Of a stretch of 46,380 nt of DNA, positions 1 through 46,380 are shown piece by piece; the first letter of the stretch is position 1; each line of letters opens with the position of its first letter. This stretch comes from an uncultured Candidatus Saccharibacteria bacterium (GTDB lineage: Bacteria; Patescibacteriota; Minisyncoccia; Phycocordibacterales; Zambryskibacteraceae). A model generated the notes under the pieces. It was not told the DNA's origin. It was given only the letters and a program-made list of their open reading frames with translations, and searched no databases. Made by a program: the position numbers and the translations under genes. Location of the stretch: NCBI GenBank assembly GCA_964446535.1, contig CAYUOR010000004.1, positions 1 to 46,380 on the forward strand, in the 5' to 3' direction.

Positions 1-185
1 CAAGAGTAGAGTCACTCGATATTTCGGTTCGCACCCAGCACGCCCTCTCTCTTGCCAATATTCGTACCGTTGGCGGTTTAGCTAGAAAGAAGGAGAAGGA
101 CCTTCTCGAAATCGCGGGCCTTGGTGCCAAGGGTCTTCAGGAGATAAAGAAAGCTCTCGGGGAGTTTGGTATTACTCTTAAATAA
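1..185 (+). CDS. rpoA: RNA polymerase alpha subunit, 3' end (partial, alpha-CTD)
   Basis: Frame from nt 3 reads RVESLDISVRTQHALSLANIRTVGGLARKKEKDLLEIAGLGAKGLQEIKKALGEFGITLK*, alpha-CTD-like (GLGAKGLQEI ~ NLGKKSLTEI); directly upstream of rplQ. Confidence 0.93.
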   Translation, partial: RVESLDISVRTQHALSLANIRTVGGLARKKEKDLLEIAGLGAKGLQEIKKALGEFGITLK

Positions 186-533
186 ATGCGACATCACAAG
201 GCAAACAGAAAATTCGGTCGAGAAAGGAGCCAGCGACGCGCCCTCATGCGTTCTCTGGCTTATTCTTTAGCACTTCGCGGCAAGATAAAAACAACCGAAC
301 CCAAAGCTAAGGAACTTCGTCCTTATATAGAAAAACTTATTACTCTAGGAAAAAAACAGACACTTGCGTCGCGCCGTGAACTGGAAGCAAGAGTGGGGAA
401 GGAAACCGCAAAAAAGATTGCCTTGGAGCTTTCAAAGACCTATAAAGACAGACGCGGTGGCTACACTCGGGTAGTAAAACTTGGTCCCAGAGCTTCCGAT
501 GCAAGCCCCATGGCTATAATAGAATTTGTATGA
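186..533 (+). CDS. rplQ: 50S ribosomal protein L17
   Basis: MRHHKANRKFGR...IKTTEPKAKELRPYIEKLIT...RRGGYTRVVK; follows rpoA. Confidence 0.98.
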   Translation: MRHHKANRKFGRERSQRRALMRSLAYSLALRGKIKTTEPKAKELRPYIEKLITLGKKQTLASRRELEARVGKETAKKIALELSKTYKDRRGGYTRVVKLGPRASDASPMAIIEFV

Positions 534-877
534 AAAAACACACGATAGACGCCAAAGGAAGAGTGCCTGGACGAGTAGCTACCGAGGTGGCGACTATACT
601 TATGGGTAAAAATAGAACTGATTTCGCAAGAAACAAGAACCCCGATGTTGAGGTCGAAGTTCTATCCGCATCAAAGATGACCCTCTCGCCAAAAAAACTT
701 AAAGAAAAAATGTATTATACGCATTCCGGCTACCCGGGTAACTTAAAAATTCGCTCTCAGGCGCAAATTGTTAGCACCAAGGGTGCTAGCGAGGTTCTCC
801 GACGGGCAGTTTACGGCATGCTGCCTAAGAATAAACTTCGCCCGAGGATGATGAAAAATCTGAAGATAAAAGAATAG
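530..877 (+). CDS. rplM: 50S ribosomal protein L13 (short form)
   Basis: IDAKGRVPGRVAT, YYTHSGYPGNLK, RAVYGMLPKNKL; precedes rpsI. Confidence 0.97.
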   Translation: MKKHTIDAKGRVPGRVATEVATILMGKNRTDFARNKNPDVEVEVLSASKMTLSPKKLKEKMYYTHSGYPGNLKIRSQAQIVSTKGASEVLRRAVYGMLPKNKLRPRMMKNLKIKE

Positions 878-880
878 AAA

Positions 881-1273
881 ATGGAGAAAAACAAGTATAC
901 AGAAGCGGTAGGAAGGAGAAAGACGAGCATAGCGCGGGTGCGTCTTTCCTCTGCTTCCAAAAACACAATTCTCATTAACGACAAGGACTTCGAAAAATAT
1001 TTTCCCACCCAGTCGCTTAAGCACACAGTTCTCTCCGTTTTTGAACACACGCCGGAGAAATTTTCGGTAACGGCAAAACTTGAAGGAGGCGGAATCTCAT
1101 CTCAAGCGGAAGCCCTGCGCCACGGAATCTCTCGTGCCCTGGTGGAGCTTGATCACAATATCCGCACCAAGCTTAAAACTAAAGGATTTTTAAAACGGGA
1201 TCCTCGCGCCAAAGAGCGCAGAAAGTTCGGTTTGAAGAAAGCGCGCAAGGCGCCACAGTGGTCTAAGAGATAA
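881..1273 (+). CDS. rpsI: 30S ribosomal protein S9
   Basis: AVGRRKTSIARV, GGGISSQAEALRHGISRAL, RDPRAKERRKFGLKKARKAPQWSKR. Confidence 0.98.
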   Translation: MEKNKYTEAVGRRKTSIARVRLSSASKNTILINDKDFEKYFPTQSLKHTVLSVFEHTPEKFSVTAKLEGGGISSQAEALRHGISRALVELDHNIRTKLKTKGFLKRDPRAKERRKFGLKKARKAPQWSKR

Positions 1274-1278
1274 ATCAT

Positions 1279-1803
1279 ATGAAAGAGGAAAACGACGACA
1301 TCGTAATTGAAGACGATCCGGAGTTTAAGGCCTCGACGAATACCGAGAAGAAACTTCGGGAGAAACTCAAACAGGCAGAGGCAAAAGCTAAGGAACATCT
1401 GGACGGCTGGCAAAGGGCTCAGGCGGACTTTGTAAATCTTCGTCGGCGCGACGAAGAATCAAAAGCAGAATTCGTGAAGTTCGCGCACTTAGGGCTTATT
1501 CAAGAACTTTTGCCGGTTCTCGACAGCTTCAATGCGGCCCTGGCTCAAGGGCTTGAAAATCTTCGCCCGCCCTTCGAACAGCTTCTCTCGGTATTGAGGT
1601 CTGTTGGACTTGAAGAAATAGAGCCGGTGGGAGAGAAATTCAGTCCGCACGAACATGAGGCGATAGCGACAGCGCCGGTAGAAAACGAAGGGGATGACCA
1701 CAAGGTACTTGAAGTTTTACAAAAAGGATATAAATTAAATGGAAAAATAATCCGACCAGCAAAGGTCAAGGTCGGAGAATTTATAAGTAATAAAGAAAAC
1801 TAA
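1279..1803 (+). CDS. grpE: nucleotide exchange factor GrpE
   Basis: [53 protein letters not shown]; upstream of dnaK. Confidence 0.97.
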
Positions 1804-1804
1804 T

Positions 1805-3709
1805 ATGGCAAAAATAATCGGCATAGATTTGGGAACAACGAACTCGGCTGTAGCAGTTATGGAGGCCGGCCAGCCGAAGATTATAGAAAACGCGGAAGGC
1901 GCGAGGACTACTCCGTCTATAGCCGCGGTTTCCAAGACGGGTGATCGCCTGGTCGGCCTTTTGGCAAAGCGCCAGGCTGTAACCAATCCTAAAAACACTA
2001 TTTTCGGCATCAAGCGCTTTATCGGCCATACCTTCTCCGATCCGGGCGTACAGAAAGATAAGACAACCGTGCCTTACGAGATTTCGGCCGCCGCCGATGG
2101 TTCGGTAATGGTAAAACTTGCCGACAAAGACTATCGACCAGAAGAGGTTTCCGCGATGATTTTACAGAAATTAAAGGCCGATGCCGAAGCCAAACTTGGT
2201 GAAAAAATAACCGAAGCCATCATCACGGTACCCGCCTACTTCAACGACGCCCAGAGAAAGGCGACTAAGGACGCGGGGCAGATTGCCGGCCTTGAGGTAA
2301 AAAGAATTATCAACGAACCGACTGCCGCCGCTCTCGCTTACGGCTTTAATAAAAAGAAGAACGAAAAAATTGCCGTCTTTGACTTCGGTGGCGGTACCTT
2401 TGATATCTCCATCCTTGAGGTTGGAGACGATGTTGTTGAAGTCAAATCAACCGATGGCGACTCACATCTTGGTGGTAAAGATATTGACCAGAAAGTTCTC
2501 AATTACATTGCAGAAGAATTTAAAAAAGAGTCGGGGATCGATGTGCGCTCGGACGCCCTTGCTCTTCAGCGCCTTGATGAAGCCGCAGAAAAGGCGAAAA
2601 TCGAACTCTCAACCGCCACCGAAACCGAAATAAATATCCCGTTTGTAACCTCCGACTCTTCGGGACCTCGACACCTCTTAATGAAGCTCTCAAGGGCAAA
2701 GCTCGACGAGCTTTCTCGCGAGTTTGTTGACCGCGCTATGGAAATCACCAAGCGCGCCATGGACTCCTCACCCTTTAAGACAGGCGATCTAAACGAAGTC
2801 ATTCTTGTCGGCGGACAGACGAGGCAACCTTTGATAGTTGATGCCGTCAGAAAATTTTTCGGCAAAGAGCCGAACAAGTCCATAAACCCGGACGAAGTCG
2901 TGGCTCTCGGCGCCGCTATTCAGGGCGGCATTCTTGCCGGCGATGTTAAGGACGTCCTACTTCTTGATGTTATTCCGCTTTCTCTCGGGATAGAAACTAT
3001 GGGTGGTGTCGCCACGAAACTTATAGAAAAAAATACGACAATTCCCTCGGCGAAGGCGCAGGTCTTCTCCACGGCCGCTGATAGTCAGACCTCCGTGGAG
3101 ATTCACATAGTGCAGGGCGAGCGCGCCATGGCAGGGGATAATAAATCCTTGGGTCGATTTATTCTTGACGGCATTCCGCCCGCTCCTCGCGGTGTGCCGC
3201 AGATTGAGGTTACTTTTGACGTTGATGCCAACGGCATCTTAAATGTTAAAGCGAAGGATAAGGCAACAGGCAAAGAGCAGTCTATAAGAATAGAAGCAAG
3301 CTCCGGATTATCAAAGGAGGAGATAGACAGAATGCAGAAAGATGCCGAAGCAAATGCCGCCGAAGATCAGAAGAAAAAAGATCTAGTAGACGCAAAAAAC
3401 TTGGCCGAACAACTTGTTTATACCGCTGAAAAAGCCCTTAAAGACGCGCCGACAGTACCGGAAGATATTAAAACCAGTGTTAATGACAAAATAGCGGCGT
3501 TGAAAAAAGACCTGTCTGCACAGGCAGGAAAAGATGGTGGCAACCTTGATTCCATAAAGGCCGCCTCTCAAGCACTCTCGACGGAGATGCAGAAAATCGG
3601 TGAATATCTTTCGAAGAATCCTCCGCAAGGGAATGAAGCGCCAAAGCAGGATGGCGAGGTCAAAGATGCTGAAATAAAAGAGGATAAAAAAGACGAAGAA
3701 AATAAATAA
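1805..3709 (+). CDS. dnaK: chaperone DnaK (Hsp70)
   Basis: [44 protein letters not shown]. Confidence 0.99.
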
Positions 3710-4596
3710 TGAAGGACTATTACAAAATCTTGGGAGTAGAAAAGAATGCTTCCGAGGAGGACATAAAGAAGGCCTTCAGGAAATTGGCGCACACTTACCA
3801 TCCCGATAAGGCGGGGGGTAACGAGGCGAAGTTTAAGGAAGTAAGCGAAGCTTACTCCGTGCTCTCGGATAAAAAGAAGCGTGCCCAGTATGACGCCTTT
3901 GGTCAGGCGGGTGCCGGTGGTTTCCAGGGTGCCTATGGCGGCGCTGGATTTAATCCTTCCGATTTCGGCTTTGATTTCTCCGGCTTTGGCAATGCCGGCT
4001 TTGATGCTGGGGATCTTGGCGATATTCTTTCTTCTATTTTCGGCGGTAGGCGCGTGAGACGCGGTCGAGACATCGCGGTTGATATCGAGCTTTCGTTTCA
4101 AGAATCAATTTTCGGCGCCGAGCGCAAGGTCGTGATAAATTCTAAATTAGTAAAACAAAAAGAAGTTTCTATAAGTGTCCCGCCCGGTATTGATGACGGA
4201 CAGATGATTCGTCTTAACGGCCAGGGAGAGCTTCTCGAAGGAGGGGTGCCTGGAGATCTTTACGTCAAAGTGCATGTTAGGAAACATCCCTATCTTAGGA
4301 AGGAAGGGTATAACCTCCTTATGGATTTGGAAGTTAAACTTTCCGAAGCCATCTTGGGTTCGGAACGCACGATTCATACTCTAGACGGGGAAGTTACTTT
4401 GAAGATTCCGGCAGGCACTCGCCACGGTACGATTTTAAGGGTGAAGAGTAAGGGCGTACCGTACGCCGCGTTACAACCCGGGAGCACCTCTAAAGCGCGC
4501 GGGGATTTATACATTCGCATTTCTGTCCAGATTCCCGACAAACTTTCTAAGGATACGAAGAAACTTATTGAAGAGCTTAAGAAACTCGGACTCTAG
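3709..4596 (+). CDS. dnaJ: DnaJ-family co-chaperone, class B (no zinc finger)
   Basis: J-domain with HPD, G/F-rich linker and C-terminal domain; no CxxCxGxG repeats; overlaps the dnaK stop. Confidence 0.9.
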
Positions 4597-4603
4597 TTTA
4601 CCC

Positions 4604-4631
4604 TTGACATAGAGCCATTTTATATTATAGT
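4604..4631 (+). promoter_or_regulatory. sigma70-type promoter TTGACA-16-TATAGT
   Basis: TTGACA 4604-4609, TATAGT 4626-4631; AAGGAG at 4661-4666 precedes ATG 4674. Confidence 0.7.
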
Positions 4632-4673
4632 TCTTCGCGGAACGGGTTAATTTGACCCAAAAGGAGCTTTGAA

Positions 4674-5420
4674 ATGAAGAGTCTTTACGTGCTTTTTCTT
4701 CTGCCGTTCGCGGCCCTTGCTGGTACGCCGAACGACGGTCCGCCTGAGAATCCTCCGCAGGAGCCACTGTCCTGGGAACAGGTCATCAAGATGAACCCAA
4801 ACCAGGAAGTCGGGGTTGAGACGAAGGTGGATACCGCCACGGTCGTCAAGACGGAGGTGGAGAACACCAACGTCAACAAGGTCGACGGCGGCGATGCCAC
4901 AGCAATCGCCAATGGCGGCGAAGGTGGGCAGGGCGGCGAGGGCGGCGACGCAATCGTCGGCCCCATAAATGTCACGGGCGGTGGGGTGAACATCAACCAT
5001 CCGCGGCAGCCAGTTGCATCAGCCTACGCACCGTCGAACTATCCGTCAGCCATGTGCCAGGCGAGTATTTCGGCAGGTGCACAGTTCAAGTTTTTCGGAT
5101 TTTCTTTCGGGAAGAACTACACAGTTCTGGAATCCTGTCTCATGGTTCTCGCTCAACAGTGGATGGCTATGGGAGAGTACGCTCTTGCTTGCGAGGCACT
5201 CATGGCGACCAAGTCCGCCGATCGAGCCCATGACCCGAAGAACGATGAAAAGATCAGGGAGAGGTGTGCCAATGTTCATGGTCCTGCACCACAAGGAACG
5301 ACTGCATCCGCACCGCAGATCATCATGGTGGCGATTCCGGTACAACAGGGCCAACAGTCACCGCCATTGACGGTGGAACACCTCAACCAGGCGTTCGAGC
5401 AAGCCATGAAGAACAAGTAG
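4674..5420 (+). CDS. secreted hypothetical protein (signal peptide, Gly-rich linker, Cys-containing domain)
   Basis: 248 aa ORF with SD, promoter and terminator; MKSLYVLFLLPFAALA signal-like N-terminus; GGEGGQGGEGG; four Cys. Confidence 0.8.
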   Translation: MKSLYVLFLLPFAALAGTPNDGPPENPPQEPLSWEQVIKMNPNQEVGVETKVDTATVVKTEVENTNVNKVDGGDATAIANGGEGGQGGEGGDAIVGPINVTGGGVNINHPRQPVASAYAPSNYPSAMCQASISAGAQFKFFGFSFGKNYTVLESCLMVLAQQWMAMGEYALACEALMATKSADRAHDPKNDEKIRERCANVHGPAPQGTTASAPQIIMVAIPVQQGQQSPPLTVEHLNQAFEQAMKNK

Positions 5421-5442
5421 CTCTCGCTCTTTTTGAAACCTC

Positions 5443-5480
5443 AAGGTCGGTTCGGCTAAGCCGAACCGACCTTTATTTTT
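5443..5480 (+). terminator. intrinsic terminator
   Basis: Perfect 14-bp stem AAGGTCGGTTCGGC / GCCGAACCGACCTT with a TAA loop, then TATTTTT. Confidence 0.9.
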
Positions 5481-5485
5481 ATGTA

Positions 5486-5515
5486 TTGACACAATGGCTA
5501 GTTTTTCTGTATAAA
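5486..5515 (+). promoter_or_regulatory. sigma70-type promoter TTGACA-18-TATAAA
   Basis: TTGACA 5486-5491, TATAAA 5510-5515. Confidence 0.7.
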
Positions 5516-5561
5516 GTATGCAGATTTAGGTTTTTCTGTGAGCAACAAGGAGGTGAGAGAA

Positions 5562-5681
5562 ATGCTCAAGTTTTTCAGTCTGGTTGGCCCTGGAGACGAA
5601 GGTGACGACGGCGACGGGTGCGAACACGACGACTACGGCGAGGAGAGTGGTCCCGACTCTCCGCCGAACGATGATGGCTAG
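5562..5681 (+). CDS. small acidic protein, 39 aa (not in ORF track)
   Basis: AAGGAGGTGA SD at 5547-5556, ATG 5562; MLKFFSLVGPGDEGDDGDGCEHDDYGEESGPDSPPNDDG*; own promoter and terminator. Confidence 0.72.
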   Translation: MLKFFSLVGPGDEGDDGDGCEHDDYGEESGPDSPPNDDG

Positions 5682-5695
5682 CCGCCATCATCTCA

Positions 5696-5739
5696 GACGG
5701 GTCAGTACGGTTTAACCTAACTGACCCGTCATTTTTTTT
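5696..5739 (+). terminator. intrinsic terminator
   Basis: 11-bp perfect stem GACGGGTCAGT / ACTGACCCGTC followed by ATTTTTTTT. Confidence 0.85.
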
Positions 5740-6323
5740 ATGACATTGTCTGGTCCAATTTCTTCCGCCAATTCTTTTGCTCGAGTGTACTCTTTCGAAG
5801 GGTGCTTACTTTTTGGTGTTACGGCTATTTGCCATAGTTCTTCATCTAATACTTTTCTTAACACAGCATAAACAATCACGTGGTTATTTGTGGTAATAGA
5901 CTCTTTTTCATCAAATGTAAATCTCGGAACATTATTAATAGTCAAAATACGATGGACAAGCTCGTGTGTTAAAGATACAACGAACTCTTTCGGTGACAAA
6001 CCACTTTTTATTATTAAAGGGTGACTACAATCTCTTGGTGTGCCACTGACAATGTATACATCTATAACGTCTCTATTAAAAGACATATTTAAACACTTCG
6101 AAATTTTCTCTAACATCTTGTATTTACTCCACTCTTCTCTAAATGATGCAATTTTCTTATCTATTTGTTCTCTTGTCGGAGGGGTCCAAGTATCCCAGCC
6201 AAACTTTTTAGCATCAGGATAATTTTGACAGTAAAAAATAAAGAAAGGATCTATCAGCCGTCCGTACTGTATTAAGATTTTTGGCTCTTTCTTACTACCG
6301 AGAATTTTTCTTAGAAAGTCCAT
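5712..6323 (-). CDS. hypothetical protein with HExxH motif (possible zincin-like metalloprotein)
   Basis: LTHELVHR motif; likely start MDFLRK at 6323, 8 nt after TGnTATTCT (ORF track extends to 6386). Confidence 0.7.
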   Translation of the reverse strand: MDFLRKILGSKKEPKILIQYGRLIDPFFIFYCQNYPDAKKFGWDTWTPPTREQIDKKIASFREEWSKYKMLEKISKCLNMSFNRDVIDVYIVSGTPRDCSHPLIIKSGLSPKEFVVSLTHELVHRILTINNVPRFTFDEKESITTNNHVIVYAVLRKVLDEELWQIAVTPKSKHPSKEYTRAKELAEEIGPDNVIKKMTGQLG

Positions 6324-6390
6324 GATTAGAGAGAATATCACCGAAACTGCCTTTAAACAAGGATAAGTTCGGCGTGGTATTATCAACCAT

Positions 6391-7044
6391 ATGAATTCCT
6401 CTATGTCTGAACTGGGCTATATATTTACTCTAGGATCTTTGAATATCGGAATTGTGGAAACTCTTTTGTTTCTCGCTTCAGGAGTTTTCGGTGTTATAGC
6501 GTATCGGTTCTATTTTAAAGACATAGTTAATTCGGTAATTCGTCCAAACCGATGGTCGTGGCTTATTTTCTGTATTGCCACCCTGTTGGAAGTATTAACA
6601 TACAACGAAGTTTCTGGAGATTTAGTTAAATCATCTCTTTTCTTTATTTCCGCGGTTGCCACTTTTATTATTGCAGGACTTCTTTGGTCAAGATCAACAT
6701 GGAAAAAACCCGATTGGACAGAATTTATTTGTCTTGCGGCTTCCGTAATCTCTCTTGTTTTGTGGCTTGGTTTTCACGAAACACTTTGGGCCCATATTAT
6801 GCTGGTTATTGCAATACCAATATCGTTTATTCCTATATATAGAGACTCTTGGAACGATTGGCGTTGCGAGGATACTGTCGCGTGGCAACTATGGACGTAT
6901 GGAGATCTACTCGCGGTTTTCCTAGTTCTCACCAGGCTTGATAAGTTAGAAGAACTTCCATTTGCTATAGTCGAATTTTTGTCCCATGCGACGGTTTGGA
7001 TTCTCGTGAGTCGTGGTAAAAAATCATTAAATAAATCTTATTGA
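6391..7044 (+). CDS. polytopic membrane protein
   Basis: 217 aa with about 6-7 hydrophobic segments; TGnTATTAT 7 nt upstream. Confidence 0.75.
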   Translation: MNSSMSELGYIFTLGSLNIGIVETLLFLASGVFGVIAYRFYFKDIVNSVIRPNRWSWLIFCIATLLEVLTYNEVSGDLVKSSLFFISAVATFIIAGLLWSRSTWKKPDWTEFICLAASVISLVLWLGFHETLWAHIMLVIAIPISFIPIYRDSWNDWRCEDTVAWQLWTYGDLLAVFLVLTRLDKLEELPFAIVEFLSHATVWILVSRGKKSLNKSY

Positions 7045-7067
7045 CAACAGCGAGGTTTTGCTACAAT
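7041..7067 (+). promoter_or_regulatory. promoter for a leaderless transcript of the SET gene
   Basis: TTGACA 7041-7046, TGnTACAAT ending 7067, ATG 7 nt later. Confidence 0.6.
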
Positions 7068-7074
7068 GGGGTAG

Positions 7075-7593
7075 ATGGAGTTAAAGATTTTCGATAACTA
7101 CACTCTCGGAAAAAATCATTTAGGAAAAGCAGTCTTTGCGGCGAGAAATTATAAAAAAGACGATGTTATCGTCAAATTTGATGGACCAATTGTTCACAAA
7201 AATGAAGTTCCCAAAAATTTATTTAAACAAAACGATAGATACATGCAGATTAGCCCAACCAAATTTTTAGGTCCGTCTAACACAACTGACGATTTCATTA
7301 ACCACTCATGCAACCCAAACGCCGGTTTAATGTTTTACGACTTCGGTATTTTACTTGTGGCAATCAGGCCCATAAAGAAAGGGGAAGAAATAACTTGGGA
7401 CTATTCAACAACGCTATACAAAAACCCATGGACCATGGCATGTCTGTGCCGTTCAAAAAATTGCAGAAAGGTTATTAAAGAATTTAAATATTTACCAGAA
7501 AAAACTAAAAAAAAGTATCTAAGACTGCAAGTTCTTCCAGATTATATTGTTAAACAAATAAAAGGGGGTGTGCATAGTAAGAGTAAAAAATGA
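7075..7593 (+). CDS. SET-domain protein (putative lysine methyltransferase) with post-SET Cys motif
   Basis: GKAVFA, FINHSCNPNA, AIRPIKKGEEITWDY, CLCRSKNC. Confidence 0.92.
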   Translation: MELKIFDNYTLGKNHLGKAVFAARNYKKDDVIVKFDGPIVHKNEVPKNLFKQNDRYMQISPTKFLGPSNTTDDFINHSCNPNAGLMFYDFGILLVAIRPIKKGEEITWDYSTTLYKNPWTMACLCRSKNCRKVIKEFKYLPEKTKKKYLRLQVLPDYIVKQIKGGVHSKSKK

Positions 7594-7609
7594 GTCTATA
7601 ATGATAACC

Positions 7610-7804
7610 ATGAATATAAAAAAGGGGATTGAGCACCATTTTGCTTTCTGGTTCTTAGTATGGGTAATATATGCTCTTTCAATTGCACTTTCATTTGAGC
7701 GTATCTACATATCGCAAGATTTCCCCGTGTTTTACGCAGAAGAAGAAATACCAGATCCACTTACCCCTATTAGAGGACTTCTTGATCTTTTTACACCAAA
7801 ATGA
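7610..7804 (+). CDS. small single-pass membrane protein
   Basis: ATG 7610 lies 7 nt after TATAAT (7597-7602); hydrophobic FAFWFLVWVIYALSIALSF; ATGA overlap with the kinase. Confidence 0.6.
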   Translation: MNIKKGIEHHFAFWFLVWVIYALSIALSFERIYISQDFPVFYAEEEIPDPLTPIRGLLDLFTPK

Positions 7805-9426
7805 ACTGTGAATGGGATACCGCGCGGTTTCTGATTTTTTCTGACAACGGCATACCGCTCCTTTATTACTCTCACCTAACTTCTGTTGCAATCTTTATTG
7901 GTTTGTTTTTACTGACTTTTCTGAAGCTTAAACCATGGCCCAAGGGCGCATTTCGCTTAATGATTATTTCTTATGTGATATGGCTTCTGGGTGACCTTGT
8001 GCTTTGGGGTAATGAAAGGATGGATCATGTTATGTTTTTCTGGACCATTGTTAACCTTGTTGAGCCGATAATTTTCGCGGCCGCCTATATACACTTTGTC
8101 TCTTTTACAGATCAGAGAAAGTCAACCAACAAAGAGAAGATATTAATATTCATCCTATTAATCCCCACAGCAATAATGGCCCCGCTCGGCCTTTCGACAA
8201 TAGGCTTTGATTATACAAACTGTGACAGAAATGTCGTCGAAGGAATTGCCGCCTACTATAACTATTTTCTCGAGGCCATATTTATTGTCCTAATACTTGT
8301 ACATGCTGCAAAGAAGTTTATCTTATTAAAAGAACACCGACACCAAATATATCGCCTCGTCTGGGCAACTGGAAGTCTCGCCATACTCCTAACGTCGTTT
8401 TTGTTCGCCAACTTCTTTGGCACATATTTTGTTGCTTATGAAATAAGCCAACTTGGTCACGTTGCCGTCCCTATTTTTGCAGCCCTTCTGGCCTATATAA
8501 CTGTAAGATTTGACACCCTGGAATCTAGGATCTTGCTTATAGACGTTCTGACCTCAAGTCTCATTATTCTGATATTCTCACTTTTATTTATTAGAAATGA
8601 AGACGCACAAACTGTGGTTGTCTTAGTATCATTGGCCCTATCAATACCAATGGCCTATACTCTGATGTCTGGTATTAGAAAGGAAGTACACTCAAGACAG
8701 CGCATAGAACAACTCGCGGGCGATTTAAGGCGCGCCAACGAAGGTCAGCAGAATCTTATTCACATCATTAACCATCAGATTAAGGGTTACCTGGCGAAGG
8801 CGAGAAACATTTTCTCCGAACTTCTTGACGACCCGTCCTACGGCCCGATTCCTGACGCCTCCAAGCCGATGCTTGAAGAGGGTTTCAAGTCTCTTACCGA
8901 AGGTGTGGACTTCGTCAAAGACTTCCTGGACGCCTCAAATATTGAAAAGGGTTCCTACGCCTTTAGTGTTGTGCCTATAGATTTTAGAGAAATGGTTAAA
9001 GAAACAGCCGAGAAGCAGAAAACTCTGGCAGAGGAAAGAAAACTTTCCTATGAGGTAAAAATTGAAGACGGTGACTACAACACTAAGGGCGACAAGCTCC
9101 AGCTCGGGCAGGCGGTGAAAAATCTTATAGACAATTCTCTCCGCTACACTCTTGAGGGTGGAGTCTCCATTAATCTCTCTCGCAAGGACGACAAGATTCT
9201 TTTGTCTGTAAAAGATACTGGTGTCGGTATCTCGGAAGAGCTGAAGCCGAAACTTTTCACACAAGGTGGGCGGGATAAAAATTCAATCAAGATAAATATC
9301 AACTCAACCGGCTTTGGTCTCTCATTCGTCAAGTCTGTTGTCGAGGCGCACAAGGGTCGCGTCTGGGCCGAATCCGAAGGGGTTAACAAGGGCTCCACTT
9401 TCTACATGGAGTTACCCGTAACATAG
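7801..9426 (+). CDS. sensor histidine kinase with N-terminal multi-TM domain
   Basis: About 7-9 TM segments; H-box IINHQIKGYL; N box KNLIDNS, G1 VKDTGVGI, G2 STGFGL, GSTF. Confidence 0.93.
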   Translation: MNCEWDTARFLIFSDNGIPLLYYSHLTSVAIFIGLFLLTFLKLKPWPKGAFRLMIISYVIWLLGDLVLWGNERMDHVMFFWTIVNLVEPIIFAAAYIHFVSFTDQRKSTNKEKILIFILLIPTAIMAPLGLSTIGFDYTNCDRNVVEGIAAYYNYFLEAIFIVLILVHAAKKFILLKEHRHQIYRLVWATGSLAILLTSFLFANFFGTYFVAYEISQLGHVAVPIFAALLAYITVRFDTLESRILLIDVLTSSLIILIFSLLFIRNEDAQTVVVLVSLALSIPMAYTLMSGIRKEVHSRQRIEQLAGDLRRANEGQQNLIHIINHQIKGYLAKARNIFSELLDDPSYGPIPDASKPMLEEGFKSLTEGVDFVKDFLDASNIEKGSYAFSVVPIDFREMVKETAEKQKTLAEERKLSYEVKIEDGDYNTKGDKLQLGQAVKNLIDNSLRYTLEGGVSINLSRKDDKILLSVKDTGVGISEELKPKLFTQGGRDKNSIKININSTGFGLSFVKSVVEAHKGRVWAESEGVNKGSTFYMELPVT

Positions 9427-9451
9427 TTTTCTCACTTCTAGCCACCCCCTG

Positions 9452-9480
9452 TAGTCTAATTCGCGCGAATGGTAGAATAG
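9452..9480. repeat. 29-bp direct repeat, copy 1, with 12-bp palindrome ATTCGCGCGAAT
   Basis: TAGTCTAATTCGCGCGAATGGTAGAATAG; one mismatch to 9753-9781; contains the extended -10 of the arsR-like gene. Confidence 0.9.
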
Positions 9481-9484
9481 ATGT

Positions 9485-9760
9485 ATGAAAGACAGAGAAA
9501 TAGAAAGAGTATTGAAGGCTTTAGCCAACAAAAGACGCTTAGCTATTCTTGAGAGTTTGCGTAAAAACAAAGAGAAAAGCGTTGGAGAGATCGCCGACGG
9601 TATCAAACTATCATTTCGCGCCACCTCAAAACATTTATCAATCCTCGTAGGCGCCGAGATTCTCGATAGAGAACAGAGAAGCCTGCAAATGTTTTATAGT
9701 TTAAATAAATCAGCCCCGGACATAGTCAAACACCTTCTCCGCACTCTTTCCATAGTCTAA
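9485..9760 (+). CDS. ArsR/SmtB-family transcriptional regulator
   Basis: LKALANKRRLAIL, SVGEIA, ATSKHLSIL, FYSL winged HTH; no Cys. Confidence 0.92.
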   Translation: MKDREIERVLKALANKRRLAILESLRKNKEKSVGEIADGIKLSFRATSKHLSILVGAEILDREQRSLQMFYSLNKSAPDIVKHLLRTLSIV

Positions 9761-9781
9761 TTCGCGCGAATGGTGGAATAG
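9753..9781. repeat. 29-bp direct repeat, copy 2
   Basis: TAGTCTAATTCGCGCGAATGGTGGAATAG; overlaps the stop of the arsR-like gene. Confidence 0.9.
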
Positions 9782-9837
9782 TTTGAGTTGTGAGGTCGCG
9801 CATTTTGCTTGTATTTGTTTTGTGATAAAGTGGCGGC

Positions 9838-11967
9838 ATGAAAGGGTTTTTGGCCATATTTTTAGCCTTATTTTTACCGGTTTTTGCCTTTGCTGCGATA
9901 GAAAATCCTTATGTCGTTGACGAGAAACCTCAAGTAATTTTCGGCGACAGTGTACCTGTTCTCACTTATTTCGGACTAGAAAATTACACACAAGACTACG
10001 TAGGCGGCTATGCGCACATAACCTTTACATACACGCACCACTCGTGCTGTTTCGCTTCTTTTCCTCCGAAAATTTACGTAACTAATACTGATCCAAGTGC
10101 AACATCAACATCGATAATAAAAGCAAATGAACCCCTGTTTACACTCTTGCCATTCGCTCACCCAACAGATTGGTATTTATACGACATTCAGTTTGATGCA
10201 AGCGGATACACGATAAGTGTCAAACAATCCGGCGAAACAGAAATACTTAATGAGCATAGAGACATCGCTGATTTAGCCGATAGCGACTGGATGGCACTAG
10301 CAAACAACCATCCGAATGTTGGCAACAACCAGTCTATGGCGTTTACTCCTGTTCCTATAAGGGAGGTACCACAAAAAAATCCGGTAATAATTATTCCGGG
10401 AATTATGGGTTCAGCACGCAAAAACGACGCGCTGGTTATAGATCCAATCCTCCATACTTATGATGATTTAATTGCAACGCTTATAGCTAATGGTTATGTC
10501 GAAGGAACTGATTTATTTATCTTCCCGTACGAGTGGAGAGATTCAAATGTTTTCACTGCAAATCTTTTGGATGACAAAATAGACGAGATTAAATCCATGT
10601 GTGTTTGTGACAAAGTTGATATTGTCGCCCATTCAATGGGAGGGTTGGTGGCACGTGCATATATACAGTCGGTTGATTATGACAACGATGTTGACCAGCT
10701 AATATTTCTAGGAACTCCGCACAGGGGATCACCTAAGGCGTATTTACAGTGGGAGGCCGGTGAAAGTGACGTGGATGTAAGAGATCAAGTTATAAACCTG
10801 TTTTTCTCAGCTGAGGCGTTGAGAAATGGATACCTAACAGTTTTTAGTTATATAAGAAACAAGCCGATTTTATCTGTTCAGGAATTATTGCCAATATTTG
10901 ACTATATAAAGGACAGTGATACTGAAGTATTGAGAAGTTATCCGGCCAACTACCCAAGAAACTTCTTCTTGGAAAACTTAGACAACAACATCTCCAATCT
11001 TCTTAGTTCAGGTGTAGAAATCGTTAATTTTGTTGGGGATTCTGAGGAAAACAAAACAATTGAAGCAATAAGAGTTATACAAACCTCTCAACATCCGCGC
11101 TGGGAACATGGTGAACCAGAAGGGTTTAGTAATTCTTCCGGGGACAATGGCCTTGAAAGAGGTGTTGGTGATAATACCGTTACAACAATTGGTTCATCTC
11201 CCGATGGGTTTATTAGTGAGGAGATTGTGGCTTCGCACAATAGAATTCCAACAGTAGCGGCCAATAGAATCGTAAAAATTCTTACTGGCGAGGACTCAAT
11301 AAGCAACATTGACAATGGTTTAAATGTTAGTGCCAAGATCTTGCTAATGCAGCTTCTTTCCCCAATAGATGCATTGGTCACCGCTCCGGACGGTAAGAAG
11401 ATTGGAAAAGATTTTTCCAACAATACTGAATATGATGAAATTCCGTTCGCATTTTACTCTGGATTTGAAACCAACGATGAATACATAACGATTCTTAATC
11501 CACTTGATGGAGAATACAAGGTAGAAATACAAGGAACAGGTGATGGTGGAAAATATGAATTGCTAACAAGCTATGTCTCTGAAGAATTTGCTACTACCAC
11601 TAGTATCTCTGGTATTACCAAACCTAACCAATTAACAAATTTGAATGTTCGTGTAGATAACGAAAACCCAGAAGATCTATCTGCAGAAAGGGAAGTTACT
11701 TTAGAAATATTTATAGCAGACATAAATGGTGCTTATGATTTAGGCTGGATTACTGATAAAAAAACTAGGGATGCTTTAATAAAACAAGCAAACCTTATTA
11801 TTAAATTTGAATTAAAGAAGAATGGTAAAAAGGAAAGGCAAATAGATAAAATCATAATAAGACTATTGGAAAAGGAGCTGGATTTGTTACTTAAAAATGG
11901 TAGAATCAACCAAGAAGTATACCGGCTGTTAAAGGAGGATTTACTATATTTTATAAGTAATAACTGA
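9838..11967 (+). CDS. secreted alpha/beta-hydrolase (PGAP1/LCAT-like lipase or acyltransferase) with C-terminal accessory domains
   Basis: Signal peptide; PVIIIPGIMGS, YEWR, DIVAHSMGGLVAR nucleophile elbow, LGTPHRGS, GDNTV, SHN. Confidence 0.88.
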   Translation: MKGFLAIFLALFLPVFAFAAIENPYVVDEKPQVIFGDSVPVLTYFGLENYTQDYVGGYAHITFTYTHHSCCFASFPPKIYVTNTDPSATSTSIIKANEPLFTLLPFAHPTDWYLYDIQFDASGYTISVKQSGETEILNEHRDIADLADSDWMALANNHPNVGNNQSMAFTPVPIREVPQKNPVIIIPGIMGSARKNDALVIDPILHTYDDLIATLIANGYVEGTDLFIFPYEWRDSNVFTANLLDDKIDEIKSMCVCDKVDIVAHSMGGLVARAYIQSVDYDNDVDQLIFLGTPHRGSPKAYLQWEAGESDVDVRDQVINLFFSAEALRNGYLTVFSYIRNKPILSVQELLPIFDYIKDSDTEVLRSYPANYPRNFFLENLDNNISNLLSSGVEIVNFVGDSEENKTIEAIRVIQTSQHPRWEHGEPEGFSNSSGDNGLERGVGDNTVTTIGSSPDGFISEEIVASHNRIPTVAANRIVKILTGEDSISNIDNGLNVSAKILLMQLLSPIDALVTAPDGKKIGKDFSNNTEYDEIPFAFYSGFETNDEYITILNPLDGEYKVEIQGTGDGGKYELLTSYVSEEFATTTSISGITKPNQLTNLNVRVDNENPEDLSAEREVTLEIFIADINGAYDLGWITDKKTRDALIKQANLIIKFELKKNGKKERQIDKIIIRLLEKELDLLLKNGRINQEVYRLLKEDLLYFISNN

Positions 11968-11968
11968 A

Positions 11969-12331
11969 GTGAATAATGTTTTAAAAAATATTTTAGTTAC
12001 TTTATTCTCACTAGTCATAAGCTATTTTGTGGCTGATTATTTTGGTATTTGGTACACAACAATATTTGGCTATGGTAGTGCCTGGATAGGTAGTGAAGAA
12101 AGTTGGAATTTTATAATAGGATTACCGCTATCCTTATCTTTTTTTCTTACGCTCATTTTGAATACGTGGATATTTAAAAAAATTACTTCGACAGTGTGGC
12201 TGATATCACCATTAATACTTTATGAGGTAATAGTAGACATTCGTCATATTTATATAACACTTATTTTAATTATACTGGCTTTCAGTGTTTCTTCGCTTCT
12301 AAAAAAGTACTTTAATTTAACAACACAATAA
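11969..12331 (+). CDS. small 4-TM membrane protein (candidate immunity protein)
   Basis: GTG start 1 nt after the lipase stop; 120 aa, mostly hydrophobic; AT-rich. Confidence 0.7.
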   Translation: MNNVLKNILVTLFSLVISYFVADYFGIWYTTIFGYGSAWIGSEESWNFIIGLPLSLSFFLTLILNTWIFKKITSTVWLISPLILYEVIVDIRHIYITLILIILAFSVSSLLKKYFNLTTQ

Positions 12332-12332
12332 C

Positions 12333-12524
12333 CTAAAAAAGATAGAGAACCTAGAGAAGAAAATTACCAAAAAGAAAAAGAATGACAAGTCCCTCGAGGG
12401 TGTAAAAAGGAAAATTGGGAAGATTGTAGTAGGATTGGAGAGAAAAGCCGTAAAAGGTAAACTGTCCGACCAAGATGCTCAAGACATTACTAACTTGCTT
12501 GAGGCCCTCGAAAGTACGTTATAA
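12333..12524 (+). pseudogene. start-less C-terminal gene remnant 1
   Basis: Open 63-codon frame LKKIENLEKKITKKKKNDKSLEGVKRKIGKIVVGLERKAVKGKLSDQDAQDITNLLEALESTL*, no start codon; collinear with remnant 2. Confidence 0.75.
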
Positions 12525-12533
12525 TTTATAGAC

Positions 12534-12626
12534 ATGAAAAAAATAGTGATAATCGTGGGTTGTATTCTATTATTAGCGCTCCTGTTATATTGGTATCTAC
12601 TTAACAATACTGCACCACAGTTCTAA
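12534..12626 (+). CDS. 30-aa hydrophobic micropeptide (not in ORF track)
   Basis: MKKIVIIVGCILLLALLLYWYLLNNTAPQF*; ATG 8 nt after TATAAT 12520-12525. Confidence 0.55.
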   Translation: MKKIVIIVGCILLLALLLYWYLLNNTAPQF

Positions 12627-12686
12627 ACGGACTTCACCCTCCACCCTGGATTATTTGCGATCTAGTCTTGATTTAGTATGGAACCG

Positions 12687-12706
12687 TTCGCGCGAATGGG
12701 AGAATA
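12687..12706. repeat. third, partial copy of the palindromic repeat
   Basis: TTCGCGCGAATGGGAGAATA, 19/20 identical to 9460-9479. Confidence 0.8.
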
Positions 12707-12910
12707 AAGAAAAATCTCTTAAAAAAGCTTGATAACTTAGAAAAAAAGATAGAGAAGAAAAAGGCTAAAGGTAAATCATTAGAAGCCATAAAAAAGAGAA
12801 TTGAAAATATAATTAAGAATATAATGAAGAAAGAGGGACGAGGAGTTATAAACGAAGCTGATGCGCAGGAAATCACTACATTGCTAGAACAAATAGAAAG
12901 TGCGCTATAA
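12704..12910 (+). pseudogene. start-less C-terminal gene remnant 2
   Basis: IKKNLLKKLDNLEKKIEKKKAKGKSLEAIKKRIENIIKNIMKKEGRGVINEADAQEITTLLEQIESAL*; 32 of 63 residues identical to remnant 1 by manual count. Confidence 0.75.
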
Positions 12911-12919
12911 TTATAGAAT

Positions 12920-13306
12920 ATGAAATTTATAAAATTGTTTCTTATTCTATCAATAATTCTCTTAGTTTCTGGGTTTTTAATTTTAAATTCTGATATTCAA
13001 GCTGGTTCTACTGGAGAATTGTTAATCAGAGTCGGGAAAGCTCTTGTTTATGGTATGGGCGCTCTCGCTATTGTATTTTTGGTTTTACTGTCTGCCCAAC
13101 AAGCAGTTCCAACTTGGAAAAAATTTGCAAAATGGTATATACCATTTGCTACCCTTTTCTTCATCTTTTATTCTGATCCGGGTTCAGGAAATTATTTCGC
13201 CCCTTATCCAGAACAAGTTTTTAAATGGTTGAGTGGCATCTATGTTGTTGCGAGTTTCTGGATTATCGGCCGAGTCGTATTGAGCCAAAAACACACAAAT
13301 AGCTAA
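12920..13306 (+). CDS. small 4-TM membrane protein (candidate orphan immunity protein)
   Basis: 128 aa, hydrophobic; ATG 8 nt after TATAAT 12906-12911. Confidence 0.75.
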   Translation: MKFIKLFLILSIILLVSGFLILNSDIQAGSTGELLIRVGKALVYGMGALAIVFLVLLSAQQAVPTWKKFAKWYIPFATLFFIFYSDPGSGNYFAPYPEQVFKWLSGIYVVASFWIIGRVVLSQKHTNS

Positions 13307-13345
13307 AAATCTAAGGTAGAAAAATCTGGTATTATTGAGGGATAT

Positions 13346-14299
13346 ATGGCAGAGAAGAAGACTTTGGTTTCGGGAGTGAAGCCGACAGGGCGGCCGCATA
13401 TCGGCAACTATTTCGGCGCGATGAAGCAGTTCGTCGAGCTTGGCACCCTTTACCAGAGCCATATTTTCATCGCCGACCTGCACGCCCTGACCTCTCTACA
13501 GAACGGAAAAGAGCTTAAAGACAATAGTTTCGGAGTCCTCTTAGACTACCTAGCCATAGGGCTTGATCCGCAAAAGGTTTCTCTTTATAAACAGTCGGAC
13601 GTGCCGCAGGTGGCGGAACTCGCCTGGATTTTCAACTGCCTTACAACTATGCCGTACCTGATGCGTGGGCATGCGTTCAAGGATGCCGAAGCAAAAAATA
13701 AAGAGATAAACGTCGGTGTTTTTGATTACCCGCTTCTTATGGCGGCAGATATTCTTATCCAGGATGCAGACGTAGTACCTGTCGGAGCCGATCAGAAGCA
13801 GCACGTCGAGATTGCCCGCGACGTAGCGCAGAAGTTTAACAACACTTACGGCGAGACATTTAAATTACCCGAAGCGGTTATCTTAGACCAAGTCGCGACC
13901 GTGCCAGGCACGGACGGCAGAAAGATGAGCAAGAGCTACGGCAATACAATAGAACTCTTCGCCTCCGACGATGAGATTGAGCGCGCGGTTATGAGCATCG
14001 TCACCGACTCGACCAAAGATGTGCCAACGAATGTCTATGCAATGCACCTTCTTCTCCGCAAAAAGAGTGAGCTTGATAAGCTCTACGATGAAAAAAGAGG
14101 TAAGTATAAAGAATTAAAAGAGGCGCTTATAGAAGACTTAAAAAAACTTATTGGTCCCATGCGCGAGAAGCGAAAGAAACTCGAAGGTGACAAAAAGGCG
14201 GCACTCCAGATTCTTGAATCGGGCGGTAGGGTCGCCCGCCTCAGGGCCGAAAAGAAAATGGCGGAAGTAAGGGAGAAAATAGGTTTAACACTAAAATGA
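13346..14299 (+). CDS. trpS: tryptophan--tRNA ligase
   Basis: SGVKPTGRPHIGNYFGA, YPLLMAADIL, VPVGADQKQH, KMSKSYGN. Confidence 0.97.
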   Translation: MAEKKTLVSGVKPTGRPHIGNYFGAMKQFVELGTLYQSHIFIADLHALTSLQNGKELKDNSFGVLLDYLAIGLDPQKVSLYKQSDVPQVAELAWIFNCLTTMPYLMRGHAFKDAEAKNKEINVGVFDYPLLMAADILIQDADVVPVGADQKQHVEIARDVAQKFNNTYGETFKLPEAVILDQVATVPGTDGRKMSKSYGNTIELFASDDEIERAVMSIVTDSTKDVPTNVYAMHLLLRKKSELDKLYDEKRGKYKELKEALIEDLKKLIGPMREKRKKLEGDKKAALQILESGGRVARLRAEKKMAEVREKIGLTLK

Positions 14300-15537
14300 T
14301 ACAAGGATTCGTACACGCTCTTCGAGTGCAGTCAAAAATCATTTTCGTCGTGGTGCGAAATAGAAAAGGCCTAACTCAGCTTGTCGTGACCGCCGACAAT
14401 CCAGAATTTGAAATCGCAAAAAACTTAACGCTAGAATCAGTAATCCGCGCCGAGGGTGAGATGAAGAAAGAGAAGAACGCTCCAGGCGGCGAAGAAATGC
14501 ATCCTAGGAAAATTGATATTTTGTCTCGTTCTTTGCCCGAGCTTCCGATTCCTGTCGTTACTCTTAAAGGCGGAGAAGAGACCGAGGCGCCTCTGCGCTT
14601 TGATTACCGTTGGATTGATTTGCGTAAACCAGAGCGTGCCAAAATTTTCCAGGTTTGGACCGAGTTTGAAAAAGGTTGGCGAAAGTACTGGGACGAGAAC
14701 GACTATATTCAAATCTATCCACCCGCCTTTATGTCCACGCCCTCCGAGGGCGGGGCGGACGTCTTTGAGGTTAATTACTTCGACAGAAAGGCCTATCTCG
14801 CCCAGTCGCCGCAATTTTATAAACAAATGGCCATGGCGGCCGGCTTCGAAAAAGTGTTTATGGTCTCTCCCGTCTTCCGCGCCGAACCGTCTTTTACCAC
14901 AAGACACTTGACGGAATTTACCGGTTGGGACTTTGAAATTTCTTATATCCGCGACCATAACGATATTATGGACGCCGAAGAGGGGATGATAATTGAAGGA
15001 TTAAAGGCGGTCCTTAAAAAATTCCCCGACACTAATATTGAGGTGCCGAAGAAACCGTTTCCGAGAATTACCATACTTGAAGCCAAAAAGATTTTGAAAA
15101 AACTTGGTGTAGAAAGCGCGGAAGAACACGATCTCTCACCCGAAGAAGAAAGGGCGATTTCCGAATACGTCAAAAAAGAACATAAACACGACTTTGTTTT
15201 CATAACCGAGTATCATAAATCAAAGAGCGCTTTCTACCACATGCGTCTCGATGAAGATTCAGACAGGAGTCGCCGCGCCGATCTGCTCTATCGTGGGCTA
15301 GAAGTAACCACTCTTGCCCAGCGCGAACACAGACCTGAAATTCTCGAAAAACAGGCGAAAGAAAAAGGGTTGGACCTCGATTCGCTCAAAGATTATCTAA
15401 ACTTTTTCCGCTATGGTTGTCCGCCGCACGGAGGGGGAGGGGTTGGCCCCGGGCGATTTATCATGAAGATTCTTGACCTGCCGAATGTACGCGAAGCGAC
15501 CTTCCTACCTCGCGACGTTAAAAGACTAAACCCTTGA
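14296..15537 (+). CDS. aspS: aspartate--tRNA ligase, archaeal/non-discriminating type (no GAD insert)
   Basis: OB-fold, AYLAQSPQFYKQ, motif 2 FRAEPSFTTRHLTEF, motif 3 PPHGGGGVGPGR; 413 aa; KNAPGG loop. Confidence 0.92.
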   Translation: MIQGFVHALRVQSKIIFVVVRNRKGLTQLVVTADNPEFEIAKNLTLESVIRAEGEMKKEKNAPGGEEMHPRKIDILSRSLPELPIPVVTLKGGEETEAPLRFDYRWIDLRKPERAKIFQVWTEFEKGWRKYWDENDYIQIYPPAFMSTPSEGGADVFEVNYFDRKAYLAQSPQFYKQMAMAAGFEKVFMVSPVFRAEPSFTTRHLTEFTGWDFEISYIRDHNDIMDAEEGMIIEGLKAVLKKFPDTNIEVPKKPFPRITILEAKKILKKLGVESAEEHDLSPEEERAISEYVKKEHKHDFVFITEYHKSKSAFYHMRLDEDSDRSRRADLLYRGLEVTTLAQREHRPEILEKQAKEKGLDLDSLKDYLNFFRYGCPPHGGGGVGPGRFIMKILDLPNVREATFLPRDVKRLNP

Positions 15538-15580
15538 GTAAAAAGCTTGGAAATAGCTCAAAAATGGCTATAATAAAGGG

Positions 15581-16333
15581 GTGAAAGAACTCTCATATAC
15601 CGTAAAAACGGACGCCTTCGAAGGCCCACTAGATCTTCTTCTTGAACTTGTAACCAAGCGAAAACTTTTTGTTAACGATGTTTCTCTCGCCGAAGTTACG
15701 GACGACTTCATCAAGTATCTTGAGGGGCATGAAGAGTTTCCGATAGGGGAATCGGCGGAGTTTATCGTCGTAGCATCTACCTTGATGCTCATAAAGTCCA
15801 AGTCACTTTTACCGATGATAGACCTCTCTCCCGAGGAGGAGGAAAGTATCCACGACCTCGAGAATCGTCTGATTTTATACCAAAGGGCGAAGGAGCTCTC
15901 ACTTTTTATCAAAAGTCTTTATGGTAAGAAAATAATTTTTGATAAAAATCCATCTAAAAATCAGCTCGTAGTTTTCTCTCCCGATTCTAAAACAGATCCG
16001 AAGAATCTCCTGGCAGCTCTTGAGAACCTCTTTGAATCTTTGCCGAAAAAAGATGTTCTACCGAAAGTCTCAGTCAAGAAAGTTATTAGTCTCGAGGAAA
16101 TGATTGAACGCCTTATCGCACGAGTTTCAACAGCAAGTAAAATTAATTTCAAAGATTTCCATGGAACTAAAGGCAAACTCGACTACGAGAAAAAGGTCTC
16201 TATCATCGTTGGATTCTTGGCAATGCTTGAACTTGTTAAACGCGGTGTTATTCGTGTTACCCAAAAACAGGGCGGTGATATAGAGATGGAAACCGAAACT
16301 GCCCCTTTAATCTCGAATAATCAAGCATCATGA
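15581..16333 (+). CDS. scpA: segregation and condensation protein A
   Basis: FEGPLDLLLELV, IKSKSLLP, FLAMLELVK; adjacent to scpB. Confidence 0.95.
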   Translation: MKELSYTVKTDAFEGPLDLLLELVTKRKLFVNDVSLAEVTDDFIKYLEGHEEFPIGESAEFIVVASTLMLIKSKSLLPMIDLSPEEEESIHDLENRLILYQRAKELSLFIKSLYGKKIIFDKNPSKNQLVVFSPDSKTDPKNLLAALENLFESLPKKDVLPKVSVKKVISLEEMIERLIARVSTASKINFKDFHGTKGKLDYEKKVSIIVGFLAMLELVKRGVIRVTQKQGGDIEMETETAPLISNNQAS

Positions 16334-16875
16334 CTCTTGAATCAAAAATAGAATCAATACTTCTTTTCAAAAATGAACCGGTTTCCGTCACCGAGCTCGC
16401 CAAGTGGTTGGGAGAAAAGTCGGAAGCCATTCAAGGGGCGCTAGATAACCTCACGGCGACATATAAAAATCGCGGTATGGTTATCGTCTTTGACGGAGAA
16501 TTTATGAGTCTCGGCACACACCCTGACGCCACAGAGCTTCTGGAAAAACTGCAGAAAGAGGAGCTTTCACGCGAGCTTGGCCGGGCGGGGCTTGAGACCT
16601 TGGCTATTGTTCTCTACAAAGGTCCGATTTCCCGCCGAGAAATTGACCACATCCGTGGGGTTAATTCGAGCTTTATACTGCGCTCACTTCTTATACGAGG
16701 ATTAATAGAGCGAATAGAAGGTACCGAACGAAGTTATACCTACAAAGCGACTTTGAAGCTTCTACAATACCTCGGGGTATCCAAGAGGGAGGAGCTTCCC
16801 GAGTTTGAGCGCGCCTTTAAAAAGATGGATGAATTTGTTAAAACTACTTCAACGGAAGAGGAAAATGGACAATAA
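16330..16875 (+). CDS. scpB: segregation and condensation protein B
   Basis: IESILLF, LETLAIVLYKGPISRREIDHIRGVNS, LLIRGLI. Confidence 0.96.
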   Translation: MTLESKIESILLFKNEPVSVTELAKWLGEKSEAIQGALDNLTATYKNRGMVIVFDGEFMSLGTHPDATELLEKLQKEELSRELGRAGLETLAIVLYKGPISRREIDHIRGVNSSFILRSLLIRGLIERIEGTERSYTYKATLKLLQYLGVSKREELPEFERAFKKMDEFVKTTSTEEENGQ

Positions 16876-17812
16876 CACAGTAACCGCCAAAGACGACCAT
16901 ATTAAGCTCTTTATTGTACTTTTGGTGGCGTTGGTTCTACTCCTCGTCGCCTCTTTTATTTTTGACTTAAAAATCGAACGAAAGGACTTATCAACTCCGT
17001 CCGGGGCTGCTCTGAAAGTTTTTCCAGATGTCGAACTGGAAGCCAAGGCGGCTTATGTCTACGATATAAAAAATCAGACAATTCTTTTTTCTAAAAATCC
17101 CGACACCAGACTCTCGCTTGCTTCTCTGACCAAAATTATGACCGCTCTGGTTGCGCGCGAACTCACTCTACCCACAAGCATTATCACCATAGGGAGTGAA
17201 GCGCTTCGGGCTGACGGTGACAGCGGTCTTTTCCGTGACGAAAAATGGAATCTGAAAGATATTCTCGATTTCTCTCTCGTTACTTCTTCAAATGACGGCA
17301 TGCGCGCCGTGGCGCTCGCTCTGGGGGCCATATCAAAGTCAGATGCTTCGTCAACAGAAATTATTAACGACTTCGTGAGGAATATGAATGCCAAAGCGGG
17401 GGAATTGGGACTGAAAAATACCTATTTCTGGAACGAAACCGGTTTGGACGAATCCGAGTTTAAAGGCGGCGCTTATGGCACAGCAAGAGACGTGGCGACT
17501 CTGGTGGAATATATTATCTATAAATACCCCGATCTTTTAGGCGCGACAAGAGAGTCTACGACCACGTTCGAGTCGGTAGATAATTTCACTCACGTAGGCA
17601 AGAACACCAACATTATCACCGGTCGAATTCCCGGACTTCTCGCGTCCAAGACTGGCTCGACCGAAACCGCCGGAGGGAATCTTGTTGTTGTTTTCGATCC
17701 GGAGCTTGGACGACCTTTCATTGTTTCCGTTCTCGGCTCTTCTACGGATGGTCGGTTTAGAGACGTGGAAATTCTAGTTAGAGCCACGCTTGATTACATA
17801 ACCCAAGAATAA
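16865..17812 (+). CDS. D-alanyl-D-alanine carboxypeptidase (peptidase S11) with N-terminal TM anchor
   Basis: ASLTK (SxxK), SSN (SxN), KTG; start set at MDNN 16865 rather than 16805. Confidence 0.9.
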   Translation: MDNNTVTAKDDHIKLFIVLLVALVLLLVASFIFDLKIERKDLSTPSGAALKVFPDVELEAKAAYVYDIKNQTILFSKNPDTRLSLASLTKIMTALVARELTLPTSIITIGSEALRADGDSGLFRDEKWNLKDILDFSLVTSSNDGMRAVALALGAISKSDASSTEIINDFVRNMNAKAGELGLKNTYFWNETGLDESEFKGGAYGTARDVATLVEYIIYKYPDLLGATRESTTTFESVDNFTHVGKNTNIITGRIPGLLASKTGSTETAGGNLVVVFDPELGRPFIVSVLGSSTDGRFRDVEILVRATLDYITQE

Positions 17813-17886
17813 CAGGACAAGGGAATTTATCTTCTCGTCGCTATCTCAATCTGATACAATGTTTTCATTCTAGACCAAGAACCTCG

Positions 17887-18930
17887 ATGGACGTCTTAAA
17901 AATAATCTTGCCGACAGTCATCTCGTTTTTTGTGGGCCTAACGATCACACCGTTTTTTACCCGTCTTTTCTACAAGTATAAGATGTGGAAAAAAATCCCA
18001 AGAACTGGAGTAACCAACCAGGCCTTCAGCGCCCTGCATGACTCGGATAAAGAAGTAAGAACTCCCCGCATCGGCGGAGTTATTATCTGGATAGCCGTAC
18101 TCTTAACCGTTTTTTTGGTATACCTCGTTTCTGTTTTTTTTCCAACCGAACTGACCTTGAAATTGAACTTTCTTTCAAGGAGTCAGACGATAGTACCTCT
18201 GGGGGCCTTTTTCTTCGCGGCGGTGCTGGGTTTAATAGACGACCTTGTCCAGATTTCTGACAAAGGCACAACCAACGAGCGTGACCTTCTCTATCGTAAG
18301 GTTAAGGTCGCCCTGATTACTCTTATCGGCGTAGTGGTTAGCTACTGGTTTTATTTCAAAATAGATTACAGCTCTATCTATGTTCCTTTCTGGGGCGACC
18401 TGGAGCTCGGCATTCTTTTCATACCATTCTTTATTCTCGTTATGCTTGCCACTTTCTCTACCTCGATTATCGACGGCCTCGACGGTCTTTCCGGTGGGGT
18501 ACTGATGCCGGTTTTCATAGCTTTTTCCGTAATCGCCCTGATAAACAACCAGATTGATATTTCGGCGCTTTCCGGCGCTATAGCCGGCGGTATTCTTGCT
18601 TTTCTCTGGTTTAATGTGCCGCCCGCCAGATTTTATATGGGGGAGACAGGCATGATGTCTCTAACGGTCGTACTTTCGGTAATTGCATTTCTGACTGATT
18701 CTGTTCTCCTCCTGCCCATCATCGCCCTGCCTCTGGTTGCCACCTCTCTATCGGCCATCATTCAGATGGTTTCTTTTAAATACTTCGGCGGCAAGCGCGT
18801 TTTCAGAGTCTCACCCCTGCATCACCACTTTCAGGCGCTCGGCTGGTCTAAGGAACGGATTGTGATGCGCTATTGGATTGTATCTTTCATATGCGCCATC
18901 ACCGGAGTAATTATTGCCCTTCTTAGTTAA
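17887..18930 (+). CDS. mraY: phospho-N-acetylmuramoyl-pentapeptide transferase
   Basis: TPRIGG, GLIDD, DGLDGL, FMGET-like YMGETG, PLHHHF. Confidence 0.93.
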   Translation: MDVLKIILPTVISFFVGLTITPFFTRLFYKYKMWKKIPRTGVTNQAFSALHDSDKEVRTPRIGGVIIWIAVLLTVFLVYLVSVFFPTELTLKLNFLSRSQTIVPLGAFFFAAVLGLIDDLVQISDKGTTNERDLLYRKVKVALITLIGVVVSYWFYFKIDYSSIYVPFWGDLELGILFIPFFILVMLATFSTSIIDGLDGLSGGVLMPVFIAFSVIALINNQIDISALSGAIAGGILAFLWFNVPPARFYMGETGMMSLTVVLSVIAFLTDSVLLLPIIALPLVATSLSAIIQMVSFKYFGGKRVFRVSPLHHHFQALGWSKERIVMRYWIVSFICAITGVIIALLS

Positions 18931-18950
18931 ATCATTTAGAATCAGGGTAA

Positions 18951-19493
18951 ATGAAGATACCGAAAAAAGTACCAGACGTTACTTTTAAAACTCGAGTTCG
19001 CGATGAAAAAATCGGCGGCGATAACCCGTATCGCTGGCAGGATGTAACCACGGACGATATTTTTAAAGGCAAGTCAGTCGTCGTATTCTCGCTGCCTGGC
19101 GCCTTCACACCGACCTGCAGTTCTTCGCATCTGCCCGGCTTTGAAGCTAAATATGATGAATTAAAAGCTCTTGGTGTCGATGAAGTTTGCTGTGTTTCCG
19201 TAAACGATGCTTATGTTATGAACCAGTGGGCCAAGAGCCAGGGGGTTAAAAAGGTCAAAATGATTCCGGACGGCTCCGCTCTTTTCACCAAAGGTATGGG
19301 GATGCTTGTAAAAAAGGACGATTTAGGTTTCGGCGAAAGATCGTGGAGGTACAGCATGTACGTTGTAGATAAAGAGATAAAAAAAGTATTTATCGAAGAG
19401 GGCTTTACGGATAATTGCCCCACGGATCCATTTTCCGTCTCTGATGTTGATACAATGATTAAATATCTTAAGGAGTCAGTTCAAAATAAATAA
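18951..19493 (+). CDS. peroxiredoxin (Prx5-like, Redoxin family)
   Basis: [33 protein letters not shown]. Confidence 0.93.
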
Positions 19494-19529
19494 ATTACAC
19501 TCGGTCGATTGGTGATATAATCATCGTCG

Positions 19530-20633
19530 ATGAAGGCGGCGCAACCTAAGGTCGATAAATTGTTTTTGTTCCTGTCCTTGGCCCTGATCATTGTCGGGTT
19601 TTTTGTTTTTAATTCCGCCTCTCTGGCCCTGCTTGCCAAAGAAACTTCAAATTATTCCAGCGTCGCTTTCGCTCAAGTGGTCTTCGGTCTTTTCGGGGGC
19701 TCTGTGGCGATGTTATTTGCCTCCCGCCTTAGTTCAAACTTCTGGAAAAAACTTGCTTTCTATCTACTAATTATCGCTATTATTCTAAATATTCTAGTTC
19801 TTTTACCCGGAGTAGGGTTTGAACACGGCGGTGCCAGACGCTGGATAAATGTATTCGGTGTCTCACTACAGACCTCAGAAGTACTTAAATTCGCCTTCAT
19901 CCTTTATTTCGCAGCCTGGGCAGCCGCGGTGAAGGATCGCATAAAAACTTTTCGCTACGGTCTGTTGCCGCTTCTCGTTCTTCTCGGAATCGCTGCCGCG
20001 CTTCTCGTTATGCAGCCCGACACAGACAATTTAATACTCATCGGTCTCACAGGGACAGTCATGCTGATAGCCGCCGGAGGCAGGATAAAACACGTTTTCC
20101 TGATAGCCCTAATAGGTCTTATCGGTATAGGGCTTTTATATTTTACGCAACCACATATAAAAAATCGTATTAACGCTTTTTTTAGTCAAGAGTCCGATGC
20201 CGCTGGCATTAATTTCCAGGTGAAGCAATCGCTTATAGCCATAGGTTCTGGCGGTCTTACCGGGCGAGGTTTCGGACAAAGTGTTCAGAAATTTACGTAC
20301 CTACCAGAACCGATAGGAGATTCAGTCTTTGCGGTTGTGGCGGAAGAGTTTGGATTTATCGGCTCTACGATGCTTCTTGTCCTTTTTGTATTATTTGCCG
20401 TGAGAGGATTAAAAATTGCCGCCAGTACTGAAAACTCTTTTGCTAGACTCACGGTTGTTGGAATTGTTATAATGATAGTATCCCAAGCATTCGTCAATAT
20501 AGGCGCGATGCTCGGAGTGATTCCCTTGTCAGGCATAACCCTACCGTTTATCTCTAAGGGCGGCACCTCTCTTTTCATGACCCTGCTTGAAGTAGGTATT
20601 GTGCTCTCGATCTCTAGAAACCGAGGACTCTAA
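19530..20633 (+). CDS. ftsW: SEDS-family peptidoglycan polymerase FtsW
   Basis: GARRWI, QTSEVLK, SLIAIGSGGLTGRG, LPEPIGDSVFA, GITLPFISKGG; upstream of murG. Confidence 0.92.
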   Translation: MKAAQPKVDKLFLFLSLALIIVGFFVFNSASLALLAKETSNYSSVAFAQVVFGLFGGSVAMLFASRLSSNFWKKLAFYLLIIAIILNILVLLPGVGFEHGGARRWINVFGVSLQTSEVLKFAFILYFAAWAAAVKDRIKTFRYGLLPLLVLLGIAAALLVMQPDTDNLILIGLTGTVMLIAAGGRIKHVFLIALIGLIGIGLLYFTQPHIKNRINAFFSQESDAAGINFQVKQSLIAIGSGGLTGRGFGQSVQKFTYLPEPIGDSVFAVVAEEFGFIGSTMLLVLFVLFAVRGLKIAASTENSFARLTVVGIVIMIVSQAFVNIGAMLGVIPLSGITLPFISKGGTSLFMTLLEVGIVLSISRNRGL

Positions 20634-20634
20634 T

Positions 20635-21768
20635 ATGCGCATTTTATTTACCGGCGGCGGTTCAGGGGGTCACTTCTACCCGATAATCGCCATCGCCGAA
20701 GAACTTAATAACCTGGTCAAGGAAAAAAAGCTTTTAGGGCTGGAACTCTTTTACATGTCCCATACGCCATACAATGCCGGCATTCTCTTTGAACACGGTA
20801 TTACTTACAAAAAAAATAGTGCCGGAAAGATCCGCCGCTACTTCTCTTTCCTTAATTTTTTAGACTTATTTAAAACGGGGTGGGGGATTCTCGTCTCAAT
20901 TCTTCAGGTTTATCGCCTTTATCCGGATGTCGTTTTCGGCAAGGGCGGCTACGCGAGTTTCCCAGTGCTCTTCGCCGCAAAAATTTTACGCATACCAGTG
21001 GTCATCCACGAGTCCGACACTGTACCGGGCAAGGTAAACACCTGGGCTGGTAAATTTGCCGCTCGCGTTGCTGTCTCATACAAAGAGACGGCAAAGTTTT
21101 TTCCTACGGAAAAAGTAGCTTTCACCAGCCAGCCAGTTCGCAAAGAAATTACTCAACCCATAACGGAAGGCGCTCGAGAATTTTTGAAAATTGAGTCCGA
21201 GACACCGGTTGTGCTTATTCTAGGCGGCTCACTCGGGGCAGAAAAAATAAATGACACAATCTTTGAAGGTTTGAAAAATATGGTTGAAAAGTACACGGTT
21301 ATTCACCAGACCGGTAAAAATAATTTTATAGAAGCCAAGACAACTGCCGCCGCCGTCCTTTTTGACTCGGAACACAAAGATCGCTACAAGCCGTTTGATT
21401 ATCTTAATGCTCTTGCCTTACGCATGGCGGCCGGCGTTGCTTCTATAGTGGTCTCACGCGCCGGTTCAACAATTTTCGAAATCGCGGCTTGGAGTACTCC
21501 TTCAATTATTATCCCCATCACCGACTCTAACGGCGATCACCAGAGGCAGAATGCTTTTGCTTACGCCCGAGCCGGCGCTTGTGAGGTTATAGAAGAAGCC
21601 AATCTTCGACCGAATATTCTTATCTCGGAGATTGAGCGCCTGATGTCAAATGCGGAAGAACGAGAGAAGATGAGGGCCGCAGCCAAGGCATTCCACAGAC
21701 CCGAGGCGGCAAGACTTGTGGCGGAAGAAATCTTGAAAATCGCCCTGGAACACGAGATAGAAAAATGA
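20635..21768 (+). CDS. murG: lipid II synthase MurG
   Basis: GGGSGGH, KGGYAS, HESD, ILGGSLGA, RAGS; start set at MRILF 20635. Confidence 0.95.
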   Translation: MRILFTGGGSGGHFYPIIAIAEELNNLVKEKKLLGLELFYMSHTPYNAGILFEHGITYKKNSAGKIRRYFSFLNFLDLFKTGWGILVSILQVYRLYPDVVFGKGGYASFPVLFAAKILRIPVVIHESDTVPGKVNTWAGKFAARVAVSYKETAKFFPTEKVAFTSQPVRKEITQPITEGAREFLKIESETPVVLILGGSLGAEKINDTIFEGLKNMVEKYTVIHQTGKNNFIEAKTTAAAVLFDSEHKDRYKPFDYLNALALRMAAGVASIVVSRAGSTIFEIAAWSTPSIIIPITDSNGDHQRQNAFAYARAGACEVIEEANLRPNILISEIERLMSNAEEREKMRAAAKAFHRPEAARLVAEEILKIALEHEIEK

Positions 21769-22949
21769 AGCAACAGATTATTACACGTTTTCCCCCCTCG
21801 CCGACAGGCCCCATCCACATCGGTAATGTAAGAACCGCGCTTTTTAATTATCTTTTCGCAAGGCACCACAGTGGACTTTTCATCCTAAGAATAGAAGATA
21901 CAGATAGGGCGCGTTCAAAACCAGAATTTGAGAAGGGGATTATTGAAAATCTTGCCTGGCTTGGTCTGGAGCACGACGGAGAAATTCTTCGTCAATCGGA
22001 GCGCGGTGAAGTTTATAAAAAATATTTAGACAAATTAATTTCTGAAGGCACGGCCTACCTTTCTCTTGAAGACGAGGGAGAAAATAGGGAAGTGGTTCGC
22101 TTCCGAAATCCGAACAAGAAGGTTGTGTTTGAAGATTCGGTGCGCGGCGAAGTTTCATTCGACACCACGGAGCTAGGCGATTTCATAATTGCTAAAAACA
22201 AAAACGAACCCCTCTATCACTTAGCCGTGGTAATAGACGACTTCGAGTCTGGGGTGACACACGTTATTCGCGGCGAAGACCATATTTCAAACACACCGCG
22301 TCAGATTCTTATACAGGAAGCGATCGGCGCCCCTAGGCCCGTGTATGCGCACCTACCCCTAATTCTGTCATCCGATCGATCGAAACTCTCTAAAAGAAAA
22401 CACGGGGAATCTGTTTCTCTAGACTATTACCGACAAAAGGGATATTTGTCACAAGCTCTGATAAATTACCTGGCGCTTCTTGGATGGAATCCCGGGACGG
22501 ATAAAGAGATTTTTACGCTAGAGGAACTTATAAAAACCTTTGACATCGCCAAGATTCAGAAGGGTGGAGCCATTTTTGACGAAAGGAAACTCAACTGGGT
22601 TAATCGCGAACATATAAAACTCTTATCTCCGGAAGAGAAACAAAAACTTGCTTTGAAAGATTTTAATCTCAAAGAAATACCGAAACTAGAGAAAGCCAAA
22701 ATTTGCTGGAAAGATGTTGATTCCGAGGAAACGCTCAAGCACCTATCAAAAGCAGCCGAGCTTATAAAAACTAATGGCGATCTAGCGGCTTATGCGGCCA
22801 AGGCGGGGAAGGGCAATGTCCTCTGGCCGGTGCGCTACGCCCTCTCCGGAAAGGATGTATCTCCCGACCCGTTTACTCTTATTGCGGCACTCGGTCCTGA
22901 CGAATCGGTTAGAAGAATTAAGGAAGCTATCAAAATTCTTGAAGCATGA
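21765..22949 (+). CDS. gltX: glutamate--tRNA ligase (shortened anticodon-binding region)
   Basis: RFPPSPTGPIHIGN, RIEDTD, HVIRGEDH, KLSKR; 394 aa. Confidence 0.95.
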   Translation: MKQQIITRFPPSPTGPIHIGNVRTALFNYLFARHHSGLFILRIEDTDRARSKPEFEKGIIENLAWLGLEHDGEILRQSERGEVYKKYLDKLISEGTAYLSLEDEGENREVVRFRNPNKKVVFEDSVRGEVSFDTTELGDFIIAKNKNEPLYHLAVVIDDFESGVTHVIRGEDHISNTPRQILIQEAIGAPRPVYAHLPLILSSDRSKLSKRKHGESVSLDYYRQKGYLSQALINYLALLGWNPGTDKEIFTLEELIKTFDIAKIQKGGAIFDERKLNWVNREHIKLLSPEEKQKLALKDFNLKEIPKLEKAKICWKDVDSEETLKHLSKAAELIKTNGDLAAYAAKAGKGNVLWPVRYALSGKDVSPDPFTLIAALGPDESVRRIKEAIKILEA

Positions 22950-24271
22950 AGAAGTTTTTAGTTTTAACAGCGATTTATTTCTTTTTCTCCGCCATCTCCC
23001 TTGCCGCCCCCTCAAGTGACCTAGAGAATCAGATTGAGCAGGTTCGTCGCGAGAGGGAAAGCCTGGTTGCCGAACAGAAACGTCTGGAGGCAGAACTTGA
23101 AAGGGTGAATGCGGAAAGTAAAACCCTGGGTAGTGCCGTTAAGTCTCTTGATACCACGAGAAAAAAACTTGTCGCCGATATCAATGTCACTCAATCTAAA
23201 ATTACCACCACCAATCTCACCATTAAGTCTCTAGAAAATAAAATGGGGGAGAAAGAGGCGCAAATCTTGGCACATAGACAGGCTATCGCCCAAGCCCTAC
23301 AGACCCTTTCAGCGTACGATACCCGTTCCATGGTTTTAGACCTTCTTTCTTCCGCGAAGTTCTCTGACGTTTGGCGTGACAGGAGTCAGCTTGAGAGTCT
23401 TAATTTGAAAATGGAAGAAGAGATTCTTTCTCTGCGCGAGACCAGAAAAGTTCTTGACCAAGAGAAGAAGCAAAAAGAGAAAGTTAAAGCCGAACAAGTC
23501 AGTCTCAAGGGGCAGCTCTCTGGACAAAAATCGGTCGTAGAAGAAAACCAAAAGGCTAAGGAAAAACTTCTTGCTGAGACCAAAAACAAAGAAGCAGAAT
23601 ATCAGAAACTCTTAGCGGAAAATATCGCGCGACAAAAACAATTTGAAGAAGATCTTTCGAGACTTGAGCTCGAACTTCGAATCATTCTGGATCCTTCGCT
23701 TATCCCGAAGATTAAACACGGTGTCCTGGCCTGGCCACTCTCCGAAGTCTTCATCACACAGCACTTCGGCGAGACCGAATTCGCCCGCGGCGGTGCCTAT
23801 GGTGGCAAGGGACACAACGGAGTGGACTTCCGCGCTGCTATGGGCACTCCGGTAAAGACCGTCTTTTCCGGCACGGTCAAGGGAGCGGGCAACACAGACG
23901 AAAATAATGCAACCTACAGAAAACAAGGCAGACCAGCTTGCGTCTCTTACGGACGCTGGATCTTAATTGACCACGGCAACGGCCTTTCGAGTGTGTACGC
24001 GCACCTTTCCGCATCGCTAGTCTCACCAGGGCAGACGGTAAGAACAGGTGATGTTATCGGTTATTCTGGTGGTGCTTATGGTGTTAATGGTTCTGGCTAT
24101 TCGTTCGGCCCGCATCTTCACTTAGGACTTTTTGCGAGCCAAGGTGTTGAAATAAGAAAGCTTGTAAACAGTAAGGGCGGTTGTAAAGACATACTTATGC
24201 CGGTTGCCCTAGGCCCAGAAGCCTATCTTAATCCGCTTGATTACCTGCCTGCGCAGGCAGGTCTGCCATAA
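22946..24271 (+). CDS. coiled-coil plus M23 peptidase protein (EnvC/murein hydrolase-like)
   Basis: Signal peptide, long coiled coil, HNGVDF, YAHLS, HLH. Confidence 0.9.
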   Translation: MKKFLVLTAIYFFFSAISLAAPSSDLENQIEQVRRERESLVAEQKRLEAELERVNAESKTLGSAVKSLDTTRKKLVADINVTQSKITTTNLTIKSLENKMGEKEAQILAHRQAIAQALQTLSAYDTRSMVLDLLSSAKFSDVWRDRSQLESLNLKMEEEILSLRETRKVLDQEKKQKEKVKAEQVSLKGQLSGQKSVVEENQKAKEKLLAETKNKEAEYQKLLAENIARQKQFEEDLSRLELELRIILDPSLIPKIKHGVLAWPLSEVFITQHFGETEFARGGAYGGKGHNGVDFRAAMGTPVKTVFSGTVKGAGNTDENNATYRKQGRPACVSYGRWILIDHGNGLSSVYAHLSASLVSPGQTVRTGDVIGYSGGAYGVNGSGYSFGPHLHLGLFASQGVEIRKLVNSKGGCKDILMPVALGPEAYLNPLDYLPAQAGLP

Positions 24272-24307
24272 TTGATATTAAGTTTGAGGCGGGGTAAACT
24301 ATGGATT

Positions 24308-24562
24308 ATGAAAAAGGACGAGGGCTTCATCGGTTGGCTCATTCTCATAATCATCGCTCTGGCGCTTCTTAAGTACTTTTTTAACTTCTCCATTTTTGAC
24401 GCAGCCGCTTCAGAGCAAGGTAAAGACACCATAAGTTATATAAAAAATATTGTTGACGTTATCTGGTCCTATATAGAGAAACCGGTTACGTGGCTCTGGG
24501 ATAGGGTAGTGGAGCTCTTCGCCGACCGCTTTGTCAACAAAAGCCCTCTCCCCACTGAATAA
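24308..24562 (+). CDS. small membrane protein
   Basis: MKKDEGFIGWLILIIIALALLKYFF; ATG 24308 is 7 nt after TAAACT (24295-24300). Confidence 0.65.
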   Translation: MKKDEGFIGWLILIIIALALLKYFFNFSIFDAAASEQGKDTISYIKNIVDVIWSYIEKPVTWLWDRVVELFADRFVNKSPLPTE

Positions 24563-24571
24563 ATTATTTTT

Positions 24572-24682
24572 ATGAAAGTTTTGAAAATTACAGCGTTTTT
24601 CCTGTTGGCTCCGATATATGTACCGTTATATTTTCTTATGAACTTTACTTTTAAGTGGTGGTCAGGGCTTCTAGACGACTAA
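24572..24682 (+). CDS. 36-aa hydrophobic micropeptide (not in ORF track)
   Basis: MKVLKITAFFLLAPIYVPLYFLMNFTFKWWSGLLDD*; TAAATT 6 nt upstream. Confidence 0.45.
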   Translation: MKVLKITAFFLLAPIYVPLYFLMNFTFKWWSGLLDD

Positions 24683-24769
24683 TCCCAAGGGGCCTAGAAC
24701 CCCTCATATTTGTGTCACAAAAGATATATTGTGCGACAGATAGCTATTCTCACCCCTTATCTCCCCCAT

Positions 24770-24802
24770 AACAAAAACCCGCCTTGTCGGCGGGTTTTTG
24801 TT
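24770..24802. terminator. bidirectional intrinsic terminator
   Basis: Perfect 14-bp stem AACAAAAACCCGCC / GGCGGGTTTTTGTT between convergent genes. Confidence 0.9.
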
Positions 24803-25302
24803 TATCTTCGAGCGATTTCGGATTCAGCGAACTTTGCCCAACAAGCGGATGAAGACATCCAGGGCTTAGCACCCTCTTTCTCGTAGAGATAACGCGCATA
24901 TTTGACGTTATCCTCGAGATCATGGACATCAAGACCCATCTCAACGGCTTTTTCGCCATGGTAGAGAATGTTGATCTGCATCACACCCCTGTCGTAGCTG
25001 TTCTCTTCTCCTTTCAGAATACTGCCTTTTGAGTTGTAGTGTCTGTAATGCGATTCGCATCCGGCAATCTTTGCCATGATAGGAATATCGGCAAAGTAGT
25101 CGTTAACGAATTTTTCAACGTTCTTTACGTCCGTAATCGGTCCATAGTCTTCAACTCTGACTTCCTTAGGTGCCCTATCCTGTGCTATTCGAGGATCTTC
25201 GTTGTTACCCGTTATAAGCGATGTTATCGCCGGTAAAACGTCAACAGCGGAAGAAGAAAGACTGAAGAGAAGACTGATAGTCGTAAGCTGTAAAATAACA
25301 AT
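24802..25302 (-). CDS. secreted lysozyme-like/lytic transglycosylase protein; 5' start uncertain
   Basis: IAGCES (catalytic Glu), DRGVMQIN, NVKYARYLY, KPWMSSSACW; frame stays open from 25347 with a hydrophobic N-terminus but no ATG/GTG/TTG before 25077. Confidence 0.8.
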   Translation of the reverse strand: MVILQLTTISLLFSLSSSAVDVLPAITSLITGNNEDPRIAQDRAPKEVRVEDYGPITDVKNVEKFVNDYFADIPIMAKIAGCESHYRHYNSKGSILKGEENSYDRGVMQINILYHGEKAVEMGLDVHDLEDNVKYARYLYEKEGAKPWMSSSACWAKFAESEIARR

Positions 25303-25382
25303 AGGATAAACTGCTAATTTTAGGTTGCCGTAGAGGTCATTTCTCTCCTAAACAAAAAGCCAGCACCTGCTGACTTGCTCAT

Positions 25383-25411
25383 ATACTAGCACACAAGGGT
25401 CTTGATGTCAA
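25383..25411 (-). promoter_or_regulatory. sigma70 promoter TTGACA-17-TGnTAGTAT
   Basis: TTGACA 25411-25406, TAGTAT 25388-25383. Confidence 0.8.
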
Positions 25412-25469
25412 GTAATTTGTGTGGTGAAATTTATATAAAATGGCTCTGTTGAGCCATTATTTTGCGATT

Positions 25470-25961
25470 TTAACGAGGCGAGCAATTCAGGGCCAGAGTG
25501 TAGCCAGCCGCTTCTGCCTCGCCAGGGCTCTTAAAGTAGATTTTGTTCTCTTCTTTTATCTGTTTGGCACCGGAGCAATAGAGGAAATGATATCTCTCCC
25601 CGTTTTTTGAAGCCACCACCTGCGCTTCCGAGGGCAAAACTTGTGTATTTTCAAGATAATTTGAAGTATTAGCACCCGCCACACTCGGTACCGAGGGCGT
25701 CTTAGAGGTGTTAAAGGTATCGCTTATAGGAGTTATAGACGGATCTAGCTCTATTTTCGGAGTAGTCCTCTCCCCCACAATCGAGAGTCTGCCTAAGCCG
25801 AACGACAATGTCCCGACGAGAATTATGACAATAGGCACAAAGAATTTTCTGAATCTCGGAAAACGAACGACTTCCCCACTCTCATCATAGGAGAATTCCT
25901 CTGTTTTGTGGCTAACTTCTTCCATTTTCTTGATTTTTTCTGTAGTCTGGTCTATACTCAT
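25470..25961 (-). CDS. membrane-anchored protein with C-terminal Ada-like metal-binding domain
   Basis: One TM segment, Ser/Thr linker, VASKNGERYHFLYCSGAKQIKEENKIYF...AGYTLALNC. Confidence 0.75.
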   Translation of the reverse strand: MSIDQTTEKIKKMEEVSHKTEEFSYDESGEVVRFPRFRKFFVPIVIILVGTLSFGLGRLSIVGERTTPKIELDPSITPISDTFNTSKTPSVPSVAGANTSNYLENTQVLPSEAQVVASKNGERYHFLYCSGAKQIKEENKIYFKSPGEAEAAGYTLALNCSPR

Positions 25962-25982
25962 CGGACGCTAATATAGTACAAA

Positions 25983-26264
25983 ATGGCACATAAAAAGTCA
26001 GCAGGCACAACTAAAAACGGTCGAGACTCGAATCCAAAGTATCTCGGCATTAAGATTACCCCGGGTGCAAGAGCTCGAGTCGGCTCTGTTCTTGTCCGCC
26101 AGCGCGGCTCCGACGTCTTACCCGGTAAAAATGTCTCCATCGGTAAGGACCACACTCTTTTTGCCACCAAGGAAGGTGTGGTAGCGATTAGTTACAAACG
26201 CAAAGTTCACTTCGACAACAAAATTATAAAAAAGAAAGTTATGAGCGTATTACCTCAAGCGTAA
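25983..26264 (+). CDS. rpmA: 50S ribosomal protein L27
   Basis: [34 protein letters not shown]. Confidence 0.98.
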
Positions 26265-26685
26265 AGCGCGCCTCCTTTCCATCCCCCACCCGAATCGGCA
26301 CTTCAAAGGTGCCGATTTCTTTTATCGGTTTTTTTAGAACAATATTCTCGACTCCTATTTCCAACCCTTTCTCCGACTTGATAATTTCACTTACTTTTTT
26401 CGTATCCAGGGCGGCAAAGAGGTGCCCCACGTCGTTTGCTTTTGCTTTCACCACAATTTTTTCTCCAGCTAGAGCGTGTGTGTTTGCCGAGAACTTCTCT
26501 TTTTTCTCTTTTTTTGTAGCCTCTTCTCTTTCTTTCAGCGCTCTAACCGCCGCGGCTCCTGGGCTTGAAAGCGGAACCGCAAGTTTCTTCGGTATAAGAA
26601 AATTGGTGCCATAGCCGTCTGAGACGTCTTTTTCTTCAAATCTTTGGCCCAAACCTTTCACGTCTTTAATCAAGATAACTTTCAT
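26239..26685 (-). CDS. rplI: 50S ribosomal protein L9
   Basis: [42 protein letters not shown]. Confidence 0.96.
26293..26324 (+). terminator. possible rpmA terminator embedded antisense in rplI
   Basis: AATCGGCAC...GTGCCGATT stem followed by TCTTTT, about 30 nt after the rpmA stop. Confidence 0.45.
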
Positions 26686-26690
26686 TGTTT

Positions 26691-27911
26691 TTACTTTGAA
26701 AGAATTTCTATAGCTTTATCAAGTTGAGGGTCGCGTCCCGCCTTTCTGTCCTCGGCTGTGTATGGTACCTGGTATTCCGGAGTAATACCGCCGTCAGAAA
26801 TAGAAACGCCGTTTGGTGTCAGCCACCTGGCGATGGTAATTTTAAGCGAAGTCTCTCGGGTGATGTCTACAAGTTCTTGAACGGAACCCTTGCCAAATGT
26901 TTTTTCTCCGACAAGAACTGCCCGCCCGTGCTCAGCTAGCGCCCCAGCAAGGATTTCGGAAGCAGAGGCGGAACCACCGTCTATTAGTATCGCGAATTTT
27001 AAATCGTCGGAGAAAACATCGTAGCCCTTACTGCGATACACCTTCTCTTCTCTAGAGCCGCCGAAGTCTTCTCTGACCACCACCTTACTTGACGGTAGAA
27101 ACCAGCTCGCCATATCTATAGCCGCCTCAAGGTATCCTCCCGGGTTGTTTCTAAGGTCAAGAATCAGTTTGTCGCTTTTCGAGACCAAAAATTCTCTAAG
27201 AGCGCTTCGGAACAGGTTCGGTGACTGCGCGGAGAAGCTGTAAAGTTCTATGACAAATACGCCACCCGGGAGTTCCCTTGTATTGATGGTCGGAATATCT
27301 ATAACCTCCCTTACTACTGAAATTTCAAGCGGTTCAGAAGCCCCCTCTCTTATGACGGTGAGTTTAACCGCGGTCCCCTTTGGTCCGCGAATAAGTTGTA
27401 CTGCGTCTTCCGTTGAGAGCTTAGCGGTATTCTTATCGTCAATTTCAATAACTCTGTCACCAGGGAGAATTCCAGCGCGAGCCGCCGGAGAATCTTTGAG
27501 GGGTGCGACAACAGTGATGGCGCCATTTTGCGCCACTACTTCCATACCGACACCCTCAAAGTTGCCCCTAATATCGGCTTGGAACAGCTCTGACTGGACC
27601 GGAGGAAAGAATACCGTATATGGATCACCGAGTGCATCGGTCATTCCGGAAATGGCACCCCAAATACGCTCCTGGTCACTTACACGCTCTGTTGATGTGC
27701 CGGCCGGCACAAACTTTTCATTAAGAAGATTCCATGCTCTCCAAAACGGCGAGAAGTCTACACCCAGCGGTTCGCCTTCCGCCATATTTTCAATACCGAC
27801 AATAGTTCCGGCGCCACTCTTCTCACTAGCTTGAAGTCCGAGATTGTATCCCCCTACGGCAATAATAACTCCGAGAATAAGGAGTGCTGAATGCTGTCTA
27901 AAAAATTCCAT
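26691..27911 (-). CDS. ctpA: carboxy-terminal processing protease (S41, PDZ)
   Basis: LGDPYT, FEGVGM, PDZ domain, LDLRNNPGG, SASASEI, GEKTFGKGSVQ. Confidence 0.94.
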   Translation of the reverse strand: MEFFRQHSALLILGVIIAVGGYNLGLQASEKSGAGTIVGIENMAEGEPLGVDFSPFWRAWNLLNEKFVPAGTSTERVSDQERIWGAISGMTDALGDPYTVFFPPVQSELFQADIRGNFEGVGMEVVAQNGAITVVAPLKDSPAARAGILPGDRVIEIDDKNTAKLSTEDAVQLIRGPKGTAVKLTVIREGASEPLEISVVREVIDIPTINTRELPGGVFVIELYSFSAQSPNLFRSALREFLVSKSDKLILDLRNNPGGYLEAAIDMASWFLPSSKVVVREDFGGSREEKVYRSKGYDVFSDDLKFAILIDGGSASASEILAGALAEHGRAVLVGEKTFGKGSVQELVDITRETSLKITIARWLTPNGVSISDGGITPEYQVPYTAEDRKAGRDPQLDKAIEILSK

Positions 27912-27918
27912 TCAAGAG

Positions 27919-27943
27919 ATTATATCATCTTTCCTGCTATAAT
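27919..27943. promoter_or_regulatory. back-to-back extended -10 promoters for ctpA and cysS
   Basis: Minus TGnTATAAT (27924-27919) 7 nt before ATG 27911; plus TGnTATAAT (27938-27943) 6 nt before GTG 27950. Confidence 0.8.
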
Positions 27944-27949
27944 GAAGCC

Positions 27950-29320
27950 GTGAAAATTAGACTCCACAACACCTCTTCTGGAGTAGCCGAAGACTTTAAA
28001 CCGATTAAACCCGGTTCGGCATCTCTCTATCATTGTGGTCCGACCGTTTATAACTATGCCCACATAGGCAATTTGCGCTCCTATGTTTTCGCCGATATTT
28101 TACGGCGTACACTGGAGTATTCGGGTCTCAAGGTAAATCAAGTTATCAATATAACTGACATCGGCCACCTTACTTCCGACGCCGACACCGGGGACGACAA
28201 GATGGTTAAGGGTCTTAAACGCGAGAATCTCCCGCTAAGTCTTGAAGGGCTTAGACAACTTGCCGATAAGTACGAAGCAGCCTTTAAGCATGACCTCAAG
28301 CGCCTCAACATAAAGACTCCAGAGCACTTTCCCAGAGCTACCAGCTATCTGAAAGAAGACATCGAACTCATAAAACTCTTGGCAGACAAAGGTTTTACCT
28401 ACACTCTCACAGACGGAGTTTATTTTGATACCTCTAAGGTAAAGGATTACGGAAAGCTCGGCGGACTAACCCCAGAGGGCGAGGCATCTGCTCGTCTTGA
28501 GACGAAAAAGAAGAATTCTCGAGACTTCGTACTCTGGAAACTCTCGCGGGAAAAACATCTCGGCTTCGAGAGCCCCTGGGGTAAAGGATTTCCTGGCTGG
28601 CACATAGAGTGTTCTGCCATGTCGAAAAGTTTGTTGGGTCAGCCGTTTGATATTCACACCGGCGGCATAGATCACGTCCCGATTCACCACAACAACGAAA
28701 TTGCTCAATCCGAATCAGCGTACGAGTTGCCGCTGGCAAATTTCTGGTTACACAACGAGTTTGTCACCATCGCCGACAGCAAGATGGCAAAATCCGAGGA
28801 TAATTACATAACTCTCGACACTTTAATTAAAAAAGGTTTTTCTCCCCTCTCCTACCGTTATTTTCTTCTTCTTGCCCACTATAGAACTCCAGTCAATTTT
28901 TCTTGGCAGGCACTCGAAGCTGCCGGAAACGCTTACAGAAAGTTAAAAGAATTTATGGCAACTGTACCCGAAGGAGGCAGGGTCGACGAAGAGCTGAAAC
29001 AAGAATTCTTATCCGCAATCGAAAGCGACCTCAATACACCACAAGCCCTGGCGATAGTGGCGAGAGTTATTAATAAGAATCAAAATCTGGCCGATGCGGG
29101 CGCTACCATCATTGATTTTGATAAAATTCTGGGTCTTAATTTGAAATATGATGAATCAGAAGTGCCGAAAGAGGTCGTGATGCTAAAAAAACAAAGAGAG
29201 CTTGCCCGCAAGCAGGGCGACTTTAAAGAAGCCGATAAAATAAGGCAGGAAATAAAGAAAGTAGGCTACGACGTTATAGACCACGGTGGGCACGAATCAT
29301 CTGTTCTGGAAAGTTTTTAA
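27950..29320 (+). CDS. cysS: cysteine--tRNA ligase
   Basis: YHCGPTVYNYAHIGN, DFVLWK, PGWHIECS, HTGGIDH, KMAKS. Confidence 0.97.
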   Translation: MKIRLHNTSSGVAEDFKPIKPGSASLYHCGPTVYNYAHIGNLRSYVFADILRRTLEYSGLKVNQVINITDIGHLTSDADTGDDKMVKGLKRENLPLSLEGLRQLADKYEAAFKHDLKRLNIKTPEHFPRATSYLKEDIELIKLLADKGFTYTLTDGVYFDTSKVKDYGKLGGLTPEGEASARLETKKKNSRDFVLWKLSREKHLGFESPWGKGFPGWHIECSAMSKSLLGQPFDIHTGGIDHVPIHHNNEIAQSESAYELPLANFWLHNEFVTIADSKMAKSEDNYITLDTLIKKGFSPLSYRYFLLLAHYRTPVNFSWQALEAAGNAYRKLKEFMATVPEGGRVDEELKQEFLSAIESDLNTPQALAIVARVINKNQNLADAGATIIDFDKILGLNLKYDESEVPKEVVMLKKQRELARKQGDFKEADKIRQEIKKVGYDVIDHGGHESSVLESF

Positions 29321-29397
29321 CTTTCCCCACCTTGCCCACGGTCTTTTCCACCGGTGTTTTTCTTGCGACTCGTTTATAAATTTACTACGATAAGGAT

Positions 29398-30816
29398 ATG
29401 AGAATACTCACCCTCGACGAAAAAACAAATCTGCGCATCCCACCCCACTCTCTGGAGGCGGAAGCGGCACTCCTCGGTTCTGTCATGCTTCGTCCCGACG
29501 CGATTTATGAAGTCCTGGATCTTGTTACGCCGAATTCTTTTTATTTTGAGAAGCATAAAACAATTTTTGAGACAATGCTGGAGCTTTTCGGCAAGCATCA
29601 GCCCATAGACATTCTTTCCCTCTCTTCACGCCTTAAAGAAAAAGATCTTTTAGAACGAGTCGGCGGTGCCACTTTTCTTACGGATCTATCGGGTGCCGTG
29701 CCTTCTTCAGCCAATATCAAACATTACGCCGAAATCGTGATGAAGAAATATATGATGAGACAACTCATCGAAGCCTCCGAACAACTTTCGCATCTCGGTT
29801 TTAACGAAGCCGGAGAGATGGAGGAGATTCTTGATCAGGCGGAGAAAAAAATTTTTGATATCACCGAAAGATTTTCTGGCTCGGCTCGTTTCAAAGATCT
29901 TGTTCCACTACTCCACGAAGCCTTTGATCGTTTCGAAAAACTTTCCTCCGAAGAACACAAGCTCCGTGGCGTGCCAACAGGATTTAAATCGCTCGATGAC
30001 ATTCTCGGCGGTTTTCAAAGTTCAGACCTCATCATCATCGCCGCCAGGCCATCCGTCGGTAAGACCGCATTGGCACTCGATATCGCTCGCCGTACTGCCA
30101 GTCTCCATAAGACTCCGGTCGGAATTTTCTCGCTTGAAATGAGTGCCGACCAGCTGGTGGACAGAATCGTTGCGGCGCAATCTCGCACAGACTCTTCTAT
30201 TATTAGAAAAGGTGTTCGTCCTCAGACAGGCACTTGGCGTGACGATGTTTTCAAAAATGTTCGAGATGCTTTAGATGAACTATCTCGCACCCCGATTTAT
30301 ATAGATGATCAACCCGGCAACACCATCATGAAGATGCGTTCAGCCGCAAGAAAACTAAAAATAGAGAAGGGTCTCAAACTTTTGGTCGTCGATTATCTCC
30401 AGCTTATGGCACCCTCTATCGCACGGGCGAACGACTCGTTAGTTCAGCAAGTGACGGAAGTTTCTCGCTCGCTTAAACATCTCGCCCGCGAATTAAATAT
30501 TCCCGTCGTGGCCCTTTCCCAACTTTCTCGTGCCGTTGAAACTCGTGGCGGTAAGCCGAAACTCTCCGACCTTCGTGACTCTGGCTCTATTGAACAAGAT
30601 GCGGATCTCGTAATGTTTATTCACTCGAACGAAGAAGATATTCGCGATGAAAACGGCAAGGTTAAAGATATTCAGAGAAAGGAGCTCATCATCGCCAAAC
30701 ATCGAAACGGCCCCCTGGGTATCGCCACACTCGACTATCACACTCGTTTCAACACCTTTGTCGAAATAGATTATGCCAACTACGGCAAAGCCGAAGAAGA
30801 GTTTAAGAACCTCTAA
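29398..30816 (+). CDS. dnaB: replicative DNA helicase
   Basis: PPHSLEAE, Walker A AARPSVGKT, FSLEM, VDYLQL, SQLSR, DLRDSGSIEQDAD, AKHRNGP; no intein. Confidence 0.98.
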   Translation: MRILTLDEKTNLRIPPHSLEAEAALLGSVMLRPDAIYEVLDLVTPNSFYFEKHKTIFETMLELFGKHQPIDILSLSSRLKEKDLLERVGGATFLTDLSGAVPSSANIKHYAEIVMKKYMMRQLIEASEQLSHLGFNEAGEMEEILDQAEKKIFDITERFSGSARFKDLVPLLHEAFDRFEKLSSEEHKLRGVPTGFKSLDDILGGFQSSDLIIIAARPSVGKTALALDIARRTASLHKTPVGIFSLEMSADQLVDRIVAAQSRTDSSIIRKGVRPQTGTWRDDVFKNVRDALDELSRTPIYIDDQPGNTIMKMRSAARKLKIEKGLKLLVVDYLQLMAPSIARANDSLVQQVTEVSRSLKHLARELNIPVVALSQLSRAVETRGGKPKLSDLRDSGSIEQDADLVMFIHSNEEDIRDENGKVKDIQRKELIIAKHRNGPLGIATLDYHTRFNTFVEIDYANYGKAEEEFKNL

Positions 30817-30822
30817 ATCCGA

Positions 30823-31425
30823 ATGAACGCCATCGAGAGACTTGCCGAGATTTTCTCACGCTTCCCCGGTATCGGACCAAGGCAGGCAAAGCGTTTTGTC
30901 TATTTTCTCCTGTCTAGGAATGGCGACTACTCTGGAGAACTTGTTAAAGCTATAGGCGAGCTCAAAAAAAGTACCGTCCAGTGTCAATCTTGTATGAGAT
31001 TCTTTGTTCTGGAAGGGCAGAAAACTCGTCTTTGCGATATTTGTTCCGACGAAACGAGAGAAAGGGAGACTTTAATGCTTGTGCAGAGAGATATTGATTT
31101 CGAAGCGATAGAGAGAAGCGGTGGATACAGGGGTTACTATTTTATCCTCGGTGGCGTGGTTCCGATTCTTGAGAAAGAGCCAGAAAAAAGAATAAGAGTT
31201 AAAGAGCTCGATACGCGGTTTAAAAAGGACAAAGGAATAAAAGAAGTAATTCTTGCGGTGAATGCGAATCTCGACGGCGAGAACACCGCCGACTTTATAA
31301 AAGAGCGTTATAAAAATTTACCGCTCGAATTTTCTGTTCTCGGCAGAGGCTTATCGACCGGTGCCGAACTTGAGTACGCTGACCCGGAAACCTTAAAGAG
31401 CGCCCTACTCCACCGCACTAAGTAA
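30823..31425 (+). CDS. recR: recombination mediator RecR
   Basis: FPGIGPRQAKR, CxxC...CxxC, Toprim, GAELEYAD. Confidence 0.96.
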   Translation: MNAIERLAEIFSRFPGIGPRQAKRFVYFLLSRNGDYSGELVKAIGELKKSTVQCQSCMRFFVLEGQKTRLCDICSDETRERETLMLVQRDIDFEAIERSGGYRGYYFILGGVVPILEKEPEKRIRVKELDTRFKKDKGIKEVILAVNANLDGENTADFIKERYKNLPLEFSVLGRGLSTGAELEYADPETLKSALLHRTK

Positions 31426-31840
31426 TAGAATCTACTTTTATTTCGAAATAAGGTTGTCTGTGTCCGTATTTTTTAAAATAGCGCGACTTCTGTTTGTACT
31501 TGATGACGTCGACAGTTTTATGCCGAGCAATTTTTTTTAGCGTAGCACCCACCTCTGCGTTGTCTATAAAAGGAGTACCGACATCTGCCCAGCTTTTACC
31601 GTCGTCGAGCATTAAAACTTTGTCGAAAACCAGTTTCTCCCCTTCCTGATGGTCACCGGGAAGTTTTTCTATTTTTAGAATATCCCCTTTTGATACACGG
31701 TACTGTTTCCCGCCAGTGGTGAAGACGGCAAAGATTGCCTGAGTTTTTTTGGTGGCAGGCTTTTTGGCTGTCTCGGCGGCAGGTTTAGGAGCGGAGACTT
31801 TAGCCGTCCTGGCTTTCGGTTGGGCCTTTTCTTTAACCAT
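31418..31840 (-). CDS. rplU: 50S ribosomal protein L21 with Lys/Ala/Pro-rich N-terminal extension
   Basis: FAVFTTGGKQYRVSKGD, YGHRQPY. Confidence 0.95.
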   Translation of the reverse strand: MVKEKAQPKARTAKVSAPKPAAETAKKPATKKTQAIFAVFTTGGKQYRVSKGDILKIEKLPGDHQEGEKLVFDKVLMLDDGKSWADVGTPFIDNAEVGATLKKIARHKTVDVIKYKQKSRYFKKYGHRQPYFEIKVDSIT

Positions 31841-31847
31841 AGGTTCC

Positions 31848-32900
31848 CTATTCTACTGAAGGTCGCTCTATTGTCAACGGTTCTAAATCTATACCGGAAC
31901 CGGTGATTTTTAGGACATCTTTGTCTATCTTTTTAAACTCCTTGCCGGCGGAGTTATACTTGTTGACCGCGGTCTCTAGCGCGTTACCGAGCTTGGAGTA
32001 GTGTTCTTCATAAGCAGAGAGATGTTTCTGAAGATCACCAACATTTTTGATAATACTTTTCACGGACTCTTCTATTTGCATGCCCTTCAGACCCTGTAAA
32101 ACGGTCTGGAGATAGGCCAGAAATGAGGTTGGCGAGACTATTAGGACATGGTACTTGGAGGCGGCGCGCTGAATCAGGCTTTCCGAGTCTTCCTTAAGAG
32201 CTCCAATTTTATTAATAAGCAGGTCATAGTAGATAGCCTCATGCGGAATGAACATAAAAGCGAAGTCCATAGTTCCCTCACCGGGTTTTATATACTTAGC
32301 AGTTTCGGTTATACGCATTTTAAGGTCGTTGACGAAAGCTTTTTCTAACTTTTCTCGTTCACTCGGATTTTTTTCTTCAACGATACGATTATAGTTCTCT
32401 AAAGAGAACTTTGAATCAACAGGAATAATTTTATCTTTTATAAAAACTGCCGCATCGACGATGGTGCCATCAGTAAATGTGTACTGCATTTGATAAGAAC
32501 CCGGCGGTAAAACATTTTTCAGTAAAGTTTCCAAATAATATTCGCCAAGCACTCCTCGTTGCTTCGGATTTTTTAATATCTCTTGGAGCGACTGCAACTG
32601 ATCCGCGAACGAGACCACCTGTCTGTTTGTCTCGTCGAGTTTCGTCAACCCCTGTGTCACTTCGCGAATAAGTTTTGCCGATTCGCCGAACTGCATTCTT
32701 ACCGACTCGTTCATCATCTTGTTCGTGTCGGAAAGTTTCTGATCCATACTTCGCGAGAACTCGTTGAGTTGCGTAAGAAGTAATTGTAACCCCTCCCCTT
32801 CTTTCTCCGGTTTCTTGGAAAATTTTCTGGCGAAGTAAATTAAAACTGCGGCATTAATTACGACAAGCAGTATCACAGATACTAGGACGAGGTTGGTCAT
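31848..32900 (-). CDS. rmuC: DNA recombination protein RmuC
   Basis: N-terminal TM, coiled coil, RGVLGE, VDSKF, DFAFMFIP, IVSPT. Confidence 0.93.
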   Translation of the reverse strand: MTNLVLVSVILLVVINAAVLIYFARKFSKKPEKEGEGLQLLLTQLNEFSRSMDQKLSDTNKMMNESVRMQFGESAKLIREVTQGLTKLDETNRQVVSFADQLQSLQEILKNPKQRGVLGEYYLETLLKNVLPPGSYQMQYTFTDGTIVDAAVFIKDKIIPVDSKFSLENYNRIVEEKNPSEREKLEKAFVNDLKMRITETAKYIKPGEGTMDFAFMFIPHEAIYYDLLINKIGALKEDSESLIQRAASKYHVLIVSPTSFLAYLQTVLQGLKGMQIEESVKSIIKNVGDLQKHLSAYEEHYSKLGNALETAVNKYNSAGKEFKKIDKDVLKITGSGIDLEPLTIERPSVE

Positions 32901-32907
32901 TTACTGT

Positions 32908-32915
32908 ATTATAAT
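32908..32915. promoter_or_regulatory. palindromic ATTATAAT giving a TATAAT -10 box on both strands
   Basis: Plus TATAAT 32910-32915 is 6 nt before ATG 32922; minus TATAAT 32913-32908 is 7 nt before ATG 32900. Confidence 0.75.
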
Positions 32916-32921
32916 AGATAT

Positions 32922-33389
32922 ATGTCACTACACCAAGATATTAAAAAAGCTGTAACCGAAGCCATGAAAGCTAAAGACGCTTTGCGCCTAAATGTTCTTC
33001 GTGGTTTACTCACGGCCTTCACGAACGAAGCTATTGCCAAAAAAAGAAAGCCGGACGAGGAGCTAAATGACGACGAAGCGCTCACAGTTATCTCGCGCGC
33101 CATTAAACAGAGGAAAGATTCTATAGAACAGTTTGAGAAAGGTGGGCGCTCGGACCTCGCCGATAACGAAAAAGCGGAATTAAAAATTCTAGAAACATAT
33201 CAACCGAAACAGATGACAAGAGAGGAAATTTCGACTTTTGTGAAGTCTAGACAAAAGGAACTTAGTATGACCGACTTAGGTAAGAAGAATCAATTTATGG
33301 GCACTATAATGAAGGAATTAAAGGGCAAAGCCGATGGCTCGGTCGTCAAAGAGGTTGTTGACTCCGTCTTCTCCACAGATTTTTCTTAA
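32922..33389 (+). CDS. GatB/YqeY domain protein
   Basis: AMKAKD, KQRKDSIEQFEKGGRSDLA, E...L..Y.P, MGTIMKELKGKADG. Confidence 0.93.
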   Translation: MSLHQDIKKAVTEAMKAKDALRLNVLRGLLTAFTNEAIAKKRKPDEELNDDEALTVISRAIKQRKDSIEQFEKGGRSDLADNEKAELKILETYQPKQMTREEISTFVKSRQKELSMTDLGKKNQFMGTIMKELKGKADGSVVKEVVDSVFSTDFS

Positions 33390-33459
33390 AATTTGTAGTC
33401 ATAGGTAGGTGGACGTTTTATAATATAGAAATAAATTATTAGCTTAAGAAATAACACTC

Positions 33460-35808
33460 GTGAAAAATTTTTCGGCGGCCAAAGAGGCAATTTTATCCAC
33501 CATCATCAAGAGAAACAAGTCTAAAGTTGCCTTTGATACAAAAAAAATTGCGCGCGCCGTAGAAAAAGCAATGATTGCTGCCGGAGAATTCCGAGTTGGA
33601 GCACCAGAGAGGATCACCGACGCCATCCACAAGAAGCTTGTTCTTCAAAAAGAGAATGAACCCACCTTTATACCAACGGTCGAAGGTGTTCAGGATCTGG
33701 TGGAAGCAGAATTAATGCTTCAGAAATTTCCGACAACAGCCAAAGCCTACATTCTCTATCGAGCAGAACGCTCTCGTATGCGCGCGGAGCGCGGTGACGT
33801 GCCGGAACACGTCAGAGATTTGGCGGAAGAGAGTAAAAAATATTTTAACAACAATCACCTGGGTGAATTTATTTATCTTCGCACTTATGCCAAGTGGATT
33901 GAATCCGAAGGTCGTCGCGAAACTTGGGTCGAGACAGTTAATCGTTACACAAATTTCATGAAAGAAAATCTTGGTGACAAGCTTACCGAGAAAGAATACG
34001 CCGAAGTCCGCGAAGCAATTCTCAAACAAGAAGTGATGCCGTCAATGCGTCTGATGCAATTTGCCGGTGAGCCGGTGCGAAAGTGTAACACCTGTGCGTA
34101 TAACTGCGCATTCTTGGCTCCGTCCAAACTTGGAGACTTCGCGGAGATTATGTATCTCTCAATGCAGGGGTGTGGCGTCGGTTTTTCCGTTGAAAGCCAG
34201 AACATTGAAAAACTTCCGCAGATTAAAAAGCAGACGAAAGGAAAAATTTTGACACATGTTGTCGGAGATTCTAAAGAAGGCTGGGCGGATGCCCTAACTT
34301 TAGGTCTCAAGACATGGTACGCGGGTCGTGACATAGAGTTCGACTACTCGCAGGTGCGACCAGCCGGTGCTCGGCTCAAAACCATGGGTGGAAAAGCATC
34401 GGGTCCGGAACCCCTGCGCTCACTTCTCGACTTTGCCCGCGAAAAGATTCTAAAAAGACAAGGTAGACGCCTGCGAACCATCGATGCTCACGACATAATC
34501 TGTAAAATTGGCGAATGTGTTGTCGCCGGAGGCGTGAGACGCACCGCCATGATTAGTCTTTCCGACCTTGATGACACCGAAATTCGCGATGCCAAGAAAG
34601 GCCAGTTCTTCCTAACTGACCCGCATCGCTCCGTTGCCAACAACTCTGCAGTTTACGAGACCAAACCAACGAACACCGAGCTCATGCACGAGTGGGTGGC
34701 GCTTATGGCGTCCGGCTCTGGCGAGCGAGGCATCTTTAACCGCGGCTCGATCGGCGAAACACTTCCCGAGAGACGAAAAACATATTTCAAAAAGCAGGGA
34801 TTCATCGATCGCGATGGCGTTGTCACGGGCCCCATCGGCACTAACCCATGCGGAGAAATTCTCCTGCAGTCCAAACAGTTCTGTAACCTCTCCGAAATCA
34901 TCGCCCGCGCCGGTGACACCAAGGCAGACCTCTTGCGCAAAGCGCGGGTTGCTGCCATTCTCGGCACCTATCAGTCAACCCTGACAAAATTCCGCTATAT
35001 TTCCAAAGACTGGAACAAACACTGTGAGGACGAACATCTCTTGGGTGTCTCTATCACTGGTCAGTGGGATTCTGAAGAAGCGCGAAAGCCCGAGAACATG
35101 CGCGCCATGCGCGATGCTGCAATAGAGACAAACGTAGCGTATGCCAAGCGCCTCGGCATCAAACCCTCAACTTGCGTTACAGCAGTTAAACCTTCTGGCA
35201 CGGTTTCGCAGACTTTCAATTGCTCCTCGGGAATTCACCCCCGCCACTCGAAGTATTACATCAGACGTGTGAGAATTTCTGCCACGGACTCATTATTTAA
35301 AATGCTAAAAGATCAGGGCATACCCTATCGCCCGGAAGTTGGTCAAGCCGAAGGTACGGCGACAACATATGTCTTGGAGTTCCCGATTGAAGCTCCCGGC
35401 GGTTCTGTTTTCAAAGATGATTTAACCGCTCTAGACCAACTTGAATACTGGAAGCAGGTCAAACTTAACTACACCGAACATAACCCTTCCGCAACAATCT
35501 CTGTTGGTGAGGACGAGTGGATAGGGGTTGTAGACTGGCTCCAGAGAAATTGGAATATCATTGGCGGCCTCTCGTTTCTCCCCCGTTCGGAGCATGTCTA
35601 TCGCCTAGCGCCCTATGAGACTATAGATAAGAAGCGCTACGAAGAGCTCGCAGCTAATTTCCCTAAGGTAGACTATGCCAAGCTTGTAATATACGAACGC
35701 ACCGACGATACCGACCAGAAGCGCGAAATGGCCTGTGTCGGTAATGTCTGCGAGCTTGATTCCGTTGAGCTTGCTCCAGGGACAAACCCTGTTTCAGCCC
35801 AAAGTTAG
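33460..35808 (+). CDS. nrdJ: class II (adenosylcobalamin-dependent) ribonucleotide reductase, monomeric RTPR-like, with N-terminal ATP cone
   Basis: ATP cone (IIKRNKSKVAFD, VEGVQDLVE), YNCAF, GTNPCGEI, VKPSGT, C-terminal CVGNVC. Confidence 0.9.
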   Translation: MKNFSAAKEAILSTIIKRNKSKVAFDTKKIARAVEKAMIAAGEFRVGAPERITDAIHKKLVLQKENEPTFIPTVEGVQDLVEAELMLQKFPTTAKAYILYRAERSRMRAERGDVPEHVRDLAEESKKYFNNNHLGEFIYLRTYAKWIESEGRRETWVETVNRYTNFMKENLGDKLTEKEYAEVREAILKQEVMPSMRLMQFAGEPVRKCNTCAYNCAFLAPSKLGDFAEIMYLSMQGCGVGFSVESQNIEKLPQIKKQTKGKILTHVVGDSKEGWADALTLGLKTWYAGRDIEFDYSQVRPAGARLKTMGGKASGPEPLRSLLDFAREKILKRQGRRLRTIDAHDIICKIGECVVAGGVRRTAMISLSDLDDTEIRDAKKGQFFLTDPHRSVANNSAVYETKPTNTELMHEWVALMASGSGERGIFNRGSIGETLPERRKTYFKKQGFIDRDGVVTGPIGTNPCGEILLQSKQFCNLSEIIARAGDTKADLLRKARVAAILGTYQSTLTKFRYISKDWNKHCEDEHLLGVSITGQWDSEEARKPENMRAMRDAAIETNVAYAKRLGIKPSTCVTAVKPSGTVSQTFNCSSGIHPRHSKYYIRRVRISATDSLFKMLKDQGIPYRPEVGQAEGTATTYVLEFPIEAPGGSVFKDDLTALDQLEYWKQVKLNYTEHNPSATISVGEDEWIGVVDWLQRNWNIIGGLSFLPRSEHVYRLAPYETIDKKRYEELAANFPKVDYAKLVIYERTDDTDQKREMACVGNVCELDSVELAPGTNPVSAQS

Positions 35809-35810
35809 GC

Positions 35811-36059
35811 CTAAATCGCCCCCTCTTTCCTTAAAATACGCCTTTTAGCGGCCCCTCCGCCTCTAAAGCCACCCGTATCGCCATTCGAGCGAATAACTCT
35901 GTGGCACGGCACTTTTGGGTCGTAATTCTGGTTTAAAATATTCCCTACTGCTCTGAAAGCTCTGGGACTCCCGGCACGTCTTGCCACCTCTTTGTAAGTT
36001 AGGGTCTTACCCTTCGGAATCTTTGCCACCACAGAGTAAACTTTTTCTTTAAACGTCAT
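35811..36059 (-). CDS. MGMT-family protein (single domain)
   Basis: IPKGKTLTY, RAVG, PCHRV, LRKEG; 82 aa. Confidence 0.92.
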   Translation of the reverse strand: MTFKEKVYSVVAKIPKGKTLTYKEVARRAGSPRAFRAVGNILNQNYDPKVPCHRVIRSNGDTGGFRGGGAAKRRILRKEGAI

Positions 36060-36083
36060 TCACATATATTACACAATTCTTGT

Positions 36084-36120
36084 AAAAGAAAAGACCCCCG
36101 AGCAGTGCTTGAGGGGTCTT
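36084..36120 (-). terminator. intrinsic terminator on the minus strand
   Basis: AAGACCCC(TC)AAGC-ACT-GCTCGGGGGTCTT hairpin followed by TTCTTTT. Confidence 0.8.
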
Positions 36121-36610
36121 GAACGAGCGAGAAACTAGCTAAGCGATCAGGGAGTGGGTTATTCCACAAAAATTTTGTTCGACTGGTTTTAAGGCCTGCC
36201 GATCTAGTTTTTGGGGAGGTTCCCCAACACCCTGATGCTTTGCACCCGTTGGCTACTGTTTTCAGTACCCAAAGATATCCCTTTTACCGTTGACACTTGA
36301 ATATATGTCTTCGGATCCCAGGATGGGACATCAACTCATCTAGCCTTCTGGTGGCCTTGACCTATCGCGACGTGTCCTCTAGTCGCGACCCAGGGGCATT
36401 TGCCAGTATGGGAACCTTCTTGGATTTGGAAGTGTACCCCACAAAGACAATTTTTTGATGAGCCAATGATACGTAGGACTGCTCGTGCTTGGAGTCTCTT
36501 TCGAAACCCGTTGAAGGAGATCGCTCTCCAATAGTTCTTGGTATTTAAACCAGAAGCAAGGTATTCCTCCTCGCTCCTAACTATTACAGTCTTTAGTACC
36601 CAGATCTAAC
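36084..36610 (-). ncRNA. candidate large structured non-coding RNA, family unknown
   Basis: Bounded by a promoter (36643-36616) and terminator (36120-36084); no ATG-initiated ORF of 60 aa or more; at least 10 helices including GCGA and GAAA tetraloops and a 12-bp long-range helix with G-U pairs on this strand. Confidence 0.65.
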
Positions 36611-36615
36611 AGAAG

Positions 36616-36643
36616 AGTTTATCAGGATGATTTTTTATGTCAA
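36616..36643 (-). promoter_or_regulatory. sigma70 promoter TTGACA-16-TGnTAAACT
   Basis: TTGACA 36643-36638, TAAACT 36621-36616. Confidence 0.75.
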
Positions 36644-36723
36644 TTGACTTTTATCGTTTTTGTGGACTATTTTGTGTATAAAATGTTGATAAAGTAATCT
36701 TTTTTCGTTATTCTTTTCCGAAC

Positions 36724-36795
36724 GGCCCTATCGTCTATCGGCTAGGACGGAGCCTTCTCAAGGCTCAAAGCGGGGTTCGATTCCCCGTAGGGTCA
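36724..36795 (+). tRNA. tRNA-Glu (anticodon CUC), CCA not encoded
   Basis: Acceptor GGCCCTA/TAGGGTC, anticodon arm GAGCC-TTCTCAA-GGCTC, T loop GGTTCGATTCC. Confidence 0.97.
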
Positions 36796-36820
36796 TGGCA
36801 ACAAGAATTTTATAAAAGAA

Positions 36821-36842
36821 AAGGCGAACCGTAGTTCGCCTT
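36821..36842. terminator. intrinsic terminator between tRNA-Glu and the convergent gene
   Basis: 9-bp stem AAGGCGAAC / GTTCGCCTT with a CGTA loop; A-run upstream gives a U-tract on the minus strand. Confidence 0.8.
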
Positions 36843-36860
36843 CTATTAGTGTTATTGAGA

Positions 36861-37196
36861 TTACCTTGCTGATTGGGGCACCCTCAAGGTATCTGCCTTC
36901 TTTACAATCCCCTTTTTGAGGGCCGTTGCGAGAGTCATCCGCCGCTTCCGGAGAAATGGCCAGGGCTTGACGGTGCCATGGCGCCCTTCTCGGAAGAAGA
37001 CCCTGAATTCGAGGTGTTGGGCCGTCTGGCTCTTCAAGAGCTTTGTTATGAAGCGATATTCACACTCCCAGAAGTCTCGCTTCTTTCCGTCTTGGCAGAG
37101 CACATCCTTGTGCGTGTGTGCTGTCGGCAATGCACGCGCGATGGCCTCATTGGTGTGACCAACGGCTTCCACAAACCACGTTTTCTTTCCGCCCAT
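36861..37196 (-). CDS. hypothetical protein
   Basis: 111 aa; AGGAG SD 6 nt upstream; own promoter and terminator. Confidence 0.75.
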   Translation of the reverse strand: MGGKKTWFVEAVGHTNEAIARALPTAHTHKDVLCQDGKKRDFWECEYRFITKLLKSQTAQHLEFRVFFREGRHGTVKPWPFLRKRRMTLATALKKGIVKKADTLRVPQSAR

Positions 37197-37230
37197 CAGA
37201 CACTCCTAGACTTAAAAGAACAGACTTTAG

Positions 37231-37258
37231 ACTATACCCGAAAACCTGCCTACGTCAA
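37231..37258 (-). promoter_or_regulatory. sigma70 promoter TTGACG-16-TATAGT
   Basis: TTGACG 37258-37253, TATAGT 37236-37231. Confidence 0.7.
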
Positions 37259-37384
37259 AACAAAACTCTAACTAATTGACACTAGTTGCCTATCTATTCT
37301 CTAAATTTTTATCCCCTCTTTTTCACTAAATCTGACTCCGTATCAAGATAAAATTTAGAAAGATTTCTTTTTAGGGAGAAAAAA

Positions 37385-37705
37385 GTGAAGCGACGACGAG
37401 TACAAGTAACTTGTCTCTGCTCGGCGTACGAGTTTCCCCACCGTCTTGGAGGGGGGTACTGTACGGGCGACGAGTGGGCCCGCAGTTACTTTGAGTTAGT
37501 TGGAGACTGCTGCCGGTACTGTATTGCCAATCGCGGTTTTGGCGAATGTGATGTTGCTTGCGGCGCCGAGTCTATCTCGGTCTGCGAAGGGGTTCGAGAC
37601 CACGCTCTCTATCAGTCGGTCATGCGCCTGCCCGTGACGCTGGAAAAAGAAATGCAGCGCAAGCTCTTTATTTATCAAGAAAACCAAGAATTAGACCGGG
37701 CGTGA
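37385..37705 (+). CDS. Cys-rich hypothetical protein
   Basis: AGGGAG SD then GTG; 9 Cys including CLC, CCRYC and CDVAC, plus FPHR. Confidence 0.7.
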   Translation: MKRRRVQVTCLCSAYEFPHRLGGGYCTGDEWARSYFELVGDCCRYCIANRGFGECDVACGAESISVCEGVRDHALYQSVMRLPVTLEKEMQRKLFIYQENQELDRA

Positions 37706-37734
37706 GCACTTAGGTGTCCGCCCGGTTTCTTTTT
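37695..37734 (+). terminator. intrinsic terminator
   Basis: ACCGGGCG...CGCCCGGT stem followed by TTCTTTTT; encloses the stop codon. Confidence 0.75.
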
Positions 37735-37812
37735 ATGGACGCAATAACTTTAATATGACATAGTCAGATAAGCTCGCTTTAAATCACGTTCTTTACAGGA
37801 AGGGGGTGTCTT

Positions 37813-38247
37813 GTGCAAGGGACTATCATTCTCGCGCTTTGCAGTCCATACTCCTCGGGGCGCGTGGGTCCGGAGTCTCTACAGGACTGGTATCGGGGAG
37901 CGGTTCTAGCAAACTCGTTTGCAGTTTGTACCCCGAACTCAGAGCTTTTGATTCTCTCTAACGTAACTCGCGACGGTGTCTCCGAGGCCAGCAAGTATCT
38001 TGCGGCCTATAACCAGATTGATCTCAAAACTCCGCTCCGCGTCATTCGCGAGGGCACCAGGACTGTGGACCAAATTGACTATCTCTTCAAGTATGCCAAA
38101 AAAGAATGGAAGGACGTAATCATCGTCTCAACCTTCCTCCACTACCCTCGGGTTCAGTGGTTCATCTGGCGCAATCCTCTTTCACGCATAGTGCTCTACA
38201 AGCACTATGCAGCCTGGGGTATTCCGCACATAGGCGCCCGCAAATAA
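37813..38247 (+). CDS. YdcF/ElyC (DUF218)-like protein, possibly C-terminally truncated
   Basis: GVSEA...IREGTRTVDQ...IIVSTFLHYPRV resembles the DUF218 pattern; match by eye only. Confidence 0.55.
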   Translation: MQGTIILALCSPYSSGRVGPESLQDWYRGAVLANSFAVCTPNSELLILSNVTRDGVSEASKYLAAYNQIDLKTPLRVIREGTRTVDQIDYLFKYAKKEWKDVIIVSTFLHYPRVQWFIWRNPLSRIVLYKHYAAWGIPHIGARK

Positions 38248-38269
38248 GGTTGTGGGCGCTTTCTTTTTT
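38232..38269 (+). terminator. intrinsic terminator
   Basis: GCGCCCGCAA / TTGTGGGCGC stem with the TAA stop in the loop, then TTTCTTTTTT. Confidence 0.8.
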
Positions 38270-38298
38270 GCTTGTTACCATCTGATATAATCAAGATA

Positions 38299-39519
38299 AT
38301 GGAACTTTTTTCATATCTTTGGCAATACTTAGTCGAGTCCTCTGGTCTCTTTATCGCCTACGGCGCTGCTGCCGTTTTTATTTTTCTTGTACTGCGTCAG
38401 TTCCACTCAAGAAAAATAACAATAGCCTTGGTCGTGATCTTTATCGGTATTTCTATCGCTTTTTACATACCTAATGGCGTGCCCAAAGCATTTGAGTACC
38501 CCTTCAACCTTCGTACTGTCGGCCCTGCCGCCGGACCCGTTCTTCCCCTGTCAAACGTTATTAAATTCTTTAAGCAATTTGACGAGTTTGAAAGGGTTGG
38601 AAATATCGCCCGTGATCCTAATGATACAAGACCAGAAATTAAGCGAGATGAAAATGGCATAGTTGAAATCGAAATAACAGCCAAGGAAGTTATAAGCGAG
38701 ATGGCTGACGGTACAACTTTCAATTACTGGACCTTCGGCGGCACAGTTCCCGGTCCATTTCTCCGTGTTAAAGAGGGTGATACCGTGCGCCTCACGCTAC
38801 ATAATGACCCGACCAGCCTGCATCACCACTCTATAGATTTACACGCGGTAACAGGTCCCGGCGGAGGTGCCGCCGCAACGATTGTTGCTCCGGGCGAGAA
38901 AAAGACCATAACCTTTAAAGCCCTAAGCCCGGGCGTATTTATTTACCACTGCGCTTATCCGAATGTTGCCAACCACATGGCTCACGGCATGTACGGCCTG
39001 ATTCTTGTCGAGCCAAAAAACCCCTTACCGCCAGTTGATAAAGAGTTTTATGTCGTTCAGGGCGAATTTTACAGTTCTGGCGCTCTTGGACGAAAGGGTC
39101 TTCAGCTTTTCGATCCGCAGGCGATGCTTGATGGAAAACCTCAGTACGTTGTTTTAAACGGTAAAGTCGGTGCCCTTGCCGAAAACATGACCGCAGAAGT
39201 CGGCGACACGGTGCGTCTCTATGTCGGCAACGGAGGGGTAAATTTAATTTCTAGCTTCCACGTTATTGGAGAAATTTTTGACAGAGTTTACCGAGAGGGT
39301 GACCTTATCACACCACCAGCCCAAGGTCTTCAGAGCACCCTAATTCCCGCCGGCGCCGCTGCCGTTGTAGATTTTAAAGTAGATTATCCCGGTAAATATA
39401 TTCTGGTTGACCATGCCCTCTCCCGCTTGGATCGCGGAGCTTGGGGCATCTTGCATGTAGAAGGAGAAGCTGATAAAACTATTTTTGATGGCATTTTAGA
39501 AACCGGCAGTGGCCACTAA
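38299..39519 (+). CDS. nirK: copper-containing nitrite reductase with N-terminal TM anchor
   Basis: HSIDLHAVTGPGGG, YHCA...VANHMAHGMYGLILVEP, SSFHVIGEIFD, VDHAL; ATG 38299 is 7 nt after TGnTATAAT. Confidence 0.95.
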   Translation: MELFSYLWQYLVESSGLFIAYGAAAVFIFLVLRQFHSRKITIALVVIFIGISIAFYIPNGVPKAFEYPFNLRTVGPAAGPVLPLSNVIKFFKQFDEFERVGNIARDPNDTRPEIKRDENGIVEIEITAKEVISEMADGTTFNYWTFGGTVPGPFLRVKEGDTVRLTLHNDPTSLHHHSIDLHAVTGPGGGAAATIVAPGEKKTITFKALSPGVFIYHCAYPNVANHMAHGMYGLILVEPKNPLPPVDKEFYVVQGEFYSSGALGRKGLQLFDPQAMLDGKPQYVVLNGKVGALAENMTAEVGDTVRLYVGNGGVNLISSFHVIGEIFDRVYREGDLITPPAQGLQSTLIPAGAAAVVDFKVDYPGKYILVDHALSRLDRGAWGILHVEGEADKTIFDGILETGSGH

Positions 39520-39522
39520 AAA

Positions 39523-39990
39523 ATGAAAAAGAAAAATTTAAAAAAGAAAGTTAAGGTTGTAGCTGTAAGTGGCGGTTTTGACCCCATACACATCGGACAC
39601 GTACGACTGATGCGTGAGGCTAGAGCGCTTGGAGACAAACTTGTCGTCATCCTAAATAATGACCACTGGTTTCGGGTTAAAGGCAAACACGTTTTCATGA
39701 CTGACGAAGAGCGTAAGGAGATAATAGAAGCCCTTGATTGCGTTGACGAGGTTGTTATTACGAAACACGAACCTGGTACGAACGACATCAGCGTTTGTCG
39801 AGAACTTAGAGAAATCATGCCCGACATTTTCGCCAACGGCGGCGATCGGTTTGCCGACAACATTCCAGAGTTTGTCCTTTGCCGCGAACTTGGTATAGAG
39901 ATGATCTTTAATGTTGGCAAAGGGGGTAAAATCAGAAGCTCTTCAGAACTTCTGAAAGAGTATTCAAAAAAGATAAAACACAATCTCTAG
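39523..39990 (+). CDS. cytidylyltransferase-family nucleotidyltransferase (RfaE/TagD-like)
   Basis: SGGFDPIHIGH (HIGH), ERKEII, FANGGDR, SSS. Confidence 0.88.
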   Translation: MKKKNLKKKVKVVAVSGGFDPIHIGHVRLMREARALGDKLVVILNNDHWFRVKGKHVFMTDEERKEIIEALDCVDEVVITKHEPGTNDISVCRELREIMPDIFANGGDRFADNIPEFVLCRELGIEMIFNVGKGGKIRSSSELLKEYSKKIKHNL

Positions 39991-39997
39991 TTGCCCC

Positions 39998-40026
39998 TTG
40001 ACTAATACCTATTTTAGGTATATAAT
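39998..40026 (+). promoter_or_regulatory. sigma70 promoter TTGACT-17-TATAAT with an inverted repeat in the spacer
   Basis: TTGACT 39998-40003, TATAAT 40021-40026; ATACCTA-TTT-TAGGTAT at 40005-40021. Confidence 0.85.
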
Positions 40027-40067
40027 ACTCGTTAGGATAGTCAACTTCGGTTCTTTAGGGGGTTTTT

Positions 40068-40325
40068 ATGGATATCGAGAGTCTGGCCGATCAGTCGGCC
40101 AGGGCCGCGCGTCTGGGCCGCCTGCGGATACCGGCGGCGGTACGCATGGTTCTCAAAGAGCGGGGTCTGGCCAACAAGCCAGATGCCGACGAACTCGTCT
40201 CAAGCGTCTGTCGTGAGCTCCAAAAGCGCGCGACCCAACGCAGGAAGAAGAACAAGGAGCGTTCCGGGTATGCCCAAGACATGTTCGCGGCGCAAATGGC
40301 GCGCGGCGGCGATCCCGAAGATTAA
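40068..40325 (+). CDS. small basic helical hypothetical protein
   Basis: 85 aa; AGGGGG SD; own promoter and terminator; GC-rich codons. Confidence 0.75.
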   Translation: MDIESLADQSARAARLGRLRIPAAVRMVLKERGLANKPDADELVSSVCRELQKRATQRRKKNKERSGYAQDMFAAQMARGGDPED

Positions 40326-40353
40326 TTTTGGCGCTGTTGTGGCGCTGTTTCCG

Positions 40354-40391
40354 GGGTGGTGACCAGTTTTGGTTGCCACCCTTTTTATTTT
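40354..40391 (+). terminator. intrinsic terminator
   Basis: 12-bp stem GGGTGGTGACCA / TGGTTGCCACCC followed by TTTTTATTTT. Confidence 0.9.
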
Positions 40392-40393
40392 GT

Positions 40394-42136
40394 TTACGGC
40401 CTCGCCGGAGGAGGCGCCTCTCTATCTGGCGCGATATCGTAGTAATTAATTAAAAACTTAGCGGTGTTGATAAAACTGTCGGTGAGCGTTTCCGAAGCAA
40501 AGCGAACGTCTTTCGGATGGTAGGTGTAGAGAAAGACCAAAAATTCCGGTTCATAGGCGGGGAAATAGCCGAAGAAAGAGTGCAGGTAGACATCTTCATA
40601 ATAGCCACCCCCGCCCGGCTTAGCTACTTGGGCCGTGCCTGTTTTAGCAGCGATACTATATTGGTCTAGACGCACCTCCCCATTGCGGAGTGTTCTGTCA
40701 ACAACTTCGGTAAGCATCCGCGAAACTTCGGCCGAAGTTTCTGGTTTCAGGACGCGCACCCTCTCTTCTTCTGGCGGAAAAGTCAAAGTTTTAACTGGGC
40801 CGAGTTTGTATCTTATTTCTTTGACAAGGTGCGGCGTGATAAGAGTACCACCGTTTGCCAAGGCCGAGAGTGCCCGAACGGTCATTATTGGCGTAAGGGC
40901 GATACCCTGCCCGAATGAGGCCTGGGCCGCCTCTAGATCTCGTTTAGTTTTTAAGTTTGAGACCAAAGATCTGCCTTCGTTTGGCAAATCAATGCCCGTA
41001 ATACCTTCAAGGCCAAAGCCGAGCATTAGCTCGCTAAATTTTTGACTTCCTACCTTTAGAACTATGTGCGCCGCTCCAGTATTTAGAGATTTACTCAAGA
41101 CCGTTTGCATCGTAACCGCGGAACCATGGCTTTTACCATCGTAATTACAGAAGGTTTTGGTATTTAGGGTCATGCATCCCGGGTCGAAGTAGCTATTTTT
41201 TGCGGTTACGGCCCCGGTATCAAGTCCTATGGCGAGGGTCACCGCCTTAAGAATTGAACCCATTTCATAACGGTCTTCAACTATTTTATTCCTAAATATG
41301 GAAGGATTGGTTTCGCTCTGCGGCGAGTTAGGGCTAAACGACGGGGTTAGAGCCATAGCAACAATTTCTCCTGTCATAGGGTCAATTACTACTCCTCCGG
41401 TAAAATCGGAAGAATATTTCTCCATAACTTTTTTCAATTCACCCTCAAGGTAGGTTTGGACCGAAGGTTCTATGGTCGTGATAATGTCTCCCTCCAGACT
41501 CTCTTCCTCGCTTACTGCCTTTTTGACATTAGAAAATATTTCTGCAAAGAAATTAATAAAAAGATCATCCTTATCTCTTCTTAAAACTTTTTCGTAAAAC
41601 CGCTCTAACCCCGCTCGCCCCGCAAGCTCATCTTCAAGGTAGCCGATAAATCCGATGGTGTGTGCAGCGCTTGTTTCTCCCGGATATATTCGCCACCTTT
41701 CACTTGCGATCCCAACACCATTGATTTTAAGCGTACTTATCTTGTCTGAAACGCCAGCTGGTAAGCGCTTGGCTATTTCTTCGTATGGATCACCAGTCTT
41801 ATTCGCTTTAGCAAAGAAGTCTTCCTTATCAATTTCGGTTATCGTATTAAGAGTGTTATATATTTTTTCTAAATCTTTACCAACTAAAACATTCGGCTTT
41901 ATAAAAAGAGTGTGTCCGGTTTTTATACTGGCGGCGGGCACGGTGGCACCATCTTTCGTAGTGAAAAAGATAGAACCCCGGTCAAAACGATTCGCGTCTA
42001 TGTACTGATTCTCGGCGGCCTCTACATAACTTTCTTTTGAAACGATTTGAATCAGATAGAGTTTGCCTATAAGAAAAACAGCGAAGACAATTATAAGGAC
42101 CGAGAGAAGGCGCAATCTGTTCCTAGACTCGCGCAT
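40394..42136 (-). CDS. ftsI: class B penicillin-binding protein (transpeptidase)
   Basis: N-terminal TM, dimerisation domain, GSILK (SxxK), SLN, KTGTAQ; downstream of mraZ-rsmH-ftsL. Confidence 0.9.
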   Translation of the reverse strand: MRESRNRLRLLSVLIIVFAVFLIGKLYLIQIVSKESYVEAAENQYIDANRFDRGSIFFTTKDGATVPAASIKTGHTLFIKPNVLVGKDLEKIYNTLNTITEIDKEDFFAKANKTGDPYEEIAKRLPAGVSDKISTLKINGVGIASERWRIYPGETSAAHTIGFIGYLEDELAGRAGLERFYEKVLRRDKDDLFINFFAEIFSNVKKAVSEEESLEGDIITTIEPSVQTYLEGELKKVMEKYSSDFTGGVVIDPMTGEIVAMALTPSFSPNSPQSETNPSIFRNKIVEDRYEMGSILKAVTLAIGLDTGAVTAKNSYFDPGCMTLNTKTFCNYDGKSHGSAVTMQTVLSKSLNTGAAHIVLKVGSQKFSELMLGFGLEGITGIDLPNEGRSLVSNLKTKRDLEAAQASFGQGIALTPIMTVRALSALANGGTLITPHLVKEIRYKLGPVKTLTFPPEEERVRVLKPETSAEVSRMLTEVVDRTLRNGEVRLDQYSIAAKTGTAQVAKPGGGGYYEDVYLHSFFGYFPAYEPEFLVFLYTYHPKDVRFASETLTDSFINTAKFLINYYDIAPDREAPPPARP

Positions 42137-42144
42137 AACCTCTA

Positions 42145-42462
42145 CTATCTAGTATTGAAAGAAAGAGGGGTGGTGGCAGAGCGGGAAACGTAGAGCGGGT
42201 TTTTTGTTTCCTTGAATCCGTGCTGAATAGCTACCTCGAGGGTCACACTGTTTTTAAGCTTAACGTAAGCAAATTCCAAAGAGTCAAGATTCGCAGATAT
42301 TTCGGCAATTCTTCTCTCGAGCCCTTGGCGTTCGGCAACATTTCTGGCAGTAATATTTATGGTGTAGATATAGGCAAAGAGAGCCAGTCCCGAAATCATT
42401 AGAAGGGTCCAAAAAATACGGACTCTGTGGTTGTATGAAATTGTTTTTATTTTATAAGTCAT
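42145..42462 (-). CDS. FtsL-like cell division protein
   Basis: One TM plus coiled coil; sits between rsmH and ftsI. Confidence 0.65.
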   Translation of the reverse strand: MTYKIKTISYNHRVRIFWTLLMISGLALFAYIYTINITARNVAERQGLERRIAEISANLDSLEFAYVKLKNSVTLEVAIQHGFKETKNPLYVSRSATTPLSFNTR

Positions 42463-43325
42463 GTTTTCTCTATCACTCTTAACTTGGCGCTTCTTGAACG
42501 CGGGTTCTCGTGTACCTCCGCCGTCCCCGGTCTTATTGGCTTCAGATTCTTGCCTACCTTCTTCGCCAGCCCTCTGGTCACAAGGTCTTTGAAGAAGTTT
42601 TTTACAATTCTATCTTCAAGACTGTGGAAAGAAATAACGGCGAATCTACCAGTACGGTTCAACACCTCAAAGCCTTTTCTTAAACCCAGCTCCAAACTCG
42701 TCAATTCGTCGTTTACCGCGATCCGAATTGCTTGGAAAACTTTAGTGGCAGGATGAATTTTTTCTCTTGGATTTCGGGGCTTCACCCTTAGTACCGCCTC
42801 GACCAAGTCACCGGTAGTCTCAAAAGGCTTTTCTTTTCTTCTTTGAACGATCTCAGCGGCAATTTTTCTCGAAAACTTTTCTTCGCCAAAACCACGAAGT
42901 ACGAGCTCCAGCGCATTTTCGTTCCAAGAGTTGAGAATATCTTTGGCGAGCACCCCTCTTCCTGACATCCGCATGTCAAGAGGTTCGTCTCGCAAGAACG
43001 AGAAGCCTCTACCTAGCGCGTCGAGCTGGTCGCTTGATATGCCAAGATCGAAGAGAATCGCATCGACCTTTAGCAGCCCAAGCTCTCTTATAGCCTTATC
43101 AAGATTTCTGAAGTTTTCTCTTATCGCTTGAACCCCATGAATTGTCTGCGCTTCTGCGACAACTTCTGGATCTTGATCGATGGCCACAACGCGGAGCTCG
43201 GGAAATTGTCTAAGCGCCTCTTTCGTGTGTCCACCGGCACCGAAGGTTGCGTCAAGGAAAACTTTTTCTGGACCGAGGTTTAAGGCCCCGATACTTTCTT
43301 TTAAAAGAACACTTTTGTGATTCAT
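42459..43325 (-). CDS. rsmH: 16S rRNA m4C1402 methyltransferase
   Basis: HKSVLL, DATFGAGGH, FDLGISS, PLDMRM, ISFHSLEDR, NPRSRSAKLR; start set at MNHK 43325. Confidence 0.97.
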   Translation of the reverse strand: MNHKSVLLKESIGALNLGPEKVFLDATFGAGGHTKEALRQFPELRVVAIDQDPEVVAEAQTIHGVQAIRENFRNLDKAIRELGLLKVDAILFDLGISSDQLDALGRGFSFLRDEPLDMRMSGRGVLAKDILNSWNENALELVLRGFGEEKFSRKIAAEIVQRRKEKPFETTGDLVEAVLRVKPRNPREKIHPATKVFQAIRIAVNDELTSLELGLRKGFEVLNRTGRFAVISFHSLEDRIVKNFFKDLVTRGLAKKVGKNLKPIRPGTAEVHENPRSRSAKLRVIEKT

Positions 43326-43326
43326 A

Positions 43327-43758
43327 TCACTTGGAGCTTGAGTTTCCAAGCTTCTCTGTCATTTCTTCGGCCTTAGACTCGATCTTCTTTTTGTAGGCGT
43401 CCCAATGCTTCTTGTTCCAAATTTCTATTCGATCGTGCACCCCAGCAAAGATTACTGGACTCGAGATTGATGCGAATTCTCTGAGGTAATCTGGTATAAG
43501 AATTCTTCCCATCGAATCCACCTCAATTTCGGAAGCACCACTAAACATGAAGCGGGTAAAACCTCTGGCGTCGGAACGCCAACCGAGTTTTGCCATAGCT
43601 TTGGCATTTAATGACCAAGTTTTATTGGGAAAAAGGAAAAGACAATTATCCAGCCCTCGAGTGACAACAACTTTCTTACCGAGCTCCTTACGAAATTTTG
43701 CTGGTAAGGAAATTCGGTTTTTATTGTCTATAGTGTGTTTATACTCGCCGATTAGCAT
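43327..43758 (-). CDS. mraZ: transcriptional regulator MraZ
   Basis: MLIGEYKHTIDNKNRISLP, VDSMGRILIP, DRIEIW; ATG 43758 is 6 nt after TATACT. Confidence 0.97.
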   Translation of the reverse strand: MLIGEYKHTIDNKNRISLPAKFRKELGKKVVVTRGLDNCLFLFPNKTWSLNAKAMAKLGWRSDARGFTRFMFSGASEIEVDSMGRILIPDYLREFASISSPVIFAGVHDRIEIWNKKHWDAYKKKIESKAEEMTEKLGNSSSK

Positions 43759-43764
43759 GGATTT

Positions 43765-43850
43765 AGTATACCCCACTTTTTCCCACCTGACTGAAAGTAT
43801 ATCCCACCGTTTTCCACATAACCACTCAAGTTATCCACTATTTATCCACA
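43765..43850 (-). promoter_or_regulatory. mraZ promoter with GTGG repeat boxes and overlapping DnaA-box-like 9-mers
   Basis: Plus-strand CCAC ends at 43776, 43786, 43807, 43817, 43825, 43838 and 43849; TTATCCACA at 43842-43850. Confidence 0.7.
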
Positions 43851-43912
43851 AGACTAAAAAGCACTGGTCAAGGTCCTGATCAGTGCCTAAAAACGTTGCT
43901 ATCTATAGCTTT

Positions 43913-45904
43913 TTAAATATCCAGAACAGCTTTCTTAGCATTCGATTGTATGAAAGATTTTCTAGAAGGAACATCGGTGCCCATAAGCACATCAAATATC
44001 CTGTCCGCTTCCCTGCCATCTTCAACAGTTACTTTTTTCAATATGCGAGCAGCGGGATTCATAGTAGTTTCCCAAAGTTCTTCGGCATTCATTTCCCCTA
44101 AACCTTTATAACGCTGAATATCACTACCTTCTTTTGCTTTTGAATTCTTCTCTTTATCAGAATAAGCATAGAAGATTTCCTTACCATTTTTAATTTTATA
44201 AAGTGGTGGCTGGGCGATGTAGACGAACCCCGAATCTATAAGAGGTCTGAAGAATCTATAGAGCAGTGTTAGAAGCAGAGTTCTAATGTGTGCGCCGTCG
44301 ACATCAGCATCTGTAGCAATAATGATTTTATGGTATCTAAGTTTCGTTATATCAAAGGTGTCACCTATGGCTGTGCCGAAAGCAACTACAAGATTTTTAA
44401 TCTGCTCACTTGCAAGCATTTTATCCAGGCGTGCCCGCTCTATGTTTAATATTTTTCCACGAAGCGGCAAGATAGCCTGGATACGTCTGTCCCTTCCTTG
44501 TTTAGCTGTGCCACCGGCTGAATCCCCCTCAACTATGAAAAGTTCTGACTCTTCAGCGGAGCGTGACTGACAATCCGCAAGTTTTCCAGGCAAGGTCATA
44601 CCTTCTAGCGCCCCCTTACGCAACACGGAATCTTTAGCGGCCTTAGCGGCCTTCCTTGCTTTAAGTGCCAGAACCACTTTCTGGATAATAGCTTTTGCAT
44701 CATCTGGATTTTCTTCTAAGAAGGCGGCGAAAGCATCTCCAAAAATGCTTGTAACCATACTCTGTGCTTCAACAGAACCCAACTTACTCTTCGTCTGACC
44801 CTCAAATTGAATTTCCCTTAGTTTTACAGAGATTACGGCGGTTAGCCCCTCTAGCACATCATCGCCAGTAAAATTATCTTCCTTCTCGTTTACGAGATTA
44901 TTTTTTCTCGCGTAGGTATTGAGACTACGCGTGAGAGCCGTTTTAAAACCGGTCACATGCGTACCGCCTTCGCTAGTGTAAATGTTATTGGCAAACGGCA
45001 AGACGCGAGCCGAAATATCGTCAACATACTGAAGGGCTACTTCTACAGTTTCAAACTCATTTTTACCAGCTATTTTCTCTACGTAGAAAATATTTTTATG
45101 TATCGGTTTAGAATGTTCGTTCTCAAACCGAACGAGAGAAACCAGCCCCCCCTCAAAACAAAAAGACATTGAGGGCACGTCAAGCCCAAGCTCTCTAAGG
45201 TAAAAAACGCTACCGTCTCCCAGCTTTTTAATATCCGAAGGACTAAACTTAACGTTACTAGCATTAAGTACAGAGATTCTCAAACCTTTTACAAGATAAG
45301 CTTGCTGGCGAACGTGATTTGCTATCCGTTCAAAGACAAAATTTATATCAGGGAAAATGGCATCATCCGGTTTAAAGGTGATAATAGTGCCGTGAAGCTT
45401 AGAGCTGCCTATTTTTTTGACTGCAGCCTTCCTTTTTCCCTGGCTGTATTCCTGCATGAAAATACCGCCGTCACGATGCACTTCTGCTCGGCAGTAGATA
45501 GAAAGAGCGTTAACGACCGAACCGCCGACACCATGGAGCCCTCCGGAAACCTTGTATCCCTCTCCCCCGAACTTGCCTCCGGCATGCAGTGTCGTCATGA
45601 TAGTTTCAAGCGCGGAGACCTTGGTCTGCTTGTGCGTATCAACTGGAATACCACGACCGTTGTCTGTTACTCGTATCATGTTTTCAGGCAGAAGGGCAAT
45701 TTCTATATCATTGGCAAACCCCCCCATCGCCTCGTCTCGCGAGTTGTCAAAAATTTCGGTAACTAGGTGATGTAGACCGTCTGGACCCGTCGTTCCTATA
45801 TACATCCCTGGGCGTTTCCTGACTGGCTCTAAACCCTCAAGAACAGTAATAGATTCAGCGCTATAGGAACTCCCGGCCTTTCTTGGTTTATCGGCTTTCG
45901 GCAT
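43913..45904 (-). CDS. gyrB: DNA gyrase subunit B
   Basis: LEGLEPVRKRPGMYIG, LHAGGKF, SGGLHGVG, VEGDSAGG, LPLRGKILN, TDADVDG, QRYKGLGEM; start set at MPKA 45904. Confidence 0.97.
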   Translation of the reverse strand: MPKADKPRKAGSSYSAESITVLEGLEPVRKRPGMYIGTTGPDGLHHLVTEIFDNSRDEAMGGFANDIEIALLPENMIRVTDNGRGIPVDTHKQTKVSALETIMTTLHAGGKFGGEGYKVSGGLHGVGGSVVNALSIYCRAEVHRDGGIFMQEYSQGKRKAAVKKIGSSKLHGTIITFKPDDAIFPDINFVFERIANHVRQQAYLVKGLRISVLNASNVKFSPSDIKKLGDGSVFYLRELGLDVPSMSFCFEGGLVSLVRFENEHSKPIHKNIFYVEKIAGKNEFETVEVALQYVDDISARVLPFANNIYTSEGGTHVTGFKTALTRSLNTYARKNNLVNEKEDNFTGDDVLEGLTAVISVKLREIQFEGQTKSKLGSVEAQSMVTSIFGDAFAAFLEENPDDAKAIIQKVVLALKARKAAKAAKDSVLRKGALEGMTLPGKLADCQSRSAEESELFIVEGDSAGGTAKQGRDRRIQAILPLRGKILNIERARLDKMLASEQIKNLVVAFGTAIGDTFDITKLRYHKIIIATDADVDGAHIRTLLLTLLYRFFRPLIDSGFVYIAQPPLYKIKNGKEIFYAYSDKEKNSKAKEGSDIQRYKGLGEMNAEELWETTMNPAARILKKVTVEDGREADRIFDVLMGTDVPSRKSFIQSNAKKAVLDI

Positions 45905-45963
45905 GCGTGTTTGTACACCCCATTTTACCAAAATAGGGGCTTAAAAGAAAGCTCTTTTAGCCC

Positions 45964-46380
45964 TTAAACGAGTCGTATTTTAGCCCCAAAATCAGCCTCA
46001 GTTTTCTTCTCTAACCTTTCATGCAATTCGCGGACTTCGGCATTTGTAAGTGTTCTTAGAAGACTTCTATACGTGACGCGGAAAGTATAGCTCATCTTGT
46101 CTTCTCCAAATTTTTTTGCATCTTCATACTTATCCAAAAGCTCGACCTCTTCGACAATTTCTTCAAATAGGTCACGAATAAGGTCAAAAAAATTGTTCGG
46201 TATAAAACTCTTGTCCACGACAAAAGAAATGTCTCGGACTACCGGTGGAAACTTTGAAACTTCTTTGAACTTTTCACCAAGCTTTAATTGTTTTGTTACT
46301 CTTGGGTCTTTGGACCAGAGTAATCGAATGTCGGGAAGGTCCATAGAAGCGATGGCTAGACGCTCAATACCAAAACCGAA
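45964..46380 (-). CDS. pheS: phenylalanine--tRNA ligase, 3' end (partial); motif 3 fused to FDX-ACB domain (single-chain type)
   Basis: From the window edge: FGFGIERLAIASMDLPDIRLLWSKDPR...VSKFPPVVRDISFV...SYTFRVTYRSLLRTLT..EV...H. Confidence 0.9.
   Translation of the reverse strand, partial: FGFGIERLAIASMDLPDIRLLWSKDPRVTKQLKLGEKFKEVSKFPPVVRDISFVVDKSFIPNNFFDLIRDLFEEIVEEVELLDKYEDAKKFGEDKMSYTFRVTYRSLLRTLTNAEVRELHERLEKKTEADFGAKIRLV

Follow-up and report, generated by a model that had tools for sequence, protein, structure and literature searches.

A conserved palindromic site around an ArsR/SmtB-type gene of Patescibacteria: a predicted regulator-operator pair

Introduction

SmtB, CzrA and CadC are autoregulated repressors of the ArsR/SmtB type, and their operators are inverted repeats of about 26-28 bp. 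The genomes of Patescibacteria are tiny and encode very few regulators, and we know of almost no experimentally defined gene control in this group. The stretch of DNA analysed here (the window) comprises 46,380 nucleotides of contig CAYUOR010000004.1 (GenBank assembly GCA_964446535.1), which is assigned to an uncultured Candidatus Saccharibacteria bacterium. It carries an arsR-like gene between two copies of a palindromic repeat, and a third copy lies next to a gene remnant. The original prediction, made from the letters of the window, held that the repeat may be the ArsR operator, a site at which cassettes are added by recombination, or both, and favoured a role in rearrangement. Here, the repeat was compared within the window and across related genomes. 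No published description of the motif was found in the literature: neither its core (ATTCGCGCGAAT) nor a report joining Patescibacteria, ArsR, promoter and motif was retrieved.

Results

Three copies of the repeat in the window

The copies and the gene between the first two are as follows (scores are from a weight matrix derived from CPR sites).

9452..9480, + strand: site 1 (copy 1), TAGTCTAATTCGCGCGAATGGTAGAATAG; predicted operator-promoter of arsR; 43.5 bits
9459-9470: palindrome of copy 1
9470-9478: extended -10 of copy 1, TGgTAGAAT, 6 nt 5' of the arsR ATG
9485..9760, + strand: arsR-like gene, 91 aa, minimal winged helix-turn-helix, no Cys
9753..9781, + strand: site 2 (copy 2), TAGTCTAATTCGCGCGAATGGTGGAATAG; predicted second operator; 44.3 bits
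12679..12707, + strand: site 3 (copy 3), core GTTCGCGCGAAT with GAGAAT; weakened copy; 30.1 bits

Copies 1 and 2 matched at 28 of 29 positions, with their starts 301 bp apart, and copy 3 matched at 19 of 20 (12687-12706, TTCGCGCGAATGGGAGAATA), as had been described. None of this is expected by chance: when up to 3 mismatches were allowed in a 22-mer, 2 occurrences were observed in the window and 0 in each of 100 shuffles, and on the weight matrix the rest of the window and all shuffles reached 8 bits at most. A near-match at 35883 (ATTCGAGCGAAT) scored below site level; the 46-kb window contains only three copies. The statement that copies 1 and 2 flank arsR exactly was nearly right, in that copy 1 stops 4 nt short of the ATG (9485), whereas copy 2 overlaps the gene end, including the TAA stop (9758-9760) and the two codons before it.

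As proposed, the 12-bp core ATTCGCGCGAAT is perfectly palindromic in copies 1 and 2; copy 3 has GTTCGCGCGAAT at this position. The halves of the core read ATTCGC and GCGAAT, and an outer GAAT follows 4 nt farther on one arm; in fully symmetric relatives, the outer GAAT is present beside both arms, giving about 28 bp in total. The palindrome ends on the first T of TGgTAGAAT, and site 1 therefore overlaps the predicted promoter of the regulator itself. A good extended -10 occurs in copy 1 only, which agrees with the original prediction, the corresponding hexamer being TGGAAT in copy 2 and GAGAAT in copy 3. In a related strain (run X4), a G>A change at 9775 converts the hexamer of copy 2 to TAGAAT.

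The ArsR-like protein

The 91-aa protein matched Pfam HTH_5 (PF01022; 6.9e-9, 35.9 bits, cutoff 22) and the ArsR/SmtB model NF033788 of NCBIfam (66.9 bits, cutoff 55). The closest solved structures in the PDB were HlyU, NolR and PagR (E 3e-7 to 1e-6), and CzrA was also matched. These matches identify it as a bona fide ArsR/SmtB winged helix-turn-helix protein, and an exact-sequence look-up returned no record of it. Among 46 homologues in the fetched loci, no conserved Cys or C-terminal His/Asp/Glu pattern was present, and the only conserved His was that of SKHL in the recognition helix. The window protein, lacking Cys and metal-site residues, is probably not a metal sensor.

Conservation of the site-arsR-site layout

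The original prediction had suggested following the motif into relatives. A pattern scan of genome contigs found the motif tTCTCTAATTCGCGCGAATgGTaGAATAg in at least 120 stretches of species-representative genomes, mostly Patescibacteria of many classes; the genome of the window was absent among the matches listed. Among these listed matches, 37 loci encode an ArsR homologue with 46-71% identity, and in them the palindrome lies 14-90 nt before the arsR start and again at -17 to +47 of the stop. With metagenome loci included, both flanking sites were present in 43 of about 47 loci with an arsR homologue, at a spacing of 292-434 bp; the upstream site was kept in nearly all of these loci, and a downstream site over the stop codon was the rule across CPR. 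No helical phasing, as examined for DNA looping, was detected in the pair spacings (vector length 0.19-0.26, n = 43).

A second, independent sample consisted of loci picked through a neighbouring kinase gene and not through the motif, and each arsR homologue in it was flanked (L126, L128, L146, L154/155, L157, L161/162, L172, L173/174). Two divergent ArsR alleles were accompanied by variant cores: ATTCGTACGAAT occurs twice in L128, once per flank, and ATTCTCACGAAT and ATTCGTGAGAAT flank the gene in L126. Apart from these variant cores, no ATTC-N4-GAAT word occurred in 7.4 and 21.6 kb, respectively. The motif, the layout and the phylum-wide co-occurrence with the regulator gene are established by these observations, and the comparisons indicate that the site-arsR-site arrangement is ancient.

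The same data bear on two simpler accounts of the repeat in the window. The near-exact bracketing of the 276-bp gene by repeats of 28/29 identity would suit a recent, functionless local duplication, either of a target site or of a promoter, at the insertion of arsR. The same bracketing and sequence recur, however, in dozens of species in which ArsR is only 46-75% identical, and copy 1 resembles the upstream site of L157 no less than it resembles copy 2, which makes such a duplication almost inconceivable. Copy 1 is in fact identical at 29 of 29 positions to that L157 site, which belongs to a different species; the identity of the repeats therefore reflects constraint, and cassette recombination, which the original prediction had read from the 29-bp identity at the junctions, does not follow from it.

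Promoters and neighbouring genes

The genes downstream of arsR are listed below.

9823..9831, + strand: putative extended -10 of the lipase gene, TGaTAAAGT, 6 nt 5' of its ATG (read from the sequence)
9838..11967, + strand: secreted LCAT/PGAP1-like alpha/beta-hydrolase (lipase-like), 709 aa
12677..12910, + strand: remnant 2, C-terminal tail of a lipase paralogue, orphaned and without a usable start codon
12920..13306, + strand: gene of a 128-aa membrane protein, with its own TATAAT
13346..14299, + strand: trpS (Pfam tRNA-synt_1b), with a TGgTATTAT promoter of its own

A -10 element (TGnTAnnAT or TATAAT) was read 6-10 nt before the start codons of arsR, the lipase gene, a 30-aa ORF, the 128-aa gene and trpS. 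TGaTAAAGT would be the -10 of the lipase promoter, which is laid out like the arsR promoter. In relatives, the 6-nt gap between TAGAAT and ATG recurs in five loci (L146, L155, L157, L161, L173), and among the matches listed arsR starts 0-9 nt after GAAT in 12 of the 37 loci. In one metatranscriptome run, a single 151-nt contig covered 9459-9609; it maps no transcription start and, if indeed RNA, would begin 5' of the predicted start. An RNA-family search of the window returned only a tRNA, and no terminator-like sites were found between 9000 and 13500.

The lipase-like protein matched Pfam LCAT (4e-13) and PGAP1 (2.8e-11), and its homologues lie 3' of the arsR unit in several relatives (L161/162, L015, L126, L128, L146); site 2 probably acts on this gene. 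Remnant 2 has 55% identity to the tail of an intact 799-aa lipase (L154/155). Site 3 adjoins it and reads in frame as VRANGRI; the segment homologous to the L155 lipase tail starts at most about 5 nt from the 3' end of the motif, and the placement of copy 3 at the start of the remnant holds. Both remnants start at one shared tail codon. A 48% homologue of the 128-aa membrane protein is located after the lipase in L155. In several relatives, trpS stands directly behind a predicted operator copy, the site lying 60-80 nt before it in L161 (13553), L121 (12148) and L015.

Across relatives the sites are directional and lie close 5' of start codons. The outer arm is most often TAGAAT (71 of about 185 sites). 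The other common arms, GCGAAT and TGGAAT, are poor -10 hexamers, a point against the operator model; a promoter role therefore cannot cover all sites, copy 2 included. In some CPR genomes the motif is found in frame inside housekeeping genes (Tgt, MnmA, BirA-like). A simple 30-bp insertion was rejected as their origin, because the motif in Tgt replaces a linker and the length is essentially unchanged. Such copies are not explained by a plain promoter-operator and likewise count against the operator model.

It is very improbable that the motif is a promoter element recognised by RNA polymerase or by a special sigma factor, or else the target of another DNA-binding protein (such as a nucleoid or partition protein), with arsR as just one of the genes bearing it. 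The frequent TAGAAT arm and the leaderless distance from many starts are what the former would produce, and the in-frame housekeeping copies recall parS-like sites. The fully symmetric versions with GCGAAT arms, however, are not -10-like, the bracketing of arsR on both sides in 43 loci is far above what one regulated gene among many would give, and the variant cores follow the divergent ArsR alleles.

The predicted operator function

The phylum-wide layout, the loci chosen without reference to the motif and the variant cores tracking alleles argue strongly for the ArsR-operator reading, and the three copies can, with good confidence, be taken as operators at which the sensor-less ArsR/SmtB-type regulator encoded here would act. 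The 91-aa protein would bind copies 1-3, each site of about 28 bp offering room for two dimers. At copy 1, the outer arm would double as the extended -10, so that bound protein would cover the arsR promoter and the gene would be autoregulated; the 6-nt distance between -10 and ATG suggests a leaderless transcript. Through copy 2, about 60-78 nt 5' of the lipase start, the regulator would also control the lipase unit: the site might be a second, weak promoter-operator, or it might act as a roadblock or serve as an upstream control site. Simple occlusion fails for a site located, like copy 2, 5' of the putative lipase -35, and this too speaks against the operator model. In close relatives a predicted operator stands just before trpS-aspS, and copy 3 may be its decayed counterpart; in the window, the lipase-tail remnant and the membrane protein gene separate copy 3 from trpS. 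Repression is the more likely sign of regulation.

The predicted targets of the motif are heterogeneous and lineage-specific, with no clear physiological theme, a further observation that sits uneasily with the operator model.

Possible rearrangement at the sites

The copies could also, or mainly, be recombination substrates, with arsR and the lipase/membrane-gene units as movable modules bounded by the site; we consider this unlikely. What lies between the kinase gene and trpS varies greatly from relative to relative: the two genes are neighbours in L142, L145, L163, L166 and L187, trpS is preceded by a lone site in L121-123, and the lipase has the arsR unit in front of it in the window and L161 and behind it in L154/155 and L173/174. 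Closely related arsR units (about 75% amino acid identity) have three different left neighbours. The truncation point of remnant 2, at the same tail codon where the other remnant begins, is no more than about 5 nt from copy 3, and the 11 nt to the left of sites 1 and 3 are identical in L161. Breakpoints beside the sites are nevertheless expected if the sites mark the heads of transcription units, and the retention of the flanking pair at 292-434 bp throughout the phylum is more in keeping with function than with repeated recent insertion. As read from the sequence, each gene here has its own -10, which is unlike promoterless cassettes.

As originally stated, the window yielded no site-specific recombinase; ORF inspection and Pfam searches of unassigned ORFs returned only RecR and RmuC. 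The single-strand DNA fold of the site was -1.2 to -2.1 kcal/mol (z -0.25 to +0.52 against shuffles), and a hairpin, terminator or attC reading was ruled out, as neither a terminator-like site nor a stable single-strand fold was present. Reads spanning excised circles had been suggested as a check of the cassette idea; the contigs of the source runs (X1, X2) span both copies intact and contain no joints, which at 4-6x depth is a weak test, and relatives in runs X3 and X4 were represented by short pieces only. Viral contigs showed no enrichment of the motif (6 matches among 2.9 million, in contexts unlike the CPR consensus); none of the six carries arsR, and a phage- or plasmid-borne element was rejected on this basis. 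A mobile palindromic repeat (REP/MITE-like) was also rejected, the motif being present in three copies in 46 kb, conserved across classes, directional and near start codons.

Of the proposed rearrangement role, what stands is that gene content beside the sites differs among relatives and that copy 3 adjoins remnant 2; recombinase, hairpin, read joint and phage carriage were not found. The rearranged kinase-trpS interval and the truncated lipase tail next to copy 3 leave an outside chance of a secondary role as a recombination substrate, beside the operator function preferred here. It is similarly doubtful, though conceivable, that the site-arsR-site unit is a portable, self-contained regulatory cassette of Patescibacteria whose nearly identical operator copies, directly repeated where adjoining transcription units begin, are also points of loss, gain and re-ordering. 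Were this true, it would explain why relatives have the arsR unit before or after the lipase unit and why copy 3 is exactly at the truncation point of the lipase paralogue, perhaps after the site had been written into the gene in frame (VRANGRI).

Discussion

A sensor-less protein of the ArsR fold and a nearly invariant site of 28-30 bp, found together across many classes, constitute a testable regulator-operator pair. Such a pair would enable regulons to be predicted from sequence in thousands of uncultured genomes. For the window, the repeats can be annotated as probable regulatory sites that link arsR, the secreted lipase-like gene and, ancestrally, trpS-aspS.

The repeats are not evidence of an integron-like system. 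Integron attC/attI arrays likewise have repeated sites between co-oriented small units in a variable region. In the window, by comparison, neither an integrase (the tyrosine recombinase IntI) among the ORFs inspected or scanned nor an attC-type hairpin was found, the units carry their own promoters, and the site is conserved across the phylum.

HrcA/CIRCE and LexA boxes provide another parallel, in which one regulator and one nearly invariant palindrome are kept over deep divergence at the promoters of the regulator and of other genes. The protein family and the site differ from those considered here, the targets of the window motif are heterogeneous and lineage-specific, and some of its copies lie in frame inside genes. 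A LexA regulon was the sole Patescibacteria regulon found cited (Sanchez-Osuna et al. 2017; cited in PMC7739468 and PMC8565304).

HlyU of Vibrio, NolR of Sinorhizobium and PagR of Bacillus anthracis resemble the window protein in being sensor-poor or redox-type and in binding palindromic DNA, whereas identity is low and the operators are different. HlyU acts as an activator or anti-silencer, and the sign of regulation is therefore not transferable from these proteins.

With SmtB, CzrA and CadC, the predicted system shares a small winged-helix dimer, a palindrome over its own promoter and an operator long enough for two dimers. It differs from them in that the protein is without Cys or conserved metal-site residues, a second operator is apparently built into the stop codon of the regulator gene, and the site is nearly invariant phylum-wide and would serve many unrelated genes.

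Repeats and their gene setting

All three copies of the repeat were found at the positions claimed in the original prediction. The local features are listed below.

7801-9426: multi-pass histidine kinase
9452-9480: site 1 (copy 1)
9485-9760 (+): arsR, a 91-aa ORF of the ArsR/SmtB family by Pfam and NCBIfam
9753-9781: site 2 (copy 2)
9838-11967: 709-aa LCAT/PGAP1-like lipase
12677-12910: orphan lipase tail 2
12687-12706: site 3 (copy 3)
9470-9487, 9823-9840, 12519-12537, 12904-12922, and 13328-13348: gene-proximal -10 elements

Copies 1 and 2 differ by a single base (A or G at 9474/9775), and copy 3 matches at 19 of 20 positions. The core, predicted to be palindromic, is the perfect palindrome ATTCGCGCGAAT in copies 1 and 2, but altered to GTTCGCGCGAAT in copy 3. 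Shuffled sequence gave 22-mer matches in 0 of 100 shuffles, and a weight matrix made from related sites picked out exactly three places in the 46 kb (43.5, 44.3, and 30.1 bits for copies 1, 2, and 3; shuffles below 8 bits). The repeats were also expected to flank arsR exactly: copy 1 ends 4 nt 5' of the ATG, but copy 2 covers the last two codons and the TAA. In a related strain (a 340-nt contig with 6 differences, from drinking-water metagenome run X4), position 9775 is A instead of G, which gives copy 2 the same TAGAAT hexamer as copy 1.

The window holds mainly housekeeping genes from a Patescibacteria genome (grpE-dnaK-dnaJ, trpS, aspS, scpAB, murG, gyrB, and others), and the nearest named relative among the loci fetched from other genomes and metagenomes (L-numbers) is a Candidatus Zambryskibacteria MAG with ~70% nucleotide identity. 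Locally, a SET-domain gene and the histidine kinase are followed by site 1, arsR, site 2, and the lipase. Next come a 120-aa membrane gene, orphan lipase tail 1, and a 30-aa ORF, then site 3, orphan lipase tail 2, a 128-aa membrane gene, and trpS-aspS. The kinase lies directly 5' of arsR, as it does in L018, L128, L161/162, and L172; other relatives lack this adjacency, the ArsR-like protein has no receiver domain, and no response regulator was found in the window. Every gene here is preceded, 6-10 nt ahead of its start codon, by a -10 element (TGnTAnnAT or TATAAT), and a Shine-Dalgarno-like run (GAGGG) was seen for trpS only. Most messages of the stretch would be leaderless or nearly so.

Conservation of the motif

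A pattern scan with TTCGCGCGAATGGNNGAAT, using one genome per species, returned at least 120 stretches. About two-thirds of those listed were Patescibacteria (CPR) of many classes, including Saccharibacteria, Paceibacterota, Giovannoni-, Kaiser-, Jorgensen-, Zambryski-, Harrison-, Uhr-, Curtiss-, Doudna-, and Kerfeldbacteria. The other matches listed fall within long ORFs of high-GC genomes and look like chance. The CPR sites share the consensus tTCTCTAATTCGCGCGAATgGTaGAATAg, well beyond the search pattern, which makes the 29-bp repeat a conserved motif. Fully symmetric CPR sites read ATTC-N4-ATTCGCGCGAAT-N4-GAAT, and copy 1 is identical at 29 of 29 positions to the site 5' of arsR in L157, which comes from a different species (ArsR ~75-83% identical). 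Three loci titled uncultured Gammaproteobacteria (L029, L040, and L071) bear the CPR motif; L071 also has an arsR homologue, L040 has a 575-578-aa target gene shared with the Uhrbacteria locus L072, and the bin labels of all three are probably wrong.

Genes 3' of other CPR copies encode Tgt, TsaC/Sua5, an IscU-like protein, MsrA, RarA, an RNase T-type exonuclease, TatD, NUDIX, GIY-YIG and PD-(D/E)XK nucleases, FemAB, GNAT, an ABC exporter, and hydrolases, with no clear common theme. Other CPR genomes also have the motif within housekeeping genes: in frame, as (S)LIRANG(R/G)I, in Tgt (L089, L101), MnmA (L058, L061), and BirA-like genes (L055, L064, L080), and in another frame, as SNSREW, in Dus genes (L038, L065). 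In Tgt, the motif takes the place of a linker, and the length is the same as in a copy lacking it. At site 3, the reading is VRANGRI, in frame with tail 2. These in-gene copies are not explained by a plain promoter-operator model.

Bracketing of arsR

An ArsR homologue (46-71% identical) is encoded in 37 of the 120 matches listed. There, the palindrome is found 14-90 nt ahead of the arsR start and again at -17 to +47 of the stop, which is very often the TAA of TCTCTAATTCG. With the window and metagenome loci included, both sites were present in 43 loci at a spacing of 292-434 bp; the exceptions were two loci truncated at their ends, and three that have both sites upstream and no downstream one. 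Every arsR homologue was likewise bracketed in a second sample, picked via the neighbouring kinase gene and independent of the motif. Two of these loci, L126 and L128, carry divergent ArsR alleles (~50% identical to that of the window) and altered cores on both flanks: ATTCGTACGAAT twice in L128 (3835 and 4143), and ATTCTCACGAAT with its reverse complement in L126 (12097 and 12430). These flanking cores are the only ATTC-N4-GAAT words in either locus. Bracketing kept despite a changed core is the strongest evidence here, by sequence comparison, that the ArsR-like protein would read the site. L126 has the closest kinase (86% identity) yet a different arsR allele, so its arsR unit seems to have been replaced.

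Proposed function of the sites

The 91-aa protein is a minimal winged-helix with HlyU, NolR, and PagR as the nearest solved relatives; it contains no Cys and no conserved metal-ligand pattern. At site 1, the palindrome ends on the T of TGgTAGAAT (9470-9478), and the ATG follows 6 nt on. This spacing is kept in L146, L155, L157, L161, and L173, which points to a probably leaderless arsR message. Protein bound at site 1 would cover the arsR promoter, as in classical autoregulation. The site 2 hexamer, TGGAAT, is a poor -10. The lipase ATG has a TGaTAAAGT of its own 6 nt upstream, which places site 2 at about -78 to -59 of the lipase start. Site 2 could be a second but weak promoter-operator, could stop transcription reading through from arsR, or could exert control from upstream.

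Site 3 has a mutated core and GAGAAT. Among relatives, an operator-like site lies 60-80 nt 5' of trpS (L121-123, L161/162, L015), or the distal arsR site is in the trpS-proximal position (L154/155, L157, L173/174). Most simply, site 3 would be the counterpart of this operator. Tail 2 and the 128-aa gene, whose homologues in L155 follow an intact 799-aa lipase, now stand between site 3 and trpS; -10 elements of their own precede trpS and the small genes.

Possible rearrangement at the sites

The original prediction preferred rearrangement at the sites to an ArsR operator. Gene content does vary in the kinase-to-trpS interval, a hot spot in which relatives differ widely: trpS may come straight after the kinase, or up to several kb of different genes may intervene, and the arsR unit is placed before or after the lipase unit. 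In addition, site 3 adjoins the start of homology to the lipase tails, and the two orphan tails share the codon at which they begin. However, the bracketing of arsR is ancient, every unit has its own predicted promoter, the site forms no single-strand fold, and viral contigs do not carry the motif. The low-depth source contigs showed no joints of the kind that excision would leave. As predicted, no recombinase was found among the window ORFs inspected or scanned with Pfam; RmuC (31848-32900) and RecR (30823-31425) were the sole recombination-related genes seen, and neither is a site-specific recombinase. Sites that head transcription units would adjoin breakpoints whenever whole units move. 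A real secondary role in recombination is judged improbable.

In metagenome relatives (L132-L134, L138-L141, L143, L150, L171, L173/174, L188, L190), the intact histidine-kinase gene is followed by one to three orphan copies of its last 25-80 codons, set apart by unrelated inserted genes. The pattern suggests a hot spot for insertion at the kinase 3' end, where incoming DNA would supply a replacement tail. The window's two orphan lipase tails, which begin at one and the same codon, may have a similar origin.

Comparison with known systems

No paper with the motif or this regulon was found in the literature; the one Patescibacteria regulon study found cited there reportedly concerns LexA. In kind, the predicted system belongs with the autoregulated ArsR/SmtB repressors whose operator is an inverted repeat. 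Unlike known ArsR/SmtB repressor-operator pairs, it lacks a sensor site, has a putative second operator over the stop codon, and uses a site that is near-invariant across the phylum and would serve a wide range of genes.

Follow-up and report, generated by a model that had tools for sequence, protein, structure and literature searches.

Polymorphic toxin loci of the CDI and Rhs types contain a gene for a large multidomain protein that is secreted, with a small cognate gene directly behind it. In these loci incoming cassettes displace the resident one, and 3' fragments and small genes accumulate downstream; orphan cdiA-CT/cdiI modules and displaced Rhs tips have reportedly been described. Close relatives differ in content, and mobile-element and restriction-modification genes lie nearby. 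The Tle/Tli pairs of the T6SS combine an alpha/beta-hydrolase lipase with an adjacent small gene, and orphan or duplicated partner genes occur. Tli proteins are periplasmic or lipoproteins. In the TslA/TilA arrays of S. aureus, the lipase domain precedes a helical domain at the C-terminus; the toxin is polymorphic, and the immunity gene varies in copy number (PMC10730906). TslA is a phospholipase acting from outside the cell; it is T7SS-dependent, has small helical partners, and its immunity protein, a DUF576 lipoprotein, is encoded 5' of the toxin (PMC10730906).

Here, a lipase locus was analysed in a window of 46,380 nucleotides, the whole stretch of DNA under study, from an uncultured Candidatus Saccharibacteria bacterium (GCA_964446535.1 CAYUOR010000004.1:1-46380; all features below lie on the + strand, and comparison loci carry L numbers). 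The traits named above for CDI and Rhs loci recur in this system. While CDI and Rhs loci keep toxin-domain fragments, the window keeps a non-catalytic tail with the predicted promoter of the partner gene, so that its orphans cannot recombine into a new toxin. It further differs by a Sec signal peptide on the putative toxin, by the absence of a visible T5, T6 or T7 system and by its monoderm, ultra-small patescibacterial host. The parallel to polymorphic toxins drawn in an earlier note on this DNA holds for the type-specific 3' gene and for orphan modules (two units in the window, and L029, L024, L031, L032 and L045), but not for the retained fragment, which is not a toxin domain. The Tle/Tli parallel of the same note stands as a functional one only: no T6SS is found at the window, the partners are polytopic membrane proteins, and the Tle3 Pfam model scored 13 bits on the lipase (cut-off 27, E 0.072). 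From TslA the locus is distinguished by the signal peptide and by a four-helix membrane partner encoded 3', behind the tail. A description of this lipase/partner system was not found in the literature, and we judge it to be a variant of the polymorphic toxin/orphan-immunity theme that is new in a Sec-secreted lipase of Patescibacteria.

The type-A lipase and its membrane partner

The gene at 9838..11967 encodes a secreted lipase of 709 aa, here termed type A. The protein consists of a signal peptide, a beta-sandwich N-domain, a central alpha/beta-hydrolase core (residues ~180-470), an Ig-like domain and a helical tail (tail A, about residues 619-709). Four Pfam families scored above their cut-offs (in parentheses): LCAT with 49.8 bits (21), PGAP1 with 44.1 (24.3), Palm_thioest with 35 (26.8) and Lipase_2 with 22.3 (20.3). 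A Foldseek search with an AF2 model (pLDDT 78) returned BlEst2 (7e-10), LCAT (1.6e-6) and family I lipases (about 1e-5); the Pseudomonas/Burkholderia lipases 2es4 and 9g8u were among the structural neighbours. The type-A protein is a true lipase fold, an LCAT/PGAP1-like alpha/beta-hydrolase. Catalytic core, fold and the Ala-His-Ser-Met-Gly nucleophile elbow are common to the LCAT, PGAP1 and Bacillus LipA-type (AHSMG) lipases, whereas the N-terminal beta-sandwich, the Ig-like domain, the helical tail and the obligatory membrane gene downstream are additions. A264-H-S266-M-G-G, D445 and H467 were invariant in 42 homologues, and Ser266, Asp445 and His467 are the likely catalytic triad. Homologues numbered 1286, mainly from Patescibacteria; among 120 type-A homologues, tail A was present in 114 and tail B (see below) in none. 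No secretion-system genes were seen beside the lipase in the window or in syntenic loci, only the N-terminal signal peptide.

The partner gene (11969..12331) has a GTG start 1 nt past the lipase TGA and encodes a protein of 120 aa with four hydrophobic segments, as judged by sequence (4TM family). The coordinates and the AHSMG motif that the earlier note had given for this gene pair were confirmed. A 4TM gene was located 0-12 nt behind every tail-A lipase examined (window, L001, L003, L024, L029, L052, L054, L055, L056 and L062; 8 distinct loci). The 120-aa protein had no Pfam match, and genome scans with 4TM family alignments yielded no loci with one alignment and only three with another, two of them already known. 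Close to the end of the 4TM gene, an A-AAA-AAG heptamer was considered by eye as a frameshift site leading into the downstream frame (remnant 1, below) and rejected, since a -1 shift would read only three codons before a stop, and the frame of remnant 1 is the other one.

Two remnants of type-B lipase genes

Behind the 4TM gene, GC content drops to 0.30-0.32 (11501-13000) compared to about 0.46 for the window, in line with the AT-rich tract noted before. Two start-less frames are situated here, with no start codon in the first half of either. Remnant 1 (12333..12524) comprises 63 codons and a stop, and remnant 2 (12701..12910) ~66-69 codons and a stop. They are collinear, with 32 invariant columns (51% identity), as had been reported for 63-codon versions of both. 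A word-indexed protein search with the remnant alignment gave no match and was insufficient, and an exhaustive profile search was used. Among 1.84 billion proteins, the profile of both remnants matched 55 at E<=1e-3 (best 5e-12), and nearly all of the ~50 sequences inspected were C-termini or C-terminal fragments of LCAT-like lipases. These lipases represent a second secreted LCAT-like class of 770-1250 aa (type B), and their helical end is termed tail B. A scan with a tail-B pattern found at least 4 loci.

Full-length type-B lipases indeed end in remnant-like sequences, and no close strain turned up that had the remnants but lacked a type-B ancestry. Remnant 1 aligned with residues 841-905 of the 905-aa lipase of L004 (phmmer, 37 bits), and its best blastp match was the tail of the L005 lipase (52% identity). 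Remnant 2 shows 70% amino acid identity to the C-termini of the 905-aa and 818-aa lipases of L004 and L005. At the DNA level (blastn), window positions 12706-13494 match L004 with 78.5% identity and 12705-13486 match L005; homology of remnant 2 to both begins about 12705. Both remnants are 3' ends of displaced type-B lipase genes and not copies of the resident tail A. With respect to tail B itself, one tail-B repeat (P0229) aligned with 78 of 81 profile positions of FIMAH (PF22888), a small helical domain of secreted hydrolases; at 17.1 bits (E 0.0086) against a gathering threshold of 24.8, FIMAH is a lead for this repeat and not a membership. The remnants in the window had no FIMAH match in Pfam.

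Each remnant is followed by a small gene. Remnant 2 precedes an intact gene for 128 aa (12920..13306, mem128), the orphan partner gene of type-B lipases, which is 80% identical to the gene behind the L004 type-B lipase. It has 106 homologues, and its product carries the conserved motif WKKFA...PDPGSGxxFxPYPEQ. The AF2 model (pLDDT 89) consists of four membrane helices with short loops; it found no meaningful Foldseek match (best E 0.58), and Pfam had no match to the protein. Homology of mem128 to the 4TM family was rejected (hhalign probability 6%). Since dS is saturated, the dN/dS of 0.09-0.13 cannot tell a recent from a selected gene, nor show purifying selection on the orphan after displacement. 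The gene behind remnant 1 (12534..12626) is a stub of 30 codons with one hydrophobic helix; judging from its position 8 nt behind a TATAAT box, it is likely to be a partner gene cut short to its 5' end. No family could be given to it, as against mem128 it scored no better than a control TM helix.

Cassette replacement, and the locus in related genomes

The right flank of the variable locus is conserved and formed by trpS (13346..14299), whose product, TrpRS, is 95%, 92% and 83% identical to those of L004, L005 and L003. The closest relatives (TrpRS 92-95% identical) have at this very site a complete type-B lipase together with a mem128 homologue; homology breaks off at about 9953 and at about 12705. 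Parent hydrolases with the same membrane-protein family behind them, the search for which the earlier note had proposed, were found, and close relatives differ in what their arrays contain. There are at least two unrelated types of cassette: type A, a tail-A lipase with a 4TM gene, and type B, a lipase usually with tail B and the 128-aa partner. In the lineage of the window, as breakpoints and flanking homology show, a type-A cassette replaced the type-B lipase body, leaving the last ~66 codons (remnant 2) and the intact partner; remnant 1 and its stub are a decaying and probably older unit. A metagenome scan with TrpRS reached at best 73% identity, with no close strain among its matches, and a lipase adjoined trpS in only 1 of 80 loci.

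Pairing of hydrolase and membrane gene was type-specific, and no cross-pairs were found among the loci examined. Of 41 mem128 loci in other genomes, about 33 have the gene 10-20 nt behind a large lipase ORF whose end is tail B. It is also found behind type-B hydrolase bodies devoid of tail B (L019, L033, L039), and hence goes with the enzyme rather than with the tail alone. Other tail-B lipases are followed by other partner families, several of them unrelated, and L057 combines a type-A core with a B-like tail and has no small partner. Orphan units were present in at least five other genomes, two with tail and partner as in the window and three as variants; arrays were seen in L029, L024/L053, L031, L032, L045 and possibly L026. 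The orphan partner ORFs were intact in 9 of 10 cases, their tails being reduced to 24-170 codons. The cassettes occur in varied genomic contexts, beside IS200-like transposase and restriction-modification genes.

A -10-like box in the 3' end of the lipase gene

In both remnants the stop codon overlaps a TATAAT hexamer (12520..12525 and 12906..12911), located exactly 8 nt before the ATG codons at 12534 and 12920, as had been stated before. An exact TATAAT over the lipase stop, 12-17 nt before the partner ATG, was found in 30 of 43 loci, whereas about 5% of other genes have one and 0.3% would be expected by chance. Seven window genes show this arrangement. The last lipase codon was NTA in 30 of 32 cases, while only 27% of internal L/I/V codons have this form; the stop was TAA in 28 of 32 and the next base T in 26 of 32. 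This codon choice shows that TATAAT is selected at the DNA level.

The extreme 3' end of type-B lipase genes appears, from codon usage and spacing, to encode in the form NTA-TAA-T the -10 box TATAAT, in many cases preceded by TGn. Placed 6-11 nt before the partner ATG, the box would allow the partner to be transcribed alone, from a leaderless or near-leaderless mRNA, which the spacing fits. Such a promoter is strongly supported by the conservation described above. It would also explain why the non-catalytic tail is the piece that survives displacement, as it carries the promoter of the partner gene, and a promoter inside the 3' end of a displaced gene would be a simple route for orphan cassettes to stay expressed. 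Units of tail, promoter and cargo had been proposed before; conservation of TATAAT in ~40 genomes and its selection as DNA bear this out, but the cargo of the first unit is only the 30-codon stub. A consensus promoter scan passes over the TATAAT sites for want of a -35 element at 16-18 nt, and its overall promoter count equals chance; TTGCT(A/T) occurs at 19-nt spacing from the sites. The same scan found no terminators, and tRNA and Rfam scans found nothing in the region. The sites suggest that genes in these genomes commonly start from leaderless TATAAT promoters.

Possible roles of lipase and partner

The whole reading, a polymorphic lipase locus of a Paceibacteria-like member of the Patescibacteria, placed between an ArsR-type regulator gene and trpS, with cassette replacement, a built-in promoter and putative immunity, appears to us rather probable. 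The Sec-exported lipase may attack membrane lipids of a host or competitor, and possibly harvest lipids too, while the small membrane partner would shield the producer's own membrane; orphan partner genes may be kept for protection from the type-B lipases of neighbours. We give the toxin role of the lipase and the immunity role of the membrane genes an even chance. The partner gene is located beside the tail and not beside the catalytic domain, and its product, a tiny polytopic membrane protein, matches no known family or fold. The known lipase immunity proteins, Tli and TilA, are soluble or lipoproteins and bind the catalytic domain. A broader reading is held tentatively, with slightly less confidence than an even chance. 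According to it, Patescibacteria (CPR) possess a Sec-dependent polymorphic lipase toxin/immunity system with mosaic secreted lipases directed at the membranes of hosts or rivals and unrelated four-helix families for type-specific self-protection; owing to the leaderless promoter in the last lipase codons, cassette turnover would leave expressed orphan immunity genes, forming immunity islands under an ArsR-type switch.

Alternatively, the small membrane protein could be a tail receptor, anchor or export helper that docks or matures, at the cell surface, a lipase with no role but scavenging host lipids, the orphans being recent debris without function. This is unlikely, but several observations fit it. 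Tail and partner families vary together, and the partner gene adjoins the tail. For TslA, a lipase of the T7SS, the genes beside the C-terminal helical domain encode tail-binding secretion partners, the immunity gene being located by the lipase domain (PMC10730906). CPR bacteria do not synthesise lipids and have a high lysolipid content (PMC7242380). The remnants look recent, with open frames and a dN/dS of 0.1 at saturated dS. However, the partner also follows the three type-B bodies without tail B, and a conserved promoter of its own as well as polymorphism between near relatives are typical of conflict systems. Against debris, the orphan ORFs of at least five independent genomes have remained intact (9 of 10), and of their tails just the promoter-proximal part is left.

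The toxin/immunity reading was also weighed against a Lif-like, lipase-specific foldase (steric chaperone) as in family I.1/I.2 lipases, suggested by 2es4 and 9g8u, which have a foldase gene directly downstream. A Lif protein consists of a single TM anchor and a large periplasmic helical domain. A protein of ~300 aa with a large extracytoplasmic helical domain would be expected, but the partners have 115-140 aa (120 and 128 in the window), the 128-aa family consists almost wholly of four membrane helices, several unrelated partner families exist, and a foldase gene kept as an orphan, with no lipase, would have no purpose; we consider this very improbable. That the remnants are duplicated or diverged copies of the resident tail, as the earlier note had suspected from a weak resemblance, or chance lysine-rich open frames, is already refuted: tails A and B are alike in being K/E-rich helices with a terminal G-x-I-N/S-x-x motif, and phmmer gave weak matches at type-A C-terminal ends (E 0.008-5, 120-sequence database), but the tail-A HMM scored 3-4 bits on the remnants, hhalign gave tail A versus tail B a probability of 4%, and identity to type-B C-termini and DNA contiguity of remnant 2 with L004 and L005 place them with type B.

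CPR bacteria, with no lipid synthesis of their own, live attached to other cells, and their lipid supply, host harm and competition are largely obscure. The locus offers a concrete candidate, a widespread secreted lipase family of large size (>1200 homologues) in which every lipase is firmly tied to a small membrane partner; replaced cassettes, orphaned partners and mosaicism together are the population-genetic signature of a conflict system.

The regulator gene and a repeated operator-like motif

Upstream of the lipase, 9485..9760 encodes a winged-helix regulator of the ArsR family (91 aa; Pfam HTH_5, E 6.9e-9), and its gene is syntenic beside the lipase in L003, L005, L055 and L062. A predicted operator/promoter motif, composed of a TTCGCGCGAA palindrome and a TGGTAGAAT extended -10-like box, is present in three copies: 5 nt before the regulator ATG (9460..9479), between the regulator stop and the lipase start (9761..9780), and, as TTCGCGCGAATGGGAGAATA, at the upstream edge of remnant 2 (12687..12706). 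Exact matches to TTCGCGCGAATGGNRGAATA occurred 3 times in the window and 0 times in 100 shuffles. The motif flanks the regulator gene in L005, L062 and L003 and is located 3' of it in L055. The ArsR-type regulator may control the locus via the TTCGCGCGAA operator, the third copy of which would now stand before remnant 2 and the orphan gene. Copies 2 and 3 form a direct repeat that brackets the type-A lipase gene, the 4TM gene, remnant 1 and the stub. The 60 nt between the stub and copy 3 (12627-12686) weakly resemble the region upstream of the regulator gene.

Organization of the lipase locus

The lipase array is encoded on the forward strand between a sensor kinase gene (7801-9426) and trpS (13346-14299), which is followed by aspS. 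The kinase gene is followed by an ArsR-type HTH gene (9485-9760), the gene of a secreted alpha/beta-hydrolase of 709 aa (lipase A, 9838-11967) and, starting one base past the lipase stop, a 120-aa ORF with four hydrophobic segments (4TM, 11969-12331). Then come an open frame of 63 codons lacking a start (remnant 1, 12333-12524), a stub ORF of 30 codons (12534-12626), a non-coding gap of ~80 nt, the last ~66 codons of a second start-less frame (remnant 2, ending at 12910) and a 128-aa ORF (mem128, 12920-13306).

The earlier note had described the two remnants as collinear and their tract as AT-rich, and both descriptions hold. The remnants align without gaps over their common part (32 invariant columns, 51% identity), each has a TATAAT containing its TAA stop, exactly 8 nt and an ATG, and GC is 0.30-0.32 across 11.5-13.0 kb versus ~0.46 elsewhere in the window. 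The proposed unit of tail, promoter and membrane cargo stands for unit 2, which carries the 128-aa ORF; in unit 1 the cargo is the 30-codon stub, for which no family assignment was reached.

In the AF2 model of lipase A (pLDDT 78), a beta-sandwich N-domain is followed by an alpha/beta-hydrolase core, an Ig-like beta domain and a helical tail. Foldseek retrieved true lipases (BlEst2, LCAT and family I lipases). The nearest solved relative by sequence is Bacillus LipA, with a common AHSMG elbow. Lipase A has 1286 detectable homologues, and the named ones belong to Patescibacteria/Paceibacteria-type metagenome bins, as do the closest syntenic contigs.

The remnants are 3' ends of a second lipase class

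No match to the remnants came from a word-indexed search. Exhaustive searching of 1.84 billion representatives with a profile yielded 55 matches at E<=1e-3 (best 5e-12), nearly all of them C-termini of 750-1250-aa proteins in which the motif is often tandem-repeated twice; these proteins are LCAT-like lipases. For mem128 of the window 106 homologues were found. The two closest, in the loci L004 (80% identity) and L005 (63%) of other genomes, lie directly behind LCAT-type lipases of 905 and 818 aa and directly before trpS, at the chromosomal site that mem128 occupies in the window. The L004 lipase terminates in LKKVDDLEKKIEKKFKKDKSLETVKKRIENLIKIIVKKEKRSVLSEADVQEIIILLEQVESAL and the L005 lipase in LLKKIENLEKKIEKKKAKDKSLETIKKKVGNLIKRILKKEEKSVVSEADAQEIIKLLEQIENAI. 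Remnant 2 is 70% identical to both C-termini and remnant 1 52% identical to that of L005. At the DNA level, window positions 12705-13490 are collinear with the lipase 3' end, the partner gene and the trpS start of L004 (78.5%) and L005 (74%). Judged by this C-terminal identity and DNA collinearity, the remnants are the 3' ends of a second lipase class (type B), and the orphan tails of the earlier note have full-length parent hydrolases of the kind encoded in L004 and L005, where each is followed by a mem128 gene.

A kinship of the remnants with the tail of the resident lipase (tail A) was rejected. Tail A has the consensus ...AYDLGWIxDKK...KINEQAYNLIKxDLEYLINN and is terminal in 114 of the 120 best type-A homologues; tail B was found at the end of none of the 120 best lipase A homologues. 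The tail-A HMM gave the remnants just 3-4 bits and profile-profile comparison of tails A and B a probability of 4%, and the resemblance of GRINQE to GVINEA noted previously is compositional. The partner families 4TM and mem128 are likewise unrelated (probability 6%). Residues 719-795 of P0229, a tail-B lipase, form a tail-B repeat with a sub-threshold Pfam match to FIMAH (17.1 bits versus 24.8), and tail B is possibly a helical module distantly resembling FIMAH.

Pairing of lipase class and partner family

HMMs of tail A, tail B, 4TM and mem128 were run on six-frame translations of all fetched loci. In ~33 of the 41 genome loci found via mem128, a large ORF with tail B at its end precedes this gene by 10-20 nt, and in L019, L033 and L039 the gene follows a type-B hydrolase body without tail B. 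A 4TM-family gene was present 0-12 nt after every tail-A lipase examined (window, L001, L003, L024, L029, L052, L054, L055, L056 and L062); these loci sit in several different genomic contexts. Cross-pairs (tail A with mem128, type B with 4TM) were not seen among the fetched loci. Other tail-B lipases (L007, L009, L031) are followed by yet other small membrane families, and the L057 lipase, which combines a type-A core with a B-like tail, has no small partner.

Arrays were also found in other genomes. L029 and L024 (= L053) have one order in common: lipase A, 4TM, a tail-B remnant, mem128, a tail-A remnant and a second 4TM gene. The tail-B remnant is 25 codons long in L029 and decayed, with a TATAAT, in L024; the tail-A remnant measures 52 codons in L029 and 24 in L024. 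In L031 and L032 the lipase (1117 aa in L032) is joined by a different small membrane gene, and mem128 comes later, behind a tail-B remnant that in L031 is double and preceded by an IS200-like transposase gene. L045 has two mem128 genes, the first after a type-B lipase and the second beyond a gene pair for a methyltransferase and a MutH-like nuclease. The tails in these arrays are shortened towards the promoter-proximal end, and nine of the ten orphan partner ORFs are intact. Unit 1 of the window, with its stub, is the exception. A terminator-like hairpin with a T-run follows the first 4TM gene, ahead of the orphan units, in L029 (1000-1030) and L024 (756-780); none was found after the 4TM gene of the window, where remnant 1 begins right at the 4TM stop.

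A probable promoter within the tail

Of 43 distinct mem128 loci, 30 have an exact TATAAT whose first base lies 12-17 nt before the ATG of this gene; one-base variants of the hexamer were seen in several more. By chance 0.3% would be expected, and of all ORFs of >=100 aa in these loci 11.6% have the arrangement, or ~5% once the mem128 genes are left out. Of 32 tail-B lipases, 30 have NTA as their last codon, a form taken by 27% of the Leu/Ile/Val codons within the genes; 28 use TAA to stop, and in 26 a T comes next. The TATAAT frequency above controls and these three biases show that the hexamer is selected as DNA. Many copies have TGn in front, giving an extended -10. The hexamer occupies -12 to -7 or is shifted upstream by as many as 5 nt, with no Shine-Dalgarno sequence between it and the ATG, an arrangement that fits a leaderless or near-leaderless mRNA whose transcription start we infer. 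A consensus promoter scan of the window did not call the TATAAT sites because there is no -35 at 16-18 nt.

The window has seven ORFs of >=80 aa in which an exact TATAAT starts 12-17 nt ahead of the start codon, with no room for a Shine-Dalgarno sequence (ATGs at 530, 12920, 19530, 32922 and 38299 on the forward and 27911 and 32900 on the reverse strand). They include two divergent gene pairs. Leaderless-type promoters seem to be common in these genomes.

Probable cassette replacement between the HTH gene and trpS

The 20-mer TTCGCGCGAATGGNRGAATA, composed of a perfect 10-bp palindrome (TTCGCGCGAA) and an extended -10-like box (TGGTAGAAT-like), occurs three times in the window (9460-9479, 9761-9780 and 12687-12706) versus 0 in 100 shuffles. 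Copies 1 and 2 flank the HTH gene, whose ATG lies 6 nt behind TGGTAGAAT; flanking copies are also present in L005 (2158 and 2468), L062 (5621 and 5922) and, with variants, L003 (5614 and 5935). The motif was further found in L058 (2949), just 3' of the HTH gene in L055 (one copy, 6307) and before the lipase in L004 (125). It is probably an autoregulated operator/promoter. Copy 3 lies exactly at the upstream edge of remnant 2, and copies 2 and 3 form direct repeats around lipase A, 4TM, remnant 1 and the stub. This bracketing suggests that the cassette came in through recombination at the motif or, alternatively, that a type-B gene was deleted from behind its own promoter to its tail. Remnant 2 and its orphan gene may still be under the predicted control of the ArsR-type regulator. 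Between the stub and copy 3, ~60 nt (12627-12686) are GC-richer and show no more than weak similarity to the sequence that precedes the HTH gene.

The housekeeping genes of the window are nearest to those of contigs bearing type B. TrpRS identity is 95% to L004, 92% to L005 and 83% to the type-A locus L003, and the HTH protein is 89% identical to that of L005 and 66% to that of L003. By blastn, 9446-9953 and 12705-13486 match L005; the match to L003, at just 69%, runs from the regulator through lipase A and covers most of 4TM (9456-12256). L003 itself has lipase A and 4TM, then trpS directly, without remnants. The simplest reading of these comparisons is an ancestral order of HTH gene, type-B lipase, 128-aa gene and trpS, in which the type-B gene body would have been replaced by an arriving type-A cassette or deleted after its arrival. 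The left end of the exchange falls in sequence common to both lipase classes. In the 818-aa lipase of L005 (2535-4991) a type-A-like signal peptide and N-terminal beta-sandwich are fused to a type-B catalytic body and tail, which indicates that the lipase genes are mosaics, with domains shuffled between the classes. Mosaic lipases were also noticed in L017 and L028. L058 (768-3980) lacks both HTH gene and lipase: its kinase gene is followed by a gene for 150 aa, the operator motif and trpS, and it may be an empty site of this variable locus.

Function of the partner proteins

Orphan toxin/immunity cassettes are familiar, as are pairs of a lipase and its immunity protein. For the present locus, the evolutionary account has good support, and so does the promoter; that the lipase is a toxin and the partner its immunity protein is a prediction to which we give about an even chance. 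It is favored by the strict, type-specific pairing, the partner's own promoter, the occurrence of several mutually unrelated partner families, the mosaic enzymes and the cassette turnover by which near relatives differ. Also in its favor, transposase and restriction-modification genes lie close by, orphan partners remain intact as tails decay, and partners also stand behind type-B bodies without a tail. However, the partner gene adjoins the tail and not the catalytic domain, a delivery system is not visible, and to our knowledge a lipase immunity factor of this protein type is unprecedented. The mem128 model is a confident four-helix bundle (pLDDT 89), for which a structure search gave no informative neighbor; by the positive-inside rule, its most conserved loop, PDPGSGxxFxPYPEQ, would face outward, on the side of the secreted lipase.

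Also against immunity, the genes next to the tail of the lipase TslA encode secretion partners (PMC10730906). The main rival, in which the partner would anchor a lipid-scavenging enzyme at the surface or help it and the orphans would be debris, fits CPR biology, since CPR bacteria lack lipid synthesis and have a high content of lysolipids (PMC7242380); we consider it rather unlikely. Other or unassigned partner roles share the remaining probability.

Literature searches found no description of this system. New are the host clade, the predicted export by Sec only, the tiny polytopic partners and a non-catalytic tail that would be retained because it carries the predicted leaderless promoter for the partner.

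Mobile and DNA-modification genes at the arrays

IS200-like Y1 transposase genes were observed in or beside the lipase arrays of L024 (1843-2490; Pfam Y1_Tnp, E 1e-9), L031 (3283-3954; E 8e-17) and L026 (299-973; by N-terminal similarity only). In L045, genes of an N6/N4 DNA methyltransferase and a MutH-like nuclease (2959-4402) lie between two mem128 copies with the same C-terminal parts in the stretch compared, and a gene that is DNA methyltransferase-like by sequence lies just past the L029 array (2954-3781). Both loci appear to behave like variable or defence islands. In the window, GC is low too (0.35-0.41) at 5500-8500, in genes upstream of the kinase, and the variable, possibly acquired, region may extend beyond the lipase array.

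Follow-up and report, generated by a model that had tools for sequence, protein, structure and literature searches.

The gene described here lies on the minus strand of the window, the 46,380-nucleotide stretch of DNA that was analyzed, behind a promoter and a structured leader and ahead of a terminator (Table 1). The promoter, hairpin, AGGAG, ATG at 25340, open hydrolase frame, and in-frame ATT codons that a sequence-only reading had picked out are all present and correctly placed on that strand. The strong promoter that it had described, TTGACA-17-TGnTAGTAT, was found at 25411-25383; a promoter scan gives it 10 of 12 matches with the TG present, and its elements are kept in relatives. Across 35 aligned relatives, CTTGAC(A/T) and TGnTAnnnT occur at a fixed distance from the first leader hairpin, P1, and the spacing of the −35 hexamer, the extended −10, and the ACCACA box from this hairpin is constant. 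Because the promoter elements hold this fixed spacing, P1 is predicted to form the 5′ end of the transcript. The ACCACA box may serve as an UP-like element or bind a regulator. At the other end of the gene, the terminator coincides with a cluster of weak terminator-type Rfam matches; it adjoins an A-run and could therefore work both ways between convergent genes. A single low-depth RNA-seq contig, 24899-25283, lies inside the coding sequence and ends short of the leader, and none of the RNA runs searched contains the leader. Taken together, the promoter, the two leader helices P1 and P2, and the ATT codon are more than a chance arrangement, and they are kept in ∼100 related loci.

Table 1. Features of the locus, listed in the direction of transcription
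Feature	Position	Strand	Details
ACCACA box	25420..25425	−	precedes the −35 hexamer by ∼9 nt; position shared by nearly all close relatives
Sigma-70-type promoter	25383..25411	−	−35 TTGACA 25411-25406, 17-nt spacer, extended −10 TGcTAGTAT 25391-25383
P1, 8-bp hairpin	25357..25376	−	DNA arms AAGTCAGC/GCTGGCTT, loop AGGT, then TTTTTGTTT; terminator-like in the scan
P2 5′ strand UUUAGG	25347..25352	−	overlaps AGGAG; pairs with 25324-25319
P2 loop, 22 nt	25325..25346	−	semi-conserved GAG..(U)ACGG..NGC.A; contains the incidental ATG 25340
P2 3′ strand CCUAAA	25319..25324	−	contains the uORF stop TAA 25322-25320
AU-rich linker, 22 nt	25297..25318	−	invariant UUA 25317-25315; no Shine-Dalgarno; candidate single-stranded ribosome landing region
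Proposed start codon AUU	25294..25296	−	from aligned codon census, upstream stops, and periodicity onset
Coding sequence, 164 codons + TAA	24802..25296	−	small secreted lysozyme-like/SLT-like protein (putative); C-E-S 25059-25051
Intrinsic terminator, 3′ of gene	24773..24794	−	CCCGCC-GACAA-GGCGGG then T-run; read from sequence

The encoded protein has 536 homologs, all of them seen in Patescibacteria (Zambryskibacteria, Minisyncoccia, Parcubacteria). In the 164-residue product, a 19-residue hydrophobic, signal-like segment is followed by a variable linker and a conserved domain of ∼115 residues, with the pattern PKEV..EDY.PITD..NVE.F..DYF.DIP...IA.CES ... GVMQIN ... and a pair of conserved Cys. 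Counted from the AUU at 25296, residue 19 is the last of an AxA-type signal-peptidase motif in 66 of 75 relatives, and the mean hydropathy of residues 1-19 is 1.28. Cleavage at residue 19, as predicted from this motif, corresponds to a normal signal-peptide length. The window protein itself has A-V-D at the AxA site, in which the Asp at −1 is unfavorable for cleavage, and none of the 75 proteins has a Lys or Arg among its first 14 residues; a charged n-region is thus missing, which is unusual for a signal peptide.

The sequence-only reading had called the gene lysozyme-like. The resemblance is to the family-1 lytic transglycosylases and Pfam SLT and SLT_3, in that the C-E-S followed ∼22 residues later by G-V-M-Q-I-N recalls the 'ES' and 'GLMQ' of SLT. 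Like SLT proteins, the window protein is small, mostly helical, and predicted to be secreted. Unlike members of these families, it gives 15.3–15.7 bits against Pfam SLT_3 (15.7 in the family comparison), below the gathering threshold of 27, and has no match in the PDB either by a profile search of PDB sequences or by Foldseek, which returned nothing at E < 1 with the AF2 model (pLDDT 69.9 overall, ∼80 in the domain). Weak sub-threshold SLT_3 matches occur in 13 of 18 members, with a best E-value of 4.6e-4, and SLT and C-type lysozyme match weakly in three members each; a BFVD structure search gave one unnamed match. The label is thus borne out weakly, by the low SLT_3 scores, and not by structural matches. 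A lysozyme-like or lytic-transglycosylase-like assignment is reasonable but weakly supported and unproven, since the Pfam scores are sub-threshold and the PDB holds no structural match, and we prefer to regard the protein as a family of its own, restricted to Patescibacteria and of putative activity.

The leader is 82 nt long and consists of the 5′-terminal hairpin with its U-tract, the helix P2, and the AU-rich linker. At the RNA level, P1 has the arms AAGUCAGC/GCUGGCUU and an AGGU loop, with the U-tract at 25358-25354. Its alignment cells are 100% paired, with GC↔AU and CG↔GC double changes, and its stem hardly varies in sequence (UCAG...CUG). At one position U·G is the most frequent pair, which points to pairing in RNA rather than to a DNA operator. 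P2 takes many compensated forms in relatives, among them TTTGGG/CCCAAA, TTTGAG/CTCAAA, CTTGAA/TTCAAG, ATTGGG/CCCAAT, and TTGAGAG/CTCTCGA, as well as AAGGG/CCCTT, AGGAG/CTCCT, and TAAAGGG/CCCTTTA. Of all position pairs in the leader, the one with the highest mutual information falls in this helix (GC 23 / AT 22). The P2 loop measures 19–23 nt, or 31–49 nt where an insert folds as its own hairpin (loci L002, L007, L011, L014, L026, and L027), and in most relatives P2 stands 22 ± 2 nt from the ATT codon.

RNAalifold on the MAFFT alignment gave P1 only; P2 emerged from visual inspection and a search for helices and was then tested. On this MAFFT alignment, which is unbiased by any structure model, P1 and P2 together have 94.8% of cells paired versus ≤61.7% with slid partners and 20 double-change cells versus 4.7 in shuffles, with double changes at five pairs. 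On the alignment of 97 loci, which was itself fitted to the covariance model, P1 is 99.2% paired with double changes at 5 of 8 pairs, P2 shows them at 6 of 6, and the two helices together are 96.9% paired with 11 of 14 pairs doubly changed. The covariance model finds a single match in the window, at 25294-25378 with 92 bits, and 96 of 99 related loci at E ≤ 1e-4, each directly upstream of a homologous gene. An Rfam cmscan at E ≤ 10 produced chance-level matches only, with nothing but a 12-bit 'srg1' at 25290-25380 (minus strand). The covariation marks the leader as a structured RNA that is conserved, and in the sequences searched it occurs only before this gene family. The structured leader proposed earlier therefore stands: P1, and the additional helix P2, covary beyond slid and shuffled controls. 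The search of homologs for covarying stems and a conserved uORF that had been suggested along with it turned up the stems and no conserved uORF.

Several other pairings were considered. The 12-bp helix AAAAU.AGAAGU / ACUGUU.AUUUU of the MFE fold, which would occlude the start, is 74% paired, has no double changes, and is not above shuffles. A CUGU/ACAG hairpin around the AUU has 77% of its cells paired and no covariation. Pseudoknots between the ACGG of the P2 loop and UAUCC or CUGU are inconsistent both by eye and by mutual information and were dropped. If P2 is lengthened into the U-tract by pairing CUUUUC with UAGAAG, the partner shows changes that are not compensated.

The frame that encodes the protein is open from 25347, directly after a TAG at 25350-25348, and has no canonical start where one would be needed to include the hydrophobic segment. 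Its first ATG, GTG, or TTG is the ATG at 25077, six codons before the C-E-S and 73 codons past the ATT at 25296. For comparison, 160 related loci were fetched, which gave 70 non-redundant close leaders and 132 non-redundant loci in a codon alignment. Among the 70 close relatives, 63 have no in-frame ATG, GTG, or TTG from the upstream stop to the ATT codon, past which 6 to 106 codons go by before a canonical start is reached. By this comparison, the missing canonical start is a family-wide trait. That a one-nucleotide sequencing or assembly indel, or a recent pseudogenizing mutation, removed an original ATG-initiated frame has an out-of-frame ATG roughly where a longer N-terminus could begin to recommend it, and was raised as a deletion or assembly error in the sequence-only reading, but it can be dismissed as having next to no probability, given that contigs assembled in two studies from three DNA runs (two bioreactor and one drinking-water metagenome, the last a strain that differs from the window by few SNPs only) match without gaps across 25288-25520 and are identical at the site, that the start is equally missing in the 63 relatives, and that purifying selection clearly acts on the ORF downstream.

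In the window, an AGGAG at 25349-25345 (minus strand) is followed after 4 nt by the ATG at 25340, which opens the six-codon frame MTSTAT*, and the two had been taken for a Shine-Dalgarno sequence and a uORF. No ATG at all occurs between the U-tract and the ATT in 46 of 70 related leaders; the remaining 24 have some ATG there, in frames and at positions that vary. With the ATG this rare and this variable, the uORF is incidental, and the family cannot rely on a −1 frameshift as its mechanism. The use of Shine-Dalgarno motifs was examined on the 38 long ATG-started ORFs of the window, with GGAG, GAGG, or AGGA 5–16 nt upstream counted as SD-like. Such a motif precedes 3 of the 38 (8%) versus a background of 7.3%, while a −10 box TAnnnT ending 4–9 nt before the ATG is found in 16 of the 38 versus a background of 8.7%. 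The −10 boxes so close to the ATG suggest that many genes of this genome are leaderless, and Shine-Dalgarno motifs are, by these counts, not used in it. Because the AGGAG overlaps the covarying helix P2, and because SD-like motifs are no more frequent in this genome than the background, the AGGAG is in our reading not a ribosome-binding site; it and the ATG at 25340 are by-products of P2 and its loop.

These observations bear directly on the suggestion that translation begins at ATG 25340 and shifts by −1 at ACC-UAA. Such a shift would join MTSTAT to LKLAVYP..., and the fused product would continue into the hydrophobic segment, but the initiating ATG is missing or displaced in the relatives as described, the AGGAG is tied up in P2 in a genome that does not use such motifs, and in-frame stops lie between the uORF region and the ATT in 28 of 70 relatives. 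The site itself reads GCA-ACC-TAA and holds no X XXY YYZ slippery heptamer. With neither a conserved uORF nor a slippery heptamer found, we rejected programmed frameshifting, whose probability is negligible.

What the relatives do conserve is the ATT at 25296. Two ATT codons lie in the hydrolase frame, at 25302 and 25296, and a non-AUG start at one or the other had been among the options put forward. The codon aligned with 25296-25294 is ATT in 121, ATC in 3, ATA in 1, and ATG in 4 of the 132 non-redundant loci, which extend to ∼40% protein identity; one further (fifth) locus has an ATG one codon upstream of the aligned position. An in-frame stop, nearly always TAA, stands 3–4 codons upstream of the ATT in 22 of the 70 close relatives. 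Over the nine codons upstream of the ATT in-frame stops occur in 28 of 70 relatives, and over the 16 codons from the ATT onward in none of 70. Entropy by codon position is 0.49/0.13/1.08 bits from the ATT onward versus 0.80/0.80/0.85 in the nine upstream codons, so that three-base codon periodicity sets in at 25296 and is absent upstream, the linker included. The gene therefore shows the features of one that begins at a near-cognate AUU: no canonical start, a single conserved position that swaps with ATG, and the onset of a coding signature at that position. On the strength of the codon census, the upstream stops, the periodicity onset, and the signal-peptide length counted from it, AUU 25296 is the likely translation start. 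The non-AUG option is thus upheld by the 132-locus census and the coding boundary, as is the proposal to look for a conserved AUU upstream of homologs. Against it, AUU is a poor start codon in model bacteria, and we find no Shine-Dalgarno or other defined recruiting element upstream of this one. Among the papers searched, none mentions AUU or ATT as a start codon alongside Patescibacteria, Parcubacteria, or the Candidate Phyla Radiation.

Initiation at another near-cognate codon, whether the ATT at 25302 or a CUG- or AUA-type codon farther upstream, or translation of the leader as an N-terminal extension, is very improbable by comparison. The frame of the window is indeed open for 17 codons upstream of 25296 with the ATT at 25302 in it, and in many relatives the upstream frame is open too. 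However, the codon at 25302, the other start that had been proposed, is ACT, AAT, ATC, or another codon in relatives; an in-frame TAA precedes the invariant ATT by 3–4 codons in 22 of 70 relatives; codon periodicity does not reach upstream of the ATT; and a signal peptide of at least 36 residues would be atypical.

Our explanation of the locus as a whole, which we consider probable, is that it holds an intact and conserved gene with a strong promoter, a P1/P2 leader, a start at AUU 25296, and, as product, a secreted protein of 164 residues whose domain distantly resembles lysozymes or lytic transglycosylases. The conserved promoter would give a transcript that starts at ∼25377 with P1 and the U-tract, followed by the P2 stem-loop and then by 22 nt of AU-rich, presumably single-stranded RNA. 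The AUU at 25296-25294 would be decoded as fMet by initiator tRNA, giving M/I-LQLTTISLLFSLSSSAV... with its 19-residue signal-like peptide. A hairpin at the 5′ terminus is a classic mRNA stabilizer, and P1 may act as one. No stretch of the leader other than the U-tract and the AU-rich linker is single-stranded over any length, and these two are plausible sites for SD-independent (S1-type) loading of the 30S subunit. Although the promoter is strong, the weak AUU may limit how much of a potentially lytic enzyme is made, or tie its production to IF3 or growth state. We suggest that the leader may serve in mRNA stabilization and in SD-independent, possibly regulated, initiation. The terminator-like form of P1 and its U-tract is more than a mere stabilizer needs and counts against a stabilizing role.

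That form is what lends weight to a regulated attenuator or riboswitch, which the sequence-only reading had also offered. P1 with its U-tract might be a true promoter-proximal terminator, or the AUU might be alternately exposed and occluded, with a ligand, a protein, or temperature deciding the outcome. A GC-rich hairpin with a U-run is what defines an intrinsic terminator; the scan scores P1 as one, and the combination is kept in even the most distant leaders. The unpaired nucleotides of the P2 loop and the linker are conserved as well, AUUUUA at the start codon has a possible alternative partner in the A-run of the P2 3′ strand (the MFE-fold pairing with 74% of cells paired), and wall-hydrolase genes are often riboswitch-controlled, ydaO being an example. 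Against attenuation, P1 lies at the very 5′ end with no RNA upstream to compete: the hairpin begins 7 nt after the −10 box, no competing antiterminator or leader peptide was found upstream of it, and with P1 and the U-tract occupying +1 to ∼+28 there is no room for a competing upstream structure. Against a switch, not one compensatory change was seen in the alternative helices, which score no better than shuffled controls; Rfam gave no aptamer even with the cutoff relaxed to E ≤ 10; and the single-sequence fold of the leader is not unusually stable (z = −0.6). The structural half of the earlier proposal is thus retained, with both P1 and P2 covarying, while its regulatory half found neither a switch nor an Rfam family; we regard a riboswitch or attenuator as unlikely. 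The AUU start would hold true under such control as well.

The closest parallels to the start, to P1, and to the genetic context are, respectively, infC and pcnB, the stabilizer hairpins, and the riboswitch leaders of wall hydrolases, and none of these is a family match. An AUU start conserved within a gene family is known from infC and pcnB; the consequence to be expected is weak initiation against which IF3 discriminates, and which can act as a control point (see also PMC5499595, PMC9723500). The window gene resembles Escherichia coli infC, which encodes IF3, and pcnB in conserving the near-cognate AUU as its start. In infC, however, there is a Shine-Dalgarno sequence and the product is itself the sensor, whereas the window gene has none, places its AUU behind a structured leader in a genome that looks largely leaderless, and encodes a secreted, putative wall enzyme. 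By analogy with infC, its output would be low or dependent on IF3 or translational state.

The 5′ stabilizers of the E. coli ompA 5′ UTR and the Bacillus subtilis aprE and ermC leaders likewise have a stable hairpin within a few nucleotides of the 5′ end (a predicted end in our case) of a strongly transcribed mRNA for an exported protein. Those stabilizers lack a conserved U-tract and their sequences are not conserved across genera, in contrast to P1, with its U-tract and nearly invariant stem. The ydaO/c-di-AMP riboswitch (RF00379) is likewise a conserved structured leader before a secreted gene of peptidoglycan-hydrolase type. The leader described here differs from it in having no Rfam match, in being far smaller, with two helices, and in showing no evident ligand pocket or switching helices.

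A bolder interpretation, tentative and on balance doubtful, is that P1, P2, the U-tract, the linker, and the AUU together make up a dedicated module for SD-independent initiation and its control in Paceibacteria-type Patescibacteria. The folded leader would then dock the ribosome, or bind a factor or ligand, and so license near-cognate initiation. If this were true, a secreted wall-cutting enzyme, possibly one used on the host cell during episymbiosis, would be tied to the level of IF3, to translational capacity, or to another signal.

The probable AUU start has an immediate consequence for annotation. In every public gene call that we have seen (536 proteins), the protein is either truncated, without its export signal, or extended through the promoter and the hairpin. 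Calls that begin 'QVSRCWLF' are translated hairpin, and those that begin 'MLAFRLG' are the 3′ arm of the hairpin and the U-tract in another frame; other calls start at an internal Met after the hydrophobic segment. With the start corrected, the family becomes one of small proteins with a predicted N-terminal signal peptide of the export type. The leader adds a compact and well-covarying RNA motif, absent from Rfam, that is tied to one gene family. The locus would also be a clean example, conserved over large distances, of a gene that initiates at AUU with no Shine-Dalgarno sequence, in a lineage whose genes mostly look leaderless. In E. coli, IF3 antagonizes both leaderless and non-AUG initiation, and since it acts there against both types, these organisms may have a relaxed discrimination of start codons. 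The ultra-small Patescibacteria live on other cells, and a strongly transcribed, tightly translated enzyme with putative muralytic activity could plausibly serve this episymbiotic lifestyle as a tool or be one of its dangers.

The ACCACA box, which often reads GACCACA, precedes the -35 hexamer of the lysozyme-like gene by ~9 nt and could serve this very strong promoter either as an UP-like element or as the binding site of a regulator. The positions of the box, of the neighboring elements, and of the hairpins inserted in the leaders of related loci are collected in the table.

Features around the lysozyme-like gene and hairpin inserts in the leaders of related loci (L-numbers)
Feature	Position or loci	Strand	Remark
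Upstream 163-aa gene	25470-25961	-	TM segment and C-terminal Ada-Zn-binding/'sunset'-domain-like tail
Terminator hairpin AATGGCTC-AACA-GAGCCATT	25458-25439	-	At the end of the 163-aa gene
ACCACA box	25420-25425	-	Same position in L001-L041; kept in nearly all close relatives
Strong hairpin CCCGCC-GACAA-GGCGGG	24773-24794		A-run and T-run on its flanks
Insert inside the loop of helix P2	L002, L007, L011, L014, L026, L027		
Insert between the U-tract and P2	L006, L012, L020, L040		

The Pfam and NCBIfam matches to the tail of the 163-aa gene are below threshold. The strong hairpin occupies the space between the lysozyme-like gene and the small ORFs convergent with it, which lie downstream of the M23 peptidase, and is probably a bidirectional terminator; weak Rfam matches to leaders and sRNAs cluster on it. 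A 385-nt contig of the lysozyme-like gene (24899-25283), differing from the window by one SNP (25108 G>A), is present in an RNA-seq run (X4) labeled as another organism, and its source is either the bacterium itself, contaminating or associated with the sample, or DNA in the library.

Among the 38 long ORFs of the window, SD-like motifs are seen in 3, which is the background frequency, and a TAnnnT box is located 4-9 nt before the ATG in 16. The genes of the window are largely without SD, and many look leaderless.

A search of BFVD with the protein model returned a single significant structural neighbor, the unnamed viral protein A0A516MN84 (27% identity, E = 4e-4), which hints at a homolog carried by phage of these bacteria. 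At the N-terminus (25240-25296 and the corresponding region of relatives), the positively charged n-region of the predicted signal peptide is absent in 75 of 75 relatives. The I/M-L-Q-L-T-T stretch at this position is conserved far above what is usual for signal peptides, and the first codons of the gene may therefore be additionally constrained at the RNA level. Finally, the leaders of some relatives carry extra self-complementary hairpins of 10-50 nt, inserted at two defined places; the variable stems of structured RNAs often show such a pattern.

Follow-up and report, generated by a model that had tools for sequence, protein, structure and literature searches.

Evidence for a Stand-Alone, Highly Structured RNA Gene of ~520 Nucleotides beside tRNA-Glu in a Narrow Clade of Minisyncoccia

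The window analyzed here is a stretch of 46,380 nucleotides from an uncultured Candidatus Saccharibacteria bacterium (contig CAYUOR010000004.1), and its longest segment without an open reading frame (ORF) of at least 60 amino acids spans positions 36060-36860 (801 nt, against 341 nt for the runner-up). An initial annotation, made from the sequence alone, had recognized this segment as the largest gap of the window and had placed within it a ~525-nt, highly structured non-coding RNA of the minus strand, outside of the known families, lacking any ATG-initiated ORF of at least 60 amino acids and divergent from a tRNA-Glu gene. The longest ORF inside the RNA is indeed 53 amino acids, the divergent neighbor is tRNA-Glu(CUC) on the plus strand, and the organism belongs to the Patescibacteria, as the initial annotation had taken it to. 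The RNA cassette, ~600 bp in length, sits between this tRNA gene and an ogt-like gene (Table 1). The genes beyond the tRNA are variable among the loci; one small ORF ~600 bp beyond it matches the phage protein family phrog_5016, and the other adjacent genes are not of phage type.

Table 1. Features of the RNA locus, in window coordinates
Feature	Position	Strand	Evidence or remark
RNA gene, ~520 nt	36084..36612	-	fold z-score, homologues, covariation, RNAalifold z -9.9, constraint test
tRNA-Glu(CUC), divergent upstream neighbor	36724..36795	+	ARAGORN and other searches
MGMT/ogt-like gene (82 aa), constant downstream neighbor	35811..36059	-	PF01035, E = 1.9e-29; synteny
Extended -10 TGTGTAATAT of the ogt-like gene, outside the RNA	36066..36075	-	conserved between terminator and ATG
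Upstream block AGTCCACAAAAAC	36656..36668	-	invariant in 3 of 4 copies; AATCCACAAAAAC in L028
Perfect 10-bp palindrome GTCAATTGAC, overlapping the -35	36639..36648	.	invariant in 4 of 4 copies
Promoter TTGACA-16-TGaTAAACT	36616..36643	-	pattern scan; 10 of 12 positions match, extended -10; start expected near 36610
5′ domain	36469..36599	-	helices 2-9 of the model
Loop-loop contact, side one (hairpin-loop bases GAAUA)	36562..36566	-	90% paired, 2 pairs changed on both sides
Loop-loop contact, side two (hairpin-loop bases UAUUC)	36299..36303	-	pairs with 36566-36562
Long-range 12-bp helix, 5′ strand CAUUGGCUCAUC	36457..36468	-	helix 10
Long-range 12-bp helix, 3′ strand GAUGAGUUGAUG	36329..36340	-	helix 10
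Central domain	36353..36450	-	helices 11-15
Invariant 21-mer GGCAAAUGCCCCUGGGUCGCG, central domain	36384..36404	-	identical in 4 of 4 full-length copies
AGGCUA(G), candidate 5′ partner of the 3′ CUAG box	36341..36346	-	helix 16, 87.5% paired
Hairpins UCCCA/UGGGA, CC-GACAU/GUGUC-GG, and GGGUACUG/CAGUAGCC	36251..36328	-	helices 17-20
Invariant GCCAACGGGUGC	36242..36253	-	identical in 6 of 6 copies
3′ domain, AUCAGGG/CCCUGAU around three hairpins	36146..36236	-	helices 21-24
3′ CUAG box	36132..36138	-	AGCUAG invariant in 6 of 6 copies; alignment and helix tests
Intrinsic terminator, stem GACCCC../..GGGGUC plus UUUUCUUUU	36084..36118	-	stem 36118-36093, U tract 36092-36084, -16.1 kcal/mol

The near-consensus promoter and the intrinsic terminator of the initial annotation were both confirmed and are both retained in the homologues described below. 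In four copies of the promoter, TTGACA, TG, and TAnnnT are kept and the 16-nt spacer varies; the -10 element ends at 36616 and the conserved RNA begins at ~36612, leaving 4 nt between them. Further upstream, the block AGTCCACAAAAAC is retained even where the upstream neighbor differs (L024) and may be a UP element or an operator, and the palindrome GTCAATTGAC is a possible regulator site. At the other end, all six copies have a terminator hairpin (-14 to -22 kcal/mol) and, after it, a U tract, with stems of differing sequence; the first terminator pattern scan had passed over it, as its loop exceeds 8 nt. Judged by these signals, the RNA evidently forms a transcription unit of its own, with its own predicted strong σ70-type promoter and its own predicted intrinsic terminator.

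In addition to the window, three full-length copies (L002, L024, and L028) and two partial copies (L011 and L001) were found on contigs of related Minisyncoccia/Paceibacteria, the productive route being synteny walking from homologues of ogt and of the adjacent ribonucleotide reductase (RNR) gene. The source samples include Hainich groundwater well H41, a Rifle-type groundwater sample (L028), and a Microflora Danica sample (L001). Only the 3′ domain and the terminator are left in L001, a locus in which, in addition, the tRNA is inverted and a tRNA 3′ end is duplicated. The gene is absent from L003 and L012 although they are equally close relatives, and the syntenic site is empty in such relatives; together with the truncation in L001, this absence indicates that the RNA gene is dispensable. 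A 22-nt signature pattern was matched in two of 185,579 species genomes, once in each, and both were already among the known copies; the pattern is too strict, as L028 differs from it by one base. A two-block pattern run against metagenome contigs returned one contig already known and nine chance matches, and nothing else. The RNA is thus an accessory, single-copy cassette carried by some members of one narrow Minisyncoccia/Paceibacteria clade and not a widespread class, and its hosts are a few closely related ultra-small groundwater bacteria. Identity of the RNA among copies is 70-86%, compared with 34-45% at the four-fold sites of the adjacent RNR gene, which are saturated. As judged from these alignments, strong purifying selection appears clearly to act on the RNA, at the level of the sequence as well as of the pairing.

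The single-sequence minimum free energy of the RNA is -186.9 kcal/mol, and the z-scores are -5.2 (minus strand) and -4.0 (plus strand). The full structural model comprises 24 helices and 142 pairs. In this model, 89% of the alignment cells are paired, compared with 36-47% when the partners are slid, a figure that is inflated relative to the slid controls because the helices were taken from the window sequence; 22 pairs are changed on both sides, compared with 3-7 with slid partners, and none of 500 shuffles reached the observed values of pairing or covariation. Similarly, RNAalifold gives -103.2 for the alignment, compared with -51.9 ± 5.2 for column shuffles (z = -9.9) and -80.1 for the other strand. 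The covariation is therefore present well above controls, its absence having been named in the initial annotation as a result that would count against the RNA. The sequences behind it are four distinct full-length copies and two partial ones, and the RNR proteins of the source organisms share 82-92% identity, such that the independent covariation events are few and statistics of the R-scape type would have little power.

The RNA folds into about 24 helices arranged in three domains. In the 5′ domain, the closing helices GUAC/GUAU and GACUGU/GCAGUC enclose AAUAGUU/AACUAUU, which in turn holds the GGAGCGAGG/CCUUGCUUC and UGGU/ACCA hairpins; a GCGA hairpin (36529-36516) and a GAAA hairpin (36509-36492) complete the domain. 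A 5′-terminal helix, UCUGG/CCAGA, is tentative: it shows one compensatory change in L002, overlaps another pairing in L024, and competes with CUGG/CCAG. In the central domain, UUGUC/GGCAA and GUCGCGAC/GUCGCGAU are accompanied by two hairpins: GUGGG..CCCAU, the AAUCC loop of which is conserved, and a small one that is variable. Three hairpins lie between the long-range helix and the 3′ domain, and in the last of these, GGGUACUG/CAGUAGCC, four pairs are changed on both sides. The 12-bp long-range helix CAUUGGCUCAUC/GAUGAGUUGAUG ties the domains together and, because it crosses other helices, constitutes a pseudoknot. Further ties are made by a loop-loop contact (36566-36562/36303-36299), which joins the 5′ domain to the 3′ half of the RNA, and by a pairing of the 3′ CUAG box. 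The loop-loop contact is an addition to the helices listed in the initial annotation.

All of those listed helices lie at the positions given for them, and all except the pseudoknot AAACUAG/CUAGUUU are kept in the homologues, many with compensatory changes. The kept helices include AGGAGCGAGG/CCUUGCUUCU, AAUAGUU/AACUAUU, GUCGCGAC/GUCGCGAU, UCCCA/UGGGA, UUGGGGA/UCCCCAA, and AUCAGGG/CCCUGAU, as well as the 12-bp helix (three pairs changed on both sides) and UACUG/CAGUA (four). The GCGA and GAAA hairpins are present in the window but dispensable or relocated in one homologue, being absent from L024, and GNRA-capped hairpins in general are gained and lost at differing places among the copies. As for the pseudoknot, its CUAG core is conserved but the rest is not, and one homologue lacks its 5′ strand, such that this pairing is partly supported. 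Two candidates compete as partner of the 3′ CUAG box, and the choice between them is ambiguous: AAACUAG, the less conserved of the two, and GGCUAG at 36345-36340 (helix 16), which is present in all four full-length copies and shows one A-U to U-A change as well as G-U to G-C changes.

A coding function was rejected on the basis that the ORFs are no longer than 53 amino acids, share no common frame, and have no protein relatives. The 87-89-codon frame, conservation of which would have spoken for a protein according to the initial annotation, is not open in the other copies and is without protein relatives. No reading frame is open in all copies, and the concatenated six-frame translation had no match at E ≤ 10 among 5.8 billion protein sequences. 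An Rfam hit was a further result that had been named as contrary; in searches of Rfam 15 with the whole window, with four copies, and with the isolated core, no match to the RNA reached the gathering score, and those at E ≤ 10 (mir-491, snoRNAs, and a 40-nt fungal SRP fragment) were at chance level. There was no match to the models of ROOL, GOLLD, OLE, raiA, HEARO, T-large, or the other large non-coding RNAs of Rfam 15, and riboswitch and T-box models did not match the RNA copies. ARAGORN found no tmRNA, its sole prediction being tRNA-Glu. No match was obtained by blastn against phage and plasmid collections or with five sequence patterns against viral contigs, and a MITE or other mobile element was rejected, there being no second copy, no convincing terminal repeats, and no target duplication. 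Overall, the proposal of a highly structured minus-strand RNA outside of the known families is supported, and no contrary result named in the initial annotation appeared in the analyses that were run.

On this evidence, we consider it likely that the locus encodes a stand-alone, functional, structured non-coding RNA that belongs to a family not in Rfam 15 and acts in trans. By analogy to the orphan large "ornate" bacterial RNAs (ROOL, GOLLD, OLE, and raiA), the RNA would act as a compactly folded particle rather than as a base-pairing small RNA or the leader of an mRNA, with the invariant single-stranded blocks GGCAAAUGCCCCUGGGUCGCG and GCCAACGGGUGC as its probable functional core. Neither a partner protein nor a substrate was suggested by anything in the neighborhood, so the proposed mechanism is an analogy. 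In rough terms, a self-assembling or scaffold particle, possibly oligomeric through the self-complementary CUAG/AGCU boxes, has somewhat less than an even chance of being the role in trans; a protein-binding or sequestering RNP would be rather unlikely, and a ribozyme slightly more so, with other roles accounting for the remainder. A bolder proposal, which we regard as being as unlikely as the ribozyme role, is that this may be the first Patescibacteria-specific large catalytic or self-assembling RNA, either an exon-less ribozyme with a group-I-like double-pseudoknot core or an RNA-only multimer of the ROOL/GOLLD type, borne on a dispensable recombining cassette in ultra-small episymbionts.

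Of the alternatives to a new family, a free-standing, exon-less ribozyme of group I intron descent, either trans-acting or a domesticated relic, is improbable. In such a mapping, the 12-bp long-range helix would be P3, the A-run that follows it J3/4, UUGUC/GGCAA P4, GGCUAG/CUAGYY P7, and the terminator hairpin P9. As with P7 and P3, the GGCUAG helix (helix 16) crosses the long-range helix (helix 10), and its 5′ strand lies immediately next to the 3′ strand of the latter; compensatory changes are seen in both helices. An A-rich linker precedes the UUG... helix, the stretches CCAGAAGGCUAGAUGAG and AAGCUAGCC are loosely R/S-like (RF00028 consensus UCAaAGACUA..AAcGgCaGac and gAAGAUAUAGUC), and, as is seen in large ribozymes, the GNRA hairpins are movable elements of the periphery. 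The Rfam group I model also has poor sensitivity for insertion-bearing introns: at the gathering score it misses both the T4 td and the nrdB intron. This topology is nonetheless a weak lead, which failed the only objective test run: RF00028 returned nothing at E ≤ 10 for the whole RNA in four copies or for the isolated putative P3-P8 core, whereas the T4 td intron, with its two large insertions, scored 40.3 bits (E = 1.6e-8) as a positive control in the same mode. Unlike a group I intron, the RNA has its own promoter, ending 4 nt before the conserved 5′ sequence, and its own terminator at the RNA end; it lacks exons and an omega-G, and its flanks are neither tRNA halves nor gene halves. Columns 299/526, which we take to be the equivalent of the guanosine-binding G-C pair of P7, are not conserved: two copies have G-C there, the window has G-U, and L028 has G-A. 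The RNA also differs from a group I core in its large extra domains; the P8-like hairpin and the 3′ strand of P7 are ~180 nt apart, and "P4" and "P6" are 6-10 nt apart. An equally good resemblance can be drawn to J18/2 of RNase P (UAGAUGAAUGA), which indicates that short-motif resemblances are low in specificity. The RNase P, group I, and SRP motif resemblances served as leads, all of which failed when tested against models.

A very long cis-acting leader of the attenuator or riboswitch type, controlling the ogt-like gene through the terminator, is very improbable. The RNA is always found on the same strand directly upstream of ogt or, in L001, of a DUF2127 gene followed by ogt, and the terminator ends 24-45 nt ahead of the start codon. 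However, the relatives L003 and L007 have ogt without such a leader. Furthermore, the extended -10 element between the terminator and the ogt ATG, which marks the RNA as a separate unit, is conserved in four of the five loci with ogt directly after the RNA (the window, L002, L024, and L011; L028 has a different sequence at this position), and no Shine-Dalgarno sequence precedes the gene. This combination suggests that the ogt-like gene has its own transcript with a leaderless start. A three-domain RNA of 520 nt with pseudoknots is far beyond known leaders, riboswitch and T-box models gave no match, and no conserved alternative pairing was seen with the terminator stem, the sequence of which differs among copies.

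Still less probable is a non-functional remnant (a decayed gene, a dead intron, or a mobile-element scar) at a tRNA-adjacent recombination hot spot. The presence/absence polymorphism among close relatives, the truncated copy with its inverted tRNA and duplicated tRNA 3′ end in L001, and the variable genes past the tRNA, including the phrog_5016 match, are in keeping with such a remnant, but the identity of the RNA is far above that of neutral sites, compensatory changes occur in many helices, promoter and terminator are conserved, and the gene is single copy without terminal repeats of note or viral, phage, or plasmid matches.

Least probable is a very divergent housekeeping RNA (RNase P RNA, tmRNA, SRP RNA, or 6S RNA): the size lies inside the RNase P or tmRNA range, the multi-domain fold, the long-range pseudoknots, and a few short stretches similar to RNase P motifs are reminiscent of bacterial RNase P RNA, and L002 has a UGUAAU-type partial match to a fungal SRP model (15.7 bits, E = 0.16), but no covariance model of RNase P, tmRNA, SRP, or 6S RNA was matched, ARAGORN reported no tmRNA, the P4-like sequence GGAGGAAUACC is in a covarying local hairpin (helix 5) rather than in a P4-type long-range helix, and the patchy, rare distribution, with the syntenic site empty in close relatives and the 22-nt signature in only those two species genomes, is not as expected of a housekeeping RNA.

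The favored reading remains that of a stand-alone structured RNA that acts in trans. Bacterial non-coding RNAs of more than ~400 nt with complex conserved folds are rare, amounting to roughly a dozen classes, and such RNAs have repeatedly proved to be ribozymes, large RNPs, or, recently, RNA-only nanocages. To our knowledge, no such large RNA has been described for the Candidate Phyla Radiation, the members of which have reduced genomes with little space for non-essential DNA. That the cassette is under selection on sequence and pairing, and yet is carried by only a part of the close relatives, suggests a function useful under certain conditions, which could be linked to the episymbiotic lifestyle or to mobile-element conflict. 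At its size, the RNA is directly amenable to in vitro probing, cryo-EM, and activity assays.

Among known systems, ROOL and GOLLD are RNAs of 500-800 nt with many helices and pseudoknots that form independent units, often near tRNA genes, with a patchy distribution and no known function or partner (PMC12286853). The RNA described here shares with them its size class, its many helices and pseudoknots, its own transcription unit, its tRNA neighbor, and its patchy distribution, and loop-loop and GNRA-type contacts are likewise prominent. Its self-complementary boxes could in principle pair between molecules, as did some of the "tertiary" pairs of ROOL and GOLLD. The differences are that the RNA has no covariance-model similarity to either, lies on a Patescibacteria chromosome beside a single tRNA gene rather than in a tRNA island, and, the phrog_5016 match apart, has no adjacent phage genes and no matches in phage or viral collections. 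The comparison to ROOL and GOLLD made in the initial annotation holds as an analogy and as nothing more. Similar to OLE and raiA, which are large, highly conserved, stand-alone structured bacterial RNAs without known biochemical function, the RNA is an orphan, but it has no sequence or structure similarity to them; OLE and raiA occur widely across Bacillota and Actinomycetota and are linked to partner genes, whereas the present RNA is limited to a narrow clade, and no partner gene is evident for it. What is new is the RNA family; orphan large structured RNAs as such are already familiar.

The RNA gene lies within the longest stretch of the window without any ORF of at least 60 aa (801 nt, versus 341 nt for the second longest), flanked by an ogt-like gene on one side and a 111-aa ORF on the other. 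Judged from sequence comparison, the gene is genuine, has a transcription unit of its own, is maintained by selection and encodes a structured RNA of a family absent from Rfam 15; the window contains one copy. Relatives of the adjacent class II ribonucleotide reductase (RNR; 82–92% identity) are named Minisyncoccia or Patescibacteria, names on which the initial annotation's guess of a patescibacterial organism is correct. Beyond the tRNA-Glu gene, gene content varies among relatives, resembling an integration hot spot, and a Cys-rich ORF about 600 bp past this tRNA gene has a match to a phage protein family whose function is unknown. The window also encodes a match to copper-containing nitrite reductase, a respiratory-type enzyme inside a Patescibacteria genome, and its second largest ORF-poor stretch contains a tandemly duplicated unit of ~190 bp, each copy of which closes with the short frame ...DAQ(D/E)IT(N/T)LLE(A/Q)(L/I)ES(T/A)L, followed by a short hydrophobic ORF.

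Features of the RNA locus and its copies (window coordinates unless stated; L numbers denote loci or contigs of related Minisyncoccia/Paceibacteria)
Feature	Coordinates	Strand	Remarks
Tandem repeat stretch	12332-12919		
MGMT/ogt-like gene	35811-36059	minus	82 aa; PF01035; ATG 36057-36059
ORF-free stretch	36060-36860		
Extended -10 of ogt	36075-36066	minus	TGTGTAATAT; ends 6 nt ahead of ATG
RNA cassette	about 36680-36084	minus	about 600 bp
Terminator hairpin	36118-36093	minus	-16.1 kcal/mol; then UUUUCUUUU
Three-hairpin domain	36236-36146	minus	closed by AUCAGGG/CCCUGAU
Invariant 12-mer	36253-36242	minus	GCCAACGGGUGC; identical in 6/6 copies
Central domain	36456-36341	minus	enclosed by long-range helix; contains invariant 21-mer
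Invariant 21-mer	36404-36384	minus	GGCAAAUGCCCCUGGGUCGCG; identical in all four full-length copies
5' domain	36599-36469	minus	multi-branch, closed by two stacked helices
RNA promoter	36643-36616	minus	TTGACA-16-TAAACT with TG extension
Palindrome and upstream block	36639-36668		candidate operator
tRNA-Glu(CUC)	36724-36795	plus	inside ORF-free stretch
Cys-rich ORF	37385-37705	plus	106 aa; phrog_5016, E = 3e-16
Nitrite reductase match	38272-39519	plus	415 aa; TIGR02376, 329.6 bits, above curated cut-off
L002			full-length copy, Hainich groundwater; identical in L010 and L019
L024	2460-2975 of L024 (RNA-locus segment compared with window)		full-length copy; identical in L025 and L027
L028			full-length copy, groundwater; identical in L029
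L011			partial copy, interrupted by contig end
L001			partial copy; only 3' 170 nt and terminator left

The promoter of the RNA gene was located by a consensus scan, and its TTGACA, TG and TAnnnT elements are unchanged in all four full-length copies, while the 16-nt spacer varies. The gene region closes with a GC-rich terminator hairpin that was overlooked by a pattern scan because its loop exceeds 8 nt; a hairpin (-14 to -22 kcal/mol) and U tract are found at the RNA end in all six copies, with differing stem sequences. Overlapping the -35 element is a perfect palindrome of 10 bp, GTCAATTGAC, which is invariant in four of four copies, and 8 nt upstream of it AGTCCACAAAAAC is retained in three copies, with AATCCACAAAAAC in L028; these elements may serve as an operator for a regulator. 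Of the five loci with ogt directly after the RNA, four have an extended -10 element located past the terminator and ahead of the ogt start codon, the exception being L028, which has other sequence in its place. Shine-Dalgarno sequences are absent before the ogt start in the loci with this element, including the window. From these two features, the ogt-like gene probably has its own transcript, probably a leaderless mRNA.

The 529 nt between the promoter and the end of the terminator fold at -186.9 kcal/mol on the minus strand (z = -5.2 versus dinucleotide shuffles; z = -4.0 for the opposite strand), and every helix listed in the initial annotation was found in its place. A 24-helix, 142-pair model in window coordinates, placed on a MAFFT alignment of six sequences, has 89.0% of cells paired, versus 36–47% with the 3' partners slid by 1–3 columns, and 22 pairs changed on both sides, versus 3–7 when slid, values equaled by none of 500 shuffles; a caveat is that the model was built on the window sequence, and that the sequences are few and related. 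The strongest helices are the hairpins at 36270-36251 (four pairs changed on both sides) and 36202-36179 (three) and the 12-bp long-range helix 36468-36457/36340-36329 (three). With an independent alignment restricted to the four full-length copies, the RNAalifold energy is -103.2 kcal/mol; conservation-preserving column shuffles reach -51.9 +/- 5.2 (z = -9.9), and the reverse strand -80.1. The structure of the RNA is conserved among its copies.

The 5' domain comprises AAUAGUU/AACUAUU with two hairpins, a GCGA hairpin and a GAAA hairpin, and the 3' half is composed of three hairpins, the invariant 12-mer and the three-hairpin domain. In addition, a loop-loop pairing links GAAUA (36566-36562) and UAUUC (36303-36299); its paired fraction is 90%, and two of its pairs differ on both sides among copies. 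For the invariant 3' AGCUAG box (36138-36132 region), there are two candidate partners. Pairing with AAACUAG, the pseudoknot proposed initially, stands in part: the CUAG core is conserved, but the rest of AAACUAG is not, and this partner is absent in L024. The second, GGCUAG (36345-36340), occurs in each of the four full-length copies, and its pairing shows both A-U to U-A and G-U to G-C changes. The CUAG boxes are self-complementary, and intermolecular pairing is a further possibility for them. The L024 copy lacks both 5'-domain GNRA hairpins and carries an inserted GGAGA-GCAA-UCUCC hairpin at another place; another hairpin is GCAA-capped in L002 and L028. Movable GNRA hairpins are a typical feature of RNAs whose tertiary fold is compact. 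The most likely mode of action of the RNA is in trans, as a particle with a compact fold.

Similar to group I introns, the RNA has two crossing helices in a P3/P7 arrangement, and its junction CCAGAAGGCUAGAUGAG and 3' AAGCUAGCC resemble their R and S elements. No Rfam 15 family matches any of four copies at E<=10, in keeping with the initial annotation, which assigned no known family, and the group I model RF00028 has no match even with the isolated core of the RNA as query; in the same E-value mode, the control T4 td intron scores 40.3 bits. This score is below the threshold of 50, and at the gathering score RF00028 misses both td and nrdB, bona fide introns in a segment of phage T4 (L030, T4 135000-150000; introns within 2900-10200 of L030), so the lack of an Rfam hit argues only weakly against an interrupted group I intron. 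The RNA differs from group I introns, however, in that it has no exons and its would-be guanosine-binding pair is not conserved, and comparable short resemblances to RNase P exist. Because of these differences and the negative RF00028 result, descent from a group I intron is a weak and improbable lead.

A protein-coding reading of the region is rejected, as the initial annotation had proposed: no ORF within the RNA exceeds 53 aa, the window's stop-free frame of 89 codons lacks an ATG and is closed in other copies, whose longest open stretches fall in different frames, most indels have lengths not divisible by three, and a concatenated six-frame translation has no relatives at E<=10 among 5.8 billion protein sequences.

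Homologous copies of the RNA were recovered chiefly by synteny walking from RNR and ogt homologues. Direct searches were mostly unsuccessful, with no blastn match in phage and plasmid collections, no match to RNA sequence patterns in viral contigs, a 22-base signature in only 2 of 185,579 species genomes, and one true and nine chance pattern matches in metagenome contigs. The RNA gene is judged to be under selection from the identity of the window copy, 86% to L028, 75% to L002 and 70% to L024, versus 34, 39 and 45%, respectively, at the essentially saturated four-fold degenerate sites of the neighboring RNR. The gene forms a cassette: in L003 (RNR 85% identical), about 100 nt separate ogt from tRNA-Glu, the flanks match and the RNA is absent, as it also is in L007 and L004 (RNR 79–80% identical) and in L012. 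L001 retains the 3' domain and terminator only. In the region 7780-8035 of L001, tRNA-Glu(CUC) is inverted relative to the window, and the last ~14 nt of the tRNA (TCTCCGTAGGGTCA) recur ~165 nt further downstream, reminiscent of an att-type scar. In L024, a DUF817 gene is the upstream neighbor of the RNA; the RNA-ogt link is therefore constant and the RNA-tRNA link is not. L024 is the closest locus by RNR (92% aa identity), yet its RNA is the most remodeled (90 gap columns), and L011 5359-5598 resembles a mosaic of two RNA types. This conflict between the RNA tree and its flanks, together with the mosaic, suggests that RNA alleles recombine.

The narrow distribution and dispensability of the RNA reduce its importance; given its size and complexity within a reduced genome, it is well suited to experimental study. 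The RNA shows no sequence or structure similarity to ROOL and GOLLD and has no phage context, but it has in common with them its size, complexity, proximity to a tRNA gene and orphan status (PMC12286853).

What the first reader, a model, noticed from the sequence alone, without database searches (positions are those of the whole stretch)
45964..46380. Single-chain, mitochondrial-type PheRS architecture
Class II motif 3 (FGFGIERLA) and LPDIRLLWS.DPR run directly into a ferredoxin-fold anticodon-binding domain (KFPPVVRDISF...YRSLLRTLT). In most bacteria that domain ends PheT in an alpha2beta2 enzyme; the fusion is the architecture of mitochondrial PheRS. The next gene is gyrB, not pheT. Only the 3' part is visible.
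Basis: partly seen in the sequence, partly recalled or inferred. Interest (0 to 1): 0.6.

Follow-up and report, generated by a model that had tools for sequence, protein, structure and literature searches.

The report
Mitochondrial-type single-chain PheRS in a bacterium
This tiny-genome bacterium charges tRNA-Phe with a one-piece enzyme built like the mitochondrial one instead of the usual two-gene bacterial enzyme, which bears on where the mitochondrial enzyme came from.

Summary
Window 45964-46380 (-) is the 3' end (138 aa) of a PheRS gene in which class II motif 3 runs through a short linker into a ferredoxin-fold anticodon-binding domain. gyrB follows. The window is a whole contig. The 5' part (226 aa, from ATG) lies at the start of contig C6, and about 16 residues fall in the assembly gap, giving a protein of about 380 aa with no PheT B1-B7 domains. 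The 96%-complete genome has no pheT and no second PheRS. Intact orthologues (85% identical) fold like human mitochondrial PheRS (pLDDT 95.8, TM 0.8). In 401 genomes sampled from the phylum, 26 carry this form: 25 have no B3_4 domain and one has only a fragment. Of the other 375 genomes, 362 have B3_4. The gene occupies the pheS-pheT slot upstream of gyrB. In rooted trees the Patescibacteria single-chain proteins form one clade (100/98), sister to the organelle and giant-virus clade, and separate from canonical PheS. It is most likely the sole housekeeping PheRS and lacks an editing domain. Monomeric activity is inferred, not shown. Eight literature searches found no description of it. NCBI labels these proteins hypothetical.

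The parts
45964..46380 (-). 3' part of the single-chain PheRS gene: 138 codons plus the stop codon at 45964-45966. It is cut at its 5' side by the end of the contig. The 5' part of the gene lies outside the window at G000:C6:1-678 (minus strand, 226 aa from ATG), and about 16 codons fall in the assembly gap.
   Evidence: One search aligns the N fragment to residues 1-226 (85.0% identity) and the C fragment to residues 243-380 (84.8% identity) of the intact 380-aa orthologue P0001.
46288..46380 (-). End of the class II catalytic core, with motif 3 (FGFGIERLA) and the start of the conserved LPDIRLLWS segment.
   Evidence: Pfam tRNA-synt_2d positions 215-245 of 246. The family-invariant residues G244, R249, D259, R261 and Q273 (P0001 numbering) are all kept.
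45973..46257 (-). Ferredoxin-fold anticodon-binding domain (FDX-ACB, equivalent to domain B8 of bacterial PheT), fused in the same chain.
   Evidence: Pfam PF03147 positions 1-94 of 94, 82.8 bits. It is the only FDX-ACB in the genome. Over residues 1-126, the fragment aligns to residues 276-404 of human mitochondrial PheRS 3cmq at 95 bits.
45932..45963 (-). Short spacer between the PheRS stop codon and the gyrB ORF. The spacer is longer if gyrB starts at the internal ATG at 45904.
   Evidence: No consensus promoter or terminator was found. A hairpin of -15.2 kcal/mol is no better than shuffled sequence (z -1.44).
43913..45931 (-). gyrB, the conserved downstream neighbour. In relatives with the canonical enzyme, the order is pheS-pheT-gyrB.
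   Evidence: NCBIfam NF004189 at 909.5 bits. Synteny.

Best explanation
The ORF is the 3' end of the organism's only phenylalanyl-tRNA synthetase. The enzyme is a single chain of about 380 aa: a PheS-type class II catalytic core joined by a conserved linker of about 10 residues to a ferredoxin-fold anticodon-binding domain. This is the architecture of mitochondrial PheRS (PheRS-M). The organism is a Patescibacteria (CPR) bacterium with a 0.52-Mb genome. Inferred mechanism, by analogy with human mitochondrial PheRS: the core activates Phe and transfers it to A76 of tRNA-Phe(GAA), while the C-terminal domain reads the anticodon after a large swing from a closed to an open state. One chain does the work of the bacterial (alpha-beta)2 enzyme. 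There is no B3/B4 domain, so there is no cis-editing of Tyr-tRNA-Phe. In evolutionary terms, the gene has displaced pheS-pheT at their own locus upstream of gyrB. It belongs to a CPR-wide clade that is sister to the organelle and giant-virus PheRS-M clade, and it is scattered patchily across the phylum, partly by lateral transfer. Shown here: the architecture, the absence of pheT, mutual exclusion with pheT, the synteny, the fold, conserved catalytic residues, and the tree position. Inferred: catalytic activity, the monomeric state, lack of editing, and the direction and number of transfers.
For: Gene structure. Orthologues are 378-381 aa with Pfam tRNA-synt_2d (184.8 bits) plus FDX-ACB (81.5 bits) and nothing else. 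Sole PheRS: the own genome has 0 hits to PF03483 and PF17759 at E<=1, and 1 FDX-ACB. The only other PF01409 hit is an Asp/Asn/Lys-type synthetase. A normal tRNA-Phe(GAA) is present. Catalytic competence: 12 of 12 invariant and 27 of 28 near-invariant columns of a 46-sequence family alignment are kept in the two fragments. The remaining one (A242) lies in the gap. Fold: AF2 pLDDT 95.8, pTM 0.91. The top six Foldseek hits are human mitochondrial PheRS (E about 1e-35, TM 0.79-0.80, about 388 columns), while bacterial PheS chains reach TM about 0.53, covering the core only. Mutual exclusion: in the genus, 17 of 18 other genomes have the single-chain gene and none of those 17 has B3_4. In an even draw of 400 genomes from the phylum plus G000, 26 have it; 25 of those have no B3_4 hit and 1 has only a 110-aa fragment. 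Of the 375 without it, 362 have B3_4. Same locus: gyrB is directly downstream in 11 of 11 genus loci. Three of three canonical relatives examined show pheS-pheT-gyrB. Of 11 single-chain loci from other genera, 5 are adjacent to gyrB in the same orientation, 2 lie within 1-2 kb, 1 is adjacent but divergent, and 3 show no gyrB in the flank. Phylogeny of the core under LG+C20+F+G4: canonical PheS (15 CPR plus 8 Clostridia rows) 100/100, single-chain proteins 100/100, CPR single-chain clade of 19 rows 100/98, organelle, virus and SrmL clade of 27 rows 99/96 (consistent). Native to the genome: GC is 39.6-43.5% against 45.4% for the genome. An RNA-library contig runs 87 nt past the window end.
Against: No biochemical data exist for any member, so activity, monomeric state and fidelity are inferred. 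The window's own gene is not seen whole: about 16 codons lie in an unassembled gap, so a lesion there cannot be excluded. The orthologue scores below every curated NCBIfam cut-off (pheS_mito 220.3 against 258.35; SrmL 219 against 300; pheS 166.8 against 237.45). One genus member (G011, 77% complete) has pheS-pheT instead. Three genera contain both forms, which could partly reflect mis-binned contigs. Thirteen of the 401 sampled genomes show neither form. Related genomes are not independent, so the 25-of-26 figure overstates the number of independent events. Most rows of the organelle and virus clade are unnamed metagenome proteins; only Tupanvirus and Artemisia are named. The outgroup holds only CPR and Clostridia PheS.
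Confidence: 0.85

Rival explanations
1. It is a PheS-related paralogue with a non-translational role, like the NCBIfam 'PheS-related mystery ligase SrmL', and the real pheS-pheT genes are merely unassembled.
For: NF051887 (SrmL) covers both fragments (103.8 and 85.1 bits) and scores 219 bits on the orthologue, nearly equal to pheS_mito. The genome is in 12 contigs.
Against: The score is below the SrmL cut-off of 300, whereas a true SrmL (P0248) scores 402. SrmL lies on a separate long branch. The genome is 96.4% complete with no pheT domain and no other PheRS core. Absence of pheT recurs in 25 of 26 carriers, many of them 98-100% complete. The gene sits in the pheS-pheT slot. All invariant catalytic columns are kept.
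Confidence: 0.04
2. It is the housekeeping PheRS but does not work as a lone monomer. It either forms a homodimer like most class II synthetases, or needs an unrecognised partner protein that replaces PheT, for example one that provides trans-editing or tRNA binding.
For: Bacterial alpha subunits alone are inactive (PMC3275996, passages read). Nothing here measures the oligomeric state.
Against: Human mitochondrial PheRS, which has the same domain set and fold, is fully active as a monomer (PMC3275996; fold match). No conserved extra gene accompanies it: the neighbours are gyrB downstream and a divergent glycosyltransferase upstream. No free-standing B3_4 was found in 25 of 26 carriers.
Confidence: 0.1
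3. It arose recently by an in-situ deletion that fused the local pheS to the 3' end of the local pheT, converging independently on the mitochondrial architecture.
For: The gene lies exactly where pheS-pheT lie in relatives. A relative (G028) has a shortened PheT of 423 aa without B1-B4, showing that reduction does occur in this order.
Against: The core is separated from all 23 canonical PheS rows, including those of the same order, by a 100/100 branch, and it groups with organelle and virus proteins. The C-terminal fragment scores only 21-38 bits (26-33% identity) against PheT C-termini of the same order, but 95 bits against human mitochondrial PheRS. The linker motif LPDIRLLWS is shared with human IPDIRLFW.
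Confidence: 0.03
4. It is eukaryotic or giant-virus DNA mis-binned into a bacterial genome.
For: The nearest characterised relatives are organellar and giant-virus enzymes.
Against: It lies on a 46-kb contig 32 nt upstream of bacterial gyrB-mraZ-rsmH. The same linkage is seen in 11 of 11 genus loci and in several other families. GC content is close to the genome's. Gracilibacteria-type copies are readable only with table 25.
Confidence: 0.01

Closest known systems
Mitochondrial/organellar PheRS (PheRS-M; human FARS2, PDB 3CMQ/3TUP; NCBIfam TIGR00469 pheS_mito)
   Same: The same two modules in the same order: a PheS catalytic core with motifs 1-3, a conserved linker (LPDIRLLWS here, IPDIRLFW in human), and a C-terminal FDX-ACB domain. 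There is no coiled-coil N-terminus, no beta subunit and no B3/B4 editing domain. The predicted fold superposes on 3CMQ at TM 0.79-0.80 over about 388 columns with 32-33% identity. The C fragment scores 95 bits against 3cmq.
   Different: It is encoded in a bacterial chromosome, next to gyrB, as the cell's only PheRS. It has no targeting peptide. It lacks the insertion that splits the core match of the human enzyme into two stretches. It forms a separate sister clade (100/98) rather than falling inside the organelle and virus clade. It scores 220.3 against a cut-off of 258.35 for TIGR00469, although its neighbour P0121 passes at 264.3.
Giant-virus PheRS (e.g. Tupanvirus soda lake, P0328)
   Same: Single chain of about 340-360 aa with tRNA-synt_2d plus FDX-ACB, and part of the same single-chain superclade.
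   Different: The viral proteins pass the pheS_mito cut-off (P0137 at 308.5 bits, among others) and group with the organellar enzymes, not with the CPR clade.
Canonical bacterial PheRS (PheS/PheT, (alpha-beta)2; TIGR00468 and TIGR00472)
   Same: A homologous catalytic core (N fragment at 94 bits against A. baumannii PheS) and a homologous anticodon-binding domain (B8). It has the same genomic slot upstream of gyrB in this phylum.
   Different: One gene instead of two. There is no N-terminal coiled coil and no B1-B7 domains, so no editing site and no catalytic-like module. It scores below the pheS cut-off (166.8 against 237.45). It is separated from 23 canonical PheS rows by a 100/100 branch.
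PheS-related mystery ligase SrmL (NCBIfam NF051887)
   Same: Same length class and the same core plus FDX-ACB-like layout. The model aligns over residues 50-367 of the orthologue.
   Different: It scores 219 bits against a cut-off of 300, while true SrmL representatives score 402 and sit on a long separate branch. SrmL's function is unknown, and no paper naming it was found.

Membership tests
PheRS-M (mitochondrial-type single-chain PheRS) | PheS-type class II catalytic core with motifs 1-3 and the conserved Phe/ATP-binding residues | tested here: met
   Pfam PF01409 scores 132.9 bits (C6 part) and 24.2 bits (window part), and 184.8 bits on the orthologue. Twelve of 12 invariant family columns are kept.
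PheRS-M (mitochondrial-type single-chain PheRS) | FDX-ACB anticodon-binding domain fused C-terminally in the same polypeptide | tested here: met
   one open frame runs from motif 3 into a complete PF03147 match (82.8 bits).
PheRS-M (mitochondrial-type single-chain PheRS) | No beta subunit, no B1-B7 domains and no coiled-coil N-terminus | tested here: met
   Searches find no B3_4, no catalytic-like module and no second FDX-ACB in a 96.4%-complete genome. The N-terminus is only 42 residues before the core.
PheRS-M (mitochondrial-type single-chain PheRS) | Whole-chain fold like human mitochondrial PheRS | tested here: met
   pLDDT 95.8, TM 0.79-0.80 to 3cmq and 5mg* entries. This was tested on the 85%-identical orthologue P0001, not on the split gene itself.
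PheRS-M (mitochondrial-type single-chain PheRS) | Score above the curated cut-off of TIGR00469 (258.35 bits) | tested here: not met
   P0001 scores 220.3 bits. The own fragments score 86.3 and 102 bits. The nearest 50%-cluster representative, P0121, scores 264.3 and passes.
PheRS-M (mitochondrial-type single-chain PheRS) | Phylogenetic placement inside the organellar clade | tested here: not met
   The CPR single-chain clade (100/98) is sister to the organelle, virus and SrmL clade (99/96), not nested inside it.
PheRS-M (mitochondrial-type single-chain PheRS) | Aminoacylation activity as a monomer, without editing | not testable with these tools
   This needs biochemistry. The absence of an editing domain is shown by sequence only.
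Canonical bacterial PheS (TIGR00468) | Score above the cut-off (237.45 bits) and a partner pheT | tested here: not met
   It scores 166.8 bits. There is no pheT. It lies outside the canonical clade.
SrmL (NF051887) | Score above the cut-off (300 bits) | tested here: not met
   It scores 219 bits, whereas a true member, P0248, scores 402.1. It belongs to a separate clade.

The most novel reading that the evidence does not exclude
The fused one-chain PheRS is not a eukaryotic invention. It existed in bacteria of the Patescibacteria radiation, or in their gene pool, before eukaryotes fixed it. On this reading the CPR clade found here is the closest surviving bacterial relative, and possibly the source lineage, of mitochondrial, plastid and giant-virus PheRS. 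Within CPR, the gene keeps displacing pheS-pheT at the same chromosomal slot by lateral transfer.
Probability: 0.3. Interest if true: 0.85.

Novelty: new variant of a known kind. Interest (0 to 1): 0.72.

Why it matters
PheRS is the textbook case of an obligate (alpha-beta)2 synthetase in prokaryotes. [quoted passage not shown] A free-standing bacterial lineage that lives on the one-chain form alone has several consequences.

- It breaks that rule.
- It gives a bacterial sister group with which to test where the mitochondrial enzyme came from.
- It shows a cell doing without PheRS editing.
- It explains why pheT, a common single-copy marker (this point is recalled, not tested here), is missing from about 6% of the sampled Patescibacteria species. 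That affects completeness estimates and marker-gene trees.
- It points to an annotation gap: 10 of the 10 NCBI-named rows are 'hypothetical protein'.
- It offers a compact 380-aa bacterial PheRS for engineering work.

Tried and rejected
Dimer test: complex prediction with two copies of P0001 (alignment A1) returned 'no answer', with scores 0.00 and 0.00 against a mark of 0.42. This is not evidence either way.

Intergenic signals: no consensus promoter or terminator was found between the PheRS stop and gyrB. A hairpin of -15.2 kcal/mol is not better than shuffled sequence (z -1.44).

Contig overlap: there is no exact overlap of 8 or more bases between the end of C4 and the start of C6, so the gap could not be closed from the assembly. 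In read laying, no listed piece spans the whole stretch. Parts without cover are not interpreted. Small-share runs were not used to name a habitat.

First tree: the rows I labelled 'core_only' turned out to be truncated fragments of single-chain proteins, not canonical PheS, so that rooting was discarded. It was replaced by trees rooted on canonical PheS cut from genomes.

The position of SrmL is unstable. It is part of a trichotomy and falls inside the organelle and virus clade, on a long branch. No claim is made about it.

G028's 428-aa ORF first looked like another single-chain form. It is a shortened PheT that sits next to a separate PheS.

G322's B3_4 hit was considered as a possible free-standing editing factor. 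It is a 110-aa ORF that covers only model positions 20-69.

Literature: eight searches found no paper that describes a mitochondrial-type or single-chain PheRS in Patescibacteria or any other bacterium, and none that names SrmL. The library lacks most subscription journals, and supplements were closed. Absence from print is therefore not proven.
Full report
OBSERVATION. The window is the whole of contig C4 of a 523,212-base, 12-contig genome rated 96.4% complete and 0.13% contaminated. On the minus strand, an open frame runs from the last base of the window (46380) to a stop codon at 45964-45966. It is 138 codons long and reads FGFGIERLAIASMDLPDIRLLWSKDPRVTKQ...KFPPVVRDISF...YRSLLRTLT...IRLV. 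Pfam places the end of the PheS-type class II core (tRNA-synt_2d, model positions 215-245 of 246) on residues 1-31. It places a complete ferredoxin-fold anticodon-binding domain (FDX-ACB, 1-94 of 94, 82.8 bits, E 2.4e-23) on residues 42-136. The next gene, 32 nt downstream, is gyrB (909.5 bits to NF004189), followed by mraZ and rsmH.

THE WHOLE GENE. A search of the own genome with PF01409 finds the rest of the gene at the very start of contig C6, minus strand. This is a 226-aa frame that begins with ATG and covers model positions 17-195. The two contig ends do not overlap. Eleven intact orthologues from the same genus were cut from relatives' genomes. From their first Met they are 378-381 aa. 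The closest is P0001 (380 aa), which is 85.0% identical to the C6 fragment over residues 1-226 and 84.8% identical to the window fragment over residues 243-380. About 16 residues (227-242) therefore lie in the gap. P0001 contains only tRNA-synt_2d (residues 43-273) and FDX-ACB (residues 284-378). The part upstream of the window thus holds no PheT B1-B5 domains. Logan contigs of public runs show only about 2-6x depth here, which explains the assembly break. One 245-nt contig from an RNA library matches 46223-46380 without a difference and runs 87 letters past the window end. This shows that the gene continues beyond the window. It does not prove transcription.

NO pheT AND NO OTHER PheRS. The own genome gives no hit at E<=1 to B3_4 (PF03483) or to the PheT catalytic-like module (PF17759), while both models hit all 14 control genomes. 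Its only FDX-ACB is the one in this gene. The only other PF01409 signal is a 452-aa Asp/Asn/Lys-type synthetase with tRNA-synt_2 and an OB fold. A normal cloverleaf tRNA-Phe(GAA) with A73 is present among 44 tRNA genes.

IS IT A WORKING PheRS OF THE MITOCHONDRIAL TYPE? Against solved structures, the window fragment scores 95 bits (E 3.7e-26) on human mitochondrial PheRS (3cmq residues 276-404) and at most 28 bits on any bacterial PheT. The linker LPDIRLLWS aligns with human IPDIRLFW. The C6 fragment scores 94 bits on bacterial PheS and 77 bits on the human mitochondrial enzyme, whose core match is split in two by an insertion. In a 46-sequence alignment spanning the CPR, viral and organellar proteins (A1), the two fragments keep 12 of 12 invariant columns and 27 of 28 near-invariant columns. 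The remaining one, A242, lies in the gap. From memory rather than from any call, these columns include the motif 2 and motif 3 arginines and the FHQ and FP(F/Y)T segments. AlphaFold2 on P0001 with A1 gives pLDDT 95.8 and pTM 0.91. The six best Foldseek matches in the PDB are human mitochondrial PheRS entries (E about 1e-35, TM 0.79-0.80, about 388 aligned columns, 32-33% identity). The tRNA-bound open form 3tup gives TM 0.59, and bacterial PheS chains give about 0.53, covering the core only. The model is therefore in the closed state. The fold was tested on the orthologue, not on the split gene.

DISTRIBUTION AND MUTUAL EXCLUSION WITH pheT. Within the genus, 17 of 18 other genomes carry the single-chain gene (181-253 bits with the window fragment), and none of those 17 has a B3_4 hit. 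The exception is G011, 77% complete, which has pheS-pheT on a short contig. Among 12 other families of the same order:
- 1 genome (G021) has a single-chain gene and no B3_4.
- 9 have B3_4.
- G028 has a reduced two-gene enzyme.
- G030 shows neither form.

An even draw of 400 genomes from the phylum, plus G000, was then searched. Thirty genomes match the window fragment at E<=1e-15. Four of these are ordinary PheT C-termini on 604-823-aa frames (57-68 bits). The other 26 are single-chain genes (96-292 bits, mostly on frames of about 380-410 aa). In G299 the gene is split over two contigs, and G250 shows a 139-aa frame. On the same draw, 363 of 401 genomes have B3_4. Of the 26 carriers, 25 have no B3_4 hit. 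The 26th, G322, has only a 110-aa ORF that matches model positions 20-69. Of the 375 non-carriers, 362 have B3_4 and 13 have neither form. Carriers fall in at least 11 family codes, and three genera contain both states: g16, g286 and g304. Related genomes are not independent, so these are descriptive counts, not a statistical test. One of the 363 genomes (G184) is flagged as unpublished.

In the species-representative genome collection, 67 of the best 80 loci are of the single-chain type. Sixty-four of them reach residue 375 or beyond, and 3 are cut by contig ends. They come from records labelled Zambryski-, Yanofsky-, Taylor-, Jorgensen-, Kaiser-, Colwell-, Nomura-, Azam-, Harrison- and Moranbacteria, Gracilibacteria, Peribacteria, Paceibacterota and others. 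Many are labelled 'uncultured Candidatus Saccharibacteria', and one is labelled Gammaproteobacteria; these labels are quoted as written and were not checked. The other 13 loci are core-only canonical PheS of Clostridia. Some of these records carry GW2011 or RIFCSP isolate names. The two copies labelled Gracilibacteria and Peribacteria are open only under table 25 (440 aa, against 125 and 87 aa under table 11).

SAME CHROMOSOMAL SLOT. gyrB lies directly downstream of the single-chain gene in 11 of 11 genus loci. All three canonical relatives examined show pheS-pheT-gyrB in one orientation: G285, G026 and G028. Among 11 single-chain loci from other genera:
- 5 have gyrB directly downstream in the same orientation (G165, G122, G378, G386, G265).
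- 2 have it 1-2 kb downstream (G389, G045).
- 1 has it adjacent but divergent (G313, a congener of the canonical G285).
- 3 show no gyrB in the fetched flank (G021, G173, and G036, which is cut by a contig end).
The single-chain gene has therefore taken the place of pheS-pheT.

Its identity pattern disagrees with that of gyrB. Genomes from other families share 69-72% identity with P0001 (G389, G165, G386) but only 53-54% in gyrB. The same-order genome G313 shares 59% with P0001 and 70% in gyrB. This fits lateral spread within the phylum, although unequal evolutionary rates cannot be excluded. The gene's GC content (39.6% and 43.5% for the two parts) is close to the genome's 45.4%.

PHYLOGENY. 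An exhaustive HMMER search of 1.84 billion cluster representatives found 222 proteins at E<=1e-30. Of the best 150, 76 are full-length core plus FDX-ACB proteins, and the rest are fragments or unclear. Curated models classify sampled representatives as follows:
- P0248 is a true SrmL (402 bits; cut-off 300).
- P0137, P0207, P0220, P0166 and P0140 pass pheS_mito.
- P0121, the nearest neighbour of the query, also passes (264.3 against 258.35).
- P0001 (220.3), P0125, P0126 and P0129 pass nothing.

Source names place Tupanvirus PheRS (P0328) and an Artemisia annua protein (P0384) among the pheS_mito-type proteins. The ESM Atlas assigns the query's clusters and P0125's nearest clusters to Bacteria, mostly Minisyncoccota and Altimarinota.

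Core-only trees were rooted on canonical PheS cut from genomes. The quick tree of 106 rows gives canonical PheS 100 and single-chain 100. The first careful tree of 65 rows gives the CPR single-chain clade 98/99, SrmL 100/100, and the organelle and virus clade 99/78. For the second careful tree (69 rows; LG+C20+F+G4), 16 inner rows were dropped for speed, and 12 named CPR rows and 8 Clostridia PheS rows were added. It gives canonical PheS (23 rows) 100/100, single-chain (46 rows) 100/100, the CPR single-chain clade (19 rows) 100/98, and its sister clade of organelle, virus and SrmL rows (27 rows) 99/96.

Inside the CPR clade, the table-25 lineage branches first. A Harrison/Moran/G021 group comes next. 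Last is a tight crown group (Nomura, Azam, Kaiser, Colwell, Jorgensen, Zambryski, Taylor and Yanofsky) that contains this genus. Three caveats apply. Most rows of the sister clade are unnamed. The outgroup lacks Alphaproteobacteria and most other phyla. The trees use only the core of about 240 columns.

MECHANISM (INFERRED). The mechanism is inferred by analogy with human mitochondrial PheRS, as described in PMC3275996 (passages read): a 'chimera' of the alpha catalytic module and the beta B8 domain, fully active as a monomer, and dependent on large domain mobility. On that basis the CPR enzyme should activate Phe in the core, swing the FDX-ACB domain from the closed state (as modelled) to an open state to read the GAA anticodon, and charge tRNA-Phe as a single chain. 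Because it has no B3/B4 domain, it cannot edit Tyr-tRNA-Phe in cis. That mitochondrial PheRS lost editing is taken from the title of Roy et al. 2005, seen only in reference lists. None of this is measured here.

COMPARISON AND NOVELTY. The protein works like PheRS-M and shares its defining architecture and fold. It fails two membership tests: the curated HMM cut-off, and placement inside the organellar clade. It is best described as a bacterial sister lineage of PheRS-M. It is not a canonical PheS and not an SrmL. The review read here says the heterotetramer is conserved in all known prokaryotes and that the mitochondrial enzyme is the only monomeric class II catalytic module. AARS Online lists PheRS-M with FARS2 and 3CMQ as its example. 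Eight full-text searches found no report of a bacterial single-chain PheRS. In one search, all 10 NCBI-named rows are 'hypothetical protein', and all 9 JGI-named rows are 'phenylalanyl-tRNA synthetase alpha chain'. The sequences are therefore public and partly auto-annotated. Their architecture, their role as sole PheRS, their displacement of pheS-pheT and their sister position to the organellar enzyme appear undescribed in the searched library.

VERDICT. Confidence that this is the organism's sole, functional, single-chain PheRS is 0.85. The boldest reading not excluded is that the fused enzyme is of bacterial (CPR-pool) origin and is the closest bacterial relative of mitochondrial PheRS. I give that about 0.3.

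Noticed in passing
L058 (G028:C1:38000-49000) 4494-6546, minus strand: A same-order relative has a reduced two-gene PheRS. Its PheS is 260 aa, core only, without the coiled coil. Its PheT is 423 aa with only B5, the catalytic-like module and FDX-ACB, and no B1-B4, so it has no editing domain. The pair still sits upstream of gyrB. It is a possible intermediate grade of PheRS reduction in this phylum.
   Followed up: partly
L149 (G322:C6:12471-15623) 1420-1752, minus strand: A genome with the single-chain PheRS also holds a 110-aa ORF that matches only B3_4 model positions 20-69 (34 bits), on a different contig from the PheRS gene. It may be a relic of a displaced pheT or a small B3/4-like protein.
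   Followed up: partly
G030 (same order, 98% complete); also G104 and 11 other genomes of the phylum draw: These genomes show neither a single-chain PheRS nor a B3_4 domain. G030 also has no PF01409 hit at all. This could be an assembly gap or a further PheRS variant.
   Followed up: no
L130 589-1728 and L131 287-1426: The single-chain PheRS genes in records labelled Gracilibacteria and Peribacteria are open only under genetic code 25 (440 aa, against 125 and 87 aa under table 11). The record labelled Peribacteria therefore appears to read TGA as a sense codon.
   Followed up: partly
G017 (same genus; C25:18466-18873 and C4:4234-4644): This 1.1-Mb, 110-contig assembly with 4% contamination holds two single-chain PheRS copies (71% and 59% identity to the window fragment). 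The second copy has a TAA inside the match. Two organisms are probably binned together.
   Followed up: no
window 42459-45931 and G000:C6:714-1961: The gene order on the minus strand is PheRS, gyrB, mraZ, rsmH. Upstream on C6 lies a divergent PgaC/IcaA-like family-2 glycosyltransferase (160.5 bits, below its cut-off). A homologue of that glycosyltransferase lies directly downstream of the single-chain PheRS in G173.
   Followed up: partly
L126 (record labelled uncultured Gammaproteobacteria): One full-length single-chain PheRS (50% identity to P0001) sits in a record labelled Gammaproteobacteria. This is either a labelling or binning error, or a carrier outside the Patescibacteria.
   Followed up: no
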